Assembly: GCA_049322415.1 (NCBI GenBank)
Contig: JBMORI010000039.1
Coordinates: 8,210 to 72,209, forward strand
Reading direction: 5' to 3'
Length of the DNA stretch: 64,000 nucleotides
DNA from: Thermodesulfobacteriota bacterium
GTDB taxonomy: Bacteria > Desulfobacterota > Desulfovibrionia > Desulfovibrionales > Desulfovibrionaceae
Under the pieces are notes generated by a model. The model saw only the letters and a program-made list of their open reading frames with translations. It had not been told where the DNA came from and did no database searches. Both the position numbers and the translations under genes were made by a program. Numbering within the stretch: position 1 is the first letter of the stretch; every line of letters begins with the position of its first letter. Shown here piece by piece: positions 1-64,000 of the stretch.

Positions 1-1147
1 CGGCCAATGCGGCGGCGAAGAAGTAGTAGGTGTACTCCAGAGCCATGCCCACCCCGGCGAAGACGAAGACGAAGGCCACGTCCAGCACGAAAAAGGCGGC
101 CAGAGCGGCAGCTCCCGCACGCCATGGCCTCCGGCCGGCTAGGCAGGCCAAGGCTGTCAGGAACAGCACTGGGATGGCTGCCCAGTCCATCCAGCGTCCT
201 GCGAGAGTGCCAAGGGAGGTAAGGCGAGCCAGCAGCGCCTCGGCGAGTCCGTACTTGACGGGAGCCGCGTGGAAGGAACTCATGGATGTGCCGTAATCCC
301 TGGCAAGAAGGATCAGCCCGGGGATGAAGCGCGGGTTCGCCAGGAAGAACACGGCCAGCGCCAGCAAACCGGTTCCGCTGATCCACGCCAGGAAGCGGCG
401 CGAAAAGAATCTGCCGCCCTCGGCGCGCCAGCCAGCCAAGGCGCAAGCGAGGACAACCGGCGCGGCCGGGAGCATGACGAACTTCATGCTCAGGGATACC
501 GCCAGCGTGGACGCCGCCATCACCATCCGGGACCGCCCTCCCCAGCGGGCATACGCCAGCGCCAGGGTCAGGGAGACGAGACCGGCCAGGATTGCCACCG
601 AGTCCACCTTCATGCGTTGCTCGAAGCCTGGCAGAAAGGGCATGGCACAGACGAGCCAAGCCCCGATGAGCCCGGCCCTCCTGGAGAGGTGGTTGTTGCC
701 GAACCAATAGGCCGCAACCGGCAGCCAGACCACAAAGCAGAGCTTTACCGCGCCGAAGAAGGTCCAGGCGCGTTTGAGTTCCTCTGGATAAAGCCAGTAA
801 AGGGCGGGCTGATCGAAACGTTTGACGAGCCCCAGGGCGTCTGCGGCGGCGGCCGCGCCCGAGGCGATGTGGAGGAAGGGGCCGCCTATGTTGAAATAGT
901 AGCCGAACTTGCTCGATCCTGGCTCCAGGAAGCCCAGCATGGCCGCGATGTTGATCTGGCCGTCGTCCTCGTGGGAGTTCACCGGAACGATGTGGCTGGT
1001 GTTGAGGATGAAACCCTCGGGATCGGCCACGCCCCGCAACCCGGCGAGCGCGGCCAGGTTTACCGCCAGGAACACCAGCGCCGCCGCGGCCGCCCCCTTG
1101 GGTACGGTCCAGTCGAGGGTTTTGCCGGGGGCTGCGGGGGGTTGCAT
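1..1147 (-). CDS. Polytopic integral membrane protein; its C-terminus runs off the window (possible glycan polymerase or ArnT-like glycosyltransferase)
   Basis: Absent from the ORF track because there is no stop codon inside the window. Hand translation of the minus strand from the ATG (complement of 1145-1147) gives MQPPAAPGKTLDWTVPKGAAAAALVFLAVNLAALAG... The frame stays open down to position 1 and contains many hydrophobic spans. It lies downstream of the GT2 gene on the same strand. Confidence 0.55.
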   Translation of the reverse strand, partial: MQPPAAPGKTLDWTVPKGAAAAALVFLAVNLAALAGLRGVADPEGFILNTSHIVPVNSHEDDGQINIAAMLGFLEPGSSKFGYYFNIGGPFLHIASGAAAAADALGLVKRFDQPALYWLYPEELKRAWTFFGAVKLCFVVWLPVAAYWFGNNHLSRRAGLIGAWLVCAMPFLPGFEQRMKVDSVAILAGLVSLTLALAYARWGGRSRMVMAASTLAVSLSMKFVMLPAAPVVLACALAGWRAEGGRFFSRRFLAWISGTGLLALAVFFLANPRFIPGLILLARDYGTSMSSFHAAPVKYGLAEALLARLTSLGTLAGRWMDWAAIPVLFLTALACLAGRRPWRAGAAALAAFFVLDVAFVFVFAGVGMALEYTYYFFAAALA

Positions 1148-1241
1148 CACGCTCGCCAGCCGGCGGCCCAGGCGGAATGCAAGGCGAAGGCGTCACGCCA
1201 GTCCGGCGTCGCCTGTCCCGGGCGCCTTTCCCCAGGGAACG

Positions 1242-2123
1242 CTACGCCTCCCATTCTTCCAGCCTCAGACGGGTGATCCGTCCCCCGGGACGCTTGTCGA
1301 TGCGCCCGAGCACGCGCCACTTCCACCAGAACTTGAAGACGTCGCGCACCGAGGCTCTGATGGCCTTCAGGCGCGTTCCCTTGGCCGTCCCGGCCTGGCG
1401 TGCGATGAAATTGATGGGTGCCTCCGCGATGGAAGCGCCCCGCATGTAGGCCTTGTAGAGCAGCTCCGGGTTGGTGAAGGAGCTGTCGGATTCGGCGCCC
1501 TCGATGATGGGCTGGACCAGCCGGGAGGGGTAGAAAACCACGTTCTGGTAGTCGGAGAGCTTGAGCCCGAAGAGCAGCCTGATCAGGGTGTAATTGATTA
1601 CGGACACCAGAGCCTTGGGCACCGTGTCGGAGCGGCTGGTCAGGTGCTTGATGCCGAAGAGTTTGAGGAAAAGGGCCAGGGGCCTGAACAGGCCCAGCTT
1701 GACGTTCACCGGAGCGCGGCGCACTCCGGCCACCACGTCGTGCTGCTTGAGCAACTCCAGGTATATGCGCAACAGGCTGATGTCGTAGGCCCAGTCCACC
1801 GTCTGCCAGAAGAGGTATTCCTTGGACGCGGCGGCGATGGCCCGGCGCGAGGAGTAGCCCACGTTGCGGTTTGTATCGTTGATGAGCACCCGCAGGCGGG
1901 GCATCTCGGCCGACAGGCGGGCAAGGATCTCCGGAGTGCGGTCCTTGCTGCCGTCATCCACCACCACGATCTCGTAGTCTTCCGCGCATGAGGAAAGCAG
2001 CGCGTCGGCGCGGCGCAGGAAATCCTCGATGAGTTCCTCTTCGTTGTATGCCCAACTCACCAGGGAGACGCCCCGGTCGAACTTGGGCAGCGAATCGGCG
2101 TAGGCGCGGCTGTACGCGGCCAA
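1242..2123 (-). CDS. Family 2 glycosyltransferase
   Basis: 293-aa ORF. The N-terminal GT-A signature is VSLVSWAYNEEELIEDFL...DYEIVVVDDGSKDRTPEIL. Confidence 0.85.
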   Translation of the reverse strand: MAAYSRAYADSLPKFDRGVSLVSWAYNEEELIEDFLRRADALLSSCAEDYEIVVVDDGSKDRTPEILARLSAEMPRLRVLINDTNRNVGYSSRRAIAAASKEYLFWQTVDWAYDISLLRIYLELLKQHDVVAGVRRAPVNVKLGLFRPLALFLKLFGIKHLTSRSDTVPKALVSVINYTLIRLLFGLKLSDYQNVVFYPSRLVQPIIEGAESDSSFTNPELLYKAYMRGASIAEAPINFIARQAGTAKGTRLKAIRASVRDVFKFWWKWRVLGRIDKRPGGRITRLRLEEWEA

Positions 2124-2126
2124 GGC

Positions 2127-3116
2127 TCAGCCCTCCCCCTTGGAGCGTGCATTCTTGACGGCGTCGGCGTCCTTCATGATCTTCCAGTAGTTGTACTCCC
2201 AGGAGCGGTACTTCCAGTCCGGGCAGCGCGAACATATGGCTATCTCGTCGCCGCGCCCCCCCAGGTGGAGTTCGCGCAGCCGGGTGAACTCGGGGCCGTG
2301 CCAGATGTCGGCGATGGTCCTTTCGTTGACGTTGGCGAACTTCTCCGCGAAGGCTATGTCCTCGCCGCAGAGGGTCACCTGCCCCTTGGAATCGACGTTC
2401 AGGCGCTCGAAGAGCCAGGGGCAGGGGATGCGATCCTCGGGCGGGAGATAGGGCGTGGCGTCGGCCGAGTGGTCCTCGTTGTAGCCCCAGGTGAGGTATT
2501 TCCTGATCTGCACCTTGTCCGCGATGGGGGTCCAGTGGGACTCCACCTTGGCCACGTCCACGCCTTCCTGGTTGATGGCGCTCACGATCACCCTGGTGGG
2601 CGAGCCCAGCCGTTCGCGCAGGGCCACTGCCTCGCGCACGTTGGCGTTGAGTACGTCCCAGTCCAGGCCGGGCCGGGCCCAGGCGTAGGTTTCGGCGTCC
2701 CCGGCGTCCACGCTGAACTCGATGGCGTCCACTCCGGCCTTGACCAGGCGCTCCAGGTCGCCTTCGGCGAATGCCGAGCCGTTGGTGATGAGGCCCACCT
2801 TGGCGCCCATTGACTTGGCGTACTCCATGAGTTCCACCGCCTCGGGGTGAAGCATGGGCTCGCCACCGCCTGAAATGCGCAGCATGGAGCCGTGCGGTCC
2901 GCATTCGTCCGCGATGCGTTTGAACAGGCCGGCGGGCATGAACATGGCGCCGGCGTACTCGTCGCGGATCTCCGAGTTGTTGTAGGGGCAGTTGGGGCAG
3001 CCCGCGTTGCATACGTACACGAAGGAAAGGACCACCATCATGGGGAAATCCCTGGCCTCTTCGCGGAGGCCGTATTCCCGCCGGGTGTGTTTCACGTCGG
3101 AGGTCATGGCGTTCAT
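2127..3116 (-). CDS. Radical SAM protein with a SPASM/twitch-like C-terminal Cys cluster
   Basis: Track ORF 2127..3317 was trimmed to the ATG at complement 3116 (MNAMTSD...). That ATG overlaps the upstream stop as ATGA. CNAGCPNC is a CX3CX2C motif. C-terminal cysteines occur in CPWLFE...LCGEDI...CSRCPDW. Confidence 0.8.
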   Translation of the reverse strand: MNAMTSDVKHTRREYGLREEARDFPMMVVLSFVYVCNAGCPNCPYNNSEIRDEYAGAMFMPAGLFKRIADECGPHGSMLRISGGGEPMLHPEAVELMEYAKSMGAKVGLITNGSAFAEGDLERLVKAGVDAIEFSVDAGDAETYAWARPGLDWDVLNANVREAVALRERLGSPTRVIVSAINQEGVDVAKVESHWTPIADKVQIRKYLTWGYNEDHSADATPYLPPEDRIPCPWLFERLNVDSKGQVTLCGEDIAFAEKFANVNERTIADIWHGPEFTRLRELHLGGRGDEIAICSRCPDWKYRSWEYNYWKIMKDADAVKNARSKGEG

Positions 3117-4051
3117 TTCCCCTCGGGATTGGCCAGGGCGAAGTCGGCGTAACCCGACTGCCAGTCCCGGCAGTCGCGGCACATTCCGGGCAGCTCGGAG
3201 AAGCGGCCTTCCTTGTGCATGGCGCGATACTCGCGGAGTTGCCCCTGCCAGAGTTCCTTTATGGAGCTCGTGTTGGCGTCGCCGCAGGGGACGCGGCAGT
3301 GCACGTCCACCGAGCACAGCGCGGCCCGGCCGTCGGCGCAGATGTTGATGGTACGCATGAGCCAGTAGCAGGGGCGCCGCCCCACCTGCTCGTTGTCGCG
3401 CAGGTTGTCAGCGCTTACCAGCCCGGCCCAGCTGACCTTGGGACGGATCTTCACGTTGACGCCGTGGGAGGTCCAGAAGGCCTTGAAGTCCTCCACCTGG
3501 TCCTCGTTTATGTCGCTGACCACGAACTGCACGAAGAGCTTCTGCTCCGGGCGTCCGATCTCCTGTAGCAGATCTCGGTAGGCCAGCACGTTTGCCACGG
3601 CTGTCTCATACTTGCCGCCCACGCGGACCTTCTCGTAGGTTTCCGCGTTGGCCGCGTCGATGCCCACATACATGGCGTCCAGGCCGGCCTCGATGACCGC
3701 GCGGGCTTTTTCCGGCTTCATGAGCATGCCGTTGGTGTTGAGCACCACGTCGGTGAGGCCCTTTTGCTTGGCGTAACGGATGCGTTCGGGCATGTCCCGG
3801 CACATGAAGGGGTCGCCGAAGAATATCTGCCATATGCGGGCCGAGGGGTTCTCCACGGCGATCTCGTCGATGAGCTTGCGGTAAAGCCCCATGTCCATGA
3901 GCTGCACCTTGCGGTGCTTGGTCATGTTGGGGTGGTCGCACATGGAGCAGCGCAGATTGCACGCGTTGCAGTTGTCGATGAGGACAACCGCGGGGAAGTC
4001 CGCGGCTTCGCCTGTCCGGTCAGCCTTGTTGAGGTCGTTGCTTGTGGTCAT
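3113..4051 (-). CDS. Radical SAM protein with a SPASM/twitch-like C-terminal Cys cluster
   Basis: 312-aa ORF. CNLRCSMC is a CX3CX2C motif near the N-terminus. C-terminal cysteines occur in CYWLMRTINICADGRAALCSVDVHCRVPCGD...MCRDCRDW. Confidence 0.8.
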   Translation of the reverse strand: MTTSNDLNKADRTGEAADFPAVVLIDNCNACNLRCSMCDHPNMTKHRKVQLMDMGLYRKLIDEIAVENPSARIWQIFFGDPFMCRDMPERIRYAKQKGLTDVVLNTNGMLMKPEKARAVIEAGLDAMYVGIDAANAETYEKVRVGGKYETAVANVLAYRDLLQEIGRPEQKLFVQFVVSDINEDQVEDFKAFWTSHGVNVKIRPKVSWAGLVSADNLRDNEQVGRRPCYWLMRTINICADGRAALCSVDVHCRVPCGDANTSSIKELWQGQLREYRAMHKEGRFSELPGMCRDCRDWQSGYADFALANPEGK

Positions 4052-4592
4052 ATTCCTGCCTGAGAAGAGACATCACGGCCACGTCCACCGGCTTGCCCCC
4101 GATGATGTAATGCCGTCGCAGGATGCCTTCCTCTTTGAAATTGTGGCGCGTGTATAGGCTTCGCGCGGGCAGGTTGTCCACCCCCACATGGAGGTACAGC
4201 CTTTCGAGCCCGAGAGTCTCGAAGGCGTGTCGCTCCAGGAGGGTCATGGCCTCACTGGCCGCGCCCAGTCCCCGGTAGGATGGGTCGCCCAGAAATATCC
4301 AGAACTCTCCCCGGCGGTGGAGCATGTCAAGATGATAGAGTCCGGTGTTGCCGATGTGCGTGCCTCCCTCCCGCCAGAGGATGGCGTAGACCATGCGCGA
4401 GGGGTTGGACTGGAGGCTTTGGTGCCAGGCGCGCTGGTCGCTCCAGGAGACTGGCGTGACCCTGAGCACCGTGGACATGATGTGGGGGTCGTTGACCCAC
4501 TCCAGGGACCGGGCCAGATGCTCCTCCCCGAGGGGCGCAAGTGTCACCTTGTGGCCTTCCAGGACGGGTTGCGGCAACTTTCCGGTCAGCAT
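4020..4592 (-). CDS. GNAT family N-acetyltransferase (RimJ/RimL-like)
   Basis: Track ORF 4020..4763 was trimmed to MLTGKLPQPVLEGHKVTLAPL..., whose ATG overlaps the asnB stop by 7 nt. The acetyl-CoA-binding region reads FLGDPSYRGLGAASEAMTLLERHAFETLGLERLYLHV..DN..ARSLYTRHNF. Confidence 0.75.
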   Translation of the reverse strand: MLTGKLPQPVLEGHKVTLAPLGEEHLARSLEWVNDPHIMSTVLRVTPVSWSDQRAWHQSLQSNPSRMVYAILWREGGTHIGNTGLYHLDMLHRRGEFWIFLGDPSYRGLGAASEAMTLLERHAFETLGLERLYLHVGVDNLPARSLYTRHNFKEEGILRRHYIIGGKPVDVAVMSLLRQEYDHKQRPQQG

Positions 4593-6469
4593 GAGCCAAC
4601 CCACCGCGAGAAGCAGATGAGGTTCCACACCTTGGCGTTCACGGACTGGTCCCCGGCCATGAACCTCTCGGCCAATGCCCGGACGGCCTCCGGCTTCGCG
4701 ACCCGCGATGGCAGGGACGCCAGGGCCTCGGAGGCGAACGCTTTGAGCGGCCCGCGCATCCATGTGTAGACCGGCTGCACGAAGCCTTCCTTGGGGCGGT
4801 TGATCAGCTCCCCGGGCAAAAGGCCCGAGAGGGCCTTGCGCAGGATGTGCTTGGTTGACGCTCCCTGGATTTTGTGCCGCCCCGGCAGCCGGTTCACGTA
4901 CTCCACCAGCCTGTGGTCCAGGAAGGGGCAGCGCACTTCGATGGAATGGGCCATGGAGAGCCGGTCCACGAAGGGCAGCACCTGATTGGGCAATAATTCG
5001 CGCTGGTCGGTCTCCAGTGAGCAGTTGAGCGCGTCCCTGGCGGTGAGGCCGGCCTCGATGGGGGTGTAGGGGTTCTCGCCCGCGGCGAAACCCGCTGCGT
5101 CAAGGAATTCCGGGGCGAGAAGTTCGTTGCGTTCGGCGTGGCTGAACACGTCCATGTTGGCTCTCCAGGCAGCCAAGGTGGGCGCGGCCACTTGATCCAG
5201 GAAGGCCAGCTGTTCGCGGGTGCTGAAAGGGGCGAGGGCCTGGAGGTCTGTTTCCTCCAGGTCCTCCAAGCGGGCCCTGCCCTGGGCCTTGAGCCTGTTC
5301 CAGGCTTCCACCGGGAAGGCCAGCCGGTGCGCAAGGTAGCTTCCGAAGAGTTCGTCCGCGCCGTCGCCTGAAACGGCCACGGTGATGTGGCGGCGCATGT
5401 AATCCGAGAGGAAGAAGGTGGACACCGTGCCGGAAAAGGGCTCGTCGAAGGCGCGCATGACGCCGTCGAAACCGCGCGCGAAAACCTCGGCGGTGATGAT
5501 GTGCTCGTGGTGGTCGGTGCCGAGCCTGGCGGCCATCATTCGTGAGAACAGGATGTCGTTTGATTTGCCTTCCTTCTGCCCGCCGTCCAGATCGGCATAG
5601 CCAAGGCAGAAGGTCTTCACCGGCTTGGACTGGAAACGGGCCATGAGAGAGGCCACGGCCGAGGAGTCCATCCCCCCCGACAGATACGCCCCGTAGGACA
5701 CGTCGCAGTCCATGCGCAGCCTGACCGCGTCGGTCAGGAGATCCAGAATGCGTCCTGCCGCCTCTTCCTCGGAGGGAGGCGCCCCGAACCCGGAAAAATC
5801 CAGCCGCCAGTAGGGCCGGGACTCCTCGACGCCTCCCCCGGGGGTCCAGGCCAGCATGTGGCCGGGCTCGAGCTGGCGAATCTGGCGGTAGGCCGTCCGG
5901 GGGGCGCTGGTGTTCTTGAGGCCGAAGTAATGGTAGAGCGCGCCGTGGTCCCACTCGCGGGACACGTCCGGGTGGATGAGCAGTGCCTTGATCTCGGAGG
6001 CGAAGGCGATGCCGTCTGGCACTCTGGCCCAGTAGAGCGGCTTCTTGCCCATGCGGTCGCGGTAGAGCAGCAGGCGGCGGCGTCCTCCGTCCCATATGGC
6101 GAGGCCGAACATGCCGTTGGCCTGGGCCTTTTCGGGCCAATCCTCGCCGTGCTCCTCGTAGGCGTGGACCACGATCTCGGTGTCGCAGTGATGCGTGGAG
6201 AAACGGTGGCCCCTGGCTTCCAGATCCCGGCGGATGGCGGCGTGGTTGTAGATCTCGCCGTTGTAGACGGTGATCGTCTCCCCGGTTTCGTTGGAGATGG
6301 GCTGGCGGCCGCCGGCCAGGTCGACGATGGCCAGACGGCGCATTCCCAGGCTGACTTCCGGGTGGTCCAGGAAGCCGTCATCGTCCGGACCCCGGTGGAT
6401 GATGGCCCGGCACATGGTCCTGAGCAACTCCGGCCTTGAGGGGCCGGTGAAGCCCACGATGCCGCACAT
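4586..6469 (-). CDS. asnB: Asparagine synthase (glutamine-hydrolysing) family amidotransferase
   Basis: 627 aa. It has the N-terminal MCGIVGF Ntn-glutamine amidotransferase start and the SGGMDSS PP-loop motif. Confidence 0.9.
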   Translation of the reverse strand: MCGIVGFTGPSRPELLRTMCRAIIHRGPDDDGFLDHPEVSLGMRRLAIVDLAGGRQPISNETGETITVYNGEIYNHAAIRRDLEARGHRFSTHHCDTEIVVHAYEEHGEDWPEKAQANGMFGLAIWDGGRRRLLLYRDRMGKKPLYWARVPDGIAFASEIKALLIHPDVSREWDHGALYHYFGLKNTSAPRTAYRQIRQLEPGHMLAWTPGGGVEESRPYWRLDFSGFGAPPSEEEAAGRILDLLTDAVRLRMDCDVSYGAYLSGGMDSSAVASLMARFQSKPVKTFCLGYADLDGGQKEGKSNDILFSRMMAARLGTDHHEHIITAEVFARGFDGVMRAFDEPFSGTVSTFFLSDYMRRHITVAVSGDGADELFGSYLAHRLAFPVEAWNRLKAQGRARLEDLEETDLQALAPFSTREQLAFLDQVAAPTLAAWRANMDVFSHAERNELLAPEFLDAAGFAAGENPYTPIEAGLTARDALNCSLETDQRELLPNQVLPFVDRLSMAHSIEVRCPFLDHRLVEYVNRLPGRHKIQGASTKHILRKALSGLLPGELINRPKEGFVQPVYTWMRGPLKAFASEALASLPSRVAKPEAVRALAERFMAGDQSVNAKVWNLICFSRWVGSC

Positions 6470-6475
6470 GCCCCG

Positions 6476-7171
6476 TTACCTTCCCCTGGCCTGGTAGCGG
6501 TTGATCTTGGCTTCGAGCCGCCGGGAGAATTCAGTCAGCACGAAGCACACCACGAAGTAGAGCACGGCCACGGTGATGAATATCTCGAACGGTGCCTTCA
6601 GGGTGCGGCTGTTGACCTGGGTGGCGGTCTTGGTGAGCTCCGTGACGCCGATGATGTAGGCCAGGGAGGTGTCCTTGGTGAGCGAGACGAACTGGTTCAC
6701 GAAGGAGGGGATCATGTTGAAGAGCGCCTGGGGCAGGATGATGTGGACCATGGTCTGGAAATGGGTGAGGCCTGAGCCGCGCGCGGCCTCGGTCTGTCCC
6801 TTGGGCAGCGAGAGCACGCCAGCGCGCACGATCTCGGCGATGTAGGCGCTGGTGAACACGATGAGCGCGATGATAGCCGACTGCCAGTCCGGCAGACTCT
6901 TGCCGAAGACCACGGGGGCCAGGAAATAGAACCAGAAGATGACCATGAGCAGCGGCGTGCCCCGGATGATCTCGATGTAGACCAGCGCGGGGAGGCGCAG
7001 CCACGCGCGCTTGGAGAGCCTGCACACGCCCACGACCAGGCCCAGCCAGAACGCTCCGAAGATGCCGCCCAGGGCCATGAGGATGGACATGGCCAGGCCG
7101 CCCAGCGGGCCTTTGGGGAACGCGCCCCAGAGAAAGTAGTCGAAGTTCTTCCAGACGATGTCCCAATGCAT
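6476..7171 (-). CDS. Polar amino-acid ABC transporter permease
   Basis: 231 aa and multi-pass. It carries the HisM/GlnP-type EAA loop (EAARGSGLTHFQTMVHIILPQAL). Confidence 0.85.
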   Translation of the reverse strand: MHWDIVWKNFDYFLWGAFPKGPLGGLAMSILMALGGIFGAFWLGLVVGVCRLSKRAWLRLPALVYIEIIRGTPLLMVIFWFYFLAPVVFGKSLPDWQSAIIALIVFTSAYIAEIVRAGVLSLPKGQTEAARGSGLTHFQTMVHIILPQALFNMIPSFVNQFVSLTKDTSLAYIIGVTELTKTATQVNSRTLKAPFEIFITVAVLYFVVCFVLTEFSRRLEAKINRYQARGR

Positions 7172-7178
7172 GGCCGCG

Positions 7179-7877
7179 CTACCTCGCCGCGCGCAGCACG
7201 CGCATGTTGTACTGCTGGATGGAGAAGGACACCAACAGGGAGATGGAAAGATAGATGAGGGTGGAGACCGTGAAGGCCTCGATGCCGTGGAAGGTGTGGG
7301 CTTCCACCTGCCGGGCCATGTAGGTCAGGTCGGCCACGCCGATGGTCATGACCAGCGAGGAGTTCTTGATGAGGTTCAGGAACTGGGAGATCAGCGGCGG
7401 AACGATGATGCGGAACGCCTGGGGCAGGATGACGTAGCCCATGGCCTGCATGAAGCTGAGCCCGCAGGCGCGGGAGGCTTCCAGCTGGGTCTTGGGGATG
7501 GCGAAGATGCCCGAGCGCAGATCCTCGGCGATGAAGGCCCCGGTGTAGAAGGTCAGGGCGATGACGCCGCAGGCGAACTCCTGGTTCACGGTGGAGAGCC
7601 ACTCGTTCACGGCATCGGGCAGGATCGTGTAGGAACCGAAATACCAGAAGAATATCTGCACCAGCAGCGGCGTGTTCCGGAAGAATTCGATGTAGGACGC
7701 GGCTATCCACTCCAAAGGCTTGATCCTGGTCAGGCGCATGACGCACACCAGGGTGCCCAGGATGAGCGAAAGAAGGATGGATATCCCGGATATCTTCAGG
7801 GTCGTGGTCAGGCCTTCGACGAACCACTCGCCGTATTCGCCCGAGACCACCAGGCTCCAATCGAACTGATAGGCCAA
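7179..7877 (-). CDS. Polar amino-acid ABC transporter permease
   Basis: 232 aa. It is a paralogue of the downstream permease, with the EAA loop EASRACGLSFMQAMGYVILPQAF. Confidence 0.85.
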   Translation of the reverse strand: MAYQFDWSLVVSGEYGEWFVEGLTTTLKISGISILLSLILGTLVCVMRLTRIKPLEWIAASYIEFFRNTPLLVQIFFWYFGSYTILPDAVNEWLSTVNQEFACGVIALTFYTGAFIAEDLRSGIFAIPKTQLEASRACGLSFMQAMGYVILPQAFRIIVPPLISQFLNLIKNSSLVMTIGVADLTYMARQVEAHTFHGIEAFTVSTLIYLSISLLVSFSIQQYNMRVLRAAR

Positions 7878-7944
7878 CGTGCTGCTCCAGTGATGCTTGA
7901 TGTCCGGAGGGGGCCGGGGCCCCCTCCGGTTTGCTTTGCGCGGC

Positions 7945-8760
7945 CTACGGCCAGACTTCCATGGTCCAGGTCAGGGGGATGTAGTTCTTGGTGTCCTTCC
8001 CGAACCACTTTTCGTAGATCTTCTTGTACTCGCCGGACTCCCACAGTTCCATCAGGGAGACGTTCACGAAGTCGCGGAACTTGGAGTCGTTCTCAACCAC
8101 GCCGAAGCCGTAGGGCTCGGGGGAGATGTAGTCGCCCACGATGTCCCAGGCGTCGGGCTTGTCGTCGGAGAACTTGAGGCCCACGAGGATGGCCTCGTCG
8201 GTGGTGACGGCCTGGACCTTGCCCTGCTTGAGGGCCAGGAAGGCCTCGGGGTAGGTCTCGAAGGAGACGATGGTGGCGTTCGGCTCGGCCTTCTTGGCGT
8301 TCTGCTCGGAGGTGGAGCCCTTCACGGAGCCGATCTTCTTGCCGGCCAGGTCCTTCACGGACTTGATGCCGCCGCCCTTCTTCACCAGCAGGCGCTGCCC
8401 GGTCATGAAGTAGGTGATGGAGAAGTCGATCTGGCCCTCGCGGTCCTTCTTGTGGGTCATGGTGGCGGCCACGATGTCCACTTCGCCCTGGGTGAGCATG
8501 GGGATGCGGGTGGCGGAGGTGACGGGCTTGAGTTCCATCTTCACGCCGAGCTTGTCGGCCAGGGCCTTCATGATGTCGATTTCGAAGCCGACGATCTGGT
8601 TGGTCTTTTCGTCAATGTAGCCGAAGGGGACCTGGGAGTCCTTCACGCCGGCGACGAAGACGCCTTTCTTCTTGATGTCCTCGAGCTTCCCGGCGAACGC
8701 GGGCGAAACGAGCAGGGACAGGACCAGGATGGCCGTAAGTGCCGTGGCGAGACGCTTCAT
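7945..8760 (-). CDS. Amino-acid ABC transporter periplasmic substrate-binding protein
   Basis: 271 aa. It has a signal peptide (MKRLATALTAILVLSLLVSPAFA) and the type-3 SBP pattern GVKDSQVPFGYIDEKTNQIVGFEIDI. Confidence 0.85.
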   Translation of the reverse strand: MKRLATALTAILVLSLLVSPAFAGKLEDIKKKGVFVAGVKDSQVPFGYIDEKTNQIVGFEIDIMKALADKLGVKMELKPVTSATRIPMLTQGEVDIVAATMTHKKDREGQIDFSITYFMTGQRLLVKKGGGIKSVKDLAGKKIGSVKGSTSEQNAKKAEPNATIVSFETYPEAFLALKQGKVQAVTTDEAILVGLKFSDDKPDAWDIVGDYISPEPYGFGVVENDSKFRDFVNVSLMELWESGEYKKIYEKWFGKDTKNYIPLTWTMEVWP

Positions 8761-8879
8761 CGAAACCTCCTCATCGAGTTGCAGGTTGCCAAAATCGCGG
8801 CCTCGGGGCTTCGGCGCGCTCCCGGGCCGTTGGTTTCTTCACGTGCCGCCGCGGGCGGGGCTTACGGACGCCGCCGGGG

Positions 8880-9608
8880 CTAGAGGATCTCCTTGAGGAA
8901 AGCGCGGGTGCGCTCGTGCCTGGGATTCTTGAAGAACTCCTGCGGCGGACCGGCTTCTATGATCTCGCCGCCGTCCATGAAGATGACCCGGTCGGCCACC
9001 TCGCGGGCGAAGCCCATCTCGTGGGTGACGCAGAGCATGGTCATGCCGTCTCGGGCAAGATCCTTCATGACGTTGAGCACCTCGTTGATCATCTCCGGGT
9101 CCAGGGCCGAGGTGGGCTCGTCGAAGAGCATGACCTTGGGCCGCATGGCCAGGGCCCGCGCGATGGCCACGCGCTGCTGCTGGCCGCCGGAGAGCTCGGC
9201 CGGATACTTGTGGGCCTGGTCATGGATGCCCACCCGTTCGAGCAGGTCCAGGGCGGTGCGTTCGGCCTCGGCCTTGTCGGTCTTGCGGACCTTGACGGGG
9301 GCCAGTGTGACGTTTTTCAGAACCGTGAGGTGCGGATACAGGTTGAACTGCTGGAAGACGATGCCGATCTCCGAGCGCAGCTGATTGACGTCCACGGAGC
9401 GGTCGTGGATGTCCTTGCCGTCGAAGAGGATCACGCCCCGCTGGTATTCCTCGAGGCGGTTGACGCAGCGGATGAGAGTGGACTTGCCAGACCCTGATGG
9501 GCCGCATATGACCAGCACCTCGCCCTGCTCGACGGACTCCTCGATGCCCCGCAGCACATGGAAATCTCCGTACCACTTGTGGACATCCTTGAACTCGATC
9601 ATGGGCAT
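8880..9608 (-). CDS. Amino-acid ABC transporter ATP-binding protein (GlnQ-like)
   Basis: Track ORF trimmed to MPMIEFKDV..., which follows an AGGAGG Shine-Dalgarno. Walker A is GPSGSGKST, the signature is LSGGQQQR, and Walker B is [11 protein letters not shown]. Confidence 0.9.
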
Positions 9609-9712
9609 CGGGCTGTTTCCTCCTGCGATTTTTGGCAATAATAGGCAAACCCGGCGAGATTACCCGGATATGGGCTCATGTCAAGCTGGAGCCGGGAACG
9701 CCCGTCCGGCGC

Positions 9713-10129
9713 TCAGTCGCGGATTTTCATCATGGGGGAGTTCATGGGTCTTCCGCCGTAGTTGTGGAAAACCTCTCCGTCCCGCACGAAGTAGACGCTG
9801 GCGTCCTCGGAGGAGGTCATGGACTTGCCGTCGATGACGAAGGGGAACCAGCCGCGCACCACTTTGCCCCGCTTGTCGTCCCAGTGGTAGAACACGGCGT
9901 ACCTGTCCCCCTTCTTCACCAGCCAGTAGTTGAAGATGTGCGGCCGGTTGAATTCCTTGGGGGGGATGCGCCGCCAGTAGCCCATGAGGAGCGGGTCGGG
10001 CGGGTTGACCACCTTGGCGTAGACGGTGGGCTCTCCGGACACCTCGGAGGGCTTGATGGGAAACGCCGAGCAGCCTGTCAGGGCAAGGGCCAGCAAGACG
10101 GCTGAAAGGACGGCGAAGAAGCGTTTCAT
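9713..10129 (-). CDS. Small lipoprotein of unknown function
   Basis: Track ORF 9713..10294 trimmed to MKRFFAVLSAVLLALALTGC (lipobox LTGC). Its ATG overlaps the upstream stop as ATGA. Confidence 0.7.
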   Translation of the reverse strand: MKRFFAVLSAVLLALALTGCSAFPIKPSEVSGEPTVYAKVVNPPDPLLMGYWRRIPPKEFNRPHIFNYWLVKKGDRYAVFYHWDDKRGKVVRGWFPFVIDGKSMTSSEDASVYFVRDGEVFHNYGGRPMNSPMMKIRD

Positions 10130-10992
10130 GGTTCCTCCTTGGCCTGGGCCGCCGAGACCGCGCGGATCAAAAGCCCCGCCGAGGCCTTCGGGCAGGCCAG
10201 CTTGAGGTTGACGGCGGCGCTTCTTCCTTCCACCGGGACCGCGCGGCCCGCGAATTCCCGGGGGGGCGGAGTCAGGCGTCCTTGCTTGGCGCACGCGCGC
10301 GGGTAGAGGCAGATCATGTCCATGAGGTTCCTGACCGCCACGTCAGCCTCCTCGCACTGGCCTGTCCGGTCGCCCGCTGCCTGCCCGAGCACGCGGATCA
10401 TCTCCGGCCCAAGGCGCAGCGTGTAGGCCAGTTCGCGCCCACCACCCAGGGGCACGGACGCATCGCGGGAGTGGGGATAGGACTCCAACTCCTCGCCGGG
10501 CATGAGCCCCTGCGCCTTCAGCGGACATCGGGCGAAGCGCAGGAAGGCGCGCTCCAGGGCCGAAACCAGTCCGGATACGGCATCCGGCAAGCCGGTGGAC
10601 CGGTACAGCTCCTCCAGTTCCTGGGCACGGCCCCGCTTGAGCGCCGCGTAGGCCTCCAGGCAGTTGGAGAACTGCTCCGGGGTGATGTGCCCGAGCGTCA
10701 GCAGGGCTTCCCCCAGGTGAAACTGCCGCACCCGCTGCCTGAAGAGGAGGGTGTGCATTTCCCGTCTGGGGACCCATCCTCTGGCAACGGCCAGCTCGCC
10801 GAAGCTCATGTCCGTCTCGCGCTGGAGGACAAGCAGCTCCTCCACCTGGGCGGGGCTTAAAAGGCCAGCCTCCACTGCCAGGTCTCCCAGCCTGCGGTTG
10901 GAGCTGGCCTGGAAGGCGGCGGCCTCCTCGATCTGCCCGCTGTCCGCCACGCCGTGTTCGAGCAGGTAATGGCCCAGGCAATGGGAACTCAC
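10126..10992 (-). CDS. Protein with four tandem MshEN/T2SSE_N-type 24-residue motifs plus a C-terminal domain of unknown function
   Basis: 288 aa with a GTG start overlapping the upstream stop (GTGA). Residues 5-115 form four xLGxxLLxxG(L/V)(L/V)x4(hydrophobic)x3Lx2Q units, each separated from the next by exactly 5 residues. Confidence 0.7.
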   Translation of the reverse strand: MSSHCLGHYLLEHGVADSGQIEEAAAFQASSNRRLGDLAVEAGLLSPAQVEELLVLQRETDMSFGELAVARGWVPRREMHTLLFRQRVRQFHLGEALLTLGHITPEQFSNCLEAYAALKRGRAQELEELYRSTGLPDAVSGLVSALERAFLRFARCPLKAQGLMPGEELESYPHSRDASVPLGGGRELAYTLRLGPEMIRVLGQAAGDRTGQCEEADVAVRNLMDMICLYPRACAKQGRLTPPPREFAGRAVPVEGRSAAVNLKLACPKASAGLLIRAVSAAQAKEEP

Positions 10993-11807
10993 CGGCCGTC
11001 CTCCTTTCCGCTGTTCAGGAAGGCGAAGGTGTCCAGTTCAAGTGACGAATCGTGGATTATGTCGAAGGATGTCTCTCCGAGATACTCCTTGAATTTGAGT
11101 GCCTCGGGGAAGTCCGGCCTGAGCGTCAGGGCCTTGTTCAGGAAGCGCTTGGCCGCGCGCTTCCTGCCTTTCTCGTAGAGCGCCCTGGCCAGGTTGTAGT
11201 GCAGGTGCTCGTCTGCGGCGGAGAGCCTGAGCGCCCTGGCGTAGTGCCCCAGGGCCTGTGAGTACATGCCGCTCTTGCGCAGCTTGATGCCGAACTCGTT
11301 GAAGAGGTGCTTGTGCTCCGGGGCGAACGCTCCCTCCAGCCTGGAGAGGCGGCGGAACACGATGTCGGCGCTGGCTGTCTCGCCCTGCTCCAGATACGTC
11401 AGGCCAAGCCCGAAGGAGGCCCTGATGTGGCCTTCGTCCATGCGCAGCGCGCTCTTGTATTCGAACTCGGCCGTGAAAAGCTTTCCGTCCAGGCGGCTGC
11501 GGTCGGCGTCGTCCACCATCCGCTCCACGGCCCTCATGGCGGGCAGGACCTTGGTGAGGTAGATGTCCGGAGCGGGGACGAACTTCTTGAAAAGGACGTC
11601 CTTGCCGACCAGGCGCCTTCCTTCCTGGGGGATGAAGTCCTGGCTGAGCGGCCTGCAGGCGATCATGCCTTCCGCTGTCTCCTCCGCGTAGACGTAGACG
11701 GACTGCTTGATGCGTTTCTTGGTCGCGCCGAAACCGACCGTGGTGACGGTTTCCGTGACGAAGACCCCCTTTACGGCCTGGACGGGAGGTGCTGCTTCGG
11801 TGCTCAT
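10989..11807 (-). CDS. TPR repeat protein with an N-terminal domain of unknown function
   Basis: Frame of track ORF 10989..11840. I prefer the ATG (MSTEAAPP...) but the GTG at 11840 is possible. The C-terminal half has TPR-like repeats (GLGLTYLEQGETASADIVF, YSQALGHYARALRL, HYNLARALYEKGRKRAAKRFLNKALTLRPDF). Confidence 0.7.
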   Translation of the reverse strand: MSTEAAPPVQAVKGVFVTETVTTVGFGATKKRIKQSVYVYAEETAEGMIACRPLSQDFIPQEGRRLVGKDVLFKKFVPAPDIYLTKVLPAMRAVERMVDDADRSRLDGKLFTAEFEYKSALRMDEGHIRASFGLGLTYLEQGETASADIVFRRLSRLEGAFAPEHKHLFNEFGIKLRKSGMYSQALGHYARALRLSAADEHLHYNLARALYEKGRKRAAKRFLNKALTLRPDFPEALKFKEYLGETSFDIIHDSSLELDTFAFLNSGKEDGR

Positions 11808-11908
11808 GGCTGTGTCCCAACATAGCCGCCGGGGCGTCACGTGTCCATGCCGCCTGACCGATTTTGCTGATGACCGGAAGCATCTCCTGGGCTATAGTCC
11901 GCCGCGTC

Positions 11909-13114
11909 ATGAGCCAAGACCTTGAAAAATTGCGCATAAGCCGTTCCGGACAGGCCGCTCCCGCCGCCCGGAGACGCTTCGGCAGGTGGATCTGGATCGC
12001 GGGCGCGGCAATCATCCTGCTGGCGGCCTGGGCCCTCATGCCCGGCAGGCACGAGGTGGAGACCTCGCAGGCGGTGATGGTGCACCCGTCGCGCTCCCTC
12101 ACCCTGGTCAACGCCACGGGCTACGTGGTGGCGGACCGCAGGGCCGCCCTGGCCTCCAAGATCACCGGACGGCTGGTGTGGCTGGGGGTCGAGGAGGGCA
12201 GCCGCGTGCGCAAGGGCGACGTGCTGGCCCGCCTGGAGAGCGAGGACACGCAGGCGGAACTCAAGCGCGCCCAGGCCGACCTCGCAGCCGCCCGGTTCAG
12301 CGTTGACCAGACCCACGCCGAGCTGGTGGACGCCCGGCTCAACCACGGCCGCTTCCTTGAGCTGGAAAAGCGCAAGGTGGTGGCCCGCTCCGAGTACGAC
12401 CAGGCCATTGCCCGTCTGCGCAAGGCCGAGGCCGCCCACGAGAACGCCCTGAGAGCCGTGCGCTCCCGCGAGGCCGGCCTGGAGCTGGCCAGGGCCAACC
12501 TGGAGTACACGGTGGTCCGTGCGCCCTTCGACGCGGTGGTGCTCACCAAGAGCGCCGACGTGGGCGACATCGTCACGCCCATCGGCGCTTCCAGCACGGC
12601 CAAGGCCTCGGTGGTCACCATCGCGGACCTTGGGTCGCTGCAGATCGAGGCGGACGTGTCCGAGTCCAACATGGCCAAGGTGCGCCAGGGCCAGCCCGTG
12701 GAGATCATGCTGGACGCCTTCGGCGAGGAGCGCTTCCCGGGATACGTGCACATGATCGTTCCCACGGCCGACAAGACCAAGGCCACGGTGATGGTCAAGG
12801 TGCGTTTCGACAGGCTCGACCCCCGCGTGCTGCCCCAGATGAGCTCCAAGGTGGCCTTCCTGGAACGCGCCCCCGCCGAAAGCGAGAAGGCCCCCAGGCT
12901 GGCCGTCCCGGCCAATGCCGTGGTGGAGCGCGGGGGCGGCGGGGCCGTGTTCCGCGAGGAGGACGGCAAGGCCGCGCTCGTGCCCGTGAAGACCGGGGAG
13001 CGCCTTGGAGACATGGTGGAGATAGTGGAGGGGCTGAAGGCCGGGGACAAGGTGGTGCTCTCCCCGCCGGATTCGCTCACGGGCGGCGACAGGATAAGCG
13101 CCGCCGGGAAGTGA
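11909..13114 (+). CDS. Efflux transporter periplasmic adaptor subunit (HlyD/MacA family)
   Basis: Track ORF trimmed to [12 protein letters not shown].... It has a single N-terminal TM segment, a lipoyl-like segment ([11 protein letters not shown]), a coiled-coil hairpin and a beta-barrel ([12 protein letters not shown]). Confidence 0.85.
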
Positions 13115-13118
13115 ACCC

Positions 13119-13820
13119 GTGGACCGGGACATCCTCATAGCCATACGCGGCCTGACCAAGACCTACGAGCGCGGCGGGCAGGTGATACCAGTGCTCACGG
13201 ACATATCCTTCGACATCGCGGAGGGGGAGTTCCTGGCGCTCATGGGGCCTTCCGGCTCGGGCAAGTCCACGCTGCTCAACTGCCTGGCGGGCATCGACCG
13301 CGCCGACTCGGGCGAGATCGTTGTGGCCGGGCAGGACATCGCGCTGCTCTCCGAGACGGAGCTTGCCGAATGGCGCAGCCGCAGCGTGGGGTTCATCTTC
13401 CAGTTCTACAACCTCATCCCCGTGCTCACAGCCGTGGAGAACGTGGAGCTGCCGCTTCTGCTCACCGGCCTCACGGGCCGGGAGAGGCGCGAGCACGCCG
13501 AGTCCGCCCTTGCCGCCGTGGGGCTGGCCGAACGCATGGACCACTACCCGGCCCAGCTCTCCGGCGGCCAGCAGCAGCGCGTGGCCATAGCCAGGGCCAT
13601 CGTCACCGACCCGGACATCCTTGTCGCGGACGAGCCCACTGGCGACCTTGACCGCGTGAGCGCGGAGGAGATCCTGGCCCTGCTGGAGAGGCTGAACCGG
13701 GAGCTGGGCAAGACCATCATCATGGTCACGCACGACCCGCGCGCCGCCCAGCAGGCACACATCCTGCGGCACCTGGACAAGGGAGAGCTTTCCCGTGTTG
13801 CTGATCAGGCTGGCAGTTAG
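13119..13820 (+). CDS. ABC transporter ATP-binding protein (MacB/LolD type)
   Basis: 233 aa with a GTG start. Walker A is GPSGSGKST, the signature is [14 protein letters not shown], and Walker B is [12 protein letters not shown]. Confidence 0.9.
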
Positions 13821-14955
13821 GAACGCCTTCCGGCACAAGCTCAGGTCGCTTTTGACCATCCTGGGCGTGATGGTGGCCATCCTGGCCTTCGGGCTTCTGC
13901 GCACGGTTATTGACGCCTGGTACGCGGGCGTGGAGTCCAGTTCGGCCAACCGGCTGGTCACGCGAAACGCCATCTCGCTCACCTTTTCGCTGCCCCTGGC
14001 CTACAAGGAGAAGCTGCGCGCCGTGCCGGGCGTCACCGGGGTCTGCCCCGGCAACTGGTTCGGCGGCATCTACATCGACGAGAAGAACTTCTTCGCCAAC
14101 TTCGCCTACGAGCCCCGCACCCTGCTTGAGCTCTACCCCGAATTCGTCATCGACGACCCGGACCAGAAGGCCGCGTTCCTGCGCGACCGCAAGGGCGCGC
14201 TCGTGGGGGCCAAGCTGGCCAAGCGCTTCGGCTGGAAGGTGGGCGACGACGTCACCCTGCGCGGCACCATCTTCCCTGGCGACTGGACCATGACCATTAG
14301 GGCCATCTACCGGGGGGCGCGCTCCAACACCGACGAGACCCAGTTCTTCTTCCACTGGGCCTACCTGGACGAGACCCTGCGGGTGAACTCCCCCTCCAGG
14401 GCCGGGCAGGTGGGCTTCTACCTGGTGGGCATCAAGGACGCGAACCGGGCGGCGGAGATATCAAGGGCCATTGATTCGCAGTTCGCCAACTCCCTGGCCG
14501 AGACCCTCACCGAGACGGAGAAGGCCTTCCAGATGAGCTTCGTGTCCATGTCCGAGGCCATCCTGCTTGCCATACGCATCGTGAGCTTCGTGGTGGTGCT
14601 CATCATCCTGGCCGTGGCGGCAAACACCATGGCCATGTCCGCGCGCGAGCGCACGGGCGAGTACGCCGTGCTCAAGACGCTTGGATTCAGCGCCGGGACC
14701 GTGGCCTCGCTCATCGCCGGGGAGGCGCTGGTGATAAGCCTCACCGGGGCGGGCCTGGGCCTTGCGCTCATCGGCCCGTGCGCCAAGGCTTTCGGCAGCT
14801 TCATGCAGGACTTCCTGCCCGTGTTCCAGGTCTCGCGCGAGACGGTGGTCCTGGGCGTGTTCGCGGGCGTGGCCGTGGGCGTCCTCTCCGGCATCTATCC
14901 GGCCTGGTACGCCGCCCGCGTGACCATCGCCACGGCGCTCAGGAAGGTCGGGTAA
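13795..14955 (+). CDS. ABC transporter permease, FtsX/MacB-like
   Basis: 386 aa. The N-terminus is [18 protein letters not shown], followed by a large periplasmic loop and a C-terminal FtsX 3-TM bundle. Confidence 0.85.
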
Positions 14956-15029
14956 GTGTCCGGCAGGAATCCGATAACTCGCGTTTCAAGGGCCGTCTTG
15001 AAACGGCTTGAAACGCTGGGGGGCGGGCA

Positions 15030-16193
15030 GTGGCCATCCCTCTGAGCTATTCCTGGCGCAATCTTCTCACGCGCCGGGCCACCACCGTCCTCACGGCGGG
15101 TGGCATGGCCCTGGTGGTGTTCGTGTTCACGGCCACCCTCATGCTGGCCGAGGGGCTCCGGCAGACCCTGGTGGCCACGGGCAGCCCGGACAACGCCATC
15201 GTATTGCGCAAAAGCTCCGAGACTGAGGTCCAGTCCGTGCTGGAACGCTCCTCCGCGGACGTGTGCGCCATCCGTCCCGAGGTGGCCTCGGACGGCCAGG
15301 GCAGGCTCATGGCGGCCAGGGAGCTGGTGGTGCTCATCTCGCTGCCCAAGAAGACCGGCACGGCCTCCAACGTGGTCATTCGGGGCACGGGCTACGCGTC
15401 GCTAGAACTCAGGCCCCAGATACGGCTCGTGGCCGGGAGGCTGCCGGAGCCGGGGTCCACCGAGATCATGGTGGGCCAGAGCGTCGTCTCCAAGTTCACG
15501 GGGGTGGGGCTAGGGCAATCGCTCACTTTTGGGCAGCGCCAGTGGAACGTGGTCGGCGTGTTCGACGCGGGCAACACCGGCTTCGCCTCGGAGATATGGG
15601 GCGACGCGGAGCAGCTCATGCAGGCTTTCCGGCGCCAGGCCTATTCCACGGTGCTCGTCAGGCTCAGGTCGCCTTCCGATTTCGACTCCTACCGGGCAGC
15701 CGTCGAGGGCGACCCCAGGCTCCAGGCCGAGGTGAAGCGCGAGCGCAAGTATTACGAGGACCAGTCCAAGGCGCTTTCTCGGTTTCTGCGGGTGCTCGGC
15801 ATCTCGCTCACGGCCATCTTCTCCATCGGGGCCATGCTGGGGGCCACGATCACCATGTACTCCGCCGTGGCCAACCGCGTGGGGGAGATCGGCACGCTCA
15901 GGGCGCTCGGGTTCAAGCGCCGGGCCATCCTGGCGGCGTTCCTGGCCGAGGCGCTGCTTCTTGGCGGGCTCGGAGGCGCGGCGGGGCTGGCCTTCTCGTC
16001 GCTGCTCTCCTTCCTCACCTTCTCCACCACCAACTTCCAGACCTTCGCGGAGCTGGCCTTCAGGTTCACCCTGACCGGCGAGATCGCCATGTGGTCCATG
16101 GGGTTCGCGCTGTTCATGGGCGTGGCGGGCGGATTTCTGCCCGCGCTTCGGGCCTCGCGCCTGAATATCGTGGAGGCGCTCAGGTCGGGCTAG
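15030..16193 (+). CDS. ABC transporter permease, FtsX/MacB-like (second copy)
   Basis: 387 aa with a GTG start. It has the same architecture as the preceding permease and ends RASRLNIVEALRSG. Confidence 0.85.
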   Translation: MAIPLSYSWRNLLTRRATTVLTAGGMALVVFVFTATLMLAEGLRQTLVATGSPDNAIVLRKSSETEVQSVLERSSADVCAIRPEVASDGQGRLMAARELVVLISLPKKTGTASNVVIRGTGYASLELRPQIRLVAGRLPEPGSTEIMVGQSVVSKFTGVGLGQSLTFGQRQWNVVGVFDAGNTGFASEIWGDAEQLMQAFRRQAYSTVLVRLRSPSDFDSYRAAVEGDPRLQAEVKRERKYYEDQSKALSRFLRVLGISLTAIFSIGAMLGATITMYSAVANRVGEIGTLRALGFKRRAILAAFLAEALLLGGLGGAAGLAFSSLLSFLTFSTTNFQTFAELAFRFTLTGEIAMWSMGFALFMGVAGGFLPALRASRLNIVEALRSG

Positions 16194-16255
16194 TGTGACG
16201 TCCTCAAAATGAGTGTAGATTTCATTTGAGAGTATTAATCTGAAATTATTGTTTT

Positions 16256-16290
16256 TATCCCTGAAAAACATGTTCATGTTTTCAGGGAAG
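16256..16290. repeat. AT-rich hairpin element, copy 1 of a 2-copy family
   Basis: tatccctgaaaaacatgttcatgttttcagggaag. It folds as a stem of about 13 bp with one bulge. 26 of 35 positions are identical, ungapped, to 42421-42455. It sits in a locally AT-rich patch just after the efflux operon stop. Confidence 0.6.
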
Positions 16291-16484
16291 CGACACTCGC
16301 GCGCGTCCCCGGCGGGGCGCTCTTGAGGCGCGGCCTCGCATGGCTCGGAGCCAACGGCGCTTCGGGCGTGACGCTGGAGGTGGTGGCGGGAAACGAAGGC
16401 GCGGTGGAGTTCTACCACTCGCTCGGCTTCAAGCTTCGCTCATCCAAGATGTGGCTGGCCCCGGAAACCCGGAATGAGGGTTGA
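16291..16484 (+). pseudogene. 5'-truncated remnant of a GNAT acetyltransferase gene
   Basis: The frame ending at TGA 16482-16484 reads ...ARVPGGALLRRGLAWLGANGASGVTLEVVAGNEGAVEFYHSLGFKLRSSKMWLAPETRNEG. This is a typical GNAT motif A/B C-terminal half. There is no in-frame ATG and no N-terminal half. An upstream in-frame stop lies at 16236-16238. Confidence 0.5.
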
Positions 16485-16552
16485 TGCGTTCGAGGAGACG
16501 GCAAGCGGTCAGCCGCCGTGTGCCCTGGGCCGGGCGCGGAGCGGGCAGGGGC

Positions 16553-17458
16553 CTAGGCCACGTCCTTCAGGGAGAGGACGGGCAGCTCCGGCAGGGACGA
16601 GAGGCGCGGGTCGATCCCGGCGGCCGTTCCACGCCTGGCGCGCGACAGGTTCAGGCTGCCGATGGGGTCGAAGCCGCGAAGCACGGAGTCCTCGGGGCGG
16701 CGCAGAACGTCCAGCACGGCGCGCAGCGAGAGGTCGAACATCCTGTCCAGTCCGCCGCGCTCGTCCGGCAGGGGCATCACCTTCTGGGCGAACCTGAGTG
16801 AGCGGTTCCAGCCGGGAAGGCCGGCCAGGGCCACGCTCCCCTTGAACATGCGCTTGCGCAGGAGGTAGGCGGCGCGGTTCTTGTCCAGGGCGGAGACGAT
16901 CCCCCGGTCCAGCATGCGCTGCGACTTGCTGGTGATGCGCCCCTTGAGGCCGTGGCCGCCTGTGAGGCGGGAATCGGCCTGGGCCTCCACGTAGGCGTGG
17001 GCAAGCCCGGCGGGCAGGGCGGTGCGGACCATGACGCCGGGCACGTAGCAGTTGTGGGCCACCACGTCGGCGGCAAGATGCGACATGTATCCCAGGGCGT
17101 GGGCGGCCAGCTGCGGGTTGTGGGCGGCGGCGGCAAGGCGGACGGCGGCGTCCCAGTTGTGGCTGTGTCCGGGGCGGATTCTGGTGCCCTTGCCCACGAA
17201 GAAGTCGGCGGAGAGGCAGCCGTAGAGGTAGCTGTTGGGGAACTGGGCGATGATCGCGGCGGAGGCGGGGTGCACCAGGTCCAGGTTGGCCAGCACGAAG
17301 CGGGCTGCGGCAGTGTGGACTCCAGGCCCCCAGGCCAGGGCGTCGCCCGGGAAAAACAGCACGATGGCAAAGGAGAGAACGAATAGAAGCGTCAAGGCCG
17401 CGCTCCCGCCGCTGGTTGCGGACGCCGTGGTATCTATGCCTTCGCGGCGCGAAGTCAA
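16553..17458 (-). CDS. Zinc-dependent phospholipase C-like family protein (secreted)
   Basis: 301 aa. The signal peptide ends ALA|WGPGVH. A mature N-terminal Trp plus His is characteristic of the Zn-PLC fold. A later HSHNWD and HLAADVVAH are also present. Confidence 0.65.
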   Translation of the reverse strand: MTSRREGIDTTASATSGGSAALTLLFVLSFAIVLFFPGDALAWGPGVHTAAARFVLANLDLVHPASAAIIAQFPNSYLYGCLSADFFVGKGTRIRPGHSHNWDAAVRLAAAAHNPQLAAHALGYMSHLAADVVAHNCYVPGVMVRTALPAGLAHAYVEAQADSRLTGGHGLKGRITSKSQRMLDRGIVSALDKNRAAYLLRKRMFKGSVALAGLPGWNRSLRFAQKVMPLPDERGGLDRMFDLSLRAVLDVLRRPEDSVLRGFDPIGSLNLSRARRGTAAGIDPRLSSLPELPVLSLKDVA

Positions 17459-17477
17459 GTTACAACGGGATTAAAAC

Positions 17478-19202
17478 TCAGAACAAGGAATCCTTCCCGT
17501 CCAGAAGCCCGGCCATGACGGAGGGGTCCGCCAGGCCGGAGACGTCTCCCATGCGCCCCTCGGCGGCGCCCTTGAGGGCGTGGCGGGCGATCTTGCCCGA
17601 GCGGGTCTTGGGCAGCTCCGCCACCACGCGTACCGCGAGGGGAAACTCGCTTCCTTCCACGGCCTTGCGCACGGCGTGGGCCAGGTCGTCCTCCATGCCG
17701 TAGGGCTCGGCGGCCTCGGCGCGCAGGGTGGCGTAGACCACCACGCCGTCGCCGGAAGCCACCGCCGCGGCCTCGGCCACGTCGGGATGCGCGGCCACGG
17801 CCGCCTCCACGGCGGAGAGAGGCAGGTCGCTGGCGGCCAGCTCGGAGCGGCCCTGGATGACGAACTTGCCGTCAGGCTCCGCGCGCGCCAGGTCGCCGGT
17901 GTCGTAAACCTCGCCCAGGTCCAGGCATCCCTCCACAAGTGAGACGGCCATGCCGGGCCAGGGGCTGGTGAGCCTTAGCCTGCCGTCCTGGCCCGTGGCG
18001 GCGTCCACGCCCGGCAGGGGGGAGAGTCCGCCCTCGCTGCCGGAAATCATGAGCACGCCGCCGGTCTCGGTCTGGCCCCACGCGTCCACCACTGGCGCGC
18101 GTCCCTTGCACACGGCGCGGGCAAGCCAGCGCCGGTTTTCCGGGGTGAGCTTCTCGCCCACGCTCACGATGAGCTTGAGCGCCGGGAGGTCGCGCCCGGC
18201 GGGCCATGCCTCGCCTTCGCGCATGAGCTGGCCGGTGAGCGCGGGGGTGGTGATGAGCGTCGCCGCCTGATGCTTCTGGGCGATGCGCCAGATGCGGTCG
18301 GGCTTGGGGTATCCGGGCGAGCCCTCGTAGAGGAGGGTCGTGGCCCCGAGGCAGAGCGGAGCGTAGACGGCGTAGGCGTGGCTCATGATCCAGCCGGGTT
18401 CGGCCTGGCACCACATGGTCATGCCCGGACCGGCTCCGAACGCCTGCCTGGCCGAATAGGCGCAGGCCGTGAGGAAGCCGCCCGCCGAATGCACGACGCC
18501 CTTGGGATGCCCGGACGAGCCGGACGTGTACAGGATGAAGAGAGGGTCGGACGCGCCGTGCACCGCCGCCGGGAGGCATGGCGGGTTGGCGTGGGAGTCC
18601 ATGACCTCGTGCCACCACAGGTCGCCGGGACGGGTGTCCGCCAGGGGCTGGCCAGTGCGGCGCACCACGAGGCGGCGCGGCCCGGCCTGGGGCTGGCTCA
18701 CGGCCACTGGGCGGCCGGACTTGAAGAATCCGTCGGCCGTGACGAAGAGCACGGCCTTGCAGGCCGCCAGCCGCACCGAGACCACCTCCGGAGAGAGCCC
18801 GGCCGGAAAGACCAGGTGCACCGCGCCGAGCCTGGCCAGGGCCAGCATGGCGATCACGAGCTCCGGCAGCGCGGGCAGCGAGAGGCCCACCACGTCCCCC
18901 TTGGAGACGCCCAACCCCGCGAGCACCACGCAGGCGCGGCCGACATCGGCCTTGAGCCTGCCGTAGGTGTAGACCACGGCCTCGTCCTCGGGCTCGCCCT
19001 GCCAGATGAGGGCGGGCACGTCGGCGCGTCCGGCGGCCACGTGCCGGTCCAGGCAGTTGGCGCTCACGTCGAGGCTGGCGCCCTTAAACCATCCGGCGGG
19101 GTCGCCCAGCGACTCCGGCGCGGCCTTGGTCCATGGAGATCTCCAGGCGATGAGCTCCCTGGCGCGTTCGTCCCAGAAACGGTCGCGGTCGAAGGCGTTC
19201 AT
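17478..19202 (-). CDS. Acetyl-CoA synthetase-like AMP-forming acyl-CoA ligase
   Basis: Track ORF trimmed to MNAFDRDRFWDE..., which follows an AAGGAG Shine-Dalgarno. It has an Acs-like N-terminus (SANCLDRHV), the AMP-binding motif YTSGSSGHPKGVVHS, and a C-terminal PKTRSGKI motif. Confidence 0.85.
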   Translation of the reverse strand: MNAFDRDRFWDERARELIAWRSPWTKAAPESLGDPAGWFKGASLDVSANCLDRHVAAGRADVPALIWQGEPEDEAVVYTYGRLKADVGRACVVLAGLGVSKGDVVGLSLPALPELVIAMLALARLGAVHLVFPAGLSPEVVSVRLAACKAVLFVTADGFFKSGRPVAVSQPQAGPRRLVVRRTGQPLADTRPGDLWWHEVMDSHANPPCLPAAVHGASDPLFILYTSGSSGHPKGVVHSAGGFLTACAYSARQAFGAGPGMTMWCQAEPGWIMSHAYAVYAPLCLGATTLLYEGSPGYPKPDRIWRIAQKHQAATLITTPALTGQLMREGEAWPAGRDLPALKLIVSVGEKLTPENRRWLARAVCKGRAPVVDAWGQTETGGVLMISGSEGGLSPLPGVDAATGQDGRLRLTSPWPGMAVSLVEGCLDLGEVYDTGDLARAEPDGKFVIQGRSELAASDLPLSAVEAAVAAHPDVAEAAAVASGDGVVVYATLRAEAAEPYGMEDDLAHAVRKAVEGSEFPLAVRVVAELPKTRSGKIARHALKGAAEGRMGDVSGLADPSVMAGLLDGKDSLF

Positions 19203-19315
19203 GACACTCCTTGGGGGTCTTGAAAAATGTGGCTTGCCGTATCGTGTCCGGCCTACTATTGTAGCAACGTCATCAACAATATCCCAACCATGAGATATCA
19301 ACAAGCGGCTTACTC

Positions 19316-22003
19316 ATGAGCGTCGCCAACCTGGACGGGCTGTTCAAGCCGAACTCCGTGGCCGTGATCGGGGCCACCAACGAACCCGGACACGTGGGCC
19401 GCGTGGTCATGGAGAACCTGCTCGCGGGCAAGTTCCTGGGGCCGGTCATGCCGCTCTCCACCACCGAGGACGAGGTGCTCGGCGTCCAGGCGTACAAGGG
19501 CGTGGACACGCTCCCCCTGACGCCTGACCTGGCCATCCTGTGCATCCCGCCCGAGGAGGCCCCGGAGTACATCGCCCGCCTGGGACGGCGCGGAGTCAAG
19601 GCCGCCGTGGCCCTTTGCCCGGGCTACGCCAGGCTGACTCCCGCCGACAAATGGGAGGTGCAGGAGAAGCTGCTGGCCGCCGCCGAGGACGAGGACATCC
19701 GCATCCTCGGCCCCTCTGGCCTGGGGCTCATCATCCCCCCCATCGGCCTGAACGCCAGCCTGGTCGCCGCCGATCCGCCCAAGGGACGCATCGCCTTCGT
19801 GTCCCAGTCCGCCTCGCTGTTCACGGGCGTCCTTGACTGGGCCAGGGGGCACGGCATCGGGTTCTCCTACGTGGTCTCGCTTGGCGACAGGCTGGACCTC
19901 AAATACCACGACCTTTTCGACTACCTTTCCCAGGACCCCAACACGCGCTCCATCCTGCTCTACCTGGAGAGCGTCTCCGACGCCCGCAAGTTCATGAGCG
20001 CCGCCCGCGCCGCCGCCCGCAACAAGCCCGTGCTGGTGGTCAAGCCAGGCCGCAGGCGCGGACCCGGGGGCGAATCCCTGGCCAAGCCAGGACAGGGGCT
20101 CGACGAGGTCTACCACGAGGCCTTCCGCCGCGCGGGCATGCTTCGCGTGTTCGAGATCGACGCCCTGTTCGACGCCGCCCAGACCCTGGCCCGTTCCCAG
20201 CAGCTGCGCGGCAACCGGCTGGCCATCCTCACCAACGGCGGCTCCATCGGCGTCATGAGCGCCGACACCCTTATCGAGAGGGGCGGGCAGCTTTCGGGCT
20301 TCTCCGAGGAAACCTCCCGCTCCCTGCGCGAGCTCCTCGGGCCGAACTGGCTGCGCGACGGCATCGTGGACATGGGCCTCACCGCCACGCCCGACCACTA
20401 CCGCGAGGCCTTGACCGCCCTTCTCAAGGACAAGGAACCCCACGCCGTCCTGGTCATGCACGTGCCCTTCGCGGCCGTGCAGGGAGAGGACGCGGCCAGG
20501 GAGGTGGTCAAGGCCTGCTCCAAGAGCCAGCGCCCCGTGTTCACCTGCTGGCTTGGCCACGGCGTCGCCGAACCGGCGCGCGCCCTGTTCAGCCAGGCGG
20601 GCATTCCCACCTACGCCACCCCGGACACGGCGGTGCGGGCCTTCATGGACATGGCCAACCACCGGCGCACCCAGGAGCTGCTCCTGGAGATGCCCGCCAG
20701 CATCCCGGCGGGCTTCACGCCGGACCAGGACGCGGCCCTGGGCGTGGTGGAGGCCGTGCTGGAGGAGGGGCGCTCGGAGCTCAACGAGCCCGAAGCCAAG
20801 GTGGTGCTGGCCGCCTACGGCGTGCCGGTCATCCACTCGCGCCTCGTGACCACCACCCAGGAGGTCCTGGAGGCCGCCGGGGAGCTCGGCTACCCCGTGG
20901 CCCTCAAGGTGGTGTCGCCGCAGATTCCCCAGCCCTTCGACGTGGGCGGCGTTGTCCTGGACATCGAGGACCCCGAGGAGCTCAGGCAGGCGGCCCAGGC
21001 CATCAAGGCCAGGGCCAGGAAGCTGGAGCTCGGGGCGCACATCAGCGGATTCATCGTTCAGAAGATGGGCCGCAGGGGCGCGCAGGAGCTGCTCCTCCAG
21101 GCCCAGGTGGACCCTGTGTTCGGCCCCTACCTGCGCTTCGGCCAGGGCGGCATGGCCGCCAAGCTCTCGCGAGACAAGGCCATCGCCCTGCCGCCGCTCA
21201 ACATGAGCCTGGCCCGCGACCTCATCAACCGCACCCGCGTCTCGGCGTTCCTGCGCGGTCTCGGGGGCAGGGCAGCCGCCGACATAGACGCAATCTGCCT
21301 GACCATCATCCAGGTGGCGCAGCTGCTCATCGACGTGCCGCAGATCCAGGAGATAGACATCAACCCCCTCTTCGCGGACAGCCAGGGCGTGGCCGTGCTC
21401 GGGGCGCGCATCAGGGTGGCGGAGGTGATGACCGCCGGACAGGACAGGCTGGCCATCCGGCCCTACCCCAAGGAGCTGGAGGAGTGCGCCGTGCTCAAAA
21501 ACGGCAGGCGCGTGCTCATCCGTCCCATCCGGCCCGAAGACGAACCGGCCCACTACGAGTTCTTCAAGCGCCTCTCCCCGGAGGACCTGCGCTACCGCTT
21601 CTTCGGCGTGGTGCGCGAGCTCTCCCACATGGAGATGACCCGGCTCACCCAGATAGACTACGAGCGCGAGATGGCATTCATCGCCACCGCGCCCGGCGAG
21701 GACGGCGTGAACGAGACCCTGGGCGTGGTGCGGGCCTCCACCAAACCCGACAACTCCGTGGCGGAGTTCGCCATCATCGTGCGCTCCGACCAGAAGGGCC
21801 TGGGCCTGGGGCGCATGCTCATGGAGAAGATCATCCGCTACTGCCGCGACCGCGGCACCGGGGCCATCAGCGGGCAGGCACTCCTGGACAACAAGGGCAT
21901 GCAGGGCCTTGCCGAGAAGGTCGGCTTCGAGGTGTGGCGCAACACCGACGACGAAGTGGCCGAGATGCACCTGGACCTCAAACAACCGGCGGGCGTCCGG
22001 TAG
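19316..22003 (+). CDS. pat: Pat/YfiQ-type protein lysine acetyltransferase (CoA-binding plus ADP-forming acyl-CoA synthetase-like domains plus a C-terminal GNAT)
   Basis: 895 aa. The N-terminus reads LFKPNSVAVIGATNEPGHVG (CoA-binding). The central part is ATP-grasp-like. The C-terminal GNAT region reads VRSDQKGLGLGRMLMEKIIRYCRDRGT...NKGMQGLAEKVGF. Confidence 0.8.
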   Translation: MSVANLDGLFKPNSVAVIGATNEPGHVGRVVMENLLAGKFLGPVMPLSTTEDEVLGVQAYKGVDTLPLTPDLAILCIPPEEAPEYIARLGRRGVKAAVALCPGYARLTPADKWEVQEKLLAAAEDEDIRILGPSGLGLIIPPIGLNASLVAADPPKGRIAFVSQSASLFTGVLDWARGHGIGFSYVVSLGDRLDLKYHDLFDYLSQDPNTRSILLYLESVSDARKFMSAARAAARNKPVLVVKPGRRRGPGGESLAKPGQGLDEVYHEAFRRAGMLRVFEIDALFDAAQTLARSQQLRGNRLAILTNGGSIGVMSADTLIERGGQLSGFSEETSRSLRELLGPNWLRDGIVDMGLTATPDHYREALTALLKDKEPHAVLVMHVPFAAVQGEDAAREVVKACSKSQRPVFTCWLGHGVAEPARALFSQAGIPTYATPDTAVRAFMDMANHRRTQELLLEMPASIPAGFTPDQDAALGVVEAVLEEGRSELNEPEAKVVLAAYGVPVIHSRLVTTTQEVLEAAGELGYPVALKVVSPQIPQPFDVGGVVLDIEDPEELRQAAQAIKARARKLELGAHISGFIVQKMGRRGAQELLLQAQVDPVFGPYLRFGQGGMAAKLSRDKAIALPPLNMSLARDLINRTRVSAFLRGLGGRAAADIDAICLTIIQVAQLLIDVPQIQEIDINPLFADSQGVAVLGARIRVAEVMTAGQDRLAIRPYPKELEECAVLKNGRRVLIRPIRPEDEPAHYEFFKRLSPEDLRYRFFGVVRELSHMEMTRLTQIDYEREMAFIATAPGEDGVNETLGVVRASTKPDNSVAEFAIIVRSDQKGLGLGRMLMEKIIRYCRDRGTGAISGQALLDNKGMQGLAEKVGFEVWRNTDDEVAEMHLDLKQPAGVR

Positions 22004-22184
22004 GCGACGGTCATTTTTTCTCTTTGGAACAGCGGTTTGCCGCTTCCAAGGCCGCGATGCATGCGACCGCGTCGCTGCCGCGCGGAGCCGCGTTCATGTC
22101 CACTCGTCCGCGAAGCCGAAGAGGGCCAAGTGGACATTGTCCCTTTGGCCGCCGACGGCTTCTTTCTCCGCGTACCCCTATGCC

Positions 22185-22844
22185 TTAATCCTTCTTATCC
22201 TGCTCCTCCGGCTGGCAGATGCCCACCCGGTCCCTGGCCATCCAGGCCAGCGCGCCCGTGGAGGCCTTCTCCGAGTATTCCATCATGACGGTGGTGTCGC
22301 CCGCGCCGTCGAAGCGCCAGGAGCGGTCGCCCTGCAGGTTGGGCTGCGATGAGAGGGGCGTGCCGTGGGCGTCGGCCAGCTTGCCCAGCAGGGCCATGTG
22401 GTTGACCGCGCCGTCGTAGCGGGTGAGCGCTCCGGCCAGCTTGCCCTTGCAGTAGACGTAGACGACCTCGCGCATGCGGACTCCGAGCACTTCAGGGTCG
22501 TCGCCCGCAACGGTGTAGTACTGGAGGCCGCCGGATTCCTCGCGGAGATCCGGTTCGATCAGGGCCGAGAGGGGGGAGCCCCAGGCCAGGCCCCTGAAGC
22601 CGCCGTCCGAAAGCTTGGGCGCGCTTTTCTTCTTTGAGGAGGTATTCTTTTCCGCGGAGGGTTTCTTGTCCTTGCCGGATGTCTTCTTTTTGGCGGAAGA
22701 GCCGCTTTTGGCCTTGGAGTCCTTCTTGGATTTGGTCTTGGTTTGCTCCGGGTTCTTCTTGGCGTCCTGGGCGTTGGCCTGGACGGCGGGCATGGACAGC
22801 GCGAGGCATAGCCCCACGCAAAGGATGCGGATGAGCGCTTTCAT
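22185..22844 (-). CDS. Secreted protein with a Lys/Ser-rich low-complexity linker, function unknown
   Basis: 219 aa. It has a signal peptide (CLALSMPAVQANA), a linker of about 55 aa rich in K/S/T, and a globular domain of about 135 aa. Confidence 0.6.
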   Translation of the reverse strand: MKALIRILCVGLCLALSMPAVQANAQDAKKNPEQTKTKSKKDSKAKSGSSAKKKTSGKDKKPSAEKNTSSKKKSAPKLSDGGFRGLAWGSPLSALIEPDLREESGGLQYYTVAGDDPEVLGVRMREVVYVYCKGKLAGALTRYDGAVNHMALLGKLADAHGTPLSSQPNLQGDRSWRFDGAGDTTVMMEYSEKASTGALAWMARDRVGICQPEEQDKKD

Positions 22845-22854
22845 GCGTCAGCGA

Positions 22855-22890
22855 TAAAGAAAGCCCGGCCCCGCATCAAGCGGTCCGGGC
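22855..22890 (-). terminator. Putative intrinsic terminator after flaG
   Basis: On the minus strand the sequence reads gcccggaccgc-ttgat-gcggggccgggc (one bulge), followed by tttcttta. Confidence 0.45.
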
Positions 22891-22921
22891 ATGAAAAATC
22901 GGTCATGCTTCGGCCCTCCGC

Positions 22922-23308
22922 TCAGACTGACTTGTCCAGGACCCCCTTGGCCATCTTCTTCAGGTTGTCCGAGAGGGTGACGATCTCGTCCTCCGGTATC
23001 TTGCGGATGACCTTGTGGCTCTGGGCGTCCACCACCTCCACCTGGAGCTTCTTGGAGTCGTCGAGCAGCCGGAAGTTGAGGTCCACTCCCTTCTTGTTGA
23101 AGTACTCCTGGGCCTTTCTGAGAATCTGCTCGGCGTCCTTTCGGCCGAGTTGGCCGCCCTCGTCGCCGTATTCCCCATCTCCGGCCTTCTCCTGCTCCCG
23201 CGCGGGCCGCACCTGTTCGTCCCGTTGGGCGACGGCTCGGACGGCGCGCTCGGCATCCACTGCCTGCGCCACCGCTTCCTTCGGCAATTCGGCGTTTTGT
23301 ATGTTCAT
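22922..23308 (-). CDS. flaG: Flagellar protein FlaG
   Basis: Track ORF trimmed to MNIQNAELPKEAV..., which follows a GGGAGGGG Shine-Dalgarno. The C-terminus (LNFRLLDDSKKLQVEVVDAQSHKVIRKIPEDEIVTL) has the FlaG-family pattern. Confidence 0.8.
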   Translation of the reverse strand: MNIQNAELPKEAVAQAVDAERAVRAVAQRDEQVRPAREQEKAGDGEYGDEGGQLGRKDAEQILRKAQEYFNKKGVDLNFRLLDDSKKLQVEVVDAQSHKVIRKIPEDEIVTLSDNLKKMAKGVLDKSV

Positions 23309-23361
23309 GGTCCACCCCTCCCTGGATGAAGCCTGAGGATGTTGTGCTTTCGTCACAGCTC

Positions 23362-23389
23362 TTATCGGAATTTAAGAGGCGGACTTTAG
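23362..23389 (-). promoter_or_regulatory. Sigma-28 (FliA)-type promoter for flaG
   Basis: The minus strand reads cTAAAg-N15-tCCGATAA. The consensus is TAAA-N15-GCCGATAA. The element lies about 54 nt upstream of the flaG ATG. Confidence 0.6.
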
Positions 23390-23537
23390 GGGGGCGCGCA
23401 ATCCCTTGCAGGGTTGCCCACCACCGCTGGCGCCTGTCCGTGCTTTCGGGGCCCCGGCGGAGGCTTTTCGCGCCACCAGCTCCCGGTGCTCTCGCCCCCC
23501 CATTTTCCATCCGCGCCGATTGTGTTACCCACTCCCC

Positions 23538-24239
23538 ATGCTGACCCGGGAACAAGCCGCCTCCAACCTCCAGCGCGTGCGCGAGCGCATCGCGAACGCC
23601 TGCCTCAAGGCCGGGCGGGACCCCGCCTCGGTCACGCTGGTGGCCGTCTCCAAGACCCATCCTGCCCAGGCCGTGGCCGCCATGGCCGCCGCCGGGCAGG
23701 CGATCTTCGGCGAATCCTACGCGCAGGAGGCCGTCCCGAAACAGGACGAACTGGCGCGCCTCAAGCTGCGCTGGCACTTCATAGGACGCCTCCAGAAGAA
23801 CAAGGCCAAATACGTGGCCGGGCGCTTCGAGCTGATCCACTCCGTTGATTCGCTTGAGTTGGCCCGTATGTTGCATAAAAAATCGGACTTCCTGGGGATT
23901 GTCCAGCCGGTGCTTGTGCAGGTCAACCTTGCCTGCGAGAGCCAGAAGGCCGGTTGCTCCCTGGATGCGGCCATGCCTCTGGCCGAGGCCGCGGCGGAAC
24001 TGTCCGGCCTCGAACTGAGGGGGATCATGCTGATGCCCCCCTGGGACGAGGACCCCGAGGCCAACCGGGGGCTCTTCGCCCGGGCGCGCGAGCTTCGCGG
24101 GCGGCTGTCCGCCCGTCTCGGCCTGCCCATGCCGGAGCTGTCCATGGGCATGTCCCACGACCTGGAGCAGGCCGTGGAGGAGGGGGCCACCCTGGTGCGC
24201 GTGGGCACGGATTTGTTCGGGGCCAGGGAAGCCTTATAA
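23538..24239 (+). CDS. yggS: YggS-family pyridoxal-phosphate homeostasis protein
   Basis: Track ORF trimmed to MLTREQAASNLQRVRERI.... The motif LVAVSKTHP contains the PLP lysine. FGESYAQE, WHFIGRLQKNK and SMGMSHDLEQAVEEGATLVRVGT are also present. Confidence 0.9.
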   Translation: MLTREQAASNLQRVRERIANACLKAGRDPASVTLVAVSKTHPAQAVAAMAAAGQAIFGESYAQEAVPKQDELARLKLRWHFIGRLQKNKAKYVAGRFELIHSVDSLELARMLHKKSDFLGIVQPVLVQVNLACESQKAGCSLDAAMPLAEAAAELSGLELRGIMLMPPWDEDPEANRGLFARARELRGRLSARLGLPMPELSMGMSHDLEQAVEEGATLVRVGTDLFGAREAL

Positions 24240-24257
24240 TCACGCAAGGAGCAGCAG

Positions 24258-24839
24258 ATGGCCAAGATCGAGGAAGACGCCGGGGAAGGCGCGCCCAAGA
24301 AAAAGAAAAGCAAGCTTCTGCTCATCATCATTCTTCTGGTGATCCTCGGAGCGCTGGGCGGGGGCGGCTATTACGCCTGGATGAAGTTCTTCAAGGCCCC
24401 GCCCCCCGAGACGGCCGAGCAGGCCCCGGCCGAAGGCGAGAAAAAGCCCGAGGAGAAGAAGGACGCCAAAAAGGACGAGAAGAAGGAAGAAAAGAAAGAA
24501 GAGAAAAAGGATGATAAGAAGAAGGACGACAAGAACAAGCCCGTCACGTCCATCAACAACATCGTCACCAACCTGGCCGATGCGGGCGGCAAGCGTTACG
24601 TGCGCCTCTCCGTGGAGTTCGACTTCAAGGACGGCGACGTGGCCGCCGAGTTCGGCGAGAAATACCAGGCCCGCGTCAAGGACGCCATCCTGACGCTCTT
24701 GTGGTCCAAGACCAGCGAGGACCTCTCCAACGTGGACGGCATGCTGGCCTTCCGCACCGAACTGCAGGCGCGGGTCAACCAGATCATGGGCCCTGGCGCG
24801 GTGAAGCAGGTCTTCATAACGGACAGGGTCATCCAGTAG
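24258..24839 (+). CDS. fliL: Flagellar basal-body-associated protein FliL
   Basis: 193 aa. It has a single TM segment, a K/E-rich linker, and the FliL core NLADAGGKRYVRLSVEFDF...LRTELQARVNQIM. Confidence 0.85.
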   Translation: MAKIEEDAGEGAPKKKKSKLLLIIILLVILGALGGGGYYAWMKFFKAPPPETAEQAPAEGEKKPEEKKDAKKDEKKEEKKEEKKDDKKKDDKNKPVTSINNIVTNLADAGGKRYVRLSVEFDFKDGDVAAEFGEKYQARVKDAILTLLWSKTSEDLSNVDGMLAFRTELQARVNQIMGPGAVKQVFITDRVIQ

Positions 24840-24848
24840 GAACGAGCC

Positions 24849-25826
24849 ATGAGCAAGATCCTGAGCCAGGACGAGGTCGATACCCTACTCAGGGGCCTGA
24901 CCGGCGGCGAGATAGAGGCCGAGTCCGAAATCCTGGAGGACGATTCGGGCATAGTGCCCTTCGACCTCTCCAACCAGGACCGCATCATACGCGGCCGCAT
25001 GCCGGTCCTCGAGATCATCAACGACCGCTTCGCGCGCCTGGCCACCAACGCCATGGCCAACGCCATGCGCAAGCGCGTGGACGTGAACCCCATCTCCATC
25101 GACATGTCCAAGTTCGGCGACTTCATGCGGAGCCTGCCGGTGCCCACGTCCATCAACATCTTCAAGCTCGACCCGCTTCGCGGCAACGCCATCCTGGTGG
25201 TGGACTCGCGCCTCGTGTTCGCCCTGGTGGAGAACTTCTTCGGCGGCGCGGGAAGCCAGCCCAAGGTGGAGGGACGCGACTTCACCCCCATCGAGCAGGC
25301 CATCATCGCCAAGGTGGTGCGCTTGGCCCTGGCCAACCTGGAGGACGCCTGGCGGCCCGTGCACGAGGTGCACGTGGAGCTCATCCGCTCCGAGATAAAC
25401 CCGCAGTTCGCGGCCATCGTGCCGCCCTCGGACGTGGTGGTGGTTGTCACGTTCGAGGTGGAGCTGGAGAACGCCATAGGCTCCCTGATCGCCTGCCTGC
25501 CCTACGCCACCATCGAGCCCATCCGCTCCAAGCTGTACGCGTCCTTCCAGTCCGAGCGCCTGGAAGTGGACCACGCCTGGATAAGCCGCTTCAAGGAGCG
25601 CCTCATGGAGACGCCCGTGGAGGTGGTGGTGGAGTTCGGCAAGACCCAGCTCTCGGGCAGACAGCTGCTCTCCCTCAAGGAGGGTGACATCATCCTGCTG
25701 GACACGGACGTGGAGGACCTGCTCAAGGCCGAGGTGCAGGGCGTGAGGAAGTTCTGGGGCGTCCCGGGCAACGTGAAATCCAACAAAGCCTTCCAGGTGC
25801 TCCGGGAAGAGGAAACCCATTTCTAA
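24849..25826 (+). CDS. fliM: Flagellar motor switch protein FliM
   Basis: 325 aa. The N-terminus MSKILSQDEVDTLL is the CheY-P binding LSQxEIDxLL motif, followed by the FliM middle and SpoA domains. Confidence 0.9.
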   Translation: MSKILSQDEVDTLLRGLTGGEIEAESEILEDDSGIVPFDLSNQDRIIRGRMPVLEIINDRFARLATNAMANAMRKRVDVNPISIDMSKFGDFMRSLPVPTSINIFKLDPLRGNAILVVDSRLVFALVENFFGGAGSQPKVEGRDFTPIEQAIIAKVVRLALANLEDAWRPVHEVHVELIRSEINPQFAAIVPPSDVVVVVTFEVELENAIGSLIACLPYATIEPIRSKLYASFQSERLEVDHAWISRFKERLMETPVEVVVEFGKTQLSGRQLLSLKEGDIILLDTDVEDLLKAEVQGVRKFWGVPGNVKSNKAFQVLREEETHF

Positions 25827-25841
25827 GGGGAGGTGGCTTCG

Positions 25842-26387
25842 ATGGCCCCCGACGATGTCGATCAAGATCAATTGGCCGCCGAATGGGCGGCAGCCCTGGA
25901 AGAGGACAAGGGCGGCGGAGGGGTGGACCCCTTCGAGCAGGCCCTGGGAGCGGTGTCCGGCGGCGGCGACGACGCCCTGGCCGAGCAGTGGGCCGCGGCC
26001 CTGGCCGGCGAGGAGGAGACCGCCGTCAAGAAGGAGCGCGAGCAGGCCCAGCTCTCCGCCAAGAGCAGGGAGGCATCGTTCAAGGATTTGACGCAGGAGG
26101 CCAAGGCCCCCCGCGCCGAGACCGGACGCAGGGACCTGGACTTCATCCTGGACATCCCCCTGGACGTCTCCGCCGAGCTCGGGCGCACGAAGCTCCTCAT
26201 CAACGAGCTCCTGCAGCTGGGCCAGGGCTCGGTCATCGAGCTCAACAAGCTGGCCGGCGAGCCGCTCGAGATCTACGTCAACGGCAAGCTGGTGGCGCGC
26301 GGCGAGGCCGTGGTCATCAACGAGAAGTTCGGCGTGCGCCTCACCGACATCATAAGCCCCATCGAACGGGTGAAGCAACTTGGCTGA
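25842..26387 (+). CDS. fliN: Flagellar motor switch protein FliN with an acidic N-terminal extension
   Basis: ATG preceded by GGGGAGG. The C-terminal SpoA domain reads LDIPLDVSAELGRTKLLINELLQLGQGSVIELNKLAGEPLEIYVNGKLVARGEAVVINEKFGVRLTDI. Confidence 0.9.
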   Translation: MAPDDVDQDQLAAEWAAALEEDKGGGGVDPFEQALGAVSGGGDDALAEQWAAALAGEEETAVKKEREQAQLSAKSREASFKDLTQEAKAPRAETGRRDLDFILDIPLDVSAELGRTKLLINELLQLGQGSVIELNKLAGEPLEIYVNGKLVARGEAVVINEKFGVRLTDIISPIERVKQLG

Positions 26388-26766
26388 CGTCACCGGAACC
26401 ATCGTGCCGCCACCGCCGCAGGTTGGCATGGGAGGGGCCGCCATCCAGATGGCGGTGGCCCTGCTGCTGATACTGGCCGTCATTTTGCTGGCGTTCTGGA
26501 TGCTCCGGCGCTTCGGTCCCAAGTTCGGCCTCGGGCCTTCATCCAAGCCGCTCGGGCTGCGCGTGGAGGGCCACCTCACGCTCGGGCCCCGCAAGAACAT
26601 TATGGTGGTCCGCTTCTTGAATAGGCTGTTGGTGCTCGGGGTAACCGACCAGAGCATCAATCTCCTGACAGAGGTGGACGCATCCGATGAAACCAAGGAT
26701 TTCAAGACTGCTCTCGAAGACGCCGCCCGCCGCTCTGACGATCCTGGCGGCCCTGGCTCTCCCTGA
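26380..26766 (+). CDS. fliO: Flagellar biosynthesis protein FliO
   Basis: 128 aa. It has a single TM segment (AIQMAVALLLILAVILLAFWML) and the FliO core LGPRKNIMVVRFLNRLLVLGVTDQSINLL. The start is uncertain: TTG at 26380 or ATG at 26428. Confidence 0.7.
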   Translation: MADVTGTIVPPPPQVGMGGAAIQMAVALLLILAVILLAFWMLRRFGPKFGLGPSSKPLGLRVEGHLTLGPRKNIMVVRFLNRLLVLGVTDQSINLLTEVDASDETKDFKTALEDAARRSDDPGGPGSP

Positions 26767-27457
26767 GCTGGCCCTGGCGGCCGAGCCGACCTTCACGCTC
26801 AATCTGGCGGCCGGGCAGCAGGCGCCCCAGCAGGTGAGCCTGCTCCTGGAGATCCTGTTCATGCTGACGGTGCTGTCGCTTGCGCCGTCCATCATCCTCT
26901 GCTGCACCTCCTTCACCCGCATCATCGTGGTGTTCTCGTTCCTCAGGCAGGCCATGGGCACGGGCCAGATGCCCCCCAACCAGATCCTGGCCAGCCTGGC
27001 CATCTTCATGACCGTGGTCATCATGTTCCCCACGGGCAAGCAGATGTACGAGGAGGCCCTCAACCCCTACCTGGAAGAGCGCATCGGATTCAACGACGCC
27101 CTCAAGAAGGCCGAAGCACCCCTGCGGACGTTCCTGTTCAAGCACACCCGCGAGAAGGACCTCTCCGTGTTCTACACCATCACCAAGATGGACCAGCCCA
27201 AGAACAAGGACGAGGTGCCCACCATCATGCTGGCCGCCGCCTTCATGATAAGCGAGCTCAAGACCGGCTTCACCATCGGCTTTCTGGTCTACATCCCCTT
27301 CCTGGTGCTGGACATGGTGGTGTCGAGCGTCCTTCTGGCCATGGGCATGATGATGCTGCCCCCAGCCATGGTGTCCATGCCCTTCAAGCTTCTGCTGTTC
27401 GTGATGGTGGACGGCTGGAGCCTCATGACGGCGTCACTCGTCAACAGCTTCGTCTAG
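26687..27457 (+). CDS. fliP: Flagellar type III export apparatus protein FliP
   Basis: 256 aa. After a signal-like N-terminus comes SLAPSIILCCTSFTRIIVVFSFLRQAMGTGQMPPNQIL, a FliP hallmark. It overlaps the fliO 3' end. Confidence 0.9.
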   Translation: MKPRISRLLSKTPPAALTILAALALPELALAAEPTFTLNLAAGQQAPQQVSLLLEILFMLTVLSLAPSIILCCTSFTRIIVVFSFLRQAMGTGQMPPNQILASLAIFMTVVIMFPTGKQMYEEALNPYLEERIGFNDALKKAEAPLRTFLFKHTREKDLSVFYTITKMDQPKNKDEVPTIMLAAAFMISELKTGFTIGFLVYIPFLVLDMVVSSVLLAMGMMMLPPAMVSMPFKLLLFVMVDGWSLMTASLVNSFV

Positions 27458-27469
27458 GGAGGCAAGGCC

Positions 27470-27739
27470 ATGACCCCCGATACAGTCGTCGGATTCGCCC
27501 GCTCCGCCATCGAGATCACCCTGCTGCTCTCGCTGCCCATGCTGGCGGTGAGCCTGGTGGTGGGTGTGGTGCTCTCCGTGCTCCAGGCCGCCACGCAGAT
27601 ACAGGAGATGACTCTCACCTTCGTGCCCAAGATCATCGCCATGTTCGTGGCAATCATCGTGGCCTTCCCGTGGCTCATGGACAAGATGATCGTGTTCACG
27701 CGCGAGCTTATGCTCAACATACCAAAGTACATCCAATAG
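27470..27739 (+). CDS. fliQ: Flagellar type III export apparatus protein FliQ
   Basis: 89 aa, containing LVVGVVLSVLQAATQIQEMTLTFVPKIIA. Confidence 0.9.
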   Translation: MTPDTVVGFARSAIEITLLLSLPMLAVSLVVGVVLSVLQAATQIQEMTLTFVPKIIAMFVAIIVAFPWLMDKMIVFTRELMLNIPKYIQ

Positions 27740-27760
27740 CCTCGCGGCGAGGGGCATGGC

Positions 27761-28867
27761 ATGACCAGCATCGAATATCTCAGGGGGCTCCAGCGCAGCT
27801 GGAACACCTACGGCCAGGAAGACCCGCTCTGGGCCATCTGCGTGGACCCGCGAAAGCAGCACAACCGCTGGGACCTGGACGACTTTTTCGCGCTGGGCAG
27901 GGAGAGCGTGGACGGGCTCATGCGCTGGTGCGCCGCGAACCGGCTGCCGGGCAGGCGCGGGACGTGCCTCGATTTCGGCTGCGGCGTCGGAAGGCTGACG
28001 CAGGCCCTGGCCAGCCATTTCACAAAGGCCGTGGGGGTGGACATCGCCCCCTCCATGATCGAGAAGGCCCGCGCCTACAACCGCCACGGCAACCGCTGCG
28101 AATATGCGGTGAACATGGCCGGCGGGCTTCCCCTGTTCAAGGACGCGACATTCGACCTCATCTATACGGAGTACGTGCTCCAGCACATGCATCCATCCCT
28201 GGCGGTCAGCTACATCCGCGAGATGGTGCGCGTGCTCCGTCCGGGCGGGGCGCTCAGCTTCCAGCTCCCCTCGCGGCTGCCCTCGCTGGTCTACCCGGAG
28301 GGCATGGCCGCCGCGATAGGCGTGGACCGCGAGGACATGGTGCTGCGGACTTCGGAACCGGCGGTGGTCAGGGTCGCCGTGACCAACACTGGCCAGGGAA
28401 CGTGGGACCAGGACGGCAGCCCAAGGACGCCCGTCAGGGTCTGCCACCACTGGGTGGACATGAACACCGGCGCCACCTTCATGGTCCACGGGCATCAGAC
28501 CATCGGCCAGCGCGTGGAGCCGGGCGAAACGGCGCTGGTGGACTATGCGGTGCATGCCCCCCGGGCGCTGGGCCATTACGTCTGCGTGGTCGACCTGGTG
28601 GACTTCAACGGCGTGCTCTTCTCGGCGCGAGGCAGCATGCCCGCCACCATCGAGTGCGTTGTGGTGCCCGGCCCGGAGGCCGAAAGGGGGAACGCGGCGG
28701 CGGACAAGGCCGAAGCGCCCGCGCGCCCGAACATGGAGATGCACGCCATCCCTGAAAAGGACGTCGCCCTGTTGTTGCGGGACTGCGGGGCAAGACTCGT
28801 CGGTTGCGTCCGCTCGGGAGACCGGCCCGACGAGGTCAGGCATTCCAGGTATCTCATAACCAAATGA
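27761..28867 (+). CDS. Class I SAM-dependent methyltransferase with an extra beta-rich C-terminal domain
   Basis: 368 aa. Motif I is CLDFGCGVGRLTQAL and post-I is VGVDIAPSMIEKA, followed by LRPGGALSF. Residues from about 190 to 300 look like an Ig-like sandwich (VVRVAVTNTGQGTWDQDG...GHYVCVVDLV). Confidence 0.75.
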   Translation: MTSIEYLRGLQRSWNTYGQEDPLWAICVDPRKQHNRWDLDDFFALGRESVDGLMRWCAANRLPGRRGTCLDFGCGVGRLTQALASHFTKAVGVDIAPSMIEKARAYNRHGNRCEYAVNMAGGLPLFKDATFDLIYTEYVLQHMHPSLAVSYIREMVRVLRPGGALSFQLPSRLPSLVYPEGMAAAIGVDREDMVLRTSEPAVVRVAVTNTGQGTWDQDGSPRTPVRVCHHWVDMNTGATFMVHGHQTIGQRVEPGETALVDYAVHAPRALGHYVCVVDLVDFNGVLFSARGSMPATIECVVVPGPEAERGNAAADKAEAPARPNMEMHAIPEKDVALLLRDCGARLVGCVRSGDRPDEVRHSRYLITK

Positions 28868-28899
28868 CCCGCCCTGATTGAGCGCGGCCCACTTGGTAT

Positions 28900-28929
28900 G
28901 AAAAGGCCGGGTCCATTCGGACCCGGCCT
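28900..28929 (-). terminator. Intrinsic terminator for the minus-strand isomerase gene (possibly bidirectional)
   Basis: An 11-bp stem (aggccgggtcc / ggacccggcct) with a 4-nt loop. It is followed by UUUU on the minus-strand RNA and flanked by an A-run on the other side. Confidence 0.6.
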
Positions 28930-28941
28930 AAAAAATACCGA

Positions 28942-29778
28942 TCAGCGCCGCCGTCCCCCAACCGGCGGCGACACCCGAAGCGGCTCGAACCACTCGGGGC
29001 GATCCCTCACGAAGGCCATGGCCGCGTGGAATGCGTCCTCGGTGTGCGGTTCGAACGTCACCGACGGGGTCAGCCCGCGCTTGCTTAGCCCCGCGAAGAA
29101 GGCCTCCCAGGGGATCTCGCCCTGGCCAGGGCCAAGGTGCTGGTCCGTGCTGCCGTCGTTGTCGTGCAGGTGCAGGTGCCTGAGCAGCGGGGCGAAGCTG
29201 TCCAGCCACTGCTCCAGGTTGCCGTGCTTCACGCCCTCGGAGAAGCTGTACCAGTGCCCGATGTCCAGGCACAGGCCCACCCGGTCCCCGTGCTCCTCCC
29301 GGAGCCTCCCGGCCACGCCAGCCACGGTGGCCGGGTCGGGCTCGAACGTGTTCTCGAGATAAAGGGGAGGGTGCTCCGGCCAGACTGCCAGCATGGCGTT
29401 CCAGGTGTCCACGGCCCTTTCGCGCCACTGGGCGTAACCGCGCATGTAGAGCAGGTGGTCGTACTTCACGTGGCCTATCAAGTGGGCGGGCTCGTAGACG
29501 CGGGCCACCTCCATGGCCAGGCAGAGCCGGTCGCGGCAGGCGGCGCGGACCAGGCTGTCCGCCGAGCCGGGCTGGAGGTCGAAGAAGGGCAGGTGCAGCG
29601 ACGGGGTGAGGCCCTCGTCCCTGAGCCTCGCGGCCATGTCCCGGTGCCAGCCCATGTCCGCCATGTCCATGAGGACGGGGTCTAGGCCAAGCTCGGGATT
29701 GACGCCGCGCTTGAGGAAGTCCTCAAGAACCTGGGGATTGTTTTTCACCGCGCGCAGGGTGAGATTGACGAAAAACAT
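28942..29778 (-). CDS. Sugar phosphate isomerase/epimerase (xylose-isomerase-like TIM barrel)
   Basis: Track ORF trimmed to MFFVNLTLRA.... The pattern LENTFEP...LCLDIGHW...HLHLHDNDGSTDQHLGPGQGEIPW is typical of the AP_endonuc_2 / TIM-barrel family. Confidence 0.8.
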   Translation of the reverse strand: MFFVNLTLRAVKNNPQVLEDFLKRGVNPELGLDPVLMDMADMGWHRDMAARLRDEGLTPSLHLPFFDLQPGSADSLVRAACRDRLCLAMEVARVYEPAHLIGHVKYDHLLYMRGYAQWRERAVDTWNAMLAVWPEHPPLYLENTFEPDPATVAGVAGRLREEHGDRVGLCLDIGHWYSFSEGVKHGNLEQWLDSFAPLLRHLHLHDNDGSTDQHLGPGQGEIPWEAFFAGLSKRGLTPSVTFEPHTEDAFHAAMAFVRDRPEWFEPLRVSPPVGGRRR

Positions 29779-29853
29779 GGGGGCTCCCGTCGACAATTTC
29801 AAAAAAAGAAATACTATGGCTTTTTGACGGCACGTTCAACCTGGGAGCTTTCC

Positions 29854-30291
29854 ATGTCCGACACCAGAAAAGTCACCTGTCCGCACTGCCACGCCAAGAA
29901 CCGCGTCATTCACGGGCGCGAGCTGGAGGCCGTCTGCGGCAAATGCCGGGGCGTCCTCTTCCCCGGCAAGCCGGTGGACCTGACCGAAGCTGACTTCGCC
30001 AAACACGTCCTGGACAACGACGTGCCCCTGCTCGTCGATTTCTGGGCGCCGTGGTGCGGTCCCTGCCGCTCCATGCACAACGCCTACGAGGAGGTGGCCC
30101 GCCGCCTGGAGCCCGACATCCGCGCCGCCAAGGTCAACACGGAGACCGAGCAGGTGCTTGCGGGCCAGATGGGCATCAGGAGCGTGCCCACACTGATGCT
30201 CTTCAAGAACGGCAAGGCGGTCGACTCCATCTCCGGAGCCCTTGACGCCAATAATCTGGAAAGCTGGGCCAGATCCCGGGCCATGTACTAG
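29854..30291 (+). CDS. trxC: Thioredoxin 2 (N-terminal zinc-finger type)
   Basis: Track ORF trimmed to MSDTRKVTCPHCHAKNRV...CGKCRG (CxxC...CxxC finger), followed by the active site WAPWCGPC. Confidence 0.9.
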   Translation: MSDTRKVTCPHCHAKNRVIHGRELEAVCGKCRGVLFPGKPVDLTEADFAKHVLDNDVPLLVDFWAPWCGPCRSMHNAYEEVARRLEPDIRAAKVNTETEQVLAGQMGIRSVPTLMLFKNGKAVDSISGALDANNLESWARSRAMY

Positions 30292-30482
30292 CGAGGCCTC
30301 CTCGGGGAAAGCGGAAACCTGCGCGCCCGTAATGCGCTGAAAGAGTTGCTCTTGTCAGTGAACAGGCGTTTTCATGCTTTACGATGCCGGGACTCTGTCC
30401 CGGCCATGACGGCGAGAACCAGTCCCGGAGGCCGGAGCGGCTTCGCCGGGATGGCGGCGCGGGCGCTGCTGAGGATGCGGCG

Positions 30483-32291
30483 TCAGAACCCTCCGCCGCC
30501 GTCCAGCGAACCCGATGAAGGGACGCTGGCCATGGACAGGGCGATCCGCCCGGTCACGGGCATGGCCCCCAGTTCGGAGAAGGTGGTGGCCTGGCGCAGG
30601 ACGATCTCGTCCTTGGCCGCAACGCTGAAAGCCTGGCCCGGACTGACCGGCGCGTTGCCCGCGAAGAACTGCACCATGTCCGCCGGGCCGTTGCCGGTCA
30701 CGTCCTTGAGCACGTAGCGCCCCGGGGCGATATGGAGATGCTCCCCGGGGCTCCAGGCCAGCGTCAGGTCGCGGCCGTCCCCGGCGGTCAGGACGATTGA
30801 GCGCACCTCCCTCGGCCGGACCCGGATGGTGAAACGGCTTTCCTGCTCCCTGGGGGTCTCGCGGACCACTTCGTAAAGGAAGTCCCCGTTTTCCAGAGTG
30901 GTGACGAATTTTGGAATGAAGCTTTTTGGGTCCAGGATGATTTCCTGGCCCGCGTCCTGCCCGTCGTTTTTGCCCACGCGGCTCACGTAGCCCTTGAGGT
31001 TGAGCACCTCGTCCTTCCTGCTGCCCCAGACGCCTTCCAGCACGAGCCTGTCGCCCTGCACGGCCTGTATCTCGCCGCCTGCCGGAACGACCTTGAGCTC
31101 CCCTCCGAGCCAGCACACGAAGCGGGGCGGCCCGGCGGGCTCGCTGGCGGGCCAGGCGCCGGTCCATTCCAGGGTGGCGGTGGCAAGGACGACGCCGTCG
31201 GCGCGCACGTCCAGGGCGGTGAAGGGCGAGAGGGGCAGGCGCGGAGCCTTGGCGAGGTTGAAGCCGGGCCTGTCCGAGGCGAACACCGCCGGGACCGGGG
31301 ACAGCGTGTTCTTGCTGTCGCGCACCTCGCAACGCACGTCCAGGGGCGTCCCCGGATTGAGCCGGATGCGTGGCTTGCCAGCGGGAAGCTCGCGGCCGTT
31401 GACGGTCACCTTGAGGCTGCGTCCGGGATAGGCCTTCATGTCGCCGGCCGTCAGGCGCGGCGCTTCCAGCTCCACGCCGAACTGGCGCAGGAAGAGCACC
31501 GTGGCCCCAAGCTGGTTGGCCACCTTCCAGGACAGGTCGGGGATGTTCTTGCTCACCTCGATGGCCAGCGCGGGGATGCCCACGCTGGAGAGGGCGTAGA
31601 ACGTGAGGGACTTGCGCTGCTCCAGGTATTTGGAGCGGTCGTTGAAGGTGTCCATGTTGAAGAGCTGGAAATGGTGGTCCTTGGGCGTGACGCTTTCGTT
31701 GATCTTGGCCAGCGTCTGCCGCGCGGTGCGCTCCAGCGTGGCCGCTCCCTTGTGGGTGCTGGCGTCGATGATGACGGACTGCCCGTACCGGTGAGGGCCG
31801 CGCAGGTCGCTCTTGCGCACGGGGTCGTAGAAGCCGGAGCCCTCGTGCAGGTGGATGAGCGCCTGGCTCTGGGACACCAGGAACCGGATGAGCCGGGCAA
31901 GCCTGTCCTCGTAGAATTCGTTGTAGTCCTTGTCGAAGCGGCGGTTGAGGTCCACGTTGATTGCGCGCCTGCGCTCATGGATGGAAGGCGGGTTGGCCCG
32001 GGGGACGATTATCACCGTGCCGCGCGTCACCTTGGCCCGCGTCAGCGCCTGGGCGGTGAGGAATCCGCCGGTCTCGTCCCCCTGGATGCCGCCCTGCACC
32101 ATGATGGTGGGGCCGGGCTTCTCCCCCTTTAGGAAATGGACGTCGATGGCGTACTGCGTGCCGGGGAAAAAGGTATGGACCTCGGCGGACGCTGGGACGG
32201 CGAGGAGCAGGGCGAGAAGGCAGGGCAGGATGCTACTGCTGAGCCTTTTCAAGCGGATATGTTTCGCTGAAGATGGTCTTGCCGGAAGCAT
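30483..32291 (-). CDS. Secreted M14-type (AstE/Csd4-Pgp1-like) metallocarboxypeptidase with a long C-terminal beta-rich extension
   Basis: 602 aa. After a signal peptide comes GPTIMVQGGIQGDETGG (QxxE in place of HxxE), then VIIVPRANPPS, NVDLNRRF and ALIHLHEGSG. The exact start is uncertain; a TTG 13 codons downstream of the ATG is possible. Confidence 0.7.
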   Translation of the reverse strand: MLPARPSSAKHIRLKRLSSSILPCLLALLLAVPASAEVHTFFPGTQYAIDVHFLKGEKPGPTIMVQGGIQGDETGGFLTAQALTRAKVTRGTVIIVPRANPPSIHERRRAINVDLNRRFDKDYNEFYEDRLARLIRFLVSQSQALIHLHEGSGFYDPVRKSDLRGPHRYGQSVIIDASTHKGAATLERTARQTLAKINESVTPKDHHFQLFNMDTFNDRSKYLEQRKSLTFYALSSVGIPALAIEVSKNIPDLSWKVANQLGATVLFLRQFGVELEAPRLTAGDMKAYPGRSLKVTVNGRELPAGKPRIRLNPGTPLDVRCEVRDSKNTLSPVPAVFASDRPGFNLAKAPRLPLSPFTALDVRADGVVLATATLEWTGAWPASEPAGPPRFVCWLGGELKVVPAGGEIQAVQGDRLVLEGVWGSRKDEVLNLKGYVSRVGKNDGQDAGQEIILDPKSFIPKFVTTLENGDFLYEVVRETPREQESRFTIRVRPREVRSIVLTAGDGRDLTLAWSPGEHLHIAPGRYVLKDVTGNGPADMVQFFAGNAPVSPGQAFSVAAKDEIVLRQATTFSELGAMPVTGRIALSMASVPSSGSLDGGGGF

Positions 32292-33012
32292 TGTTGAGCA
32301 CCAGTCTCAAACCGAAGAGGTTGCCCGGGTCGAGCCCTTTGGGGAGTGGAGCCTGCGCCTGCACCTGCTTGAACCGCTGGATGGTGAACCCCAGGTCGTC
32401 CTTGCCGGTCTGGACGGGGGTCATGGCGCCATCCTTGGTGATTGCGAAAAGCTGGCCGTTGCCGGACAAGGCCTGGGGTTGCAGGTTCGAGAGGTCGAAA
32501 GAGTAATGCATGCCCTTGGCGTCGAACTTGGCTCGGAAATTCTCTACCGCGGCCTGGCCCTGATCCACCTTGGCCATGATCTCGGAAAGGTCGATGGCGG
32601 CGGGTTTGTCGCGGTCTGAAGAGGCGTTCTTGTCCTTGGAGTCTTTTTCCTTGGATTCCTTGGGTTTGGTCTGGGGCTGCTTGGCGGGTTGCAGGTCCAG
32701 ACCCAGCCCGGCCAGGAGTTGGGTGAGCTCGGTGGGGTCCGAGGTCTGGAGGAGCTTCTCGATGTTCTGGAGCCTTTCGAGCTTGATGAGGGCTTCGGAG
32801 AGGCGCTTCTCCACCTCGCGCCTTTCGGCGTGGGCGTCCTGGCCGCGCTTCCAGAACTGCCAGGCGGCGAAAACCCCGCCTGCCGCGCCGAGAACGGCGA
32901 GCACCAGGAAATAGGAAACCGCTCGTATCCACCCGGGGCGCAGCCGCAGGCGCTTGGCCGGCTGCTCGTCCTGGAACCAGATGACGTTCAGCTTTCCCTG
33001 GTTGCCCGCCAT
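32233..33012 (-). CDS. Single-pass membrane protein with a coiled coil and a K/D/S-rich linker, function unknown
   Basis: 259 aa. The TM segment is AVSYFLVLAVLGAAGGVFAAW and the heptad-like stretch is ERREVEKRLSEALIKLERLQNIEKLL. Its ATG directly abuts the upstream stop. Confidence 0.65.
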   Translation of the reverse strand: MAGNQGKLNVIWFQDEQPAKRLRLRPGWIRAVSYFLVLAVLGAAGGVFAAWQFWKRGQDAHAERREVEKRLSEALIKLERLQNIEKLLQTSDPTELTQLLAGLGLDLQPAKQPQTKPKESKEKDSKDKNASSDRDKPAAIDLSEIMAKVDQGQAAVENFRAKFDAKGMHYSFDLSNLQPQALSGNGQLFAITKDGAMTPVQTGKDDLGFTIQRFKQVQAQAPLPKGLDPGNLFGLRLVLNNASGKTIFSETYPLEKAQQ

Positions 33013-34311
33013 TTACATCCTGCTCCAGTCTTCGTCCAGGATGCTCCAGCCGTTGCCGGTCGGGCCGAGGACGAGCTTCTTCCGGCCCTTGTCGGAGAGG
33101 CCGTCCTTGCTGGCGTACTCCTGCACGAATTCCACGAGAACGCCATCCTGGGTCAGGGAGAACTTCATGTCGCGCACCGCGACCTTCTTCGGGCCCTTCT
33201 TGCCGGCCCAGAGCTGCTTCTTCTGCTCCTCGATGGAGCTTCTGCCCCTGCGGTCGCCCTGGACCGCGTTGTCGCCGTAGAACTGGATGTAGTCGGCCAG
33301 CTTGCCCTTCTCCCAGGCCTGCCTCCATGCCTCGATGGTCTTGGTCACATCCGGCCTGACGCGGTCGAGGTATTTCGCTTCGAGCCCGAGGTTGGATTCC
33401 TCGAACTCCATGCCCACTATGACGAAGCGCCCCTCGGCGTTCTTCTGCCAGTAGAGGCGCTTGACGCCTTCGCTGGTGAGAGTGGGCGAGCGGTAGAGCT
33501 GGCCGAAGTACGTTACCCAGTAGTCCGGGCCCTGCACGGCCCGGACGTCCTCCAGCAGGACGTGGATCCAGGGCAGCCTGGAGAACAGCTGGCGCTTGTG
33601 GCCGCGGAAGTTCTCGAAGGGTTCGGCGCTTGAGATGGCGAACTTCTGGGCGTCGTGGAAGGCGAAGAAGTCCTCGGACTTGCGCGACCAGGCCTTGGCC
33701 CACTCCAGGGTCGCCGCCACCACCTCCTGGCCCTCCTTGGAGGCCTGGGGGGCGTCCTTGGACCAGTGCACCTCGTTGGCGATCACCACCGGCAGGACGC
33801 GCTTGGTGAACTGGGGATCGAGTTCCTTGATGTCGGGGTTGTTGAGGGCCACGCAACCCCGGCTCTCCATGGGCGTGATGGGCCTGCCCCGGCCGTGGAT
33901 CCAGATGCCCGAGCCCTTGCGCCCGTTAATGACGTCGATGGGGTTGGGGTAGTTGAGGGTGAAGGCCAGGTCGCCGTAGAGGTCGAAGTCCAGGCCCCCG
34001 TTGATGCGATTCTTGATGAAATAGACGCCTTCGGGGGTTTTGAGGTCGCCCTCGCGCCACTTCGTGCCCGGCTCCTGTCCCGTGGTGCAGGGCAGCTGCT
34101 TGATGGGCTGGAGCGGGCTCTTCTGCTCGAAGAACCAGAAAGTCTGCGAGGACTTGTCCACCGCCAGAAAGCGCTGCGGGCCGTACGGGTCGGCCCTGAG
34201 GCTGGCGGCCCAGCCCACGTCGCCCGCGTGAGCGGGGCCGAAGCAGGACAGCAAAACGGCGGCGGCGATGGCGAATGCGAGCAGGGACTGTTTTGCGAGT
34301 GGCGCGTCCAC
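33013..34311 (-). CDS. L,D-transpeptidase-fold (YkuD) protein with two NTF2/SnoaL-like C-terminal segments (Csd6/Pgp2-like architecture)
   Basis: 432 aa with a GTG start. After a signal peptide comes the YkuD catalytic region GIWIHGRGRPITPMESRGCVAL. The C-terminus carries the repeats VAATLEWAKAWSRKSEDFFAFHD... and KTIEAWRQAWEKGKLADYIQFYGD.... Confidence 0.75.
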   Translation of the reverse strand: MDAPLAKQSLLAFAIAAAVLLSCFGPAHAGDVGWAASLRADPYGPQRFLAVDKSSQTFWFFEQKSPLQPIKQLPCTTGQEPGTKWREGDLKTPEGVYFIKNRINGGLDFDLYGDLAFTLNYPNPIDVINGRKGSGIWIHGRGRPITPMESRGCVALNNPDIKELDPQFTKRVLPVVIANEVHWSKDAPQASKEGQEVVAATLEWAKAWSRKSEDFFAFHDAQKFAISSAEPFENFRGHKRQLFSRLPWIHVLLEDVRAVQGPDYWVTYFGQLYRSPTLTSEGVKRLYWQKNAEGRFVIVGMEFEESNLGLEAKYLDRVRPDVTKTIEAWRQAWEKGKLADYIQFYGDNAVQGDRRGRSSIEEQKKQLWAGKKGPKKVAVRDMKFSLTQDGVLVEFVQEYASKDGLSDKGRKKLVLGPTGNGWSILDEDWSRM

Positions 34312-34350
34312 GGTCTGGCTCCTCCGTGAGTCGACGGTGGTCTTGAAAGT

Positions 34351-34902
34351 TCAGCTCCCCTTGGCGGCGACCAGGTCCGCCCGGGTGAATATGGACTGAA
34401 GCTCGTAACCGGCGGCGGCCAGGTTCTCCCGTCCGCCCTCCTGGCGGTCCAGCACGGCGAGGACGGCCACGATGACGAGGCCTGCATCCCGCACGCGCTC
34501 GCAGGCCTTGATCAGAGTGCCGCCGGTGGTGACCACGTCTTCGAGCATGGCCACCTTGTCGCCGGGCCTGAAGTTGCCCAGGCCCTCAAGGAACTGGTTG
34601 GTGCCGTGCCCTTTGGATTGCTTGCGCACGATGAAGCCCGGCAACGGGCGCTTGCCGATGTAGGACATGACGGTGACGGCGCTGACCAGGGGGTCCGCCC
34701 CAAGGGTCATGCCGCCCACGCCCTGCACGTCGATGCCGGAGAGCATCCCGCAGAAGATGCTGCCTATGAGGTAGGAGCCCTCGGGATGCAGCGCCGTGGG
34801 CTTGCAGTCGAAATAGTAGTCGCTCTTGCGGCCGGAGGTGAGGACGAAGTCGCCCTCCCGGTAGGACTTTTCCAGTATGATTTCAGCGAGCCGCTGTTTC
34901 AC
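34351..34902 (-). CDS. pyrE: Orotate phosphoribosyltransferase
   Basis: 183 aa with a GTG start. The pattern FVLTSGRKSDYYFDCK and the PRPP loop VAMLEDVVTTGGT are present. Confidence 0.9.
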   Translation of the reverse strand: MKQRLAEIILEKSYREGDFVLTSGRKSDYYFDCKPTALHPEGSYLIGSIFCGMLSGIDVQGVGGMTLGADPLVSAVTVMSYIGKRPLPGFIVRKQSKGHGTNQFLEGLGNFRPGDKVAMLEDVVTTGGTLIKACERVRDAGLVIVAVLAVLDRQEGGRENLAAAGYELQSIFTRADLVAAKGS

Positions 34903-36197
34903 GCCCCGAACACCCTTTTGTAGATGACCTCTTCCTGCTTGAGGAAGTTGGCCGGATTGAAAAGCTCATCCAGCTTCTCTTGTCCCAACGCACTGGCGAT
35001 GGCCGTATCACGGCGGACCTCGCCGGGGAAGAGCTTTTTTTCCGTCCAACAGCGCATGGCAACGGCCTGCACGGCCTCGTACGCCTTCTGGCGGTCCATT
35101 CCGGCGTCGTCGATGAGCGCCAGGAGCACCGCCTGGGAGAAGAACAGTCCGTATGAGCCCCAGAGGTTGCGCTCCATGTTCTCGGGGATGACGCGAAGCC
35201 CGGAGAGCAGGTTGGACAGGCGGTGCAGCATGTAGTCGGCCAGGATGGTGGAGTCGGGCATGATCACGCGCTCCACCGAGGAGTGGGAGATGTCGCGCTC
35301 GTGCCACAGGGCCATGTTCTCCATGGACGCCAGGGCGTTGGCGCGAAGGAGCCGGGCGAGGCCGGCCAGGTTCTCGGCGGAGATGGGGTTCTTCTTGTGG
35401 GGCATGGCGGAGGAGCCCTTCTGCCCCTTGCCGAAGCCTTCCTCCACCTCCAGCACCTCCGTGCGCTGCAGGTGGCGAAGCTCGACGCAGATGCGCTCGA
35501 TGCCCCCGCCCAGAAGGCCCAGCGCGGTGAAGAACTCCGCGTGCCTGTCGCGCTGCACGATCTGGGTGGAGACGGGGTCGGGGGTGAGCCCCAGGATGGC
35601 GCAGGTCTTCTCCTCCAGTTCGGGGGAGAGGTAGGCGTAGGTGCCCACCGCGCCTGAGATCTTGCCCACGGCCACATTGTCCACCGCCCTGGCCACGCGC
35701 TCGCGGTGGCGGCGGAACTCGGCGAAAAAGACGCACAGCTTGAGCCCGAAGCTGGTGGGCTCGGCGTGGATGCCGTGGGTGCGCCCCATGCACAGCCTGC
35801 CCTTGTGCTCCATGGCCATGGACTTGAGCACGTCCAGGAGCCCGTCCAGGCCTTCGAGGATCTTGCGCCCGGCCCGCATGAGGAGCACGCCGTTGGCGGT
35901 GTCCACGATGTCGGAGCTGGTGCAGCCCAGGTGGATGAAACGGGCGGACGGGCCGACGATCTCCTCCACGTTGGTGAGGAAGGCGATGACGTCGTGGCGG
36001 GTGCGCTCCTCGATTTCGAGGATGCGGTCCACGTCGATGTCCGCCTTGGCGCGGATGGTCTCCATGTCGGCGGCCGGGATGCGCCCCAGGGCGTGCCAGG
36101 CCTCGCAGACGGCCAGTTCCACTTCCAGCCAGACGCGGAACCTGTTCTCCAGGCTCCAGAGCGATCCCATTTCCGGACGGGTGTAGCGTTCTATCAT
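34899..36197 (-). CDS. purB: Adenylosuccinate lyase
   Basis: 432 aa. It starts MIERYTRPEM and carries the fumarate-lyase signature GSSAMPHKKNP. Confidence 0.95.
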   Translation of the reverse strand: MIERYTRPEMGSLWSLENRFRVWLEVELAVCEAWHALGRIPAADMETIRAKADIDVDRILEIEERTRHDVIAFLTNVEEIVGPSARFIHLGCTSSDIVDTANGVLLMRAGRKILEGLDGLLDVLKSMAMEHKGRLCMGRTHGIHAEPTSFGLKLCVFFAEFRRHRERVARAVDNVAVGKISGAVGTYAYLSPELEEKTCAILGLTPDPVSTQIVQRDRHAEFFTALGLLGGGIERICVELRHLQRTEVLEVEEGFGKGQKGSSAMPHKKNPISAENLAGLARLLRANALASMENMALWHERDISHSSVERVIMPDSTILADYMLHRLSNLLSGLRVIPENMERNLWGSYGLFFSQAVLLALIDDAGMDRQKAYEAVQAVAMRCWTEKKLFPGEVRRDTAIASALGQEKLDELFNPANFLKQEEVIYKRVFGA

Positions 36198-36241
36198 GTG
36201 AGTGGGGTGCGAAAGTTGCGATGCCCGGCTGCCGGGCCGTT

Positions 36242-36271
36242 AAAACAAGCAAGGCAGCCGAAGCTGCCTTG
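36242..36271 (-). terminator. Intrinsic terminator after the FmdB-family gene
   Basis: On the minus strand the sequence reads caaggcagc-ttcg-gctgccttg, followed by cttgtttt. Confidence 0.6.
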
Positions 36272-36283
36272 CCGGGGTATCGC

Positions 36284-36562
36284 TTAGTTGGCCGAGCCCC
36301 CCGATGCCGCCGCTGGGGCGCTCGGGGCCGCTTCCGCCTTGGGGGCCGGGGCCGCCGTGGCGCAGTCGGACTTGGCTCCGGAGGGTTTGGAGTACAGATC
36401 GGAATACCAGCCGCCGCCCTTCAGGACAAAAGACGTGCTGGAGATCAGCCTCTCGGCCTTGCCTCCGCAAACCGGGCATGGGGCCGGGCGCTCGGCAAAA
36501 TCCTTCTGCCACTCCTCGAAAGTCTGCTGGCATTCCTGGCAGCGGTATTCGTAGATGGGCAT
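36284..36562 (-). CDS. FmdB-family zinc-ribbon protein
   Basis: Track ORF trimmed to MPIYEYRCQECQQTFEEWQ...CPVCGG, which follows an AAGGAGG Shine-Dalgarno. It has an Ala/Pro-rich tail. Confidence 0.85.
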   Translation of the reverse strand: MPIYEYRCQECQQTFEEWQKDFAERPAPCPVCGGKAERLISSTSFVLKGGGWYSDLYSKPSGAKSDCATAAPAPKAEAAPSAPAAASGGSAN

Positions 36563-36734
36563 GGCTTCCTCCTTGACAACGCGAAAGTGACAGCTCTGGA
36601 GATAGGTCCAGGCCGCGAGGTTGTCAAATACACCGACAAATTTACAGTCCTGGAAGACCGCGTCTTCCAAGGCCGGGGATTGAAATGAATTCGTCTCCGC
36701 CCCTCTTTTCGGGGGGCGGCGGATGACCAAAGGA

Positions 36735-36845
36735 CTAGGACTTCTTCGCGGCCTTGGCTTCGCGGATGCGCTCTTTCAGGCGCTCCTGGCGGCGTTTGCG
36801 GCGGCGGTCCAGTTCCTTCTTGCGCTCGATCTTCTTGTGAGCCAT
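36735..36845 (-). CDS. Unannotated 36-aa highly basic protein
   Basis: Below the ORF-track length cutoff. The minus strand reads AGGAGGAAACACCC-ATG, followed by MAHKKIERKKELDRRRKRRQERLKERIREAKAAKKS and TAG. It has a strong Shine-Dalgarno and neighbour-like codon usage. Confidence 0.6.
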   Translation of the reverse strand: MAHKKIERKKELDRRRKRRQERLKERIREAKAAKKS

Positions 36846-36931
36846 GGGTGTTTCCTCCTGGCGATGTACGCTCGAAAAAAAGGTTCCTTACTGATTCACC
36901 CCTGGCCTGTCCAGGTGTTTTTTTTAAGCAA

Positions 36932-39709
36932 ATGAGCTATCAACCTTTCATGAGCAATTCCCGTGCCCGGATCGTCCTGCTCCTGGCCGTGGTGGCCTTC
37001 GCCGCCGCGTCGAGGCTGGCGTGGCTCGAATCCACGCCTTTGTGGTGGGACGAGTTCGTCACCCTTGGCCGGGCCAAGTTGCATCCGGGCGCGCTCTGGA
37101 CCAGCCTGTCGTACCAGGGGCCGTCGGACTCCTCGCTGGACTCCTCCCCGCCGCTTCTGCACTTCATCCTGCACGGCGTGCTGGCCCTGGGGGGAGCGTC
37201 GGAGACATGGGTGAAGCTGCCGAGCGCCGTCTTCGGCGCGCTCACGGTCCTTGTCATGTATCCGCTTGGGACGCGCCTCTTCGGGGGGCGTTCCGGGCTC
37301 TACGCCTCGGCCCTGCTCGGCTTCTCGCTCTACCACATGCACTACAGCCGCGAGGCCAGGCCCTATGCGCTTTACCTGCTCCTGGCCGCCTGCTCCCTCT
37401 GGCTTCTGCTGCGCGCGCTGGACCTGAACAGGTTCCGTGACTGGGCCGCCTGCGCCCTGGCCTCGGCGGCCACGCTCTACGCCTCCTACCTGGGCGGGGC
37501 CAGCCTTGCCGCCCTGGGCGGCTACCTTGCCGCGCTCGCGCTATCGGGGCGCATGCCTCCGGGGCGGACCCTCCCCGCATTCGCGAGCGTGGCCTTCGCG
37601 GCCCTGGCCTACCTGCCGTGGCTGCCCGGGCACCTCTTCCATATGGAGCTCATCTATTCCCCCGGCGGCGACATGGGCCTGACCCCCGCCTTCCTGGGCC
37701 GGGCGTTCATGGAGTTCACTTCCGGCAGCGGGCTCTACCTGGCCTGCGCCGCCTTCGGGGCCGCCGTGGGCATGCACCGCCATCCCGCGAAGGCCGCGCT
37801 GCTCTACATCTGGCTGGCCCTGCCCGTCGCGGCGGCGCTGGTCCTGCGCACGGGCATCGCGGTCAATCCCCGCTACCTCGTCAACTTCGTGCCGGGTCTG
37901 GCCCTGCTGGCCGGGGCCGGGCTGGACGGACTGGTCAGGGGGGTGTCGCTGGCCCTGCCGGGCCGGGCAGCCGCTCTTCTTGGACTCGTCGCGGCGGTGG
38001 GCCTCTCCTGGCCGGGCCTGACGCGGATGCCGGACTACTACCGCCGCGACAGCCATTCGGTGCGGGACGACCTGCTGGAAGTGGCCGTGAACGCGGCCAA
38101 CGCGGACACCCTGGCCTTTCCCCGCAACCGGCACCTGAAGGTCTTCGCCCGCTGGTACCTGCCGGGGCTTTTCGGCGATCTCTCCCAAAGCGGCGATCTG
38201 GGCTACCGCCGCGTCATGCTGCTAAGCGGCCCCGAGTTCACCCCGGACCTGCCGGGCGAGGCCGAAGCCCACGGCGATCTGCGGGCCTTCCGGATAGGGC
38301 TCCTGAACGTGAGCCCCCTCCCGGCCCCGGGCCCCTACAAGGCGGATTTCTCGAACCTCAGCCTCTACCGCGAGGCCGCCTTCTGGGACAACATCGGCCC
38401 CGACCTGTTCAGGAAATCCCTCACCCTCTACGACCCCGAGCGCCCGGGCCGCGTGCTGTGGCGGTTCACCGCCCCCGAGGGCGGCTTCCCCGCCCAGGTG
38501 ACGCTGCGATGCCGCCTGCGGCTGGACAAAAGCCGGGCCACGCCGCCTCCGGACGCTTCGCTGGCCGTCCTGGCCGGGGCGTCGCCCGAATCCCTCAAGG
38601 CAGCCGCCGCCGTGACGCACGCCGATTTCAAGGCCGGACAGGAGCTGGACCTGACCTTGGCGGTCCCGGCCACCGGCCCGGAACTCACGGCCGGCATCCA
38701 CATGGACCCCGGAACCATCCACGGCGGCATCGAGGTGGTCTCCTTCGATCTGGACTTTCCCGAACGTCCGGCGATCCCCGTCCCGGCGGCGGAGCGCCTG
38801 AGGGGCAGGGCGAAGCTCGTCCCCTGGGCGCCCGGAGTGGTCCGGACCGGGGACGGCGCGCTCTTCGGCTTCGCCCCGGACGATCCGCGCCTGTCAGCCT
38901 TCCTGGCCGAGCATCCCGGCATCGAACCCGTGGCCTCCCTGCCGGACCTCGTCCTCTACGACCCGGCCCTGCTCCGGCCCCGGATCGACCTGCCCGGCCC
39001 GGCGGTGCTCTACGCGGGCAGGTCCCTCCAGGGCATTCGCGTCACCGGGCCGTTTTCGGGCCAGACGCTCGCTCTGGGCGGCTTCGCCCTCCCGCTCCCC
39101 CTAAACGCCCCGCCGGGCTCGGCTCTGGAAATCGCGCCCGGCGGTCAGGGACGCATCAGGGCCGGACTGGATTTCTCGTCCGGATCGACCGGCGCTTTCC
39201 TGTCCTTCAACACCGAGCTCCCGGAGGGTTCTCCCAGCGTCACCTGCCGGGGCGAGAACGGCTGTTTCCTGGTCTACGCCCTGCGCTCGCCCGCGCCCGT
39301 GCGGACCGTGCGGGTGGCGTGGACCCCCGAAGCCTACGGCGAGCCGGGACAGGAGAACGGCGTGCGCCTGTCCTACTCCACGGACGGCAGCTCCTACCGG
39401 CCCGTGGACGCCATGAGCGTCAGGAACTCCGAGCTGTGGGAGGGGAAATACCGCTGTATAACCCGCATCGAGCTGAATGCCCCGTCCACGCTGGTCTACC
39501 TGCGCTTCGACCTGACCAGCGACAAGGCCCGCCTCTGGGCCGGACCCGCAACCCCGCTCTGCATCGACGCATGGACCGATCCGCCCGCGAAGCTCCCGGC
39601 CGCGCTGCCGGAAACACCGTTCAAGCCCGTCAACTCCGGGCCGCCGGTGCAGGTCTACCTGTCGCCCGCGCCCCTGCCGGACCTGGACGGGCTGCTGGCC
39701 CCCCACTAG
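36932..39709 (+). CDS. GT39/ArnT-PMT-like membrane glycosyltransferase fused to a periplasmic C-terminal region of about 500 aa
   Basis: Track ORF trimmed to MSYQPFMSNSRARIVLLLAVV.... The first periplasmic loop contains WWDEF (a DE-type motif). About 11 hydrophobic spans reach to about residue 400, followed by a long soluble region. Confidence 0.7.
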   Translation: MSYQPFMSNSRARIVLLLAVVAFAAASRLAWLESTPLWWDEFVTLGRAKLHPGALWTSLSYQGPSDSSLDSSPPLLHFILHGVLALGGASETWVKLPSAVFGALTVLVMYPLGTRLFGGRSGLYASALLGFSLYHMHYSREARPYALYLLLAACSLWLLLRALDLNRFRDWAACALASAATLYASYLGGASLAALGGYLAALALSGRMPPGRTLPAFASVAFAALAYLPWLPGHLFHMELIYSPGGDMGLTPAFLGRAFMEFTSGSGLYLACAAFGAAVGMHRHPAKAALLYIWLALPVAAALVLRTGIAVNPRYLVNFVPGLALLAGAGLDGLVRGVSLALPGRAAALLGLVAAVGLSWPGLTRMPDYYRRDSHSVRDDLLEVAVNAANADTLAFPRNRHLKVFARWYLPGLFGDLSQSGDLGYRRVMLLSGPEFTPDLPGEAEAHGDLRAFRIGLLNVSPLPAPGPYKADFSNLSLYREAAFWDNIGPDLFRKSLTLYDPERPGRVLWRFTAPEGGFPAQVTLRCRLRLDKSRATPPPDASLAVLAGASPESLKAAAAVTHADFKAGQELDLTLAVPATGPELTAGIHMDPGTIHGGIEVVSFDLDFPERPAIPVPAAERLRGRAKLVPWAPGVVRTGDGALFGFAPDDPRLSAFLAEHPGIEPVASLPDLVLYDPALLRPRIDLPGPAVLYAGRSLQGIRVTGPFSGQTLALGGFALPLPLNAPPGSALEIAPGGQGRIRAGLDFSSGSTGAFLSFNTELPEGSPSVTCRGENGCFLVYALRSPAPVRTVRVAWTPEAYGEPGQENGVRLSYSTDGSSYRPVDAMSVRNSELWEGKYRCITRIELNAPSTLVYLRFDLTSDKARLWAGPATPLCIDAWTDPPAKLPAALPETPFKPVNSGPPVQVYLSPAPLPDLDGLLAPH

Positions 39710-39721
39710 CGAGCACGCGCC

Positions 39722-40102
39722 ATGAAAGTGATCATCCCCGCCGTTTGCGCCGCCGTGTTCCTGTTCGCGCCCGCCCATGCCGAAACCCCAGGCGGCCTCT
39801 TCGCCCGGGGCTATCGCCATCTCACCGGGCAGGGCACGCAGCGCGACGCCACCCTGGCCGCGAAGTTTTTCCTCGAAGCCGCGCAAACCGGCGAGCCGCA
39901 GTCGCAGTTCCAACTCGGCGTGATGTTCATGGACGGGCTGGGACTGCCCAGGGACAACCTCTGGGCCTGGTTCTGGCTGGACAAGGCCGCCTCGAGCCCG
40001 GCACTGCCCGAGGAAGCGCGTCAGGCCGCGAAGGGAAGGCTCGACGCGCTGGGCAAGATATTGACCGCGGACGAGAAGAGGCGGCTGGGAATCAGGAATT
40101 AG
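39722..40102 (+). CDS. Secreted Sel1-repeat protein
   Basis: 126 aa. It has a signal peptide and Sel1-like repeats (AAKFFLEAAQTGEPQSQFQLGVMFMDGLGLPRDNLWAWFWLDKAA). Confidence 0.75.
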   Translation: MKVIIPAVCAAVFLFAPAHAETPGGLFARGYRHLTGQGTQRDATLAAKFFLEAAQTGEPQSQFQLGVMFMDGLGLPRDNLWAWFWLDKAASSPALPEEARQAAKGRLDALGKILTADEKRRLGIRN

Positions 40103-40199
40103 GATGCCTCCGGCGTCCAGAGAGGGCGTTGCCCTCTCTGGACTCACCCGCCAGGGGGTTGATCCCCCTGGCCCCCCAGTTGCTTCGCGGGTTACGGGC
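40103..40199 (+). repeat. GC-rich intergenic repeat element, full copy with a nested 11-bp-stem hairpin (40117-40141) and an 8-bp G5/C5 hairpin (40151-40171)
   Basis: The right half (40151-40199) matches 57730-57778 at 40 of 49 ungapped positions. The left half matches 60572-60630. Confidence 0.7.
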
Positions 40200-40213
40200 G
40201 ATACGAATGCGAT

Positions 40214-40247
40214 GATCGGGGAGCGTGCAAAGCCACGCTCCCCGATC
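40214..40247. repeat. Perfect 14-bp-stem hairpin in a convergent intergenic region
   Basis: gatcggggagcgtg-caaagc-cacgctccccgatc. Confidence 0.6.
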
Positions 40248-40371
40248 TGGTTTAAAAGATTCTTAACCTATCGCCGCTTGCGGCGATGGCGGTCCGCCGG
40301 GATAAACGCGGCATTGGGCGCGTTCCCGGCGGCTCACCCTCCCGCGCCCGAGCCCGGCGGTCCCGCGTGCC

Positions 40372-40414
40372 ACCCGCGAAGCAACTGGCGGGTCAAGGGG
40401 GGCCTCCCCCCTTG
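40372..40414 (-). repeat. Inverted partial copy of the same GC-rich repeat element
   Basis: 40372-40388 is the perfect reverse complement of 40176-40192 (17 nt). It is adjacent to a 9-bp G6/C6 hairpin (40394-40414) that mirrors the 40151-40171 hairpin. Confidence 0.65.
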
Positions 40415-40460
40415 CGGGTGCAGGGCAGCGCCCTGCAGGGTCCGGGCGGAGCCCGGGTCT

Positions 40461-41222
40461 TCAGGCCTTCACCAGCGGCAGCCGCGCTCCCAGGCGGTAC
40501 CCGTCCCCGGCCACGTCCACCACGTACGGCCAGGCCTCCACCCCGGCGTCCACGGCCTCGTAAAAGAGAGCGGCGTACTCGGGGTCGACCGCCCAGGCGG
40601 GCATGAAGCACCGCCCGTCCGGGCGCTGCACCGCGAAGAAGAGCGCCGCCCGAGCGCCGGACCGCGCAAGCCGCATGAGTTCGCGCAGATGCTTGCGGGC
40701 GCGTTCAGACGGCGCGTCCGGGAACTGCGCCGCGCAGTCCTCCACCATGGTGACGTTCTTGGTCTCCACGTAGAGTTCACCGGCGGGACCGGAAAGAAGC
40801 GCGTCCAGTCTGCCGCCCTCGAAGCGCGGCTCGGTCCTGAAGGAATCGTAGCCGGAGAGCTCCGGCATGGCTCCGGTCTCCCACGCGGCGCGCAGGAGCC
40901 GGGTGGGGGTGGCGGTGTTCACGCCCACCCAGAAGTCCCGGAGGCGAAGCGCCTCCACGGTGCATGGGTGCTTGCGGCCCGGCGCGCCGCTCACTGAAAG
41001 AAGCGCGCCGCATCCGGGCCGCGTTAGCCCCAGCATGGTCCCGGTGTTGTTGGTGTGGGCCGTGAAGGGGCCGCCCGCGTCCTCAACGTCCATGAGGAAG
41101 CGCTGCCTGCGGCCCTTGAGCACGGCCGTCCGGACCGCTCCCGAAAAGGGGAGCAGCGGCACGGAAGAATTTACTGTTTTCGTGTTTTGCACTACATCTT
41201 GCCTCGTTTCGTCCGCCACCAC
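40461..41222 (-). CDS. sfsA: SfsA family protein (sugar fermentation stimulation / nuclease-like)
   Basis: 253 aa with a GTG start. The pattern RRQRFLMDVE...AHTNNTGTMLG...VETKNVTM...FPDAPSERARKHLRELM matches the SfsA family. Confidence 0.8.
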   Translation of the reverse strand: MVADETRQDVVQNTKTVNSSVPLLPFSGAVRTAVLKGRRQRFLMDVEDAGGPFTAHTNNTGTMLGLTRPGCGALLSVSGAPGRKHPCTVEALRLRDFWVGVNTATPTRLLRAAWETGAMPELSGYDSFRTEPRFEGGRLDALLSGPAGELYVETKNVTMVEDCAAQFPDAPSERARKHLRELMRLARSGARAALFFAVQRPDGRCFMPAWAVDPEYAALFYEAVDAGVEAWPYVVDVAGDGYRLGARLPLVKA

Positions 41223-41242
41223 GTCAACACAGCGAGAGCCGC

Positions 41243-42415
41243 ATGCGCACTTCCCTGAGACTGTCCCGCATCCAGCCGTCGGCCACCCTGGCCATGAACG
41301 CCAAGGCCCAGGAGCTCAAGGCCCAGGGCAAGGCCGTGATCAGCCTGGCCGTGGGCGAGCCCGACTTCCCCACCCCGGACCACGTCAAGGACGCGGCCAA
41401 GGCCGCCCTGGACGCCAATTTCACCCGCTACACCGCCGTGCCCGGCATTCCCGAGCTGCGCGACGCCGTGGGCGGGTATTTCAACCGCTTCTACGGGGTC
41501 AACCCGCCGCGCGAATCGGTCATCGTGTCCAACGGCGGCAAGCAGGTGCTCTACAACCTGTTCATGGCCCTGCTCAACCCCGGCGAGGAGGTGCTCATCC
41601 CCGCGCCCTACTGGGTGAGCTACCCGGACATGGTGCTCCTGGCGGGCGGCAACCCCGTGCCCGTGCCCACCGAGCCCGAGGACGACTTCCTGGTCAGCGT
41701 GGAGGCCCTGGAGAAGGCCCGCACCCCAGGATGCAAGATCCTGGTGCTCAACTCGCCCTCCAACCCCACCGGCTGCTGCTACACCAAGGCCCAGCTGGAC
41801 GCCATCATGGAGTGGGCCGTCTCCCGGAAAGTGTTCGTCATCTCCGACGAGATATACGACCAGCTGGTCTATCCGCCCTCCGAGCCCGCCTCCTGCATCG
41901 GCTGGTGGGAGAAGAACCCCGAGAGCGTGGCCGTGGTCAACGGCCTGGCCAAGAGCTTCGCCATGACCGGCTGGCGCATCGGCTACGCCGTGGCCCATCC
42001 GGACCTGGTGAAGGCCCAGTCCAAGATTCAGGGCCAGTCAACCTCCAACGTGTGCTCCTTCGCCCAGAAGGGCGCGGTGGCCGCCCTCACGGGAAGCTTC
42101 GAGTACGTGGAGATGATGCGCGGGAACTTCCAGCGCCGCCGCGACCTGGCCATGAAGATCGTCTCCTCCTGGCCCGGCGTGAAGTGCCCCAACCCGGGCG
42201 GCGCGTTCTACCTGTTCCCGGACGTGTCCGCCATCTACGACGCCAGGACCCCGGATTCGGCCACGCTTTGCACCCGCATCCTGGAGGAGGCCCTGGTGGC
42301 GCTGGTGCCGGGCTCGGCCTTCGGCGACGACCGCTGCATCCGCTTCTCCTACGCCGTGGACGACGAGACCCTGGTGAAGGCCCTGGAGGCCGTGGGCAAG
42401 GTGATCAAGGGCTAG
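41243..42415 (+). CDS. Aspartate/aromatic class-I PLP aminotransferase
   Basis: 390 aa. It contains LAVGEPDFPTPDHV, YTAVPGIPELR, NSPSNPTG and SKSFAMTGWRIGY (PLP lysine). Confidence 0.9.
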   Translation: MRTSLRLSRIQPSATLAMNAKAQELKAQGKAVISLAVGEPDFPTPDHVKDAAKAALDANFTRYTAVPGIPELRDAVGGYFNRFYGVNPPRESVIVSNGGKQVLYNLFMALLNPGEEVLIPAPYWVSYPDMVLLAGGNPVPVPTEPEDDFLVSVEALEKARTPGCKILVLNSPSNPTGCCYTKAQLDAIMEWAVSRKVFVISDEIYDQLVYPPSEPASCIGWWEKNPESVAVVNGLAKSFAMTGWRIGYAVAHPDLVKAQSKIQGQSTSNVCSFAQKGAVAALTGSFEYVEMMRGNFQRRRDLAMKIVSSWPGVKCPNPGGAFYLFPDVSAIYDARTPDSATLCTRILEEALVALVPGSAFGDDRCIRFSYAVDDETLVKALEAVGKVIKG

Positions 42416-42420
42416 GCGGC

Positions 42421-42455
42421 TATCCCATGGAAACGTGAACATGTTTTCATGGAAC
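42421..42455. repeat. AT-rich hairpin element, copy 2
   Basis: tatcccatggaaacgtgaacatgttttcatggaac. 26 of 35 positions are identical to 16256-16290. It lies just after the aminotransferase stop. Confidence 0.6.
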
Positions 42456-42482
42456 TGTTTGTGATGTTGGTGTAGTTGCAGG

Positions 42483-42508
42483 GGGAGCGCGCAAGCTTGC
42501 GCGCTCCC
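42483..42508. repeat. Perfect 26-nt palindrome (possible terminator or operator)
   Basis: gggagcgcgcaagcttgcgcgctccc. No U-run follows it. Confidence 0.5.
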
Positions 42509-42544
42509 TTACGCGTTATGCGAGACCAAAAAGGAGCCGCCGCA

Positions 42545-43894
42545 ATGTCCCAAAACCTTCTCGACTGGACCAGCGCCTATCCCAAGGGCGTCTCCCCCAG
42601 CGCCGGGCAGGCCCGGCTCGGGGCTTTCGTGGAAAAGCTCGCCGTGGACCTCTCCGGAACCGAGGGGGGCCGTCTGCCTTTCATCAACATGCCCCACTGG
42701 CCGTCCCTCAAGCGGGACCTGGCGGTGCTTGCTCCTCGTCTCAAGAAATTCAAGCACATGCTGCTTCTCGGCATCGGCGGATCGGCGCTCGGCCCCCGCG
42801 CGCTCCAGAAGGCATTCTTCCCCCAGCAGGACCAGCCCGGCCACGACGGCCCCTGGCTCTGGATCGCCGACAACGTGGACGTGCCCACCCTGGAAGCCTA
42901 CTTCACCAAGCTCCCCCCGGAGGAGACCGTGGTCCTGGCCGTGAGCAAGTCCGGCGGAACCATCGAGACCACAAGCCAGTACTTCCTGGCCTGCCAGTGG
43001 CTGAGGGACAGCCTGGGCCAGCGCTGGAAGGACAACCTGATCATGGTCACGGGCGGCGAGGGCTTCTTCCACAAGGAGTCCCAGAAGCACGGCTTCACCA
43101 CCCTGCCCGTGCCCACCTACATGGGCGGGCGCTATTCCGTGCTGTCGGCCGTCGGTCTTGTCCCGGCGGCGTTCCTGGGCATCGGCTACGAGGCGCTGGT
43201 GGAGGGCTCCCTGGCCGTGACCAGGCCTCTCTTCGACACCATCCTCTCGCCCAGGATCCTGGCCGCCCATCCGGCCTGGCAGCTGGCGACCTGGAACTGG
43301 TCCATCATGGACTCCGGCTTCGACCAGCTGATCTTCTTCTGCTACGTCCCCAAGCTGGCCACCATGGGCGCATGGTTCGCCCAGCTCTGGGCGGAGAGCC
43401 TGGGCAAGCAGGGCAAGGGCTCCATGCCCATCCCGGCGGTCGGCGTCACCGACCAGCACTCCCTGCAGCAGATGTTCCTGGACGGCCCGCGCAACAAGGG
43501 CTGCCTGTTCATCACCAGCGCCGAGGAACACCCCGGCCTGGCCTTCCCGGACGACATCCCGTCCGAGTTCGGTTTCCTGCGCGGCAAGACGATGGGAGAG
43601 TTGCTGCCCGCCGAGGCCCTGGGCTCGCGCATGGCCATGACCCAGCGCGGCGTCCCCCTGGTGGAGATGCGCCTTGGCAAGTGCGGCGAGCACGAGTGCG
43701 GGCGGCTCATGGGGCTTCTGGAGCTGACCACGCTGCTCACCGGCTGGCTCATGTCCATCGACCCGCTGGACCAGCCCGCCGTGGAACTGGGCAAGCGCCT
43801 GGCCAAGGCCAGGCTCGGGGCGGACGGCCTGGCCAAGGAGAAGGCGGATCTTGCCGCCTTCATGGCCGCCGAGCACCCCATCACGGAGTTCTAG
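42545..43894 (+). CDS. pgi: Glucose-6-phosphate isomerase
   Basis: Track ORF trimmed to MSQNLLDW..., which follows an AAAGGAG Shine-Dalgarno. It contains LLLGIGGSALGPRA, VSKSGGTIET and a SIS-domain pattern. Confidence 0.85.
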   Translation: MSQNLLDWTSAYPKGVSPSAGQARLGAFVEKLAVDLSGTEGGRLPFINMPHWPSLKRDLAVLAPRLKKFKHMLLLGIGGSALGPRALQKAFFPQQDQPGHDGPWLWIADNVDVPTLEAYFTKLPPEETVVLAVSKSGGTIETTSQYFLACQWLRDSLGQRWKDNLIMVTGGEGFFHKESQKHGFTTLPVPTYMGGRYSVLSAVGLVPAAFLGIGYEALVEGSLAVTRPLFDTILSPRILAAHPAWQLATWNWSIMDSGFDQLIFFCYVPKLATMGAWFAQLWAESLGKQGKGSMPIPAVGVTDQHSLQQMFLDGPRNKGCLFITSAEEHPGLAFPDDIPSEFGFLRGKTMGELLPAEALGSRMAMTQRGVPLVEMRLGKCGEHECGRLMGLLELTTLLTGWLMSIDPLDQPAVELGKRLAKARLGADGLAKEKADLAAFMAAEHPITEF

Positions 43895-43949
43895 GACGTT
43901 GCAAAGCGCCCTCAAGCGCCAGGAACCAGCCGGCAGCGGACCGATCTCC

Positions 43950-43977
43950 GGCCCGCCGCGCGCATGCGCGGCGGGCC
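43950..43977. repeat. Perfect 28-nt GC palindrome after pgi
   Basis: ggcccgccgcgcgcatgcgcggcgggcc. Confidence 0.5.
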
Positions 43978-44026
43978 GTCGCCCTTGCCGCGCGCGGCGC
44001 AAGGAAGCGGGAGCGGGGAACGCCGG

Positions 44027-45835
44027 ATGAGCGTTGCAAGCGAGGGGGCGAAACGCTCCGACACCTCCTTCGGGCTTCTCAAGTTCGTCTCCTGGGGCAC
44101 GCTGGTGCTCATCCTGCTCTCCAGCCTGTTCCTCTCCATCTTCCTGGCCAACCAGGCCCGGCAGGCCCTGCTCGAAAAACAGCGCGACTTCGCCCAGCTT
44201 CTGGCCACCACCCTGGGCAACGACATCAACAAGCGCTTCTATATCCCCAATTTCTGGGCATTCGGAAGGCCCGACCTGGGCAAGCCCGACCAGTACAAGC
44301 GCCTGGACGAGGTGGTCCACTTCGCGCTCGAGGGCTCCCCCGCCCGCGACATACGCCTCTACGACCCGTCCGGGCTCGTGGTGTACGCACAGGACAAGGC
44401 CCTGCTCGGCAAGGAAGGGCTCGGCGGGGAGTCCATCCTTCAGGCCGTGAACGAGGAGAAGTTCTCCTACGAGTTCATCTACCAGGCCAGCTCTCTTGGG
44501 GCCTTCTTCTCCGCCGGGATAGAGCCCAATTCCGTGACCATGCGCGTGTACGCCCCGCTTCGCATCAAGGGAGTGATCCCGGTGGCCATGCTGGACGGCG
44601 AGGGCCTGCCGCAGGGCAACGGCGCCTCGCCCAGGACGGACGCCCCGGCGTCAAGCAAGGACGCCGGACAACCCGGCGGCGCGGAAGTCCGGGGAGAGGC
44701 GGCGCCCTCCGGCGGCGTCCCCCAGGAGCCGCCCCGGCGCGAAGAGCTTCCCGGCCGCATGGCCCCTTTCGAGAGCGGGGCCGCGGGGCCAGCCAGTGAA
44801 GCCGCGCCGTCCGCCGGACCGGACGCCCCGGCTGAGCCCTCCTCCGCCCGGAAGCCGTCAGGCGCGTCCAGGGTCCCGTCCTCGGCCCTGGAGCCTTCCT
44901 CGGCGCTGCCCGGCCAGCCGGCGGGCCGCCTGGTGGAGGTGGAGGGTGTCATCGGCGGCCTTGAATTCACCATGGACATCACCCCGGACTACCAGAAGCT
45001 CATCACCTTCCAGCGAATCATCATCTTCGCCAACCTGGCCAACGCTCTGGTGATCTTCTTCATACTGCGCACGCTCATCCACCGCGCCGACAGGATAAGC
45101 GCCCAGCGCATGAAGGAGAAAGAGGAGTTCGAGCGCGAGATCGTCCAGAACGAGAAGCTGGCCAGCATGGGCCGCATGGTGGCGGGCATCGCCCACGAGA
45201 TACGAAACCCCCTGGGCATCATCCGCTCAAGCTCGGAACTCCTGGTGTCCCGCATGAAGGACAAGGACCCCCTGACCGCCAAGATCCTCACGGCCATCAA
45301 CGAGGAGGCCGTGCGCCTCTCCAAGACCGTGGGCGAGTTCCTGGACTACGCCAGGCCCAAGCCCCTCAGGCTCGAACCCGTGGATCTGGGCGTGGTGCTG
45401 GACCAGGTGCTGGCCTTCCTGGAGCAGAAGTGCCGGGAGCTGGACGTGGAGGTGGTGCGGGACTACCAGCCCGGGCTCACGGTGCGGGGCGACAAGGACC
45501 TGCTTTACCGGGCCATCTACAACATCCTGGCCAACGCCATGGAGGCCATGGCCGGGCAGCCGCGAGACGAGGACGAGGGCATGCGCGGGCAGATCGTGGT
45601 GCGGGCGTCGCTGGAAAAAGAGGGACCCGTCCTGACCGTGCTGGACACCGGGCCGGGCATCCCGGCGGACATCCGCGACAAGCTCACCGACCCGTTCTTC
45701 ACCACCAAGCAGAACGGCACGGGGCTGGGACTGGCCATAACCGCCAACATCCTTCGCGGCCACGGCGCCGCGCTCGCGCTTGGCGACAACCCCGGCGGCG
45801 GCGCGAGGGTGGACATCCTCTTCCCCACGTCCTAG
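44027..45835 (+). CDS. Sensor histidine kinase with two TM segments and a Pro/Ala/Ser/Gly-rich insertion in the extracytoplasmic domain
   Basis: Track ORF trimmed to MSVASEG.... The H-box is MVAGIAHEIRNPL. ANAMEAM, DTGPGI and GTGLGL motifs are present. The low-complexity stretch spans nt 44594-44929. Confidence 0.85.
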   Translation: MSVASEGAKRSDTSFGLLKFVSWGTLVLILLSSLFLSIFLANQARQALLEKQRDFAQLLATTLGNDINKRFYIPNFWAFGRPDLGKPDQYKRLDEVVHFALEGSPARDIRLYDPSGLVVYAQDKALLGKEGLGGESILQAVNEEKFSYEFIYQASSLGAFFSAGIEPNSVTMRVYAPLRIKGVIPVAMLDGEGLPQGNGASPRTDAPASSKDAGQPGGAEVRGEAAPSGGVPQEPPRREELPGRMAPFESGAAGPASEAAPSAGPDAPAEPSSARKPSGASRVPSSALEPSSALPGQPAGRLVEVEGVIGGLEFTMDITPDYQKLITFQRIIIFANLANALVIFFILRTLIHRADRISAQRMKEKEEFEREIVQNEKLASMGRMVAGIAHEIRNPLGIIRSSSELLVSRMKDKDPLTAKILTAINEEAVRLSKTVGEFLDYARPKPLRLEPVDLGVVLDQVLAFLEQKCRELDVEVVRDYQPGLTVRGDKDLLYRAIYNILANAMEAMAGQPRDEDEGMRGQIVVRASLEKEGPVLTVLDTGPGIPADIRDKLTDPFFTTKQNGTGLGLAITANILRGHGAALALGDNPGGGARVDILFPTS

Positions 45836-45847
45836 ATTCCCCCGGCC

Positions 45848-47207
<1,360 letters not shown>

Positions 47208-47221
<14 letters not shown>

Positions 47222-50111
47222 TTCCTCCCTCCGGGGGGACGTCGCCGAGTACGTGGCGGCCCTCAAGGCGGCCGACCGCCTGAAGGACCGCATCTGCTGC
47301 CACCGGGTGATCCCTGCCCGGGATGCCGCCTACGGCGAACCGGTCCGTCCCCTGTCGCGCGCAGTGACGGAGCTCCTGGCCGCGCGCGGCATCGAGCGCC
47401 TCTATTCCCACCAGGCCCTGTGCCACTCCCTGGCCCGCGCCGGGCGGCACGTGGTGGCGGCCACGCCCACCGCCTCGGGCAAGACCCTCACCTACACCCT
47501 GCCGGTGCTGGAGCAGGTTCTGGCCGACCCGGCCAGCCGGGCGCTGTTCCTCTTCCCGCTCAAGGCCCTGGCCCAGGACCAACTCCGGGCCTTCAATGAG
47601 CTCACTGCCGGGCTTCCAGAGTCGGCACGTCCCACGGCCGCCGTCTACGACGGCGACACCACCCAGTACGCGCGCGGCAAGCTCCGCAAGAACCCGCCGA
47701 ACATCCTCATCACCAACCCGGAGATGCTCCACCTCTCCATCCTGCCGCACCAGGAGACCTGGGCCACCTTCCTGGCCGGTCTCACCCACGTGGTGGTGGA
47801 CGAGGTGCACACCTACAGGGGGGTGATGGGCTCGCACATGGCTCACGTTTTCAGGCGGCTTAACCGGGTGTGCGAGCGCTTCGGCGCACGGCCCGCGCAC
47901 CTTTTCTGCTCGGCAACCATAGGCAATCCCGGCGAGCTGGCCCGCGCCCTCACCGGCCTGCCCGTGGAGGTGGTCTCCGAGTCCGGCGCGCCGCAGGGCA
48001 AGCGCCACTTCCTGTTCGTGAACCCCCTGGAGGGCGCGGCCCACACGGCCATCCTGCTGCTCAAGGCAGCCCTGGCCAGGGGGCTTCGCACCATCGTGTA
48101 CTGCCAGTCCCGCAAGATGACCGAGCTGGTGGCCCTGTGGGCCTCGGAGAGAGCCGGGCCCATGGCGCCGCGCATCAGCGCCTACCGCTCGGGTTTTTTG
48201 CCCGAGGAGCGCCGGGACATCGAGGCCAGGATGGCCTCCGGGGAACTTCTGGCGGTCATCTCCACCTCGGCCCTGGAACTGGGTATCGACATCGGCGGCC
48301 TGGACCTGTGCATCCTGGCGGGCTACCCGGGCACGGTGATGTCCACCTGGCAGCGCGGGGGCAGGGTGGGGCGCAGCCAGCGCGAGTCCGCCGTGATCCT
48401 GGTGGCGGGGGAGGACGCCCTGGATCAGTACTTCATGCGCCACCCCGACGACTTCTTCGACCGTCCCCCCGAGGACGCCGTGGTCAACCCGGACAACCCG
48501 GCCATCATGGCCCGGCACCTGGAGTGCGCAGCCGCCGAGTACGCCCTGCGCCCGGGCGAGGCCTACCTGGCCTCGGACGCCGCGCGGAAAGGGGTGGAGA
48601 GGCTCATGGGCAAGGGCAGGCTGCTGCTCGACGCCAAGGGCGAGCGCATACACGCCGCCCGCAAGGCTCCGCACCGCGACGTGGACCTGCGAGGCTCCGG
48701 CGGGCGCTACCACATAGAGGCCGCGGACGGGGCGAGCGTGGGCTTCATGGACGAGCACCGCGCCTTTCGCGAGACGCATCCGGGCGCGGTCTACCTGCAC
48801 CGGGGCGTGAGCTACGTGGTGGAGTCCCTGTCCATCTCCGAACGCCGGGCGTTGGTGGAGCCCCGCAAGGTGGACTACTACACCCGCACCCGGGGCCACA
48901 AAGCCACGGAGATCCTGGAGGTGAAGGAGCAGGGGGCCGCCTTCGGGGCCAGGGTGGGACTTGGCCGCCTCAAGGTGACGGAGACAATCACGGGCTACGA
49001 GCGGCGTAAGACTCGGGGAGGCCAGCTCCTCAACATCGTCCCGCTGGACCTGCCGCCCCTCACCTTCGAGACCGAGGGGCTGTGGTACGAGATTCCCCGG
49101 GCCGTGCAGGACGAGGCCGAGCGCAGGCTGTTCCACTTCATGGGGGGCATCCACGCCTTCGAGCACGCGGCCATCGGCATCCTGCCGCTTCTTGTCATGA
49201 CCGACCGTAACGACCTGGGCGGCATCTCCACGCCGCTGCACCCCCAGCTTGGCCGGGCGGCCGTGTTCATCTACGACGGCGTGCCTGGCGGCGTGGGCCT
49301 TACCCGCCAGGCCTTCGGCAGGGCCTCGGAGCTTCTTGAGCGCACGCTCGCGGCCATCACCGGCTGCCAGTGCGAGAACGGCTGCCCCTCCTGCGTGCAT
49401 TCGCCCAAGTGCGGCTCGGGCAACCGGCCCATCGACAAGGTCGCGGCCCGGTTCGTGGTGGAGGCCGTGATCCGGGGCGAGCCCGAGAGCGCGGAACCCT
49501 TCGCCGTGGAGACGGTGTCGGCCCCCGTGCCGGACAAGGCCGGAGGCGAAGCCCCGCCCCTGCCGCTCGAGGCTCCATCTCGCTTCGCCGTGTTCGACCT
49601 GGAGACCCAGCTCTCGGCCCAGGAGGTGGGCGGCTGGCACAACGCCCGCAAGATGCGCATCTCGGCCGGGGTGGTCTACGACTCGGCACTGGACGACTTT
49701 ATCGTGTTCACCGAGGACAGGGCGGGGGAGCTGGTGGAGGCGCTCACGAAGGCAGACCTGGTGGTGGGGTTCAACGTGAACCGCTTCGACTACGAGGTGC
49801 TCAGGGGCTACACGGACTTCGACTTCGGCAGGCTCCCCACGCTTGACATGCTCGAACACGTCAAGGCGCGCATCGGGGTGCGCGTTTCGCTGGACACCCT
49901 GGCCTCCGCGACCCTCAATGCGGCCAAGACCGCCGACGGCCTCACGGCCCTTGAGTGGTGGAAGCAGGGGCGGCTGGACGACATCATCCGCTACTGCAAG
50001 GCGGACGTGGCCATCACCCGCGACCTCTACCTCTTCGGCCGGGACAACGGCTACCTGCTCTACGCCAACAAGGCCCGGAAGATCGTGCGCTGCCCGGTAC
50101 TGTGGCGGTAG
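47208..50111 (+). CDS. DEAD/DEAH-box helicase with a DUF1998 (Zn-Cys4) domain, fused to a C-terminal DnaQ/RNase-H-like 3'-5' exonuclease domain (MrfA-MrfB-like fusion)
   Basis: 967 aa. Helicase motifs are TPTASGKT, VVDEVH, CSAT and QRGGRVGR. The Cys cluster is CQCENGCPSCVHSPKCGSGN. The exonuclease motifs in the last approximately 176 aa (nt 49581-50108) are FAVFDLET, GFNVNRFDYEVL and YCKADVAIT. The start is uncertain: TTG at 47208 (overlapping the regulator gene stop) or GTG at 47253. Confidence 0.8.
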
Positions 50112-50216
50112 GCTTTTTAGCCGCTTGTCAGAATGCCCGGCACGGGCTAAGGGTTCGATAAGACTTGACCGTGAGGCGTCACGGACGCTCCGGTGAACGA
50201 ACAAGGACGAATACTC

Positions 50217-50666
50217 ATGAAGTTGACCACGCGAAGCAGGTACGGCACCCGGATGCTCCTGGACCTGGCCCAGAACGGCGGCAACGGCCCGGTGAGGGTC
50301 AGCGAGATAGCCCAGCGCCAGGGGATTTCGGTCAAGTATCTCGAAAAGCTCTCCCGTATCCTGAAGAAGGCGGGGCTCATCCGGAGCATGCGCGGCTCCA
50401 AGGGCGGGCACCTGCTGGCCAAGCCGCCGGCGGACATCTCCATGGGCGAGATCGTGCGCGCCCTGGAGGGCGACCTGAATCTCGTCACCTGCTGGACCGA
50501 ACGCACCAGCTGCCCGAGGCTCAAGACCTGCGTCACAAGCAAGCTCTGGCAGGAGGTCAGCCGGGCGCTGCTTGAGCGTCTGGACTCCATGACGCTCGAG
50601 GAGCTTCTGAAAAGCGCCTCCGGCGACGAGGGCCTGATCGCCTGCGAATCCGGCAAGCATTCCTGA
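50217..50666 (+). CDS. Rrf2-family transcriptional regulator
   Basis: Track ORF trimmed to MKLTTRSRYGTRMLLDLA.... The wHTH region is VRVSEIAQRQGISVKYLEKLSRILKKAGLIRSMRGSKGGHLLA. The Cys triad C-x8-C-x5-C reads CWTERTSCPRLKTC. Confidence 0.9.
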   Translation: MKLTTRSRYGTRMLLDLAQNGGNGPVRVSEIAQRQGISVKYLEKLSRILKKAGLIRSMRGSKGGHLLAKPPADISMGEIVRALEGDLNLVTCWTERTSCPRLKTCVTSKLWQEVSRALLERLDSMTLEELLKSASGDEGLIACESGKHS

Positions 50667-50908
50667 CCGTATCCTCCGCTTCATCCTGATTCATGCGGGG
50701 CAGCCCGTTCCTCTGGGGGCCGGGCGCCCCGCGGTTTCGTCCTCATGGACGGTCCTGGCTTCGCGGGGTCCGTTTCCCATCTGGTAAGGATTGCCTTTAC
50801 GGAAGGCTTCCTTGCTGCCTGTTCCATCCGGACTTTTCCAGTACACTTTGTCTTTCCTTGGTTGTTCTTTTCCTCACAATCCGGCGTGCCCACCATCCAG
50901 GCAAGCAG

Positions 50909-50928
50909 AATAGCATACTGTTGCGGTA
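50909..50928 (+). promoter_or_regulatory. Shared 20-nt motif, copy 1 (candidate operator or promoter element) upstream of the cytochrome b operon
   Basis: aatagcatactgttgcggta. 18 of 20 positions are identical to 54097-54116. It contains the dyad CATAC-N7-GTATG and overlaps the -10-like TATGAT (50927-50932). Confidence 0.4.
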
Positions 50929-51434
50929 TGATTTTATGTTGCGCCGTGCAGATTTCCCTTCCGCAAGAGTAGGGAAGCAGTCGCTTGACAGATAGTTCAC
51001 GTGGTAGTAGGGCGCATATACCCGAGTTCAAAAGACTATGGCGCTGATGCCGGTTTACTGCCAGAGGCCGGCGCGGGCCAGTTACCAGTCTGAACCCGGG
51101 TGATCGGCGAGAGCTGATAGGTTGCGACAGTATCATTTGCTGACGCGGACGATGGATGGGGTGGGGAACTTCTGTCCGTGCGCGAAGCGGCAACGTCCAT
51201 CCCGCGTTCATGGCGGGGCCGGATGCGCCGCATCGCGACGAGCGGCGAGGGCTTGCGCCGTTGGCGGCCCCTTGCGTGCGGACCGTTTGCTTTGCCGGAG
51301 TTCTTCCAGACACCCTCCCGACATTCGCCGAAGACGTGCATGAGCCGCCCGGGATCGGGCGGAACGCTGTTGGCGGCCGGTTGCGCATGGCGCCCGGCAG
51401 GTGACGTAGGCCCATCACTTTTAAAGGAGACGCC

Positions 51435-52085
51435 ATGTACGCATTCGTGAACGGTCCATTGGTATGGATTGCCTTCGCCGTGTTCGTCTTCGGCAGCTTG
51501 TGGCAGATCGTGAGTCTGTACAAAATGTCGAAGCGCACGGATAAGGTCTTCTACGACCACTACAACCCCGGCGCCGCCGCCGCGTCCGTCTGGGCCTGGC
51601 TCATTCCCTTCGGCTCCCGCAGCTGGCGCGAGCATCCGGGCATGGCCCTGGGCACGACCATCTTCCACATCTGCCTCATCATCGTGCCGGTCTTCGCGCT
51701 GGGCCACGCCTCCACCCTGGACTTCAACTTCGGCGTCGCCTGGCCCAGCATCCCCGACGGCCTGGCCGACAAGATGACCATGGCCTTCCTGGCCGCCGCG
51801 CTGTTCCTGCTCGCCCGCCGCTTCGTCCTTCCCCAGGTGCGCATCGTCACCGAGCCCAAGGACATCGTGGTCTGGGTCATAACCGTGCTGCCCTTCCTGA
51901 CCGGGTTCATGAGCTACCACAAGCTGCTGCTCGACCCCGACACCATGCTCATGCTGCACGTGCTCACCGGCTGCCTGATGCTCATAAGCATCCCCTTCAC
52001 CAAGCTGGCCCACGTGTTCCTGTTCTTCATGACCCGCGCCTTCATCGGCAGCGAGTTCGCCCGCCGCGGCACCAAGACCTGGTAG
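51435..52085 (+). CDS. Membrane di-heme cytochrome b, NarI/DsrM/HmcE/TmcC-like
   Basis: 216 aa with five hydrophobic spans. Conserved His residues lie in TM helices (TIFHICLIIVP, ALGHAS, MLMLHVLTG, TKLAHVF). An AAAGGAGA Shine-Dalgarno precedes the gene. Confidence 0.75.
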   Translation: MYAFVNGPLVWIAFAVFVFGSLWQIVSLYKMSKRTDKVFYDHYNPGAAAASVWAWLIPFGSRSWREHPGMALGTTIFHICLIIVPVFALGHASTLDFNFGVAWPSIPDGLADKMTMAFLAAALFLLARRFVLPQVRIVTEPKDIVVWVITVLPFLTGFMSYHKLLLDPDTMLMLHVLTGCLMLISIPFTKLAHVFLFFMTRAFIGSEFARRGTKTW

Positions 52086-52097
52086 GAGGCACACACC

Positions 52098-53396
52098 ATG
52101 TCCGATCAGAAGCCCGTCAACGCCGAAGAGATCATGGCGGTCATCGAGCGCAACGACACCGCGCGCCTGCGCGCGTGGCTCAAGACCTGCGTCTCCTGCG
52201 GCCTTTGCTCCGAGTCCTGCTTCTTCTACCTGGCCAACGAGAACAAGCCCGAGTTCATGCCCCAGTACAAGGCCCGCGTGACCCTGGGCACGCTCATGAA
52301 GAACAAGGGCAACGTCACCCGCGAACAGCTCGAGGAGATGAAGGAAGTCGCCTGGGGACGCTGCACCATGTGCCGCCGCTGCTCCCAGTACTGCCCCTTC
52401 GGCATCGAGATCGCCCTCATGATCAACATCGCGCGCCAGTGCATGCGCACCCAGGACGTCTGCCCCGACAGGCTCATGACCATCGACCAGAGCTACGTCG
52501 AGTTCGGCAACCAGATGTCCATCCCCGACGAGGAGTTCGTCGAAACCTGCGAGTGGATGGCCGAGGAAGGCCAGGACCGCGTCAAGGACCTGGAGATTCC
52601 CATCGACAAGGAGGACACGGACATCATGTTCGTGGTCAACTCCCGCGAGCCCAAGTACTACCCGCAGGACATCCAGGAAGCGGCCATGGTCATGCACGTG
52701 GCCGGCGAGAACTGGACCATGCCTTCCCACGGCTGGGAAGCCACCAACCTCTCCATGTTCTCGGGCAACCTCAAGGTGGCCGGACAGGTCACGCAGACTC
52801 TCTACGACGCCGCCCAGAAGCTGCGCGCCAAGAAGATCTGCATCACCGAGTGCGGCCACGCCTACCGCGCCGCCAAGTACGAGGGCCCCTACTGGACCAA
52901 GCAGCCCGGAGGCAAGGCGCCGGTGGAAGTGACCCACGCGGTCGCGCTCTTCCACGGCTACCTTAAGGAAGGCAGGATCAAGCTGAAGCACAAGTTCAAG
53001 GAGCCCATCACCTACCAGCACCCCTGCAACCTCTCCCGCTCGGGCGACCTGGGCGAGTTCGGCGACGAGCTCATGGAGATGCTCTGCGAGAACTTCGTCC
53101 CCATGGAGCCCCACCGCGAATGGAGCCACTGCTGCTGCGGCGGCGGCGGGTTCATCCCCATGGGCGCGGACTACAAGAAGACCCGCATGATCGCGGGCAA
53201 GGTCAAGGCTGAGCAGATCCAGAAGACCGGTTGCAAGTTCGTGCTGGTGCCCTGCCACAACTGCACCGACCAGATCAACGACCTCAACAAGGAATACGAT
53301 CTGGGCATCAAGGTCATGAGCTTCAAGGAGCTCATCTGCGAGCTGATGGAACTTCCGCCCCACATGCAGCCCGAAGGATACGAGGAGGACGAGTAA
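52098..53396 (+). CDS. HdrD/DsrK/HmcF/TmcB-like iron-sulfur oxidoreductase with a CCG domain
   Basis: 432 aa. The 4Fe-4S motifs are CVSCGLCSESC and CTMCRRCSQYCP. The CCG-type cysteines are CITECGHAY, CNLSR, HCCCGGGG and PCHNC. Confidence 0.8.
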   Translation: MSDQKPVNAEEIMAVIERNDTARLRAWLKTCVSCGLCSESCFFYLANENKPEFMPQYKARVTLGTLMKNKGNVTREQLEEMKEVAWGRCTMCRRCSQYCPFGIEIALMINIARQCMRTQDVCPDRLMTIDQSYVEFGNQMSIPDEEFVETCEWMAEEGQDRVKDLEIPIDKEDTDIMFVVNSREPKYYPQDIQEAAMVMHVAGENWTMPSHGWEATNLSMFSGNLKVAGQVTQTLYDAAQKLRAKKICITECGHAYRAAKYEGPYWTKQPGGKAPVEVTHAVALFHGYLKEGRIKLKHKFKEPITYQHPCNLSRSGDLGEFGDELMEMLCENFVPMEPHREWSHCCCGGGGFIPMGADYKKTRMIAGKVKAEQIQKTGCKFVLVPCHNCTDQINDLNKEYDLGIKVMSFKELICELMELPPHMQPEGYEEDE

Positions 53397-53815
53397 TGCG
53401 CCGCACCCACACTCTCGCCGCCCTGTTCGCGGCCCTCACGCTCTGCGCGTTCGCCCTGACGGTCAACGCCCAGGACGACAACATGGTCCTCAAGAACGAC
53501 AAGGCCTTCGCCGGCGGCCTGCAGCGCGGCCCGGTGAAGTTCAGCCACGGCAAGCACACCATGCCCGTCTCCGCCAAGGGCTACGGGGTGGAGGACTGCC
53601 AGAAGTGCCACCACAAGTACGGCAAGGACAAGAAGAACACCTGGGAGCCCGGCGACGAGACCTCCTGCGCGGCCTGCCACGCCGGCGCAAAGCCCCAGAG
53701 CACGATCAAGCTGGAAAAGGCCTTCCACCAGCTCTGCTGGGGCTGTCACGAGAAGCCCACCAAGGAAATGAAGTACGGGCCGCGTTCCTGCGCCGGGTGC
53801 CATGAAGTGAAGTAG
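53396..53815 (+). CDS. Tetraheme cytochrome c3 (type II / TmcA-like)
   Basis: 139 aa. Its ATG overlaps the upstream TAA (TAATG). It has a signal peptide and four CxxCH motifs: CQKCH, CAACH, CWGCH and CAGCH. Confidence 0.85.
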   Translation: MRRTHTLAALFAALTLCAFALTVNAQDDNMVLKNDKAFAGGLQRGPVKFSHGKHTMPVSAKGYGVEDCQKCHHKYGKDKKNTWEPGDETSCAACHAGAKPQSTIKLEKAFHQLCWGCHEKPTKEMKYGPRSCAGCHEVK

Positions 53816-53872
53816 CCCAATATCAGGCCGGGAAGTCCCCATCCCCGCCGCCCCGGTTTCCGGGGGCCTCTG

Positions 53873-53897
53873 GCCCCGGAAGCCGGGGCACTTTTTT
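53873..53897 (+). terminator. Intrinsic terminator after the c3 gene
   Basis: gccccgg-aag-ccggggc, followed by ac-tttttt. A second hairpin lies at 53896-53918 (tttgttcct-ctg-aggaacaaa). Confidence 0.75.
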
Positions 53898-54096
53898 GTT
53901 TGTTCCTCTGAGGAACAAAGTCCGGGAGCCGGGGAGAGGCGGTTTGAAGCCGGCACGGACTGATCTCGTGAACGCAAGGCGGGAGCGGGCGGGCAGCCTG
54001 GCCGGGATCGTCCAGGGGCGCGAGGCCCGCTCCCGGCGAAGCGGGCTGACTCCGATGATACGTGCTGGAAGGCGTCTGCTGGATGAGATATGCCGC

Positions 54097-54116
54097 AATA
54101 TCATACTATTGCGGTA
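54097..54116 (+). promoter_or_regulatory. Shared 20-nt motif, copy 2, upstream of the nine-heme cytochrome operon
   Basis: aatatcatactattgcggta. It is embedded in the perfect dyad CCGCAATA-N6-TATTGCGG (54093-54114) and in ATACTA-N6-TAGTAT. TATAAT lies at 54120-54125. Confidence 0.4.
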
Positions 54117-54396
54117 GTATATAATGCGTATGAAAATTGAAATTCACTCCGCCCAAAAGGGGTATGAGGACCGCAGAGCAAGGCTGGCTCTGGAATCCCT
54201 CCCGGCGGGACCCGCCAGGCCAGCCAAGCCAGCATGTCCCTTCTTTCACGAACATCTTGACGAAGCTCTTGCATGTGTTCTAGTGGCTGTCCAAAATCGT
54301 TTCTGGCCAGCTGTTTAGGCAGCGCCGCGTTGCAGGAAGGGTGGGGTTTCCGGCGTCGTGGGTTCTTAAGGCATTCAACCCTAGAGGCAAGGACGG

Positions 54397-55251
54397 ATGC
54401 GTATGGTGAAACGTGTTTCCAGGTCACGGTGGGGCAGGGTCTTTCTCCTGACCCTCACGCTTTCCCTGGCGTCGGCCATGATGGCCGGATTCGGGATCGA
54501 CGTGGGCGGACAGGCCAAGGCGCAGTCGCCGCAAATGATCGTGAGCGGTACCGCCATCGGCGGAAAGCCCGGACAGGGACCGCTGTCCAAGGCGTCCTTC
54601 AACCATCAAAAGCACGAGGCGGCGGTCCCGAACTGCGATACCTGCCACCATACCGGCTCCCAGGATCCTTGCTCCACGTGCCACACCAGCCAGGGCTCCC
54701 CTGAAGGCGGGAACATCCAGCTTTCCGAGGCCATGCACAAGAGCCAGTCCAAGGTCAGCTGCGTGGGCTGCCACAACGAGGCCGCCAAGAAGCCCCAGTG
54801 CGCCGGCTGCCACCAGAACATCAAGCCCGGACCCAACCCGGCCTCCTGCGCCAACTGCCACAAGGACCCGAAGGCCGCCAAGGCCCCGGCGCCCGCCCCG
54901 GCGCAGCCCGACACCGTCGAGATCGGCGTGCTCTCCAAGAAGTACATGCCCGTGTCCTTCAACCACTCCGCTCACGTGGACTACCTGAAGGACGCCGCCA
55001 AGGGCGACCTGGGCAAGGCGTTCCACTCTCAGTCCGGCGTCTTCTGCCAGGGCTGCCACCACCAGACCCCGGCGGACATGGCTCCTCCCAAGTGCGCCAC
55101 CTGCCACGGCAAGCCGTACTCCGCGGACGAGCCCAAGCGCCCCGGTCTGATGGCCGCCTACCATCTCCAGTGCATCCAGTGTCACAAGGCCATGAACGTC
55201 GAACCCGTCGCGGCCACCGATTGCACGGGCTGCCACGCGCCCAAGAAATAA
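54397..55251 (+). CDS. nhcA: Nine-heme periplasmic cytochrome c (NhcA/9Hc type)
   Basis: 284 aa. It has a signal peptide and nine CxxCH motifs: CDTCH, CSTCH, CVGCH, CAGCH, CANCH, CQGCH, CATCH, CIQCH and CTGCH. Confidence 0.85.
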
Positions 55252-55261
55252 CGAGGTACCT

Positions 55262-56233
55262 ATGAAGCGCAGACACTTCCTGGGACTCGCCGGCGCGGTC
55301 GCGGCCACGGCCGCGGCAGGACAGGCCAACGCGGCCGGCGGGCACTCCTTTGACGGTTATCCCAACTCCTACGGCGTGCTCTTCGACGCCAGCCGCTGCA
55401 TCGGCTGCCGCCAGTGCGAGTCCGCCTGCAACACGATCAACTCCGAAAACAAGACCAAGCCCTGGACCGAGCTGCCCAAGAAGGACCCCAAGACCTTCGA
55501 GGACCTCAAGGGCATGAACGACAAGGCCCGCACCGACGCCACCATGTACACCCTGGTCAACAAGTACCAGCCGGCGGCACTGGGCGGGAAGTCCCCCGTA
55601 TACAAGAAGTTCCAGTGCATGCACTGCAAGGAGCCCGCCTGCGCCTCCGCCTGCTTCGTGAAGGCCTTCACCAAGGAGCCCTCGGGAGCGGTCACCTACA
55701 ACGGCAGCGTGTGCGTCGGCTGCCGCTACTGCATGGTCGCCTGCCCCTGGAACGTGCCCACGTACGAGTATGACAAGCTCATCCCCTACGTGCAGAAGTG
55801 CCACATGTGCCACCCGCACATCAAAGCCGGGAAGACCCAGGTTCCCGCCTGCGTGGGCGCCTGCCCCATGGAGGCCCTGGTCTGGGGCAAGCGCGAGGAC
55901 CTGGTGAAGGAAGCCTGGAGCCGCGTCACCGCCATCCCCGGCAAGTACCTCCCCCACGTCTACGGCGAGAAGGAGATGGGCGGCACCAACTGGATGTACA
56001 TCTCCAACGTGCCCTTCGCCCAGATCGGCCTGCCCGAGAACCTGGGCAAGACCCCCGCTCCGGAGCTGACCTCCGGCGCGCTGGGCCTGGTTCCCCTGGT
56101 GGCCTGCCTCTGGCCCGTCCTGCTCGGCGGCATCTGGCAGATCACCAAGTGGAAGGACAAGAAGGCTGAGGAAGAAACCAGGAAAGCCGTCGCCGAGGCC
56201 GTCGCCGCTGAGCGGGCCAAGGCCGGGAAATAA
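55262..56233 (+). CDS. nhcB: Tat-exported 4x[4Fe-4S] ferredoxin subunit (HmcB/NhcB, PsrB-like) with a C-terminal TM anchor
   Basis: 323 aa. The twin-arginine signal is [10 protein letters not shown]. The Cys clusters are [36 protein letters not shown] and CHMC...CVGACP. Confidence 0.85.
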
Positions 56234-56244
56234 GGAGGCAAACA

Positions 56245-57486
56245 ATGAGCCAGCACAATCACCACGCTGAGCCCGTCATCCTGCCTCCCTCGGGAGCGTG
56301 GGGCGTCATCAGGAGTCTGATGAACCCGGGCACCTATCTGCAGTTCGCCAAGGAACACCCGATCCTCTCGGCCATCTTCGTCGTGGGCGTGATCGTGACC
56401 ATCAACCGCTTCTTCATCGGCGGCCTGGCCAAGACCACCAACCTTGACAACAACAACCCCTGGGGCATCTGGATCAGCTTCGACCTGCTCTGCGGCGTCG
56501 CCCTGGCCGCCGGCGGATACACCACCACCTGCGCCGCGCTGATCTTCAACATCAAGGGCTTCCGCACCGCCGTGAAGCCCGCCATCCTCACGGCGTTCCT
56601 CGGCTATGCCTTCGTCGTCTACGCGCTGCTCTACGACGTGGGCCAGCCCTGGAAGCTGCCCTACCCCGTGTTCGTCTCGCAGGGCACAAGCTCGGTCCTC
56701 TTCGAAGTGGGCCTGTGCGTCATGCTCTACGTCACGGTGCTGGCCATCGAGTGGCTGCCCAACTTCACCGACTGGGTGGGCTGGCAGAAGATCAGCCACA
56801 TCATCCACAAGGCCACCATCGCCCTGACCATCATGGGCATCGTGCTCTCCACCATGCACCAGTCGTCGCTGGGCATGCTGTACCTGATCGCGCCCACCAA
56901 GATGCACCCGCTGTGGTACACCTCGCACCTGCCGCTGCAGTTCTTCATCTCCTCGATGGTGGCGGGCATGTCCATGGTGATCTTCGAGGGCACCATCTCC
57001 CACCACTACATGCACAGCCGCATGAGCGCCGAGTACAACAGGGACCACGACGGCGTTCTGTTCATGTTCGCCAAGGCCTGCTCCATCGTGCTCTTCGGCT
57101 ACTTCTTCATGAAGTGGGTCCCCATTGCCGGGGAACACAAGTGGGCCTACCTGTTCGACGGCAAGTTCGCCCTCATGTGGTGGGCCGAGATGCTGGGCTT
57201 CGTGGCCCTGCCCGCCTTCCTGTACGCCGTGGGCTACCGCTCCAAGAACACCGGGACCATCAAGGCCGCGGCCACCATCGCGGTGCTCGGCATCGTGTTC
57301 AACCGCTTCAACGTGTCCTGGTTCGCCTTCAACATCAACCTGGCTCCCGAGCAGAGGTATTTCCCCTCCGTTCAGGAGATCATCGTCTCCGTGTTCGTGG
57401 TCACCCTGATCATCCTGTGCTTCCGCTTCATCTCGAAGTACATGGCCATCTTCTCCGACCACCCGGCCTACAAGGACCACCACTAA
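56245..57486 (+). CDS. nhcC: NrfD/PsrC-family quinone-interacting membrane subunit (HmcC/NhcC)
   Basis: 413 aa with about ten hydrophobic spans. It immediately follows the ferredoxin subunit. Confidence 0.8.
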   Translation: MSQHNHHAEPVILPPSGAWGVIRSLMNPGTYLQFAKEHPILSAIFVVGVIVTINRFFIGGLAKTTNLDNNNPWGIWISFDLLCGVALAAGGYTTTCAALIFNIKGFRTAVKPAILTAFLGYAFVVYALLYDVGQPWKLPYPVFVSQGTSSVLFEVGLCVMLYVTVLAIEWLPNFTDWVGWQKISHIIHKATIALTIMGIVLSTMHQSSLGMLYLIAPTKMHPLWYTSHLPLQFFISSMVAGMSMVIFEGTISHHYMHSRMSAEYNRDHDGVLFMFAKACSIVLFGYFFMKWVPIAGEHKWAYLFDGKFALMWWAEMLGFVALPAFLYAVGYRSKNTGTIKAAATIAVLGIVFNRFNVSWFAFNINLAPEQRYFPSVQEIIVSVFVVTLIILCFRFISKYMAIFSDHPAYKDHH

Positions 57487-57499
57487 GAGGAGGATGGAG

Positions 57500-57640
57500 A
57501 TGCAGTTCTACGTCTATCACGACCAGATGGTCTTCGCCAAAGCGGCTGCCTACATCCTGATGGCCGTGGCGCTTATCTGCGCCGTCGGCTGGTGGAAGTT
57601 CCTCACGGGCAAGGAACCCAAGGACGACAACCACCATTAG
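57500..57640 (+). CDS. nhcD: Small single-TM membrane subunit (HmcD/NhcD-like)
   Basis: Below the ORF-track cutoff. AGGAGG lies 6 nt before the ATG. The product is MQFYVYHDQMVFAKAAAYILMAVALICAVGWWKFLTGKEPKDDNHH (46 aa). Confidence 0.6.
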   Translation: MQFYVYHDQMVFAKAAAYILMAVALICAVGWWKFLTGKEPKDDNHH

Positions 57641-57665
57641 GCTGGTTGGAAGAAACGAGTAGCAA

Positions 57666-57697
57666 GGGCCGCGCGGCATCCGCCGCGCGGCCTTTTC
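57666..57697 (+). terminator. Intrinsic terminator ending the nhc-type operon
   Basis: A 10-bp GC stem (ggccgcgcgg / ccgcgcggcc) with a 6-nt loop, followed by tttt. Confidence 0.8.
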
Positions 57698-57717
57698 AAT
57701 TGGCATGAGAGAGAAGC

Positions 57718-57778
57718 TGCCTCCGGCGGCCAGCGGGGTTATCCCCCTGGCCCCTCAATTGCCGCGCGGGTTTCAGGC
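57718..57778 (+). repeat. GC-rich intergenic repeat element, copy lacking the nested hairpin
   Basis: tgcctccggcgg + ccagcggggttatccccctggcccctcaattgccgcgcgggtttcaggc. See 40103-40199. Confidence 0.7.
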
Positions 57779-57907
57779 AGGGTTGCCGGGAGGTGGAGTT
57801 GCGGTCAGGGTCTTGCACGCGTTGACCGGCGCGGATAATGTCGCGAGGCCCCGGCAGCGCAATGCCGGGCGAAGCGCCAACCCTCGCTCAAGTCCCAAGG
57901 AGCCTCC

Positions 57908-59284
57908 ATGCCCAGCCTTGATCCCGTTCAGGACCTGAAAGACATCTTCACCGCCGCTCTCGACCGCATCGACCCCTACAAGATGATCAAAAGCCGCGTC
58001 CGCCTTGAGGGGGACATCCTCGTGGTGGACATGGAGGACGCCACCCGCCGGGTGGACCTCGCCCCCTTCGAGCGCGTCATCGTACTCGGCGGCGGCAAGG
58101 CCTCGGCGCGGATGGCCCGCGCCTTCGAGGAGATACTGGGCGACAGGATCACGGACGGCCTCGTCGTGGTCAAATACGATCATACCGACGACCTCAAGCG
58201 CGTCAGGCAACGCGAGTCGGGACATCCCGTGCCGGACCAGAACGGCGTGGACGCCGCCCGCGAACTGGCCGCCCTGGCAAGGAGCGCGGACGAAAAGACG
58301 CTGGTCATCACCTGCATCTCCGGCGGAGGGTCGGCCCTCCTGCCCGCGCCCATGACCTGCGACGCCGATGGCGAGCGCATCGAACTGACGCTCGCCGACA
58401 AGCAGGAGACCACCAGGGCGCTCCTGGCCTGCGGCGCGGACATCAAGGAGATCAACTGCCTGCGCAAGCACCTCTCCGACCTCAAGGGCGGGCGCTTCCT
58501 TAGGCTCATGGCCCCGGCCAGAAGCCTCAACTTCATCCTCTCCGACGTAGTGGGCGACTGCCTGCAGACAATCGCCTCGGGCATCACCGTGGCCGACGAG
58601 GGCACCTTCGCCGACGCCATGGCCATCGTGCGCAGGTACGCAATCGCGGAAAAGCTGCCGCCGAACGTGCTCAAGGTGCTCAGCCTGGGAGAGCAGGGCG
58701 TCATCGACGAGACGGTGAAGCCGGGCGACCCGGCCATCGCGCTCTCGGACAACATCCTCATAGGCACCAACCACGCCGCCATGATGGCCGCCGCCGACAA
58801 GGCGCGCTCGCTTGGCTACAACGTCTCCCCGCTCACCTGCCTGCTCACCGGCGAGGCGCGCGAGGCGGCCAAATTCCAGGCGGGCATCGCGCGCGACGTG
58901 CGCAAGTCTGACATGCTGGTGAAGAAACCCGCCTGCGTGCTGCTCGGCGGCGAGACCGTGGTCACCCTGGCAGGGCCGGGCAAGGGGGGGCGCAACCAGG
59001 AGATGGCCCTGGCCTTCCTGGCCGAGATGGACAAGGACGCGGAGGCGGGGCGCGGCATATGGTACCTGTCCGCGTCCACGGACGGCTCCGACGGCCCCAC
59101 CGACGCCGCCGGGGCCTTCGCCACGCCGGAATTGCTGCAAAAGGCGCGCTCCATGGGTCTGTCCATGTCCAGGGCGCTTTCCGGGAACGACTCCTACCAC
59201 TTCTTCGAGGCCCTGGACGGGCTCTACAAGACCGGCCCCACCATGACCAATGTGTGCGATCTGCACATGATCCTGGTGATATAG
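57908..59284 (+). CDS. Glycerate 2-kinase / hydroxypyruvate-reductase-like protein (DUF4147 + MOFRL)
   Basis: 458 aa. It contains VIVLGGGKASARMA, GHPVPD, ISGGGSALL and GGETVVTLAGPGKGGRNQE, and ends MTNVCDLHMILV. Confidence 0.8.
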   Translation: MPSLDPVQDLKDIFTAALDRIDPYKMIKSRVRLEGDILVVDMEDATRRVDLAPFERVIVLGGGKASARMARAFEEILGDRITDGLVVVKYDHTDDLKRVRQRESGHPVPDQNGVDAARELAALARSADEKTLVITCISGGGSALLPAPMTCDADGERIELTLADKQETTRALLACGADIKEINCLRKHLSDLKGGRFLRLMAPARSLNFILSDVVGDCLQTIASGITVADEGTFADAMAIVRRYAIAEKLPPNVLKVLSLGEQGVIDETVKPGDPAIALSDNILIGTNHAAMMAAADKARSLGYNVSPLTCLLTGEAREAAKFQAGIARDVRKSDMLVKKPACVLLGGETVVTLAGPGKGGRNQEMALAFLAEMDKDAEAGRGIWYLSASTDGSDGPTDAAGAFATPELLQKARSMGLSMSRALSGNDSYHFFEALDGLYKTGPTMTNVCDLHMILVI

Positions 59285-59354
59285 CTTGACAAGAACGGCA
59301 ATTAGAGAGGATTTTGCCTCGTTTCCGACACAATCAACCGTCCTGGAGGACAGC

Positions 59355-60524
59355 ATGACCAGAGTCCTGATGCTCGTGGCCCTGCTTATGAGCCTTGCCG
59401 TGCCCGTCATGGCCGAGCCCGTGGCCAGCCCCATTCCCATCGGCATCGCCGTGGCCACCACCAGCAACGTGGCCCTCTTCGGCGAGGAGCAGGTCAATGG
59501 CGCCAAGATCGCCGAGGCCTATTTCAACGCCAAGGGCGGCGTGAACGGCACGCCCATCAAGCTGGTCTTCCAGGACACCGCCGGCGACGAGGCCGGAGCT
59601 GTCAACGCATTCCAGAGCCTGATCACCGCCAAGGTGACGGCCATCATCGGGCCCACGCTGTCCCAGCAGGCCTTCGCCGCCGACCCCATCGCCGACCGCG
59701 CCAAGGTGCCCGTGATCGGACCCTCCAACACCGCCAAGGGCATCGCGCAGATCGGCGAGTTCGTGGGACGCATCTCCGCCCCCATGACCGTGGTCGCCCC
59801 CAACTCGCTGAAGAAAGCCCTGGCCATGAACCCCAACATCAAGAAGGTCGCGGTCCTGTACGCCCAGAACGACGCCTTCTCAACCTCCGAGACCGGCGTC
59901 TTCCAGGAGGCCGTCAAGGCCCTTGGCCTGGAGACCGTGTCCGTGCAGAAGTTCCAGACCACCGACACTGACTTCACCACCCAGGTCACCGCGGTGCTCG
60001 GCTCGGGCGCCGACCTTGTCGTCATCTCCGGCCTGGCCGCCGACTCCGGCAACCTGGTCAAGCAGCTGCGCCAGCTGGGCTACAAGGGCCTGGTCGTGGG
60101 CGGCAACGGGCTCAACTCCCCCAACATGTTCCCGGTGTGCGGCCCCCTGTGCGAGGGCATCCTGGTGGCCCAGGCCTACAGCCCGCAGTCCGACGCGCCC
60201 ATCAACGTGGAGTTCGCCAAGAAGTTCGAGGAAGCCTACAAGAAGTCCCCCGCACAGTTCTCCGCCCAGGCCTTCACCGCCGTGCAGGTCGTCGTGGAGG
60301 CCCTGGCCAAGGTCGAGAAGGCCTCCGGCAAGAAGATCACCGCCATGGAGCTGGACGCCGTCCGCGCCGACCTCAACAAGGCCCTGCGCACCGGCTCCTA
60401 CATGACCCCGCTGGGCGAGATCAGCCTCGATCCCGAAGGCGAAGTGATCCAGAAGGACTTCTACGTCTCCAGCATCAAGATGAACCCCGACGGCAAGACC
60501 GGGGCTTTCGTCCTGACAAAGTAA
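59355..60524 (+). CDS. livK: Branched-chain amino-acid ABC transporter substrate-binding protein
   Basis: Track ORF trimmed to MTRVLMLVALLMSLAVPVMA, which follows a GGAGGA Shine-Dalgarno. The pattern IGIAVATTSNVALFGEEQVNGAKIA...GGVNGTPIKLVFQD fits the LivJ/K family. Confidence 0.85.
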   Translation: MTRVLMLVALLMSLAVPVMAEPVASPIPIGIAVATTSNVALFGEEQVNGAKIAEAYFNAKGGVNGTPIKLVFQDTAGDEAGAVNAFQSLITAKVTAIIGPTLSQQAFAADPIADRAKVPVIGPSNTAKGIAQIGEFVGRISAPMTVVAPNSLKKALAMNPNIKKVAVLYAQNDAFSTSETGVFQEAVKALGLETVSVQKFQTTDTDFTTQVTAVLGSGADLVVISGLAADSGNLVKQLRQLGYKGLVVGGNGLNSPNMFPVCGPLCEGILVAQAYSPQSDAPINVEFAKKFEEAYKKSPAQFSAQAFTAVQVVVEALAKVEKASGKKITAMELDAVRADLNKALRTGSYMTPLGEISLDPEGEVIQKDFYVSSIKMNPDGKTGAFVLTK

Positions 60525-60535
60525 GCGCATGATGG

Positions 60536-60562
60536 GGGGGAGGCCGGCACCTCCCCCTTTTT
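60536..60562 (+). terminator. Intrinsic terminator or attenuator directly after livK
   Basis: gggggagg-ccggca-cctccccc, followed by ttttt. Confidence 0.8.
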
Positions 60563-60571
60563 CGGGAAGGG

Positions 60572-60630
60572 GATGCCTCAGGCGGCCAAAGAGGGACCTT
60601 TTGGGAACTTGTTTCCTCTCTGGACTCTCC
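60572..60630 (+). repeat. GC-rich intergenic repeat element, left-module copy with an expanded loop
   Basis: gatgcctcaggcggccaaagaggg...cctctctggactctcc, compared with 40103-40149 gatgcctccggcgtccagagaggg...ccctctctggactcaccc. Confidence 0.6.
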
Positions 60631-60743
60631 TTCAATAACTTTTGACGGCTTCACGCCGGCGGGCGGAGTGGGGACAGGTCGTTTGCTCCGTCCGACGGGG
60701 TGGCTCCAATTTGCCGGTGATCGATGCGAAGCTATAAGGGATT

Positions 60744-60800
60744 CCAAAGGAACGAAGTTCCTTTGGCGGGAGAGCCCGGAGAGGGCAGCGCCCTCTCCGG
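60744..60800 (+). repeat. Two tandem perfect hairpins in the livK-livH spacer
   Basis: The first is ccaaaggaac-gaa-gttcctttgg (60744-60766). The second is ccggagagggc-agc-gccctctccgg (60776-60800). The second differs from the hairpin at 40117-40141 by a compensatory A:T to G:C stem change. Confidence 0.65.
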
Positions 60801-60867
60801 CCGCCGGGGGAGAAAGATTGGCCCGGCGCTGGCATTTACCTGTTACCGTTTTTTGTTGGCCTAAATC

Positions 60868-61818
60868 ATGTCCCTAGCCTGGTTTCTGCAAAATCTCCTG
60901 AACGGGCTCTCCATCGGCAGCGTGTACGCCGTGTTCGCCCTGGGCTACACCCTGGTGTTCTCCATCCTGGGGATCATCAACTTCGCCCATGGCGCGGTGT
61001 TCACCCTGGGAGCGTACCTGACTTACGTGCTGGCGGTGGGGCAGTTCGGCTTAAACGGCCTGCTGGCCGGGATGAGCCTGCCCTTCAAGCTGCCCTTCAT
61101 CCCCGCCCTGCTGGTGGGCGCGGCCCTCTCGGGCCTTGCGGGCATGGCGGTGGAGCGCCTGGCGTTCAGGCCTCTTCGCAAGCGCGGCGCGGACGCGTTG
61201 CTGGCCCTTGTCTCCAGCCTGGGCGTGGCCCTCATACTGGTGAACCTGATCCAGTACCTGTTCGGCGCGGAGATATATTCATTCCCGTCCGACGTGTTCG
61301 GCTCGCTCCCCCCCGCCATGATCTTCAATGTGGGGGGCAAGATGGTGGCGGTGCGCACGGTGCAGGTCATCCTCTTCGCCGTGAGCATGGTCATGCTTGG
61401 GCTTCTGGTCTGGTTCATCCAGTTCACCAAGCAGGGCAAGGCGCTGCGCGCCACGGCCGAGAACCCGGACACCGCGAGCCTCCTGGGCATCGGGGTGGAC
61501 ACCTTCATCCTGGGCACGTTCTTCATCTCCGGCATCCTGGGCGGCATGTCCGGCACGCTCATCGGGGTGAGCTTCGGCCTGGCCGGGCCCTATTTCGGCG
61601 TGGCCTACGGCCTCAAGGCCCTGGCGGTCATCGTGCTGGGCGGGCTCGGCTCCATTCCCGGCGCGGTGGCGGGAGGCCTGGTGATCGGGCTGGCCGAGGC
61701 CTTCCTGCCGCCGGACATGTCCTCCTACAAGGAAGCCGTGGCCTACGTGCTGCTTTTCGTGATCCTGCTGGTCAGGCCGCAGGGGCTTCTCGGCAAGAAC
61801 GTGGAGCAGAAGGTGTAG
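60868..61818 (+). CDS. livH: Branched-chain amino-acid ABC transporter permease
   Basis: 316 aa. The N-terminus LLNGLSIGSVYAVFALGYTLVFSILGIINFAHG is typical of LivH. Confidence 0.9.
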   Translation: MSLAWFLQNLLNGLSIGSVYAVFALGYTLVFSILGIINFAHGAVFTLGAYLTYVLAVGQFGLNGLLAGMSLPFKLPFIPALLVGAALSGLAGMAVERLAFRPLRKRGADALLALVSSLGVALILVNLIQYLFGAEIYSFPSDVFGSLPPAMIFNVGGKMVAVRTVQVILFAVSMVMLGLLVWFIQFTKQGKALRATAENPDTASLLGIGVDTFILGTFFISGILGGMSGTLIGVSFGLAGPYFGVAYGLKALAVIVLGGLGSIPGAVAGGLVIGLAEAFLPPDMSSYKEAVAYVLLFVILLVRPQGLLGKNVEQKV

Positions 61819-61822
61819 CGTC

Positions 61823-62695
61823 ATGGAAGATTTCGTCGCGCGCTACGGTTTCCTCTTCGTCACGGTGATCCAGCAGGCCCTGCTCGGCCTTTCGCTCTAT
61901 TTCCCGCTCATGGCCGGCCAGTTGTCGCTGGCGAGCATCGGCTTCTACGCGCTGGGCGGCTACGTGGCCGCCATCATGGGCACCCACCCGGCTCTGGCGG
62001 GGCTGCGCGAGTCCCTGGGCTTTTTCATCTACCCGCTGGAATGGCTGACGGCTCTGGTGATCTCCGTGGCGCTGGGGCTGGGGCTTGGCTTCCCGGCGCT
62101 TCGGCTGCGGGGCATCTATCTGGCCCTGGCCACCATCGCCTTCGTGCAGGTGTTCGGCGTGGTGGTCCTCAACCTGCCCATCGCGGGCGGGGCAGTGGGC
62201 ATCTTCGGCATTCCGCAGCCCTTCGAGAGCAGGCTGGCCTATTTCTGGTTCTTCGGCCCGCTGCTGGCTTTGACGCTGCTGTTCCTTTGGAAGCTCGAAC
62301 GCTCGGGCACGGGACGGCTGTTCTTCTCCATCCGGGAGGACGAGCTTGCCGCGAGGGCCATGGGCGTGAACGTCACCTGGCGCAAGGTTCAGGCCTTCGT
62401 CATCGGCTGCGCCCTGGCAGGCGTGGTGGGGGCCATGAGCGCGCCATTCCTCAACACCTGGAACGGCCGCCAGGGCACCTTCGACGCGGGCGTGGCCTGT
62501 CTGGCCTACGTGCTCATTGGCGGGGCGCGCTCCAAATGGGGAGCGCTTCTGGGCGCGGCGCTGCTGGTGAGCCTGCCGGAGCTTCTGCGGCCACTCAAGG
62601 ATTCCCGAATGATACTCAACGGCGTGGTGCTGGTGCTGGCGTGCGTGTACTTGCCGCGCGGCATCGTGGGCCTCTTCTCCCGGAGCGGGAAATGA
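61823..62695 (+). CDS. livM: Branched-chain amino-acid ABC transporter permease
   Basis: 290 aa and multi-pass, containing AIREDELAARAMGVN. Confidence 0.85.
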   Translation: MEDFVARYGFLFVTVIQQALLGLSLYFPLMAGQLSLASIGFYALGGYVAAIMGTHPALAGLRESLGFFIYPLEWLTALVISVALGLGLGFPALRLRGIYLALATIAFVQVFGVVVLNLPIAGGAVGIFGIPQPFESRLAYFWFFGPLLALTLLFLWKLERSGTGRLFFSIREDELAARAMGVNVTWRKVQAFVIGCALAGVVGAMSAPFLNTWNGRQGTFDAGVACLAYVLIGGARSKWGALLGAALLVSLPELLRPLKDSRMILNGVVLVLACVYLPRGIVGLFSRSGK

Positions 62696-63473
62696 GCGCC
62701 GTCCTTTCCGTCAAGAACCTCTCCAAGAGCTTCGGCGGCCTCATGGCCGTCATGGGCGTGGAGTTCGAGGTTGCCGAGGGCGAGATATTCGGCCTGATCG
62801 GCCCCAACGGCGCGGGCAAGACTACCCTCTTCAACATGCTCACCGGGCTTACCAAGCCTTCCGCCGGGACCGTCACCTTCCGGGGCGAGGACATCACCGG
62901 CCGCGACCCGGCCGTCATCGCCCGGATGGGCATGGCCCGCACCTTCCAGAACATCCGCCTCTTCGGGGGCATGAGCGTGCTGGACAACGTGCGCGTCCCC
63001 CTGCACGCCAAAAAGGATGCAGGAATCTGGGCCAACATCCTGGGCCTTGGCGCCGCCCGCGAGAACGAGCGCGAGGCCCTGGAGCGCGCGAGGCGGCTGG
63101 TGGAACTCGTCGGCCTTACGGACCGCATCGGCACCCCGGCCGCGAGCCTGCCCTACGGCGCGAGACGCCGCCTGGAGATCGCCCGGGCGCTGGCGCTCTC
63201 ACCCAAGCTCCTGCTGCTGGACGAACCCGCCGCGGGCATGAACCCGGCCGAGAAGCAGGACCTTGCCCGCTTCATCCGCGAGATACGCGACCGCTTCGAG
63301 CTCACCGTGGTGTTCATCGAGCACAACGTGCCCATGGTCATGGGCCTGTGCCGGTCCGTGGCCGTGCTCAACTTCGGGGAGCTCATCGCCAAGGGCACGC
63401 CGGACGAGGTGCAGTGCGACCCGGCGGTGGTCGAGGCCTACCTGGGGCAGGAGCAGCCTGGAGAGGAGGCCGC

Positions 63474-63486
<13 letters not shown>
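62692..63486 (+). CDS. livG: Branched-chain amino-acid ABC transporter ATP-binding protein
   Basis: Its ATG overlaps the livM stop (ATGA). The product starts MSAVLSVKNLSKSFGGL. Walker A is GPNGAGKTT, the signature region is LPYGARRRLEIARAL, and Walker B is LLLDEPAAGMN. Confidence 0.9.

Positions 63487-64000
<514 letters not shown>

Follow-up and report, generated by a model that had tools for sequence, protein, structure and literature searches.

How Desulfovibrionales become curved is a question for which three genes (A, B and C), lying within a 64,000-nucleotide stretch of Desulfovibrionaceae DNA (the window), offer a testable candidate. In the reading that we favour, with a probability of roughly 70%, the three genes would form a coupled operon that trims periplasmic stem peptides stepwise, with B as adaptor, and yields a vibrioid shape. 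Shortening of peptidoglycan tetrapeptides to tri- and then dipeptides by A followed by C, with B as a membrane adaptor, appears to be the most likely activity of the set, and the set could plausibly play a part in cell curvature. Protein A, a putative LD-carboxypeptidase of the Csd6/Pgp2/Bd1075 type, would remove D-Ala4 and convert tetrapeptides into tripeptides, while its NTF2-like domains would bind peptidoglycan and direct the site of action. Protein C, a putative zinc DL-carboxypeptidase of the Csd4/Pgp1 type, would remove meso-DAP3 from the uncross-linked tripeptides made by A, leaving dipeptides that could no longer be cross-linked. Pgp2 supplies the substrate of Pgp1 (PMC3961634), and Bd1075 (7O21) gives Bdellovibrio its vibrioid shape, with its own NTF2 domain responsible for targeting. 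Protein B, predicted to be an N-in single-pass inner-membrane protein produced in step with A, would most likely help to place or control A, and perhaps C as well, with respect to the wall as it grows, by means of a cytoplasmic tail and a periplasmic beta-domain on a flexible tether. Local loss of cross-linkable stems would then bias wall mechanics and so give these genera their typical vibrioid shape. The specificities of A and C are assigned from their homologs; an adaptor function for B and the link to curvature are what we infer.

Gene order and its conservation

The A, B and C ORFs were confirmed on the minus strand (Table 1) and have a coding-type composition (GC3 of 0.83-0.92). The TAA stop of A directly abuts the ATG of B. 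With ATG 32291 as the start of C, its overlap with B is 59 nt; with TTG 32252, the start in the NCBI model (P0051), it is 20 nt. The three genes are co-directional and abut or overlap, as the preliminary description had it, and a tightly packed, translationally coupled operon is the most likely arrangement.

Table 1. Features of genes A, B and C in the window
Feature	Position	Strand	Basis
GGAGGA ribosome-binding site, 8 nt upstream of the A GTG start (34311)	34320..34325	-	read from sequence
Gene A, putative secreted LD-carboxypeptidase-type YkuD enzyme, 432 aa, tandem NTF2-like domains	33013..34311	-	ORF, Pfam YkuD and two Cds6_C
A signal peptide, about residues 1-29, ending AHA|G	34225..34311	-	hydrophobic segment; cleavage site inferred from sequence
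A YkuD catalytic domain, residues 47-170 (GIWIHG His139, SRGCVAL Cys153)	33802..34173	-	Pfam PF03734, E 3.7e-16
A first NTF2-like (Cds6_C) domain, residues 198-298	33418..33720	-	Pfam PF24125, 43.6 bits (cutoff 27)
A second NTF2-like (Cds6_C) domain, residues 322-427	33031..33348	-	Pfam PF24125, 54.5 bits (cutoff 27)
Gene B, single-pass inner-membrane protein, 259 aa, uncharacterised family	32233..33012	-	ORF
B cytoplasmic N-terminal tail, residues 1-28, predicted beta-hairpin	32929..33012	-	AlphaFold strands 8-14, 17-24
B transmembrane helix, about residues 29-53	32854..32928	-	Kyte-Doolittle 19-residue maximum 2.08 at residue 32
B periplasmic helix, residues 54-102, conserved LERLQNIEKLL motif	32707..32853	-	AlphaFold model, conservation
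B disordered K/D/S/P-rich linker, residues 103-140, QPAKQPQTKPKESKEKDSKDKNASSDRDKP	32593..32706	-	pLDDT <50 for residues 104-139
B periplasmic all-beta C-terminal domain, residues 141-259	32236..32592	-	AlphaFold, pLDDT 80-90
Gene C, putative secreted long-form M99 (Csd4/Pgp1-type) DL-carboxypeptidase, 602 aa (589 aa from TTG 32252)	30483..32291	-	ORF, Pfam PF17033, 93.2 bits
C signal peptide, residues 1-36, ending ASA|E	32184..32291	-	single N-terminal hydrophobic segment; cleavage site inferred
C M99 catalytic domain, residues 60-275	31467..32114	-	Pfam
C metal-binding motif Gln70-Gly-Asp-Glu73	32073..32084	-	codons read; aligned to Csd4
C all-beta C-terminal region, residues 276-583	30543..31466	-	AlphaFold model, pTM 0.79, strands only

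The gene order is conserved, with A-B-C present in 72 of 80 Desulfovibrionales loci. The same order recurs although the C proteins of the syntenic loci are only 40-75% identical to that of the window, indicating that the clustering is not due to chance. The A stop and B start overlap or abut (gap of -4, -1 or 0 nt) in 68/76 loci, and B and C overlap in approximately 64/72. C is syntenic with A in 77 of the 80 loci. B is absent from five otherwise identical syntenic loci and C is missing beside A-B in four; consequently, neither of them is indispensable at the locus. For each of the seven B homologs inspected in other assemblies, A was the gene directly upstream, suggesting that A-B is the core pair. 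Altogether, B directly follows an A homolog in 79/79 contexts examined (the 72 loci and the seven look-ups), even without C. This conserved synteny supports the view that A, B and C act as a functional module.

The cluster sits inside an order-wide conserved housekeeping block (Zn-ribbon, purB, pyrE, A, B, C, TIM-barrel), a setting that would also suit enzymes trimming peptidoglycan for general wall maturation or turnover rather than for curvature, for example by limiting cross-link donors and acceptors or by releasing meso-DAP, with B as a housekeeping anchor. The carriers Fundidesulfovibrio, Humidesulfovibrio and Pseudodesulfovibrio are described as vibrios, and the module is also found in Desulfobaculum, Desulfocurvus, Maridesulfovibrio and Salidesulfovibrio, whose descriptions give a variable, rod or vibrio shape, so that its presence does not separate shapes at the genus level. 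Both the genera with rod-shaped members and the occurrence of Pgp2 homologs beyond curved bacteria (Frirdich 2014) fit general maturation. By contrast, all of the characterised M99 proteins and YkuD proteins with a Cds6_C NTF2 domain are shape determinants (Csd4, Pgp1, Csd6, Pgp2 and Bd1075), and Pgp1 homologs occur mainly in taxa with helical or vibrioid cells. On balance, we regard a role restricted to wall maturation as rather unlikely.

Architecture of protein B

Protein B had been described as a single-pass membrane protein with a heptad coiled coil and a K/D/S-rich linker. The membrane topology and the linker held, but the heptad pattern was weak (8 of 14 a/d positions hydrophobic in the best register). 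No match to B was obtained in Pfam, NCBIfam or the PDB, and its family comprises 308 representatives among 1.84 billion proteins, with an architecture that persists down to 20-25% identity. The N-terminal tail is net positive (6 Lys/Arg vs. 2 Asp/Glu) and is the best-conserved region (2.57 bits per position), while the linker is the least conserved (0.70 bits per position), its length varying within the family between 10 and 125 residues. In the AlphaFold model a continuous helix extends from residue 26 to 90, and Leu78, Arg80, Leu81 and Asn83 are each at least 91% conserved in the family. Conserved features of the C-terminal domain are the motif F.I.RFK and Gly184; Foldseek searches with this domain returned only generic Ig-like sandwiches, none of them below E 1e-3. 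Homology to known adaptors was not detected by fold or sequence searches.

B might be a membrane protein that is merely co-transcribed with A and C and functionally unlinked to them, as its absence from five loci and the lack of a recognisable peptidoglycan-binding or enzyme-binding domain would allow. Against this, B never left the position downstream of A in the contexts examined, its start is tightly joined to the A stop in most loci, and its small family was found in the A-linked context only; we consider an unlinked B improbable.

Catalytic domains of A and C

Protein A has one N-terminal hydrophobic segment (Kyte-Doolittle maximum 2.06 at residue 9), a YkuD domain and two Cds6_C domains that separately exceed the gathering score (27 bits), in agreement with the preliminary description of a secreted YkuD-fold protein followed by two NTF2-like segments. 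The active site is intact: His139 and Cys153 align with His141 and Cys156 of Bd1075 and are invariant in the 81 A homologs, all of which keep both NTF2-like domains. The first of these domains aligns with the Bd1075 NTF2 domain, including the position of Bd1075 Tyr274 (Tyr273 in A; Tyr in 76/81 homologs, Phe in 5/81), while Csd6 residues 227-281 align with residues 324-379 in the second. The best PDB matches were 7o21 (Bd1075, E 8e-32), 4xzz (Csd6, 8e-26) and 6xj6 (Pgp2, 2e-22).

The YkuD fold is common to several activities that sequence alone does not tell apart, and A could be an LD-transpeptidase (3-3 cross-links) or a DpaA/YafK-like amidase detaching lipoproteins from peptidoglycan, with C acting on other substrates; A does show a weak match to the NCBIfam LdtF_DpaA_YafK model (E 3.6e-6). 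However, the DpaA match reached 26 bits where the cutoff is 365, while the three best PDB matches (E 1e-22 to 1e-32) are all LD-carboxypeptidases and the next YkuD protein scored only 1e-4. Moreover, the Cds6_C NTF2 domain is the accessory domain that goes with the carboxypeptidase group, and Csd6 reportedly does not work as a transpeptidase. Such activities are very improbable for A.

In the case of C, the preliminary description had placed a zinc-ligand Gln at complement 32082-32084 and a Glu at 32073-32075, and the codons from 32084 to 32073 indeed read CAG GGG GAC GAG (Q-G-D-E). Gln70 aligns column for column with the Csd4 metal ligand Gln46 (GGIQGDE vs. AGIQGDE; PDB 4wcm is the Gln46His variant of Csd4), and His149 and Glu245 align with Csd4 His128 and Glu222. 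Nine residues are invariant in 83/83 C homologs (Gln70, Glu73, Arg109, Asn116, Arg117, His147, His149, Arg168 and Glu245), corresponding in the same order to Gln46, Glu49, Arg86, Asn93, Arg94, His126, His128, Arg147 and Glu222 of Csd4, where the metal ligands, the general base and the Arg/Asn residues binding meso-DAP and its carboxylate were assigned by Kim 2014. The AstE-like label first given to C was wrong, as Csd4, the best match in both comparisons, outscored AstE-type structures by sequence profile (E 1.3e-33 vs. 4e-7) and by fold (1e-21 vs. 2e-7), and Pfam Peptidase_M99 (E 2.4e-26) outscored AstE_AspA_cat (4e-12). That C is a cytosolic AstE/aspartoacylase/DoeB-type deacylase and an incidental neighbour of A, as might be suggested by AstE_AspA_cat exceeding its own cutoff (46 bits) and by some database records naming C homologs succinylglutamate desuccinylase or DABA deacetylase, is effectively refuted by these scores (twice as high for M99), by a first metal ligand that is Gln and not His, by the signal peptide, by NCBIfam AstE, aspartoacylase and DoeB equivalogs at 15-21 bits (cutoffs 170-403) and by the synteny with A.

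Comparison with known systems

Like Csd4 of Helicobacter pylori and Pgp1 of Campylobacter jejuni (M99), C is secreted, has an M14-like catalytic domain and keeps the unusual metal site (Gln-x-x-Glu...His), the Glu that acts as general base and the Arg/Asn/Arg set that binds meso-DAP and the scissile carbonyl. However, the sequence similarity (E 6e-22) does not extend beyond residues 59-273, in the catalytic domain. The C-terminal region, conserved across the C family and approximately 130 aa longer than Csd4 domains 2 and 3, matched no Pfam family and had no sequence match to those domains. The C gene also differs in sharing its putative operon with an LD-carboxypeptidase-type gene.

Protein A resembles Bd1075 (Bdellovibrio bacteriovorus, 7O21), Csd6 (4XZZ) and Pgp2 (6XJ6) in having a YkuD domain that retains the His and Cys and, after it, an NTF2-like domain (Cds6_C), and keeps the pocket tyrosine of Bd1075. 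It carries two tandem NTF2-like domains where those proteins have one, and its gene appears translationally coupled to a membrane-protein gene. No counterpart of the Csd6 N-terminal domain was noticed in A, without a targeted search.

B shares only its general architecture with E. coli RodZ and H. pylori Csd5, in which a brief cytoplasmic stretch is followed by a single membrane-spanning helix, a helix or linker in the periplasm and a small periplasmic domain at the C terminus. Within the Csd network, Csd5 has been described as a possible regulator. B is not homologous to either protein; it ends in an Ig-like beta-sandwich, Pfam and Foldseek detected no SH3 domain in it, and it lacks a helix-turn-helix domain (NCBIfam RodZ, 14 bits vs. 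a cutoff of 208).

The earlier suggestions that no such module had been described for vibrioid sulfate reducers, and that the two enzyme genes do not form one operon in the epsilonproteobacterial models, were in part overstated. Pgp1 homologs in eleven vibrioid Desulfovibrio strains were tabulated previously (Frirdich 2012, Table S1), and C probably belongs to the weakly scoring tier of the Desulfovibrio matches in that table. Furthermore, pgp2 was identified because it co-occurs with pgp1 and because the two genes lie less than 300 bp apart in Nitratiruptor, Nautilia, Desulfococcus and Persephonella (Frirdich 2014). The DL- and LD-carboxypeptidase genes thus adjoin in these organisms (Desulfococcus oleovorans in the case of Desulfococcus), whereas most Desulfovibrionales have a third conserved gene, B, in between. 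The literature searched contained no functional study of these proteins in sulfate reducers. Novel here are protein B, the tandem arrangement of NTF2 domains in A, the divergent long M99 form of C and the order-wide operon.

Organisation and transcription of the locus

The three minus-strand open reading frames proposed in the preliminary description were confirmed at exactly the coordinates it gave (see table). Their codon composition (high GC3 and low GC2, in a sequence of 66% GC) is that of real genes, and a GGAGGA motif lies 8 nt 5' of the gene A start. The junctions are as tight as had been noted: the TAA of A abuts the ATG of B, and B overlaps C. The start of C is ambiguous. With an ATG at 32291 the protein has 602 aa and its gene overlaps B by 59 nt; with a TTG at 32252 the figures are 589 aa and 20 nt. 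The NCBI protein P0051, which is 100% identical to C, uses the TTG. Among named homologs, those closest to B and C belong to Fundidesulfovibrio species, and the organism is a Fundidesulfovibrio-like member of the Desulfovibrionaceae.

Positions of the features discussed (window coordinates unless a locus of the genome scan or look-ups is named)
Feature	Sequence	Position	Strand	Remarks
Gene A	window	33013-34311	-	432 aa, GTG start
Gene B	window	32233-33012	-	259 aa
Gene C	window	30483-32291	-	602 aa
Ambiguous start region of C	window	32252-32291	-	
Gln codon of the C metal motif	window	32082-32084	-	Gln70
Glu codon of the C metal motif	window	32073-32075	-	Glu73
Terminator-like hairpin	window	36248-36273	-	between Zn-ribbon gene and purB
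fliL, fliM, fliN, then fliP, fliQ	window	24258-27739	+	flagellar cluster
YggS-type PLP protein	window	23406-24239		just upstream of the flagellar cluster
PMT_2-like membrane protein	window	36848-39709	+	953 aa
A-B pair, M99 gene absent downstream	L083	4445-6888		
A-B pair, M99 gene absent downstream	L084	4307-6900		
A-B pair, M99 gene absent downstream	L086	79-2810		
A-B pair, M99 gene absent downstream	L087	2-2379		
Lone long-form M99 gene	L006	4943-6835		
Lone long-form M99 gene	L007	7686-9794		
Lone long-form M99 gene	L008	7671-9845		

The promoter scan found no sigma-70-like site upstream of A, and the terminator scan found no terminator-like site after C, the sole hairpin being located upstream of purB. 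This hairpin is strong, with an 11-bp stem (7 G-C pairs) and a T-rich tail. From purB to the end of C the scan revealed neither promoter-like nor terminator-like sites, and consequently purB, pyrE, A, B and C may form a single transcription unit. purB overlaps pyrE by 4 nt, and 39 nt separate pyrE from A.

No second copy of A, B or C was found in the window, nor were other shape genes (bactofilin, M23 peptidase) within 10 kb of the module. The neighbours within this distance are flagellar genes, a YggS-like protein, a methyltransferase and a PMT_2-like protein. The flagellar cluster is approximately 3 kb from the module. In the PMT_2-like membrane protein the PMT_2 (dolichyl-phosphate-mannose mannosyltransferase-like) domain is N-terminal only, and its gene lies in a high-GC stretch (approximately 0.72 vs. 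0.66 for the window).

The enzymes encoded by genes A and C

Residues 60-275 of C matched the Pfam family Peptidase_M99 (PF17033, "carboxypeptidase controlling helical cell shape") with 93.2 bits (cutoff 27). The alternative is a cytosolic deacylase of the AstE/aspartoacylase/DoeB type, a group with H-x-x-E as its first metal motif, and C did give 46.4 bits with Pfam AstE_AspA_cat, below the M99 score. The specific NCBIfam models for AstE, aspartoacylase and DoeB reached 15-21 bits against cutoffs of 170-403. Csd4 entries were the best PDB matches (E 6e-22 with the single sequence and 1.3e-33 with the family profile), compared to 1e-5 and 4e-7 respectively for the best AstE-type structure. The AlphaFold model of C (pTM 0.79) likewise retrieved Csd4 in Foldseek (E 1e-21), ahead of the next fold class (2e-7).

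Codons 32084-32073 read CAG GGG GAC GAG, placing Gln70 and Glu73 where the preliminary description had located a Gln and a Glu. The atypical Q-x-x-E...H metal motif that it recognised also held, as Gln70, Glu73 and His149 align with Gln46, Glu49 and His128, the metal ligands of Csd4 (Kim et al. 2014). The general base of Csd4, Glu222, and its substrate contacts Arg86, Asn93, Arg94, His126 and Arg147 (Kim et al. 2014) correspond in the alignment to Glu245, Arg109, Asn116, Arg117, His147 and Arg168 of C. All nine of these functional positions of C were invariant (83/83 homologs). The N-terminus has one hydrophobic segment followed by ASA|E, and C is predicted to be exported to the periplasm. The M99 and Csd4 matches, the invariant active site and the N-terminal segment together indicate that C is a putative secreted Csd4/Pgp1-type enzyme with an intact active site and is not AstE-like; a cytosolic deacylase is effectively ruled out by the Gln in place of His, the predicted signal peptide and the low equivalog scores. 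The NCBI name for C homologs is already "M14/M99 family metallopeptidase".

Desulfovibrio salexigens and D. aespoeensis are now placed in Maridesulfovibrio and Pseudodesulfovibrio, genera in which C has the long form. Pgp1 was described as conserved mainly in helical and vibrioid epsilon-/delta-proteobacteria (Frirdich et al. 2012). Among the eleven Desulfovibrio strains in the table of that work, these two scored only 1e-20 to 1e-23, compared to 1e-91 to 1e-99 for Hildenborough, G20, RS-1 and others. Judging from these weak scores and the long-form C of the corresponding genera, C would fall into a divergent subfamily of M99 that is separate from the classical Pgp1-like proteins in other Desulfovibrionaceae.

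Residues 47-170 of A matched Pfam YkuD (E 3.7e-16). In the PDB the best match was 7O21, Bd1075 of Bdellovibrio (E 8e-32), followed by Csd6 (8e-26) and Pgp2 (2e-22), with the next YkuD protein at 1e-4. By the PDB and NCBIfam comparisons, A resembles the characterised LD-carboxypeptidases more than LD-transpeptidases or DpaA (26 bits with the NCBIfam DpaA model vs. a cutoff of 365). His139 and Cys153 align with His141 and Cys156 of Bd1075 and were invariant in 81/81 homologs. The two C-terminal segments thought to be NTF2-like were each identified as Cds6_C when scanned separately (residues 198-298 at 43.6 bits and 322-427 at 54.5 bits; cutoff 27), and both domains were present in all 81 homologs. 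Similarity between the two copies is marginal (E 0.067), indicating that the duplication is old. Tyr273 of A is equivalent to the pocket residue Tyr274 of Bd1075; among the 81 homologs, 76 have Tyr and 5 have Phe at this position. The NTF2 pocket of Pgp2 binds peptidoglycan and is needed for helical shape. Bd1075 is an LD-carboxypeptidase that makes Bdellovibrio vibrioid, with an NTF2 domain that directs it to the convex face (Bd1075 study).

A lipoprotein reading of A, suggested by the sequence LLSC, was dropped because Cys23 falls outside the conserved positions.

Gene B and the conservation of the module

Neither the single sequence of B nor its family profile gave a specific match in Pfam, NCBIfam or the PDB; the non-specific hits were a PomB linker (E 0.14) and RodZ (14 bits). 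Among 1.84 billion representative proteins, searched exhaustively with the profile, only 308 relatives (220-368 aa) were retrieved. The family alignments and the structural model (pLDDT 72.7) show one architecture, shared down to 20-25% identity. It comprises an N-terminal 28-residue net-positive hairpin, one transmembrane helix and a periplasmic part formed by a helix with LERLQNIEKLL, a disordered linker and a confident all-beta domain of approximately 115 residues, which retrieved only generic Ig-like sandwiches in Foldseek. B had been described as carrying a heptad coiled coil; a heptad signal was present, but it is weak, and the coiled coil is consequently not established.

Among 94 family members, the cytoplasmic tail was the most conserved region (2.57 bits/position), and the linker the least conserved (0.70 bits/position; 10 to 125 residues). 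The conserved tail would argue for a cytoplasmic partner, and the variable tether for a function in reaching out towards the wall. The possibility that the beta-domain of B is a copy of a C-terminal beta-domain of C was rejected (hhalign probability 1.9%). Neither the N- nor the C-terminal module of B was detected in other proteins below E 0.2 among the open reading frames of the window and loci (approximately 1.4 Mb).

A genome scan with the C-family alignment retrieved 80 loci, all of them in Desulfovibrionales. Genes A, B and C follow each other on one strand in 72 loci, usually within the block Zn-ribbon, purB, pyrE, A, B, C, TIM-barrel. In five loci A abuts C within the same block, indicating that B is truly absent; in the remaining three, C stands alone in an unrelated context, indicating paralogs. 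The spacing between the A stop and the B start was -4, -1 or 0 nt in 68/76 loci, and B and C overlapped in about 64/72 (estimated starts). Moreover, seven divergent B homologs from other assemblies all had an A-type gene directly upstream, followed by C in three cases; the other four lacked C and were located on contigs of 52-55% GC. B was never found without A in this sample, and the A-B pair is thus the conserved core.

The four A-B-only loci represent a sub-type. A is longer (complete genes encode 516-570 aa) owing to a low-complexity linker between domains, and B, 5 nt from A, has a long linker (295-337 aa).

The five B-less loci (L062, L069, L075, L078 and L080) are mostly MAGs labelled Desulfohalobiaceae or Desulfovibrionales. 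These natural B-less variants keep Zn-ribbon, purB, pyrE, A, C and TIM-barrel. In the B-less lineages A has not gained a membrane anchor of its own: its signal peptide is ordinary and its length unchanged.

Some genomes have an additional long-form M99 gene that stands alone outside the purB-pyrE block (L006, L007 and L008). One Humidesulfovibrio contig carries both L007 and L037, and one Desulfocurvus MAG both L008 and L067. By neighbour joining, the clade of the window's operon-linked C was sister to these lone paralogs rather than to the operon-linked C of the same genera, which suggests duplication with replacement, or transfer.

MAGs labelled "Acidobacteriota bacterium" (L002 and L003, and proteins P0020 and P0064) harbour the complete module with the same synteny. 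Their C genes are 71-72% identical to that of the window, and the B homolog P0020 is 65% identical. These bins are probably mislabelled Fundidesulfovibrio-like genomes.

A candidate trimming module and known shape systems

The preliminary interpretation of the locus as a candidate peptidoglycan-trimming cell-curvature module was supported on every point testable by sequence. Pgp2 provides the tripeptide substrate of Pgp1 (Frirdich et al. 2014), so A and C would catalyse consecutive steps: A would shorten the tetrapeptide to the tripeptide, and C would then convert the tripeptide to the dipeptide. B, co-translated between the two enzymes, would position or regulate them. A periplasmic trimming module of this kind is the best interpretation of the operon.

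The link of the module to curvature is a hypothesis. In morphology tables, the carriers Fundidesulfovibrio, Humidesulfovibrio and Pseudodesulfovibrio are vibrios, while Desulfobaculum, Desulfocurvus, Maridesulfovibrio and Salidesulfovibrio are "variable". This distribution fits a curvature role without proving it. The lineages lacking B or C at the locus are natural "knock-outs", useful for comparative morphology. If the module served general wall housekeeping, the result would be an ordinary one, namely two new members of known enzyme families.

The mechanism targeting a protein to one lateral wall was stated as not known in the Bd1075 study. A bolder proposal, which we regard as rather unlikely, takes B as the first known representative of a new adaptor class in the inner membrane, which would relay a cytoplasmic cue via the highly conserved N-terminal hairpin to the periplasmic Bd1075-like LD-carboxypeptidase and confine trimming to one side of the cell. 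If true, this class would supply an asymmetric-targeting mechanism for Bd1075-type enzymes and explain the vibrioid shape of Desulfovibrionales.

In the searchable literature we found no paper whose main text links Desulfovibrio with Csd4, Pgp1, Pgp2, Csd6 or M99, no study of the A, B and C genes in sulfate reducers and none on the origin of curvature in vibrioid sulfate reducers. Adjacency of the two enzyme genes is not new, since pgp2 was identified because it co-occurs with pgp1 and, in four non-model taxa, lies no more than 300 bp away from it (Frirdich et al. 2014). The locus is a compact, order-wide three-gene candidate that joins both Helicobacter/Campylobacter trimming enzymes to a translationally coupled membrane protein. 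Although the finding is unsurprising to specialists, it opens the question of how Desulfovibrionales become vibrioid, and perhaps how Bd1075-type enzymes are targeted, to direct testing.

Enzymes A and C are new members of known families. Csd6, Pgp2 and Bd1075 share an LD-carboxypeptidase activity from tetrapeptide to tripeptide without transpeptidase activity; these known members have one Cds6_C domain, whereas A has two, defining an LD-carboxypeptidase variant with tandem NTF2 domains. The Csd4/Pgp1 family is characterised by three domains (carboxypeptidase, beta-barrel and Ig-like) and by zinc-dependent cleavage of gamma-D-Glu-mDAP in the muramyl tripeptide, its deletion producing straight rods. 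In C, the all-beta residues 276-583, conserved within the C family, exceed domains 2 and 3 of Csd4 by approximately 130 aa. The C-terminal 327 aa gave no Pfam or sequence match, though in Foldseek the alignment with Csd4 extends over 455-488 columns. The analysis thus also defines a divergent long-form M99 subfamily. Csd5 has a C-terminal SH3 domain that binds peptidoglycan; by contrast, the model of B has an Ig-like beta-sandwich, with no SH3 match in Pfam or Foldseek. RodZ has a cytoplasmic helix-turn-helix domain where B has its N-terminal hairpin, and B reached 14.3 bits with the NCBIfam RodZ model PRK10856 (cutoff 208), in the transmembrane and linker region only. What is new in this system is a conserved uncharacterised membrane protein coupled to an LD-carboxypeptidase, the tandem NTF2 domains, the long divergent M99 enzyme and the order-wide operon.
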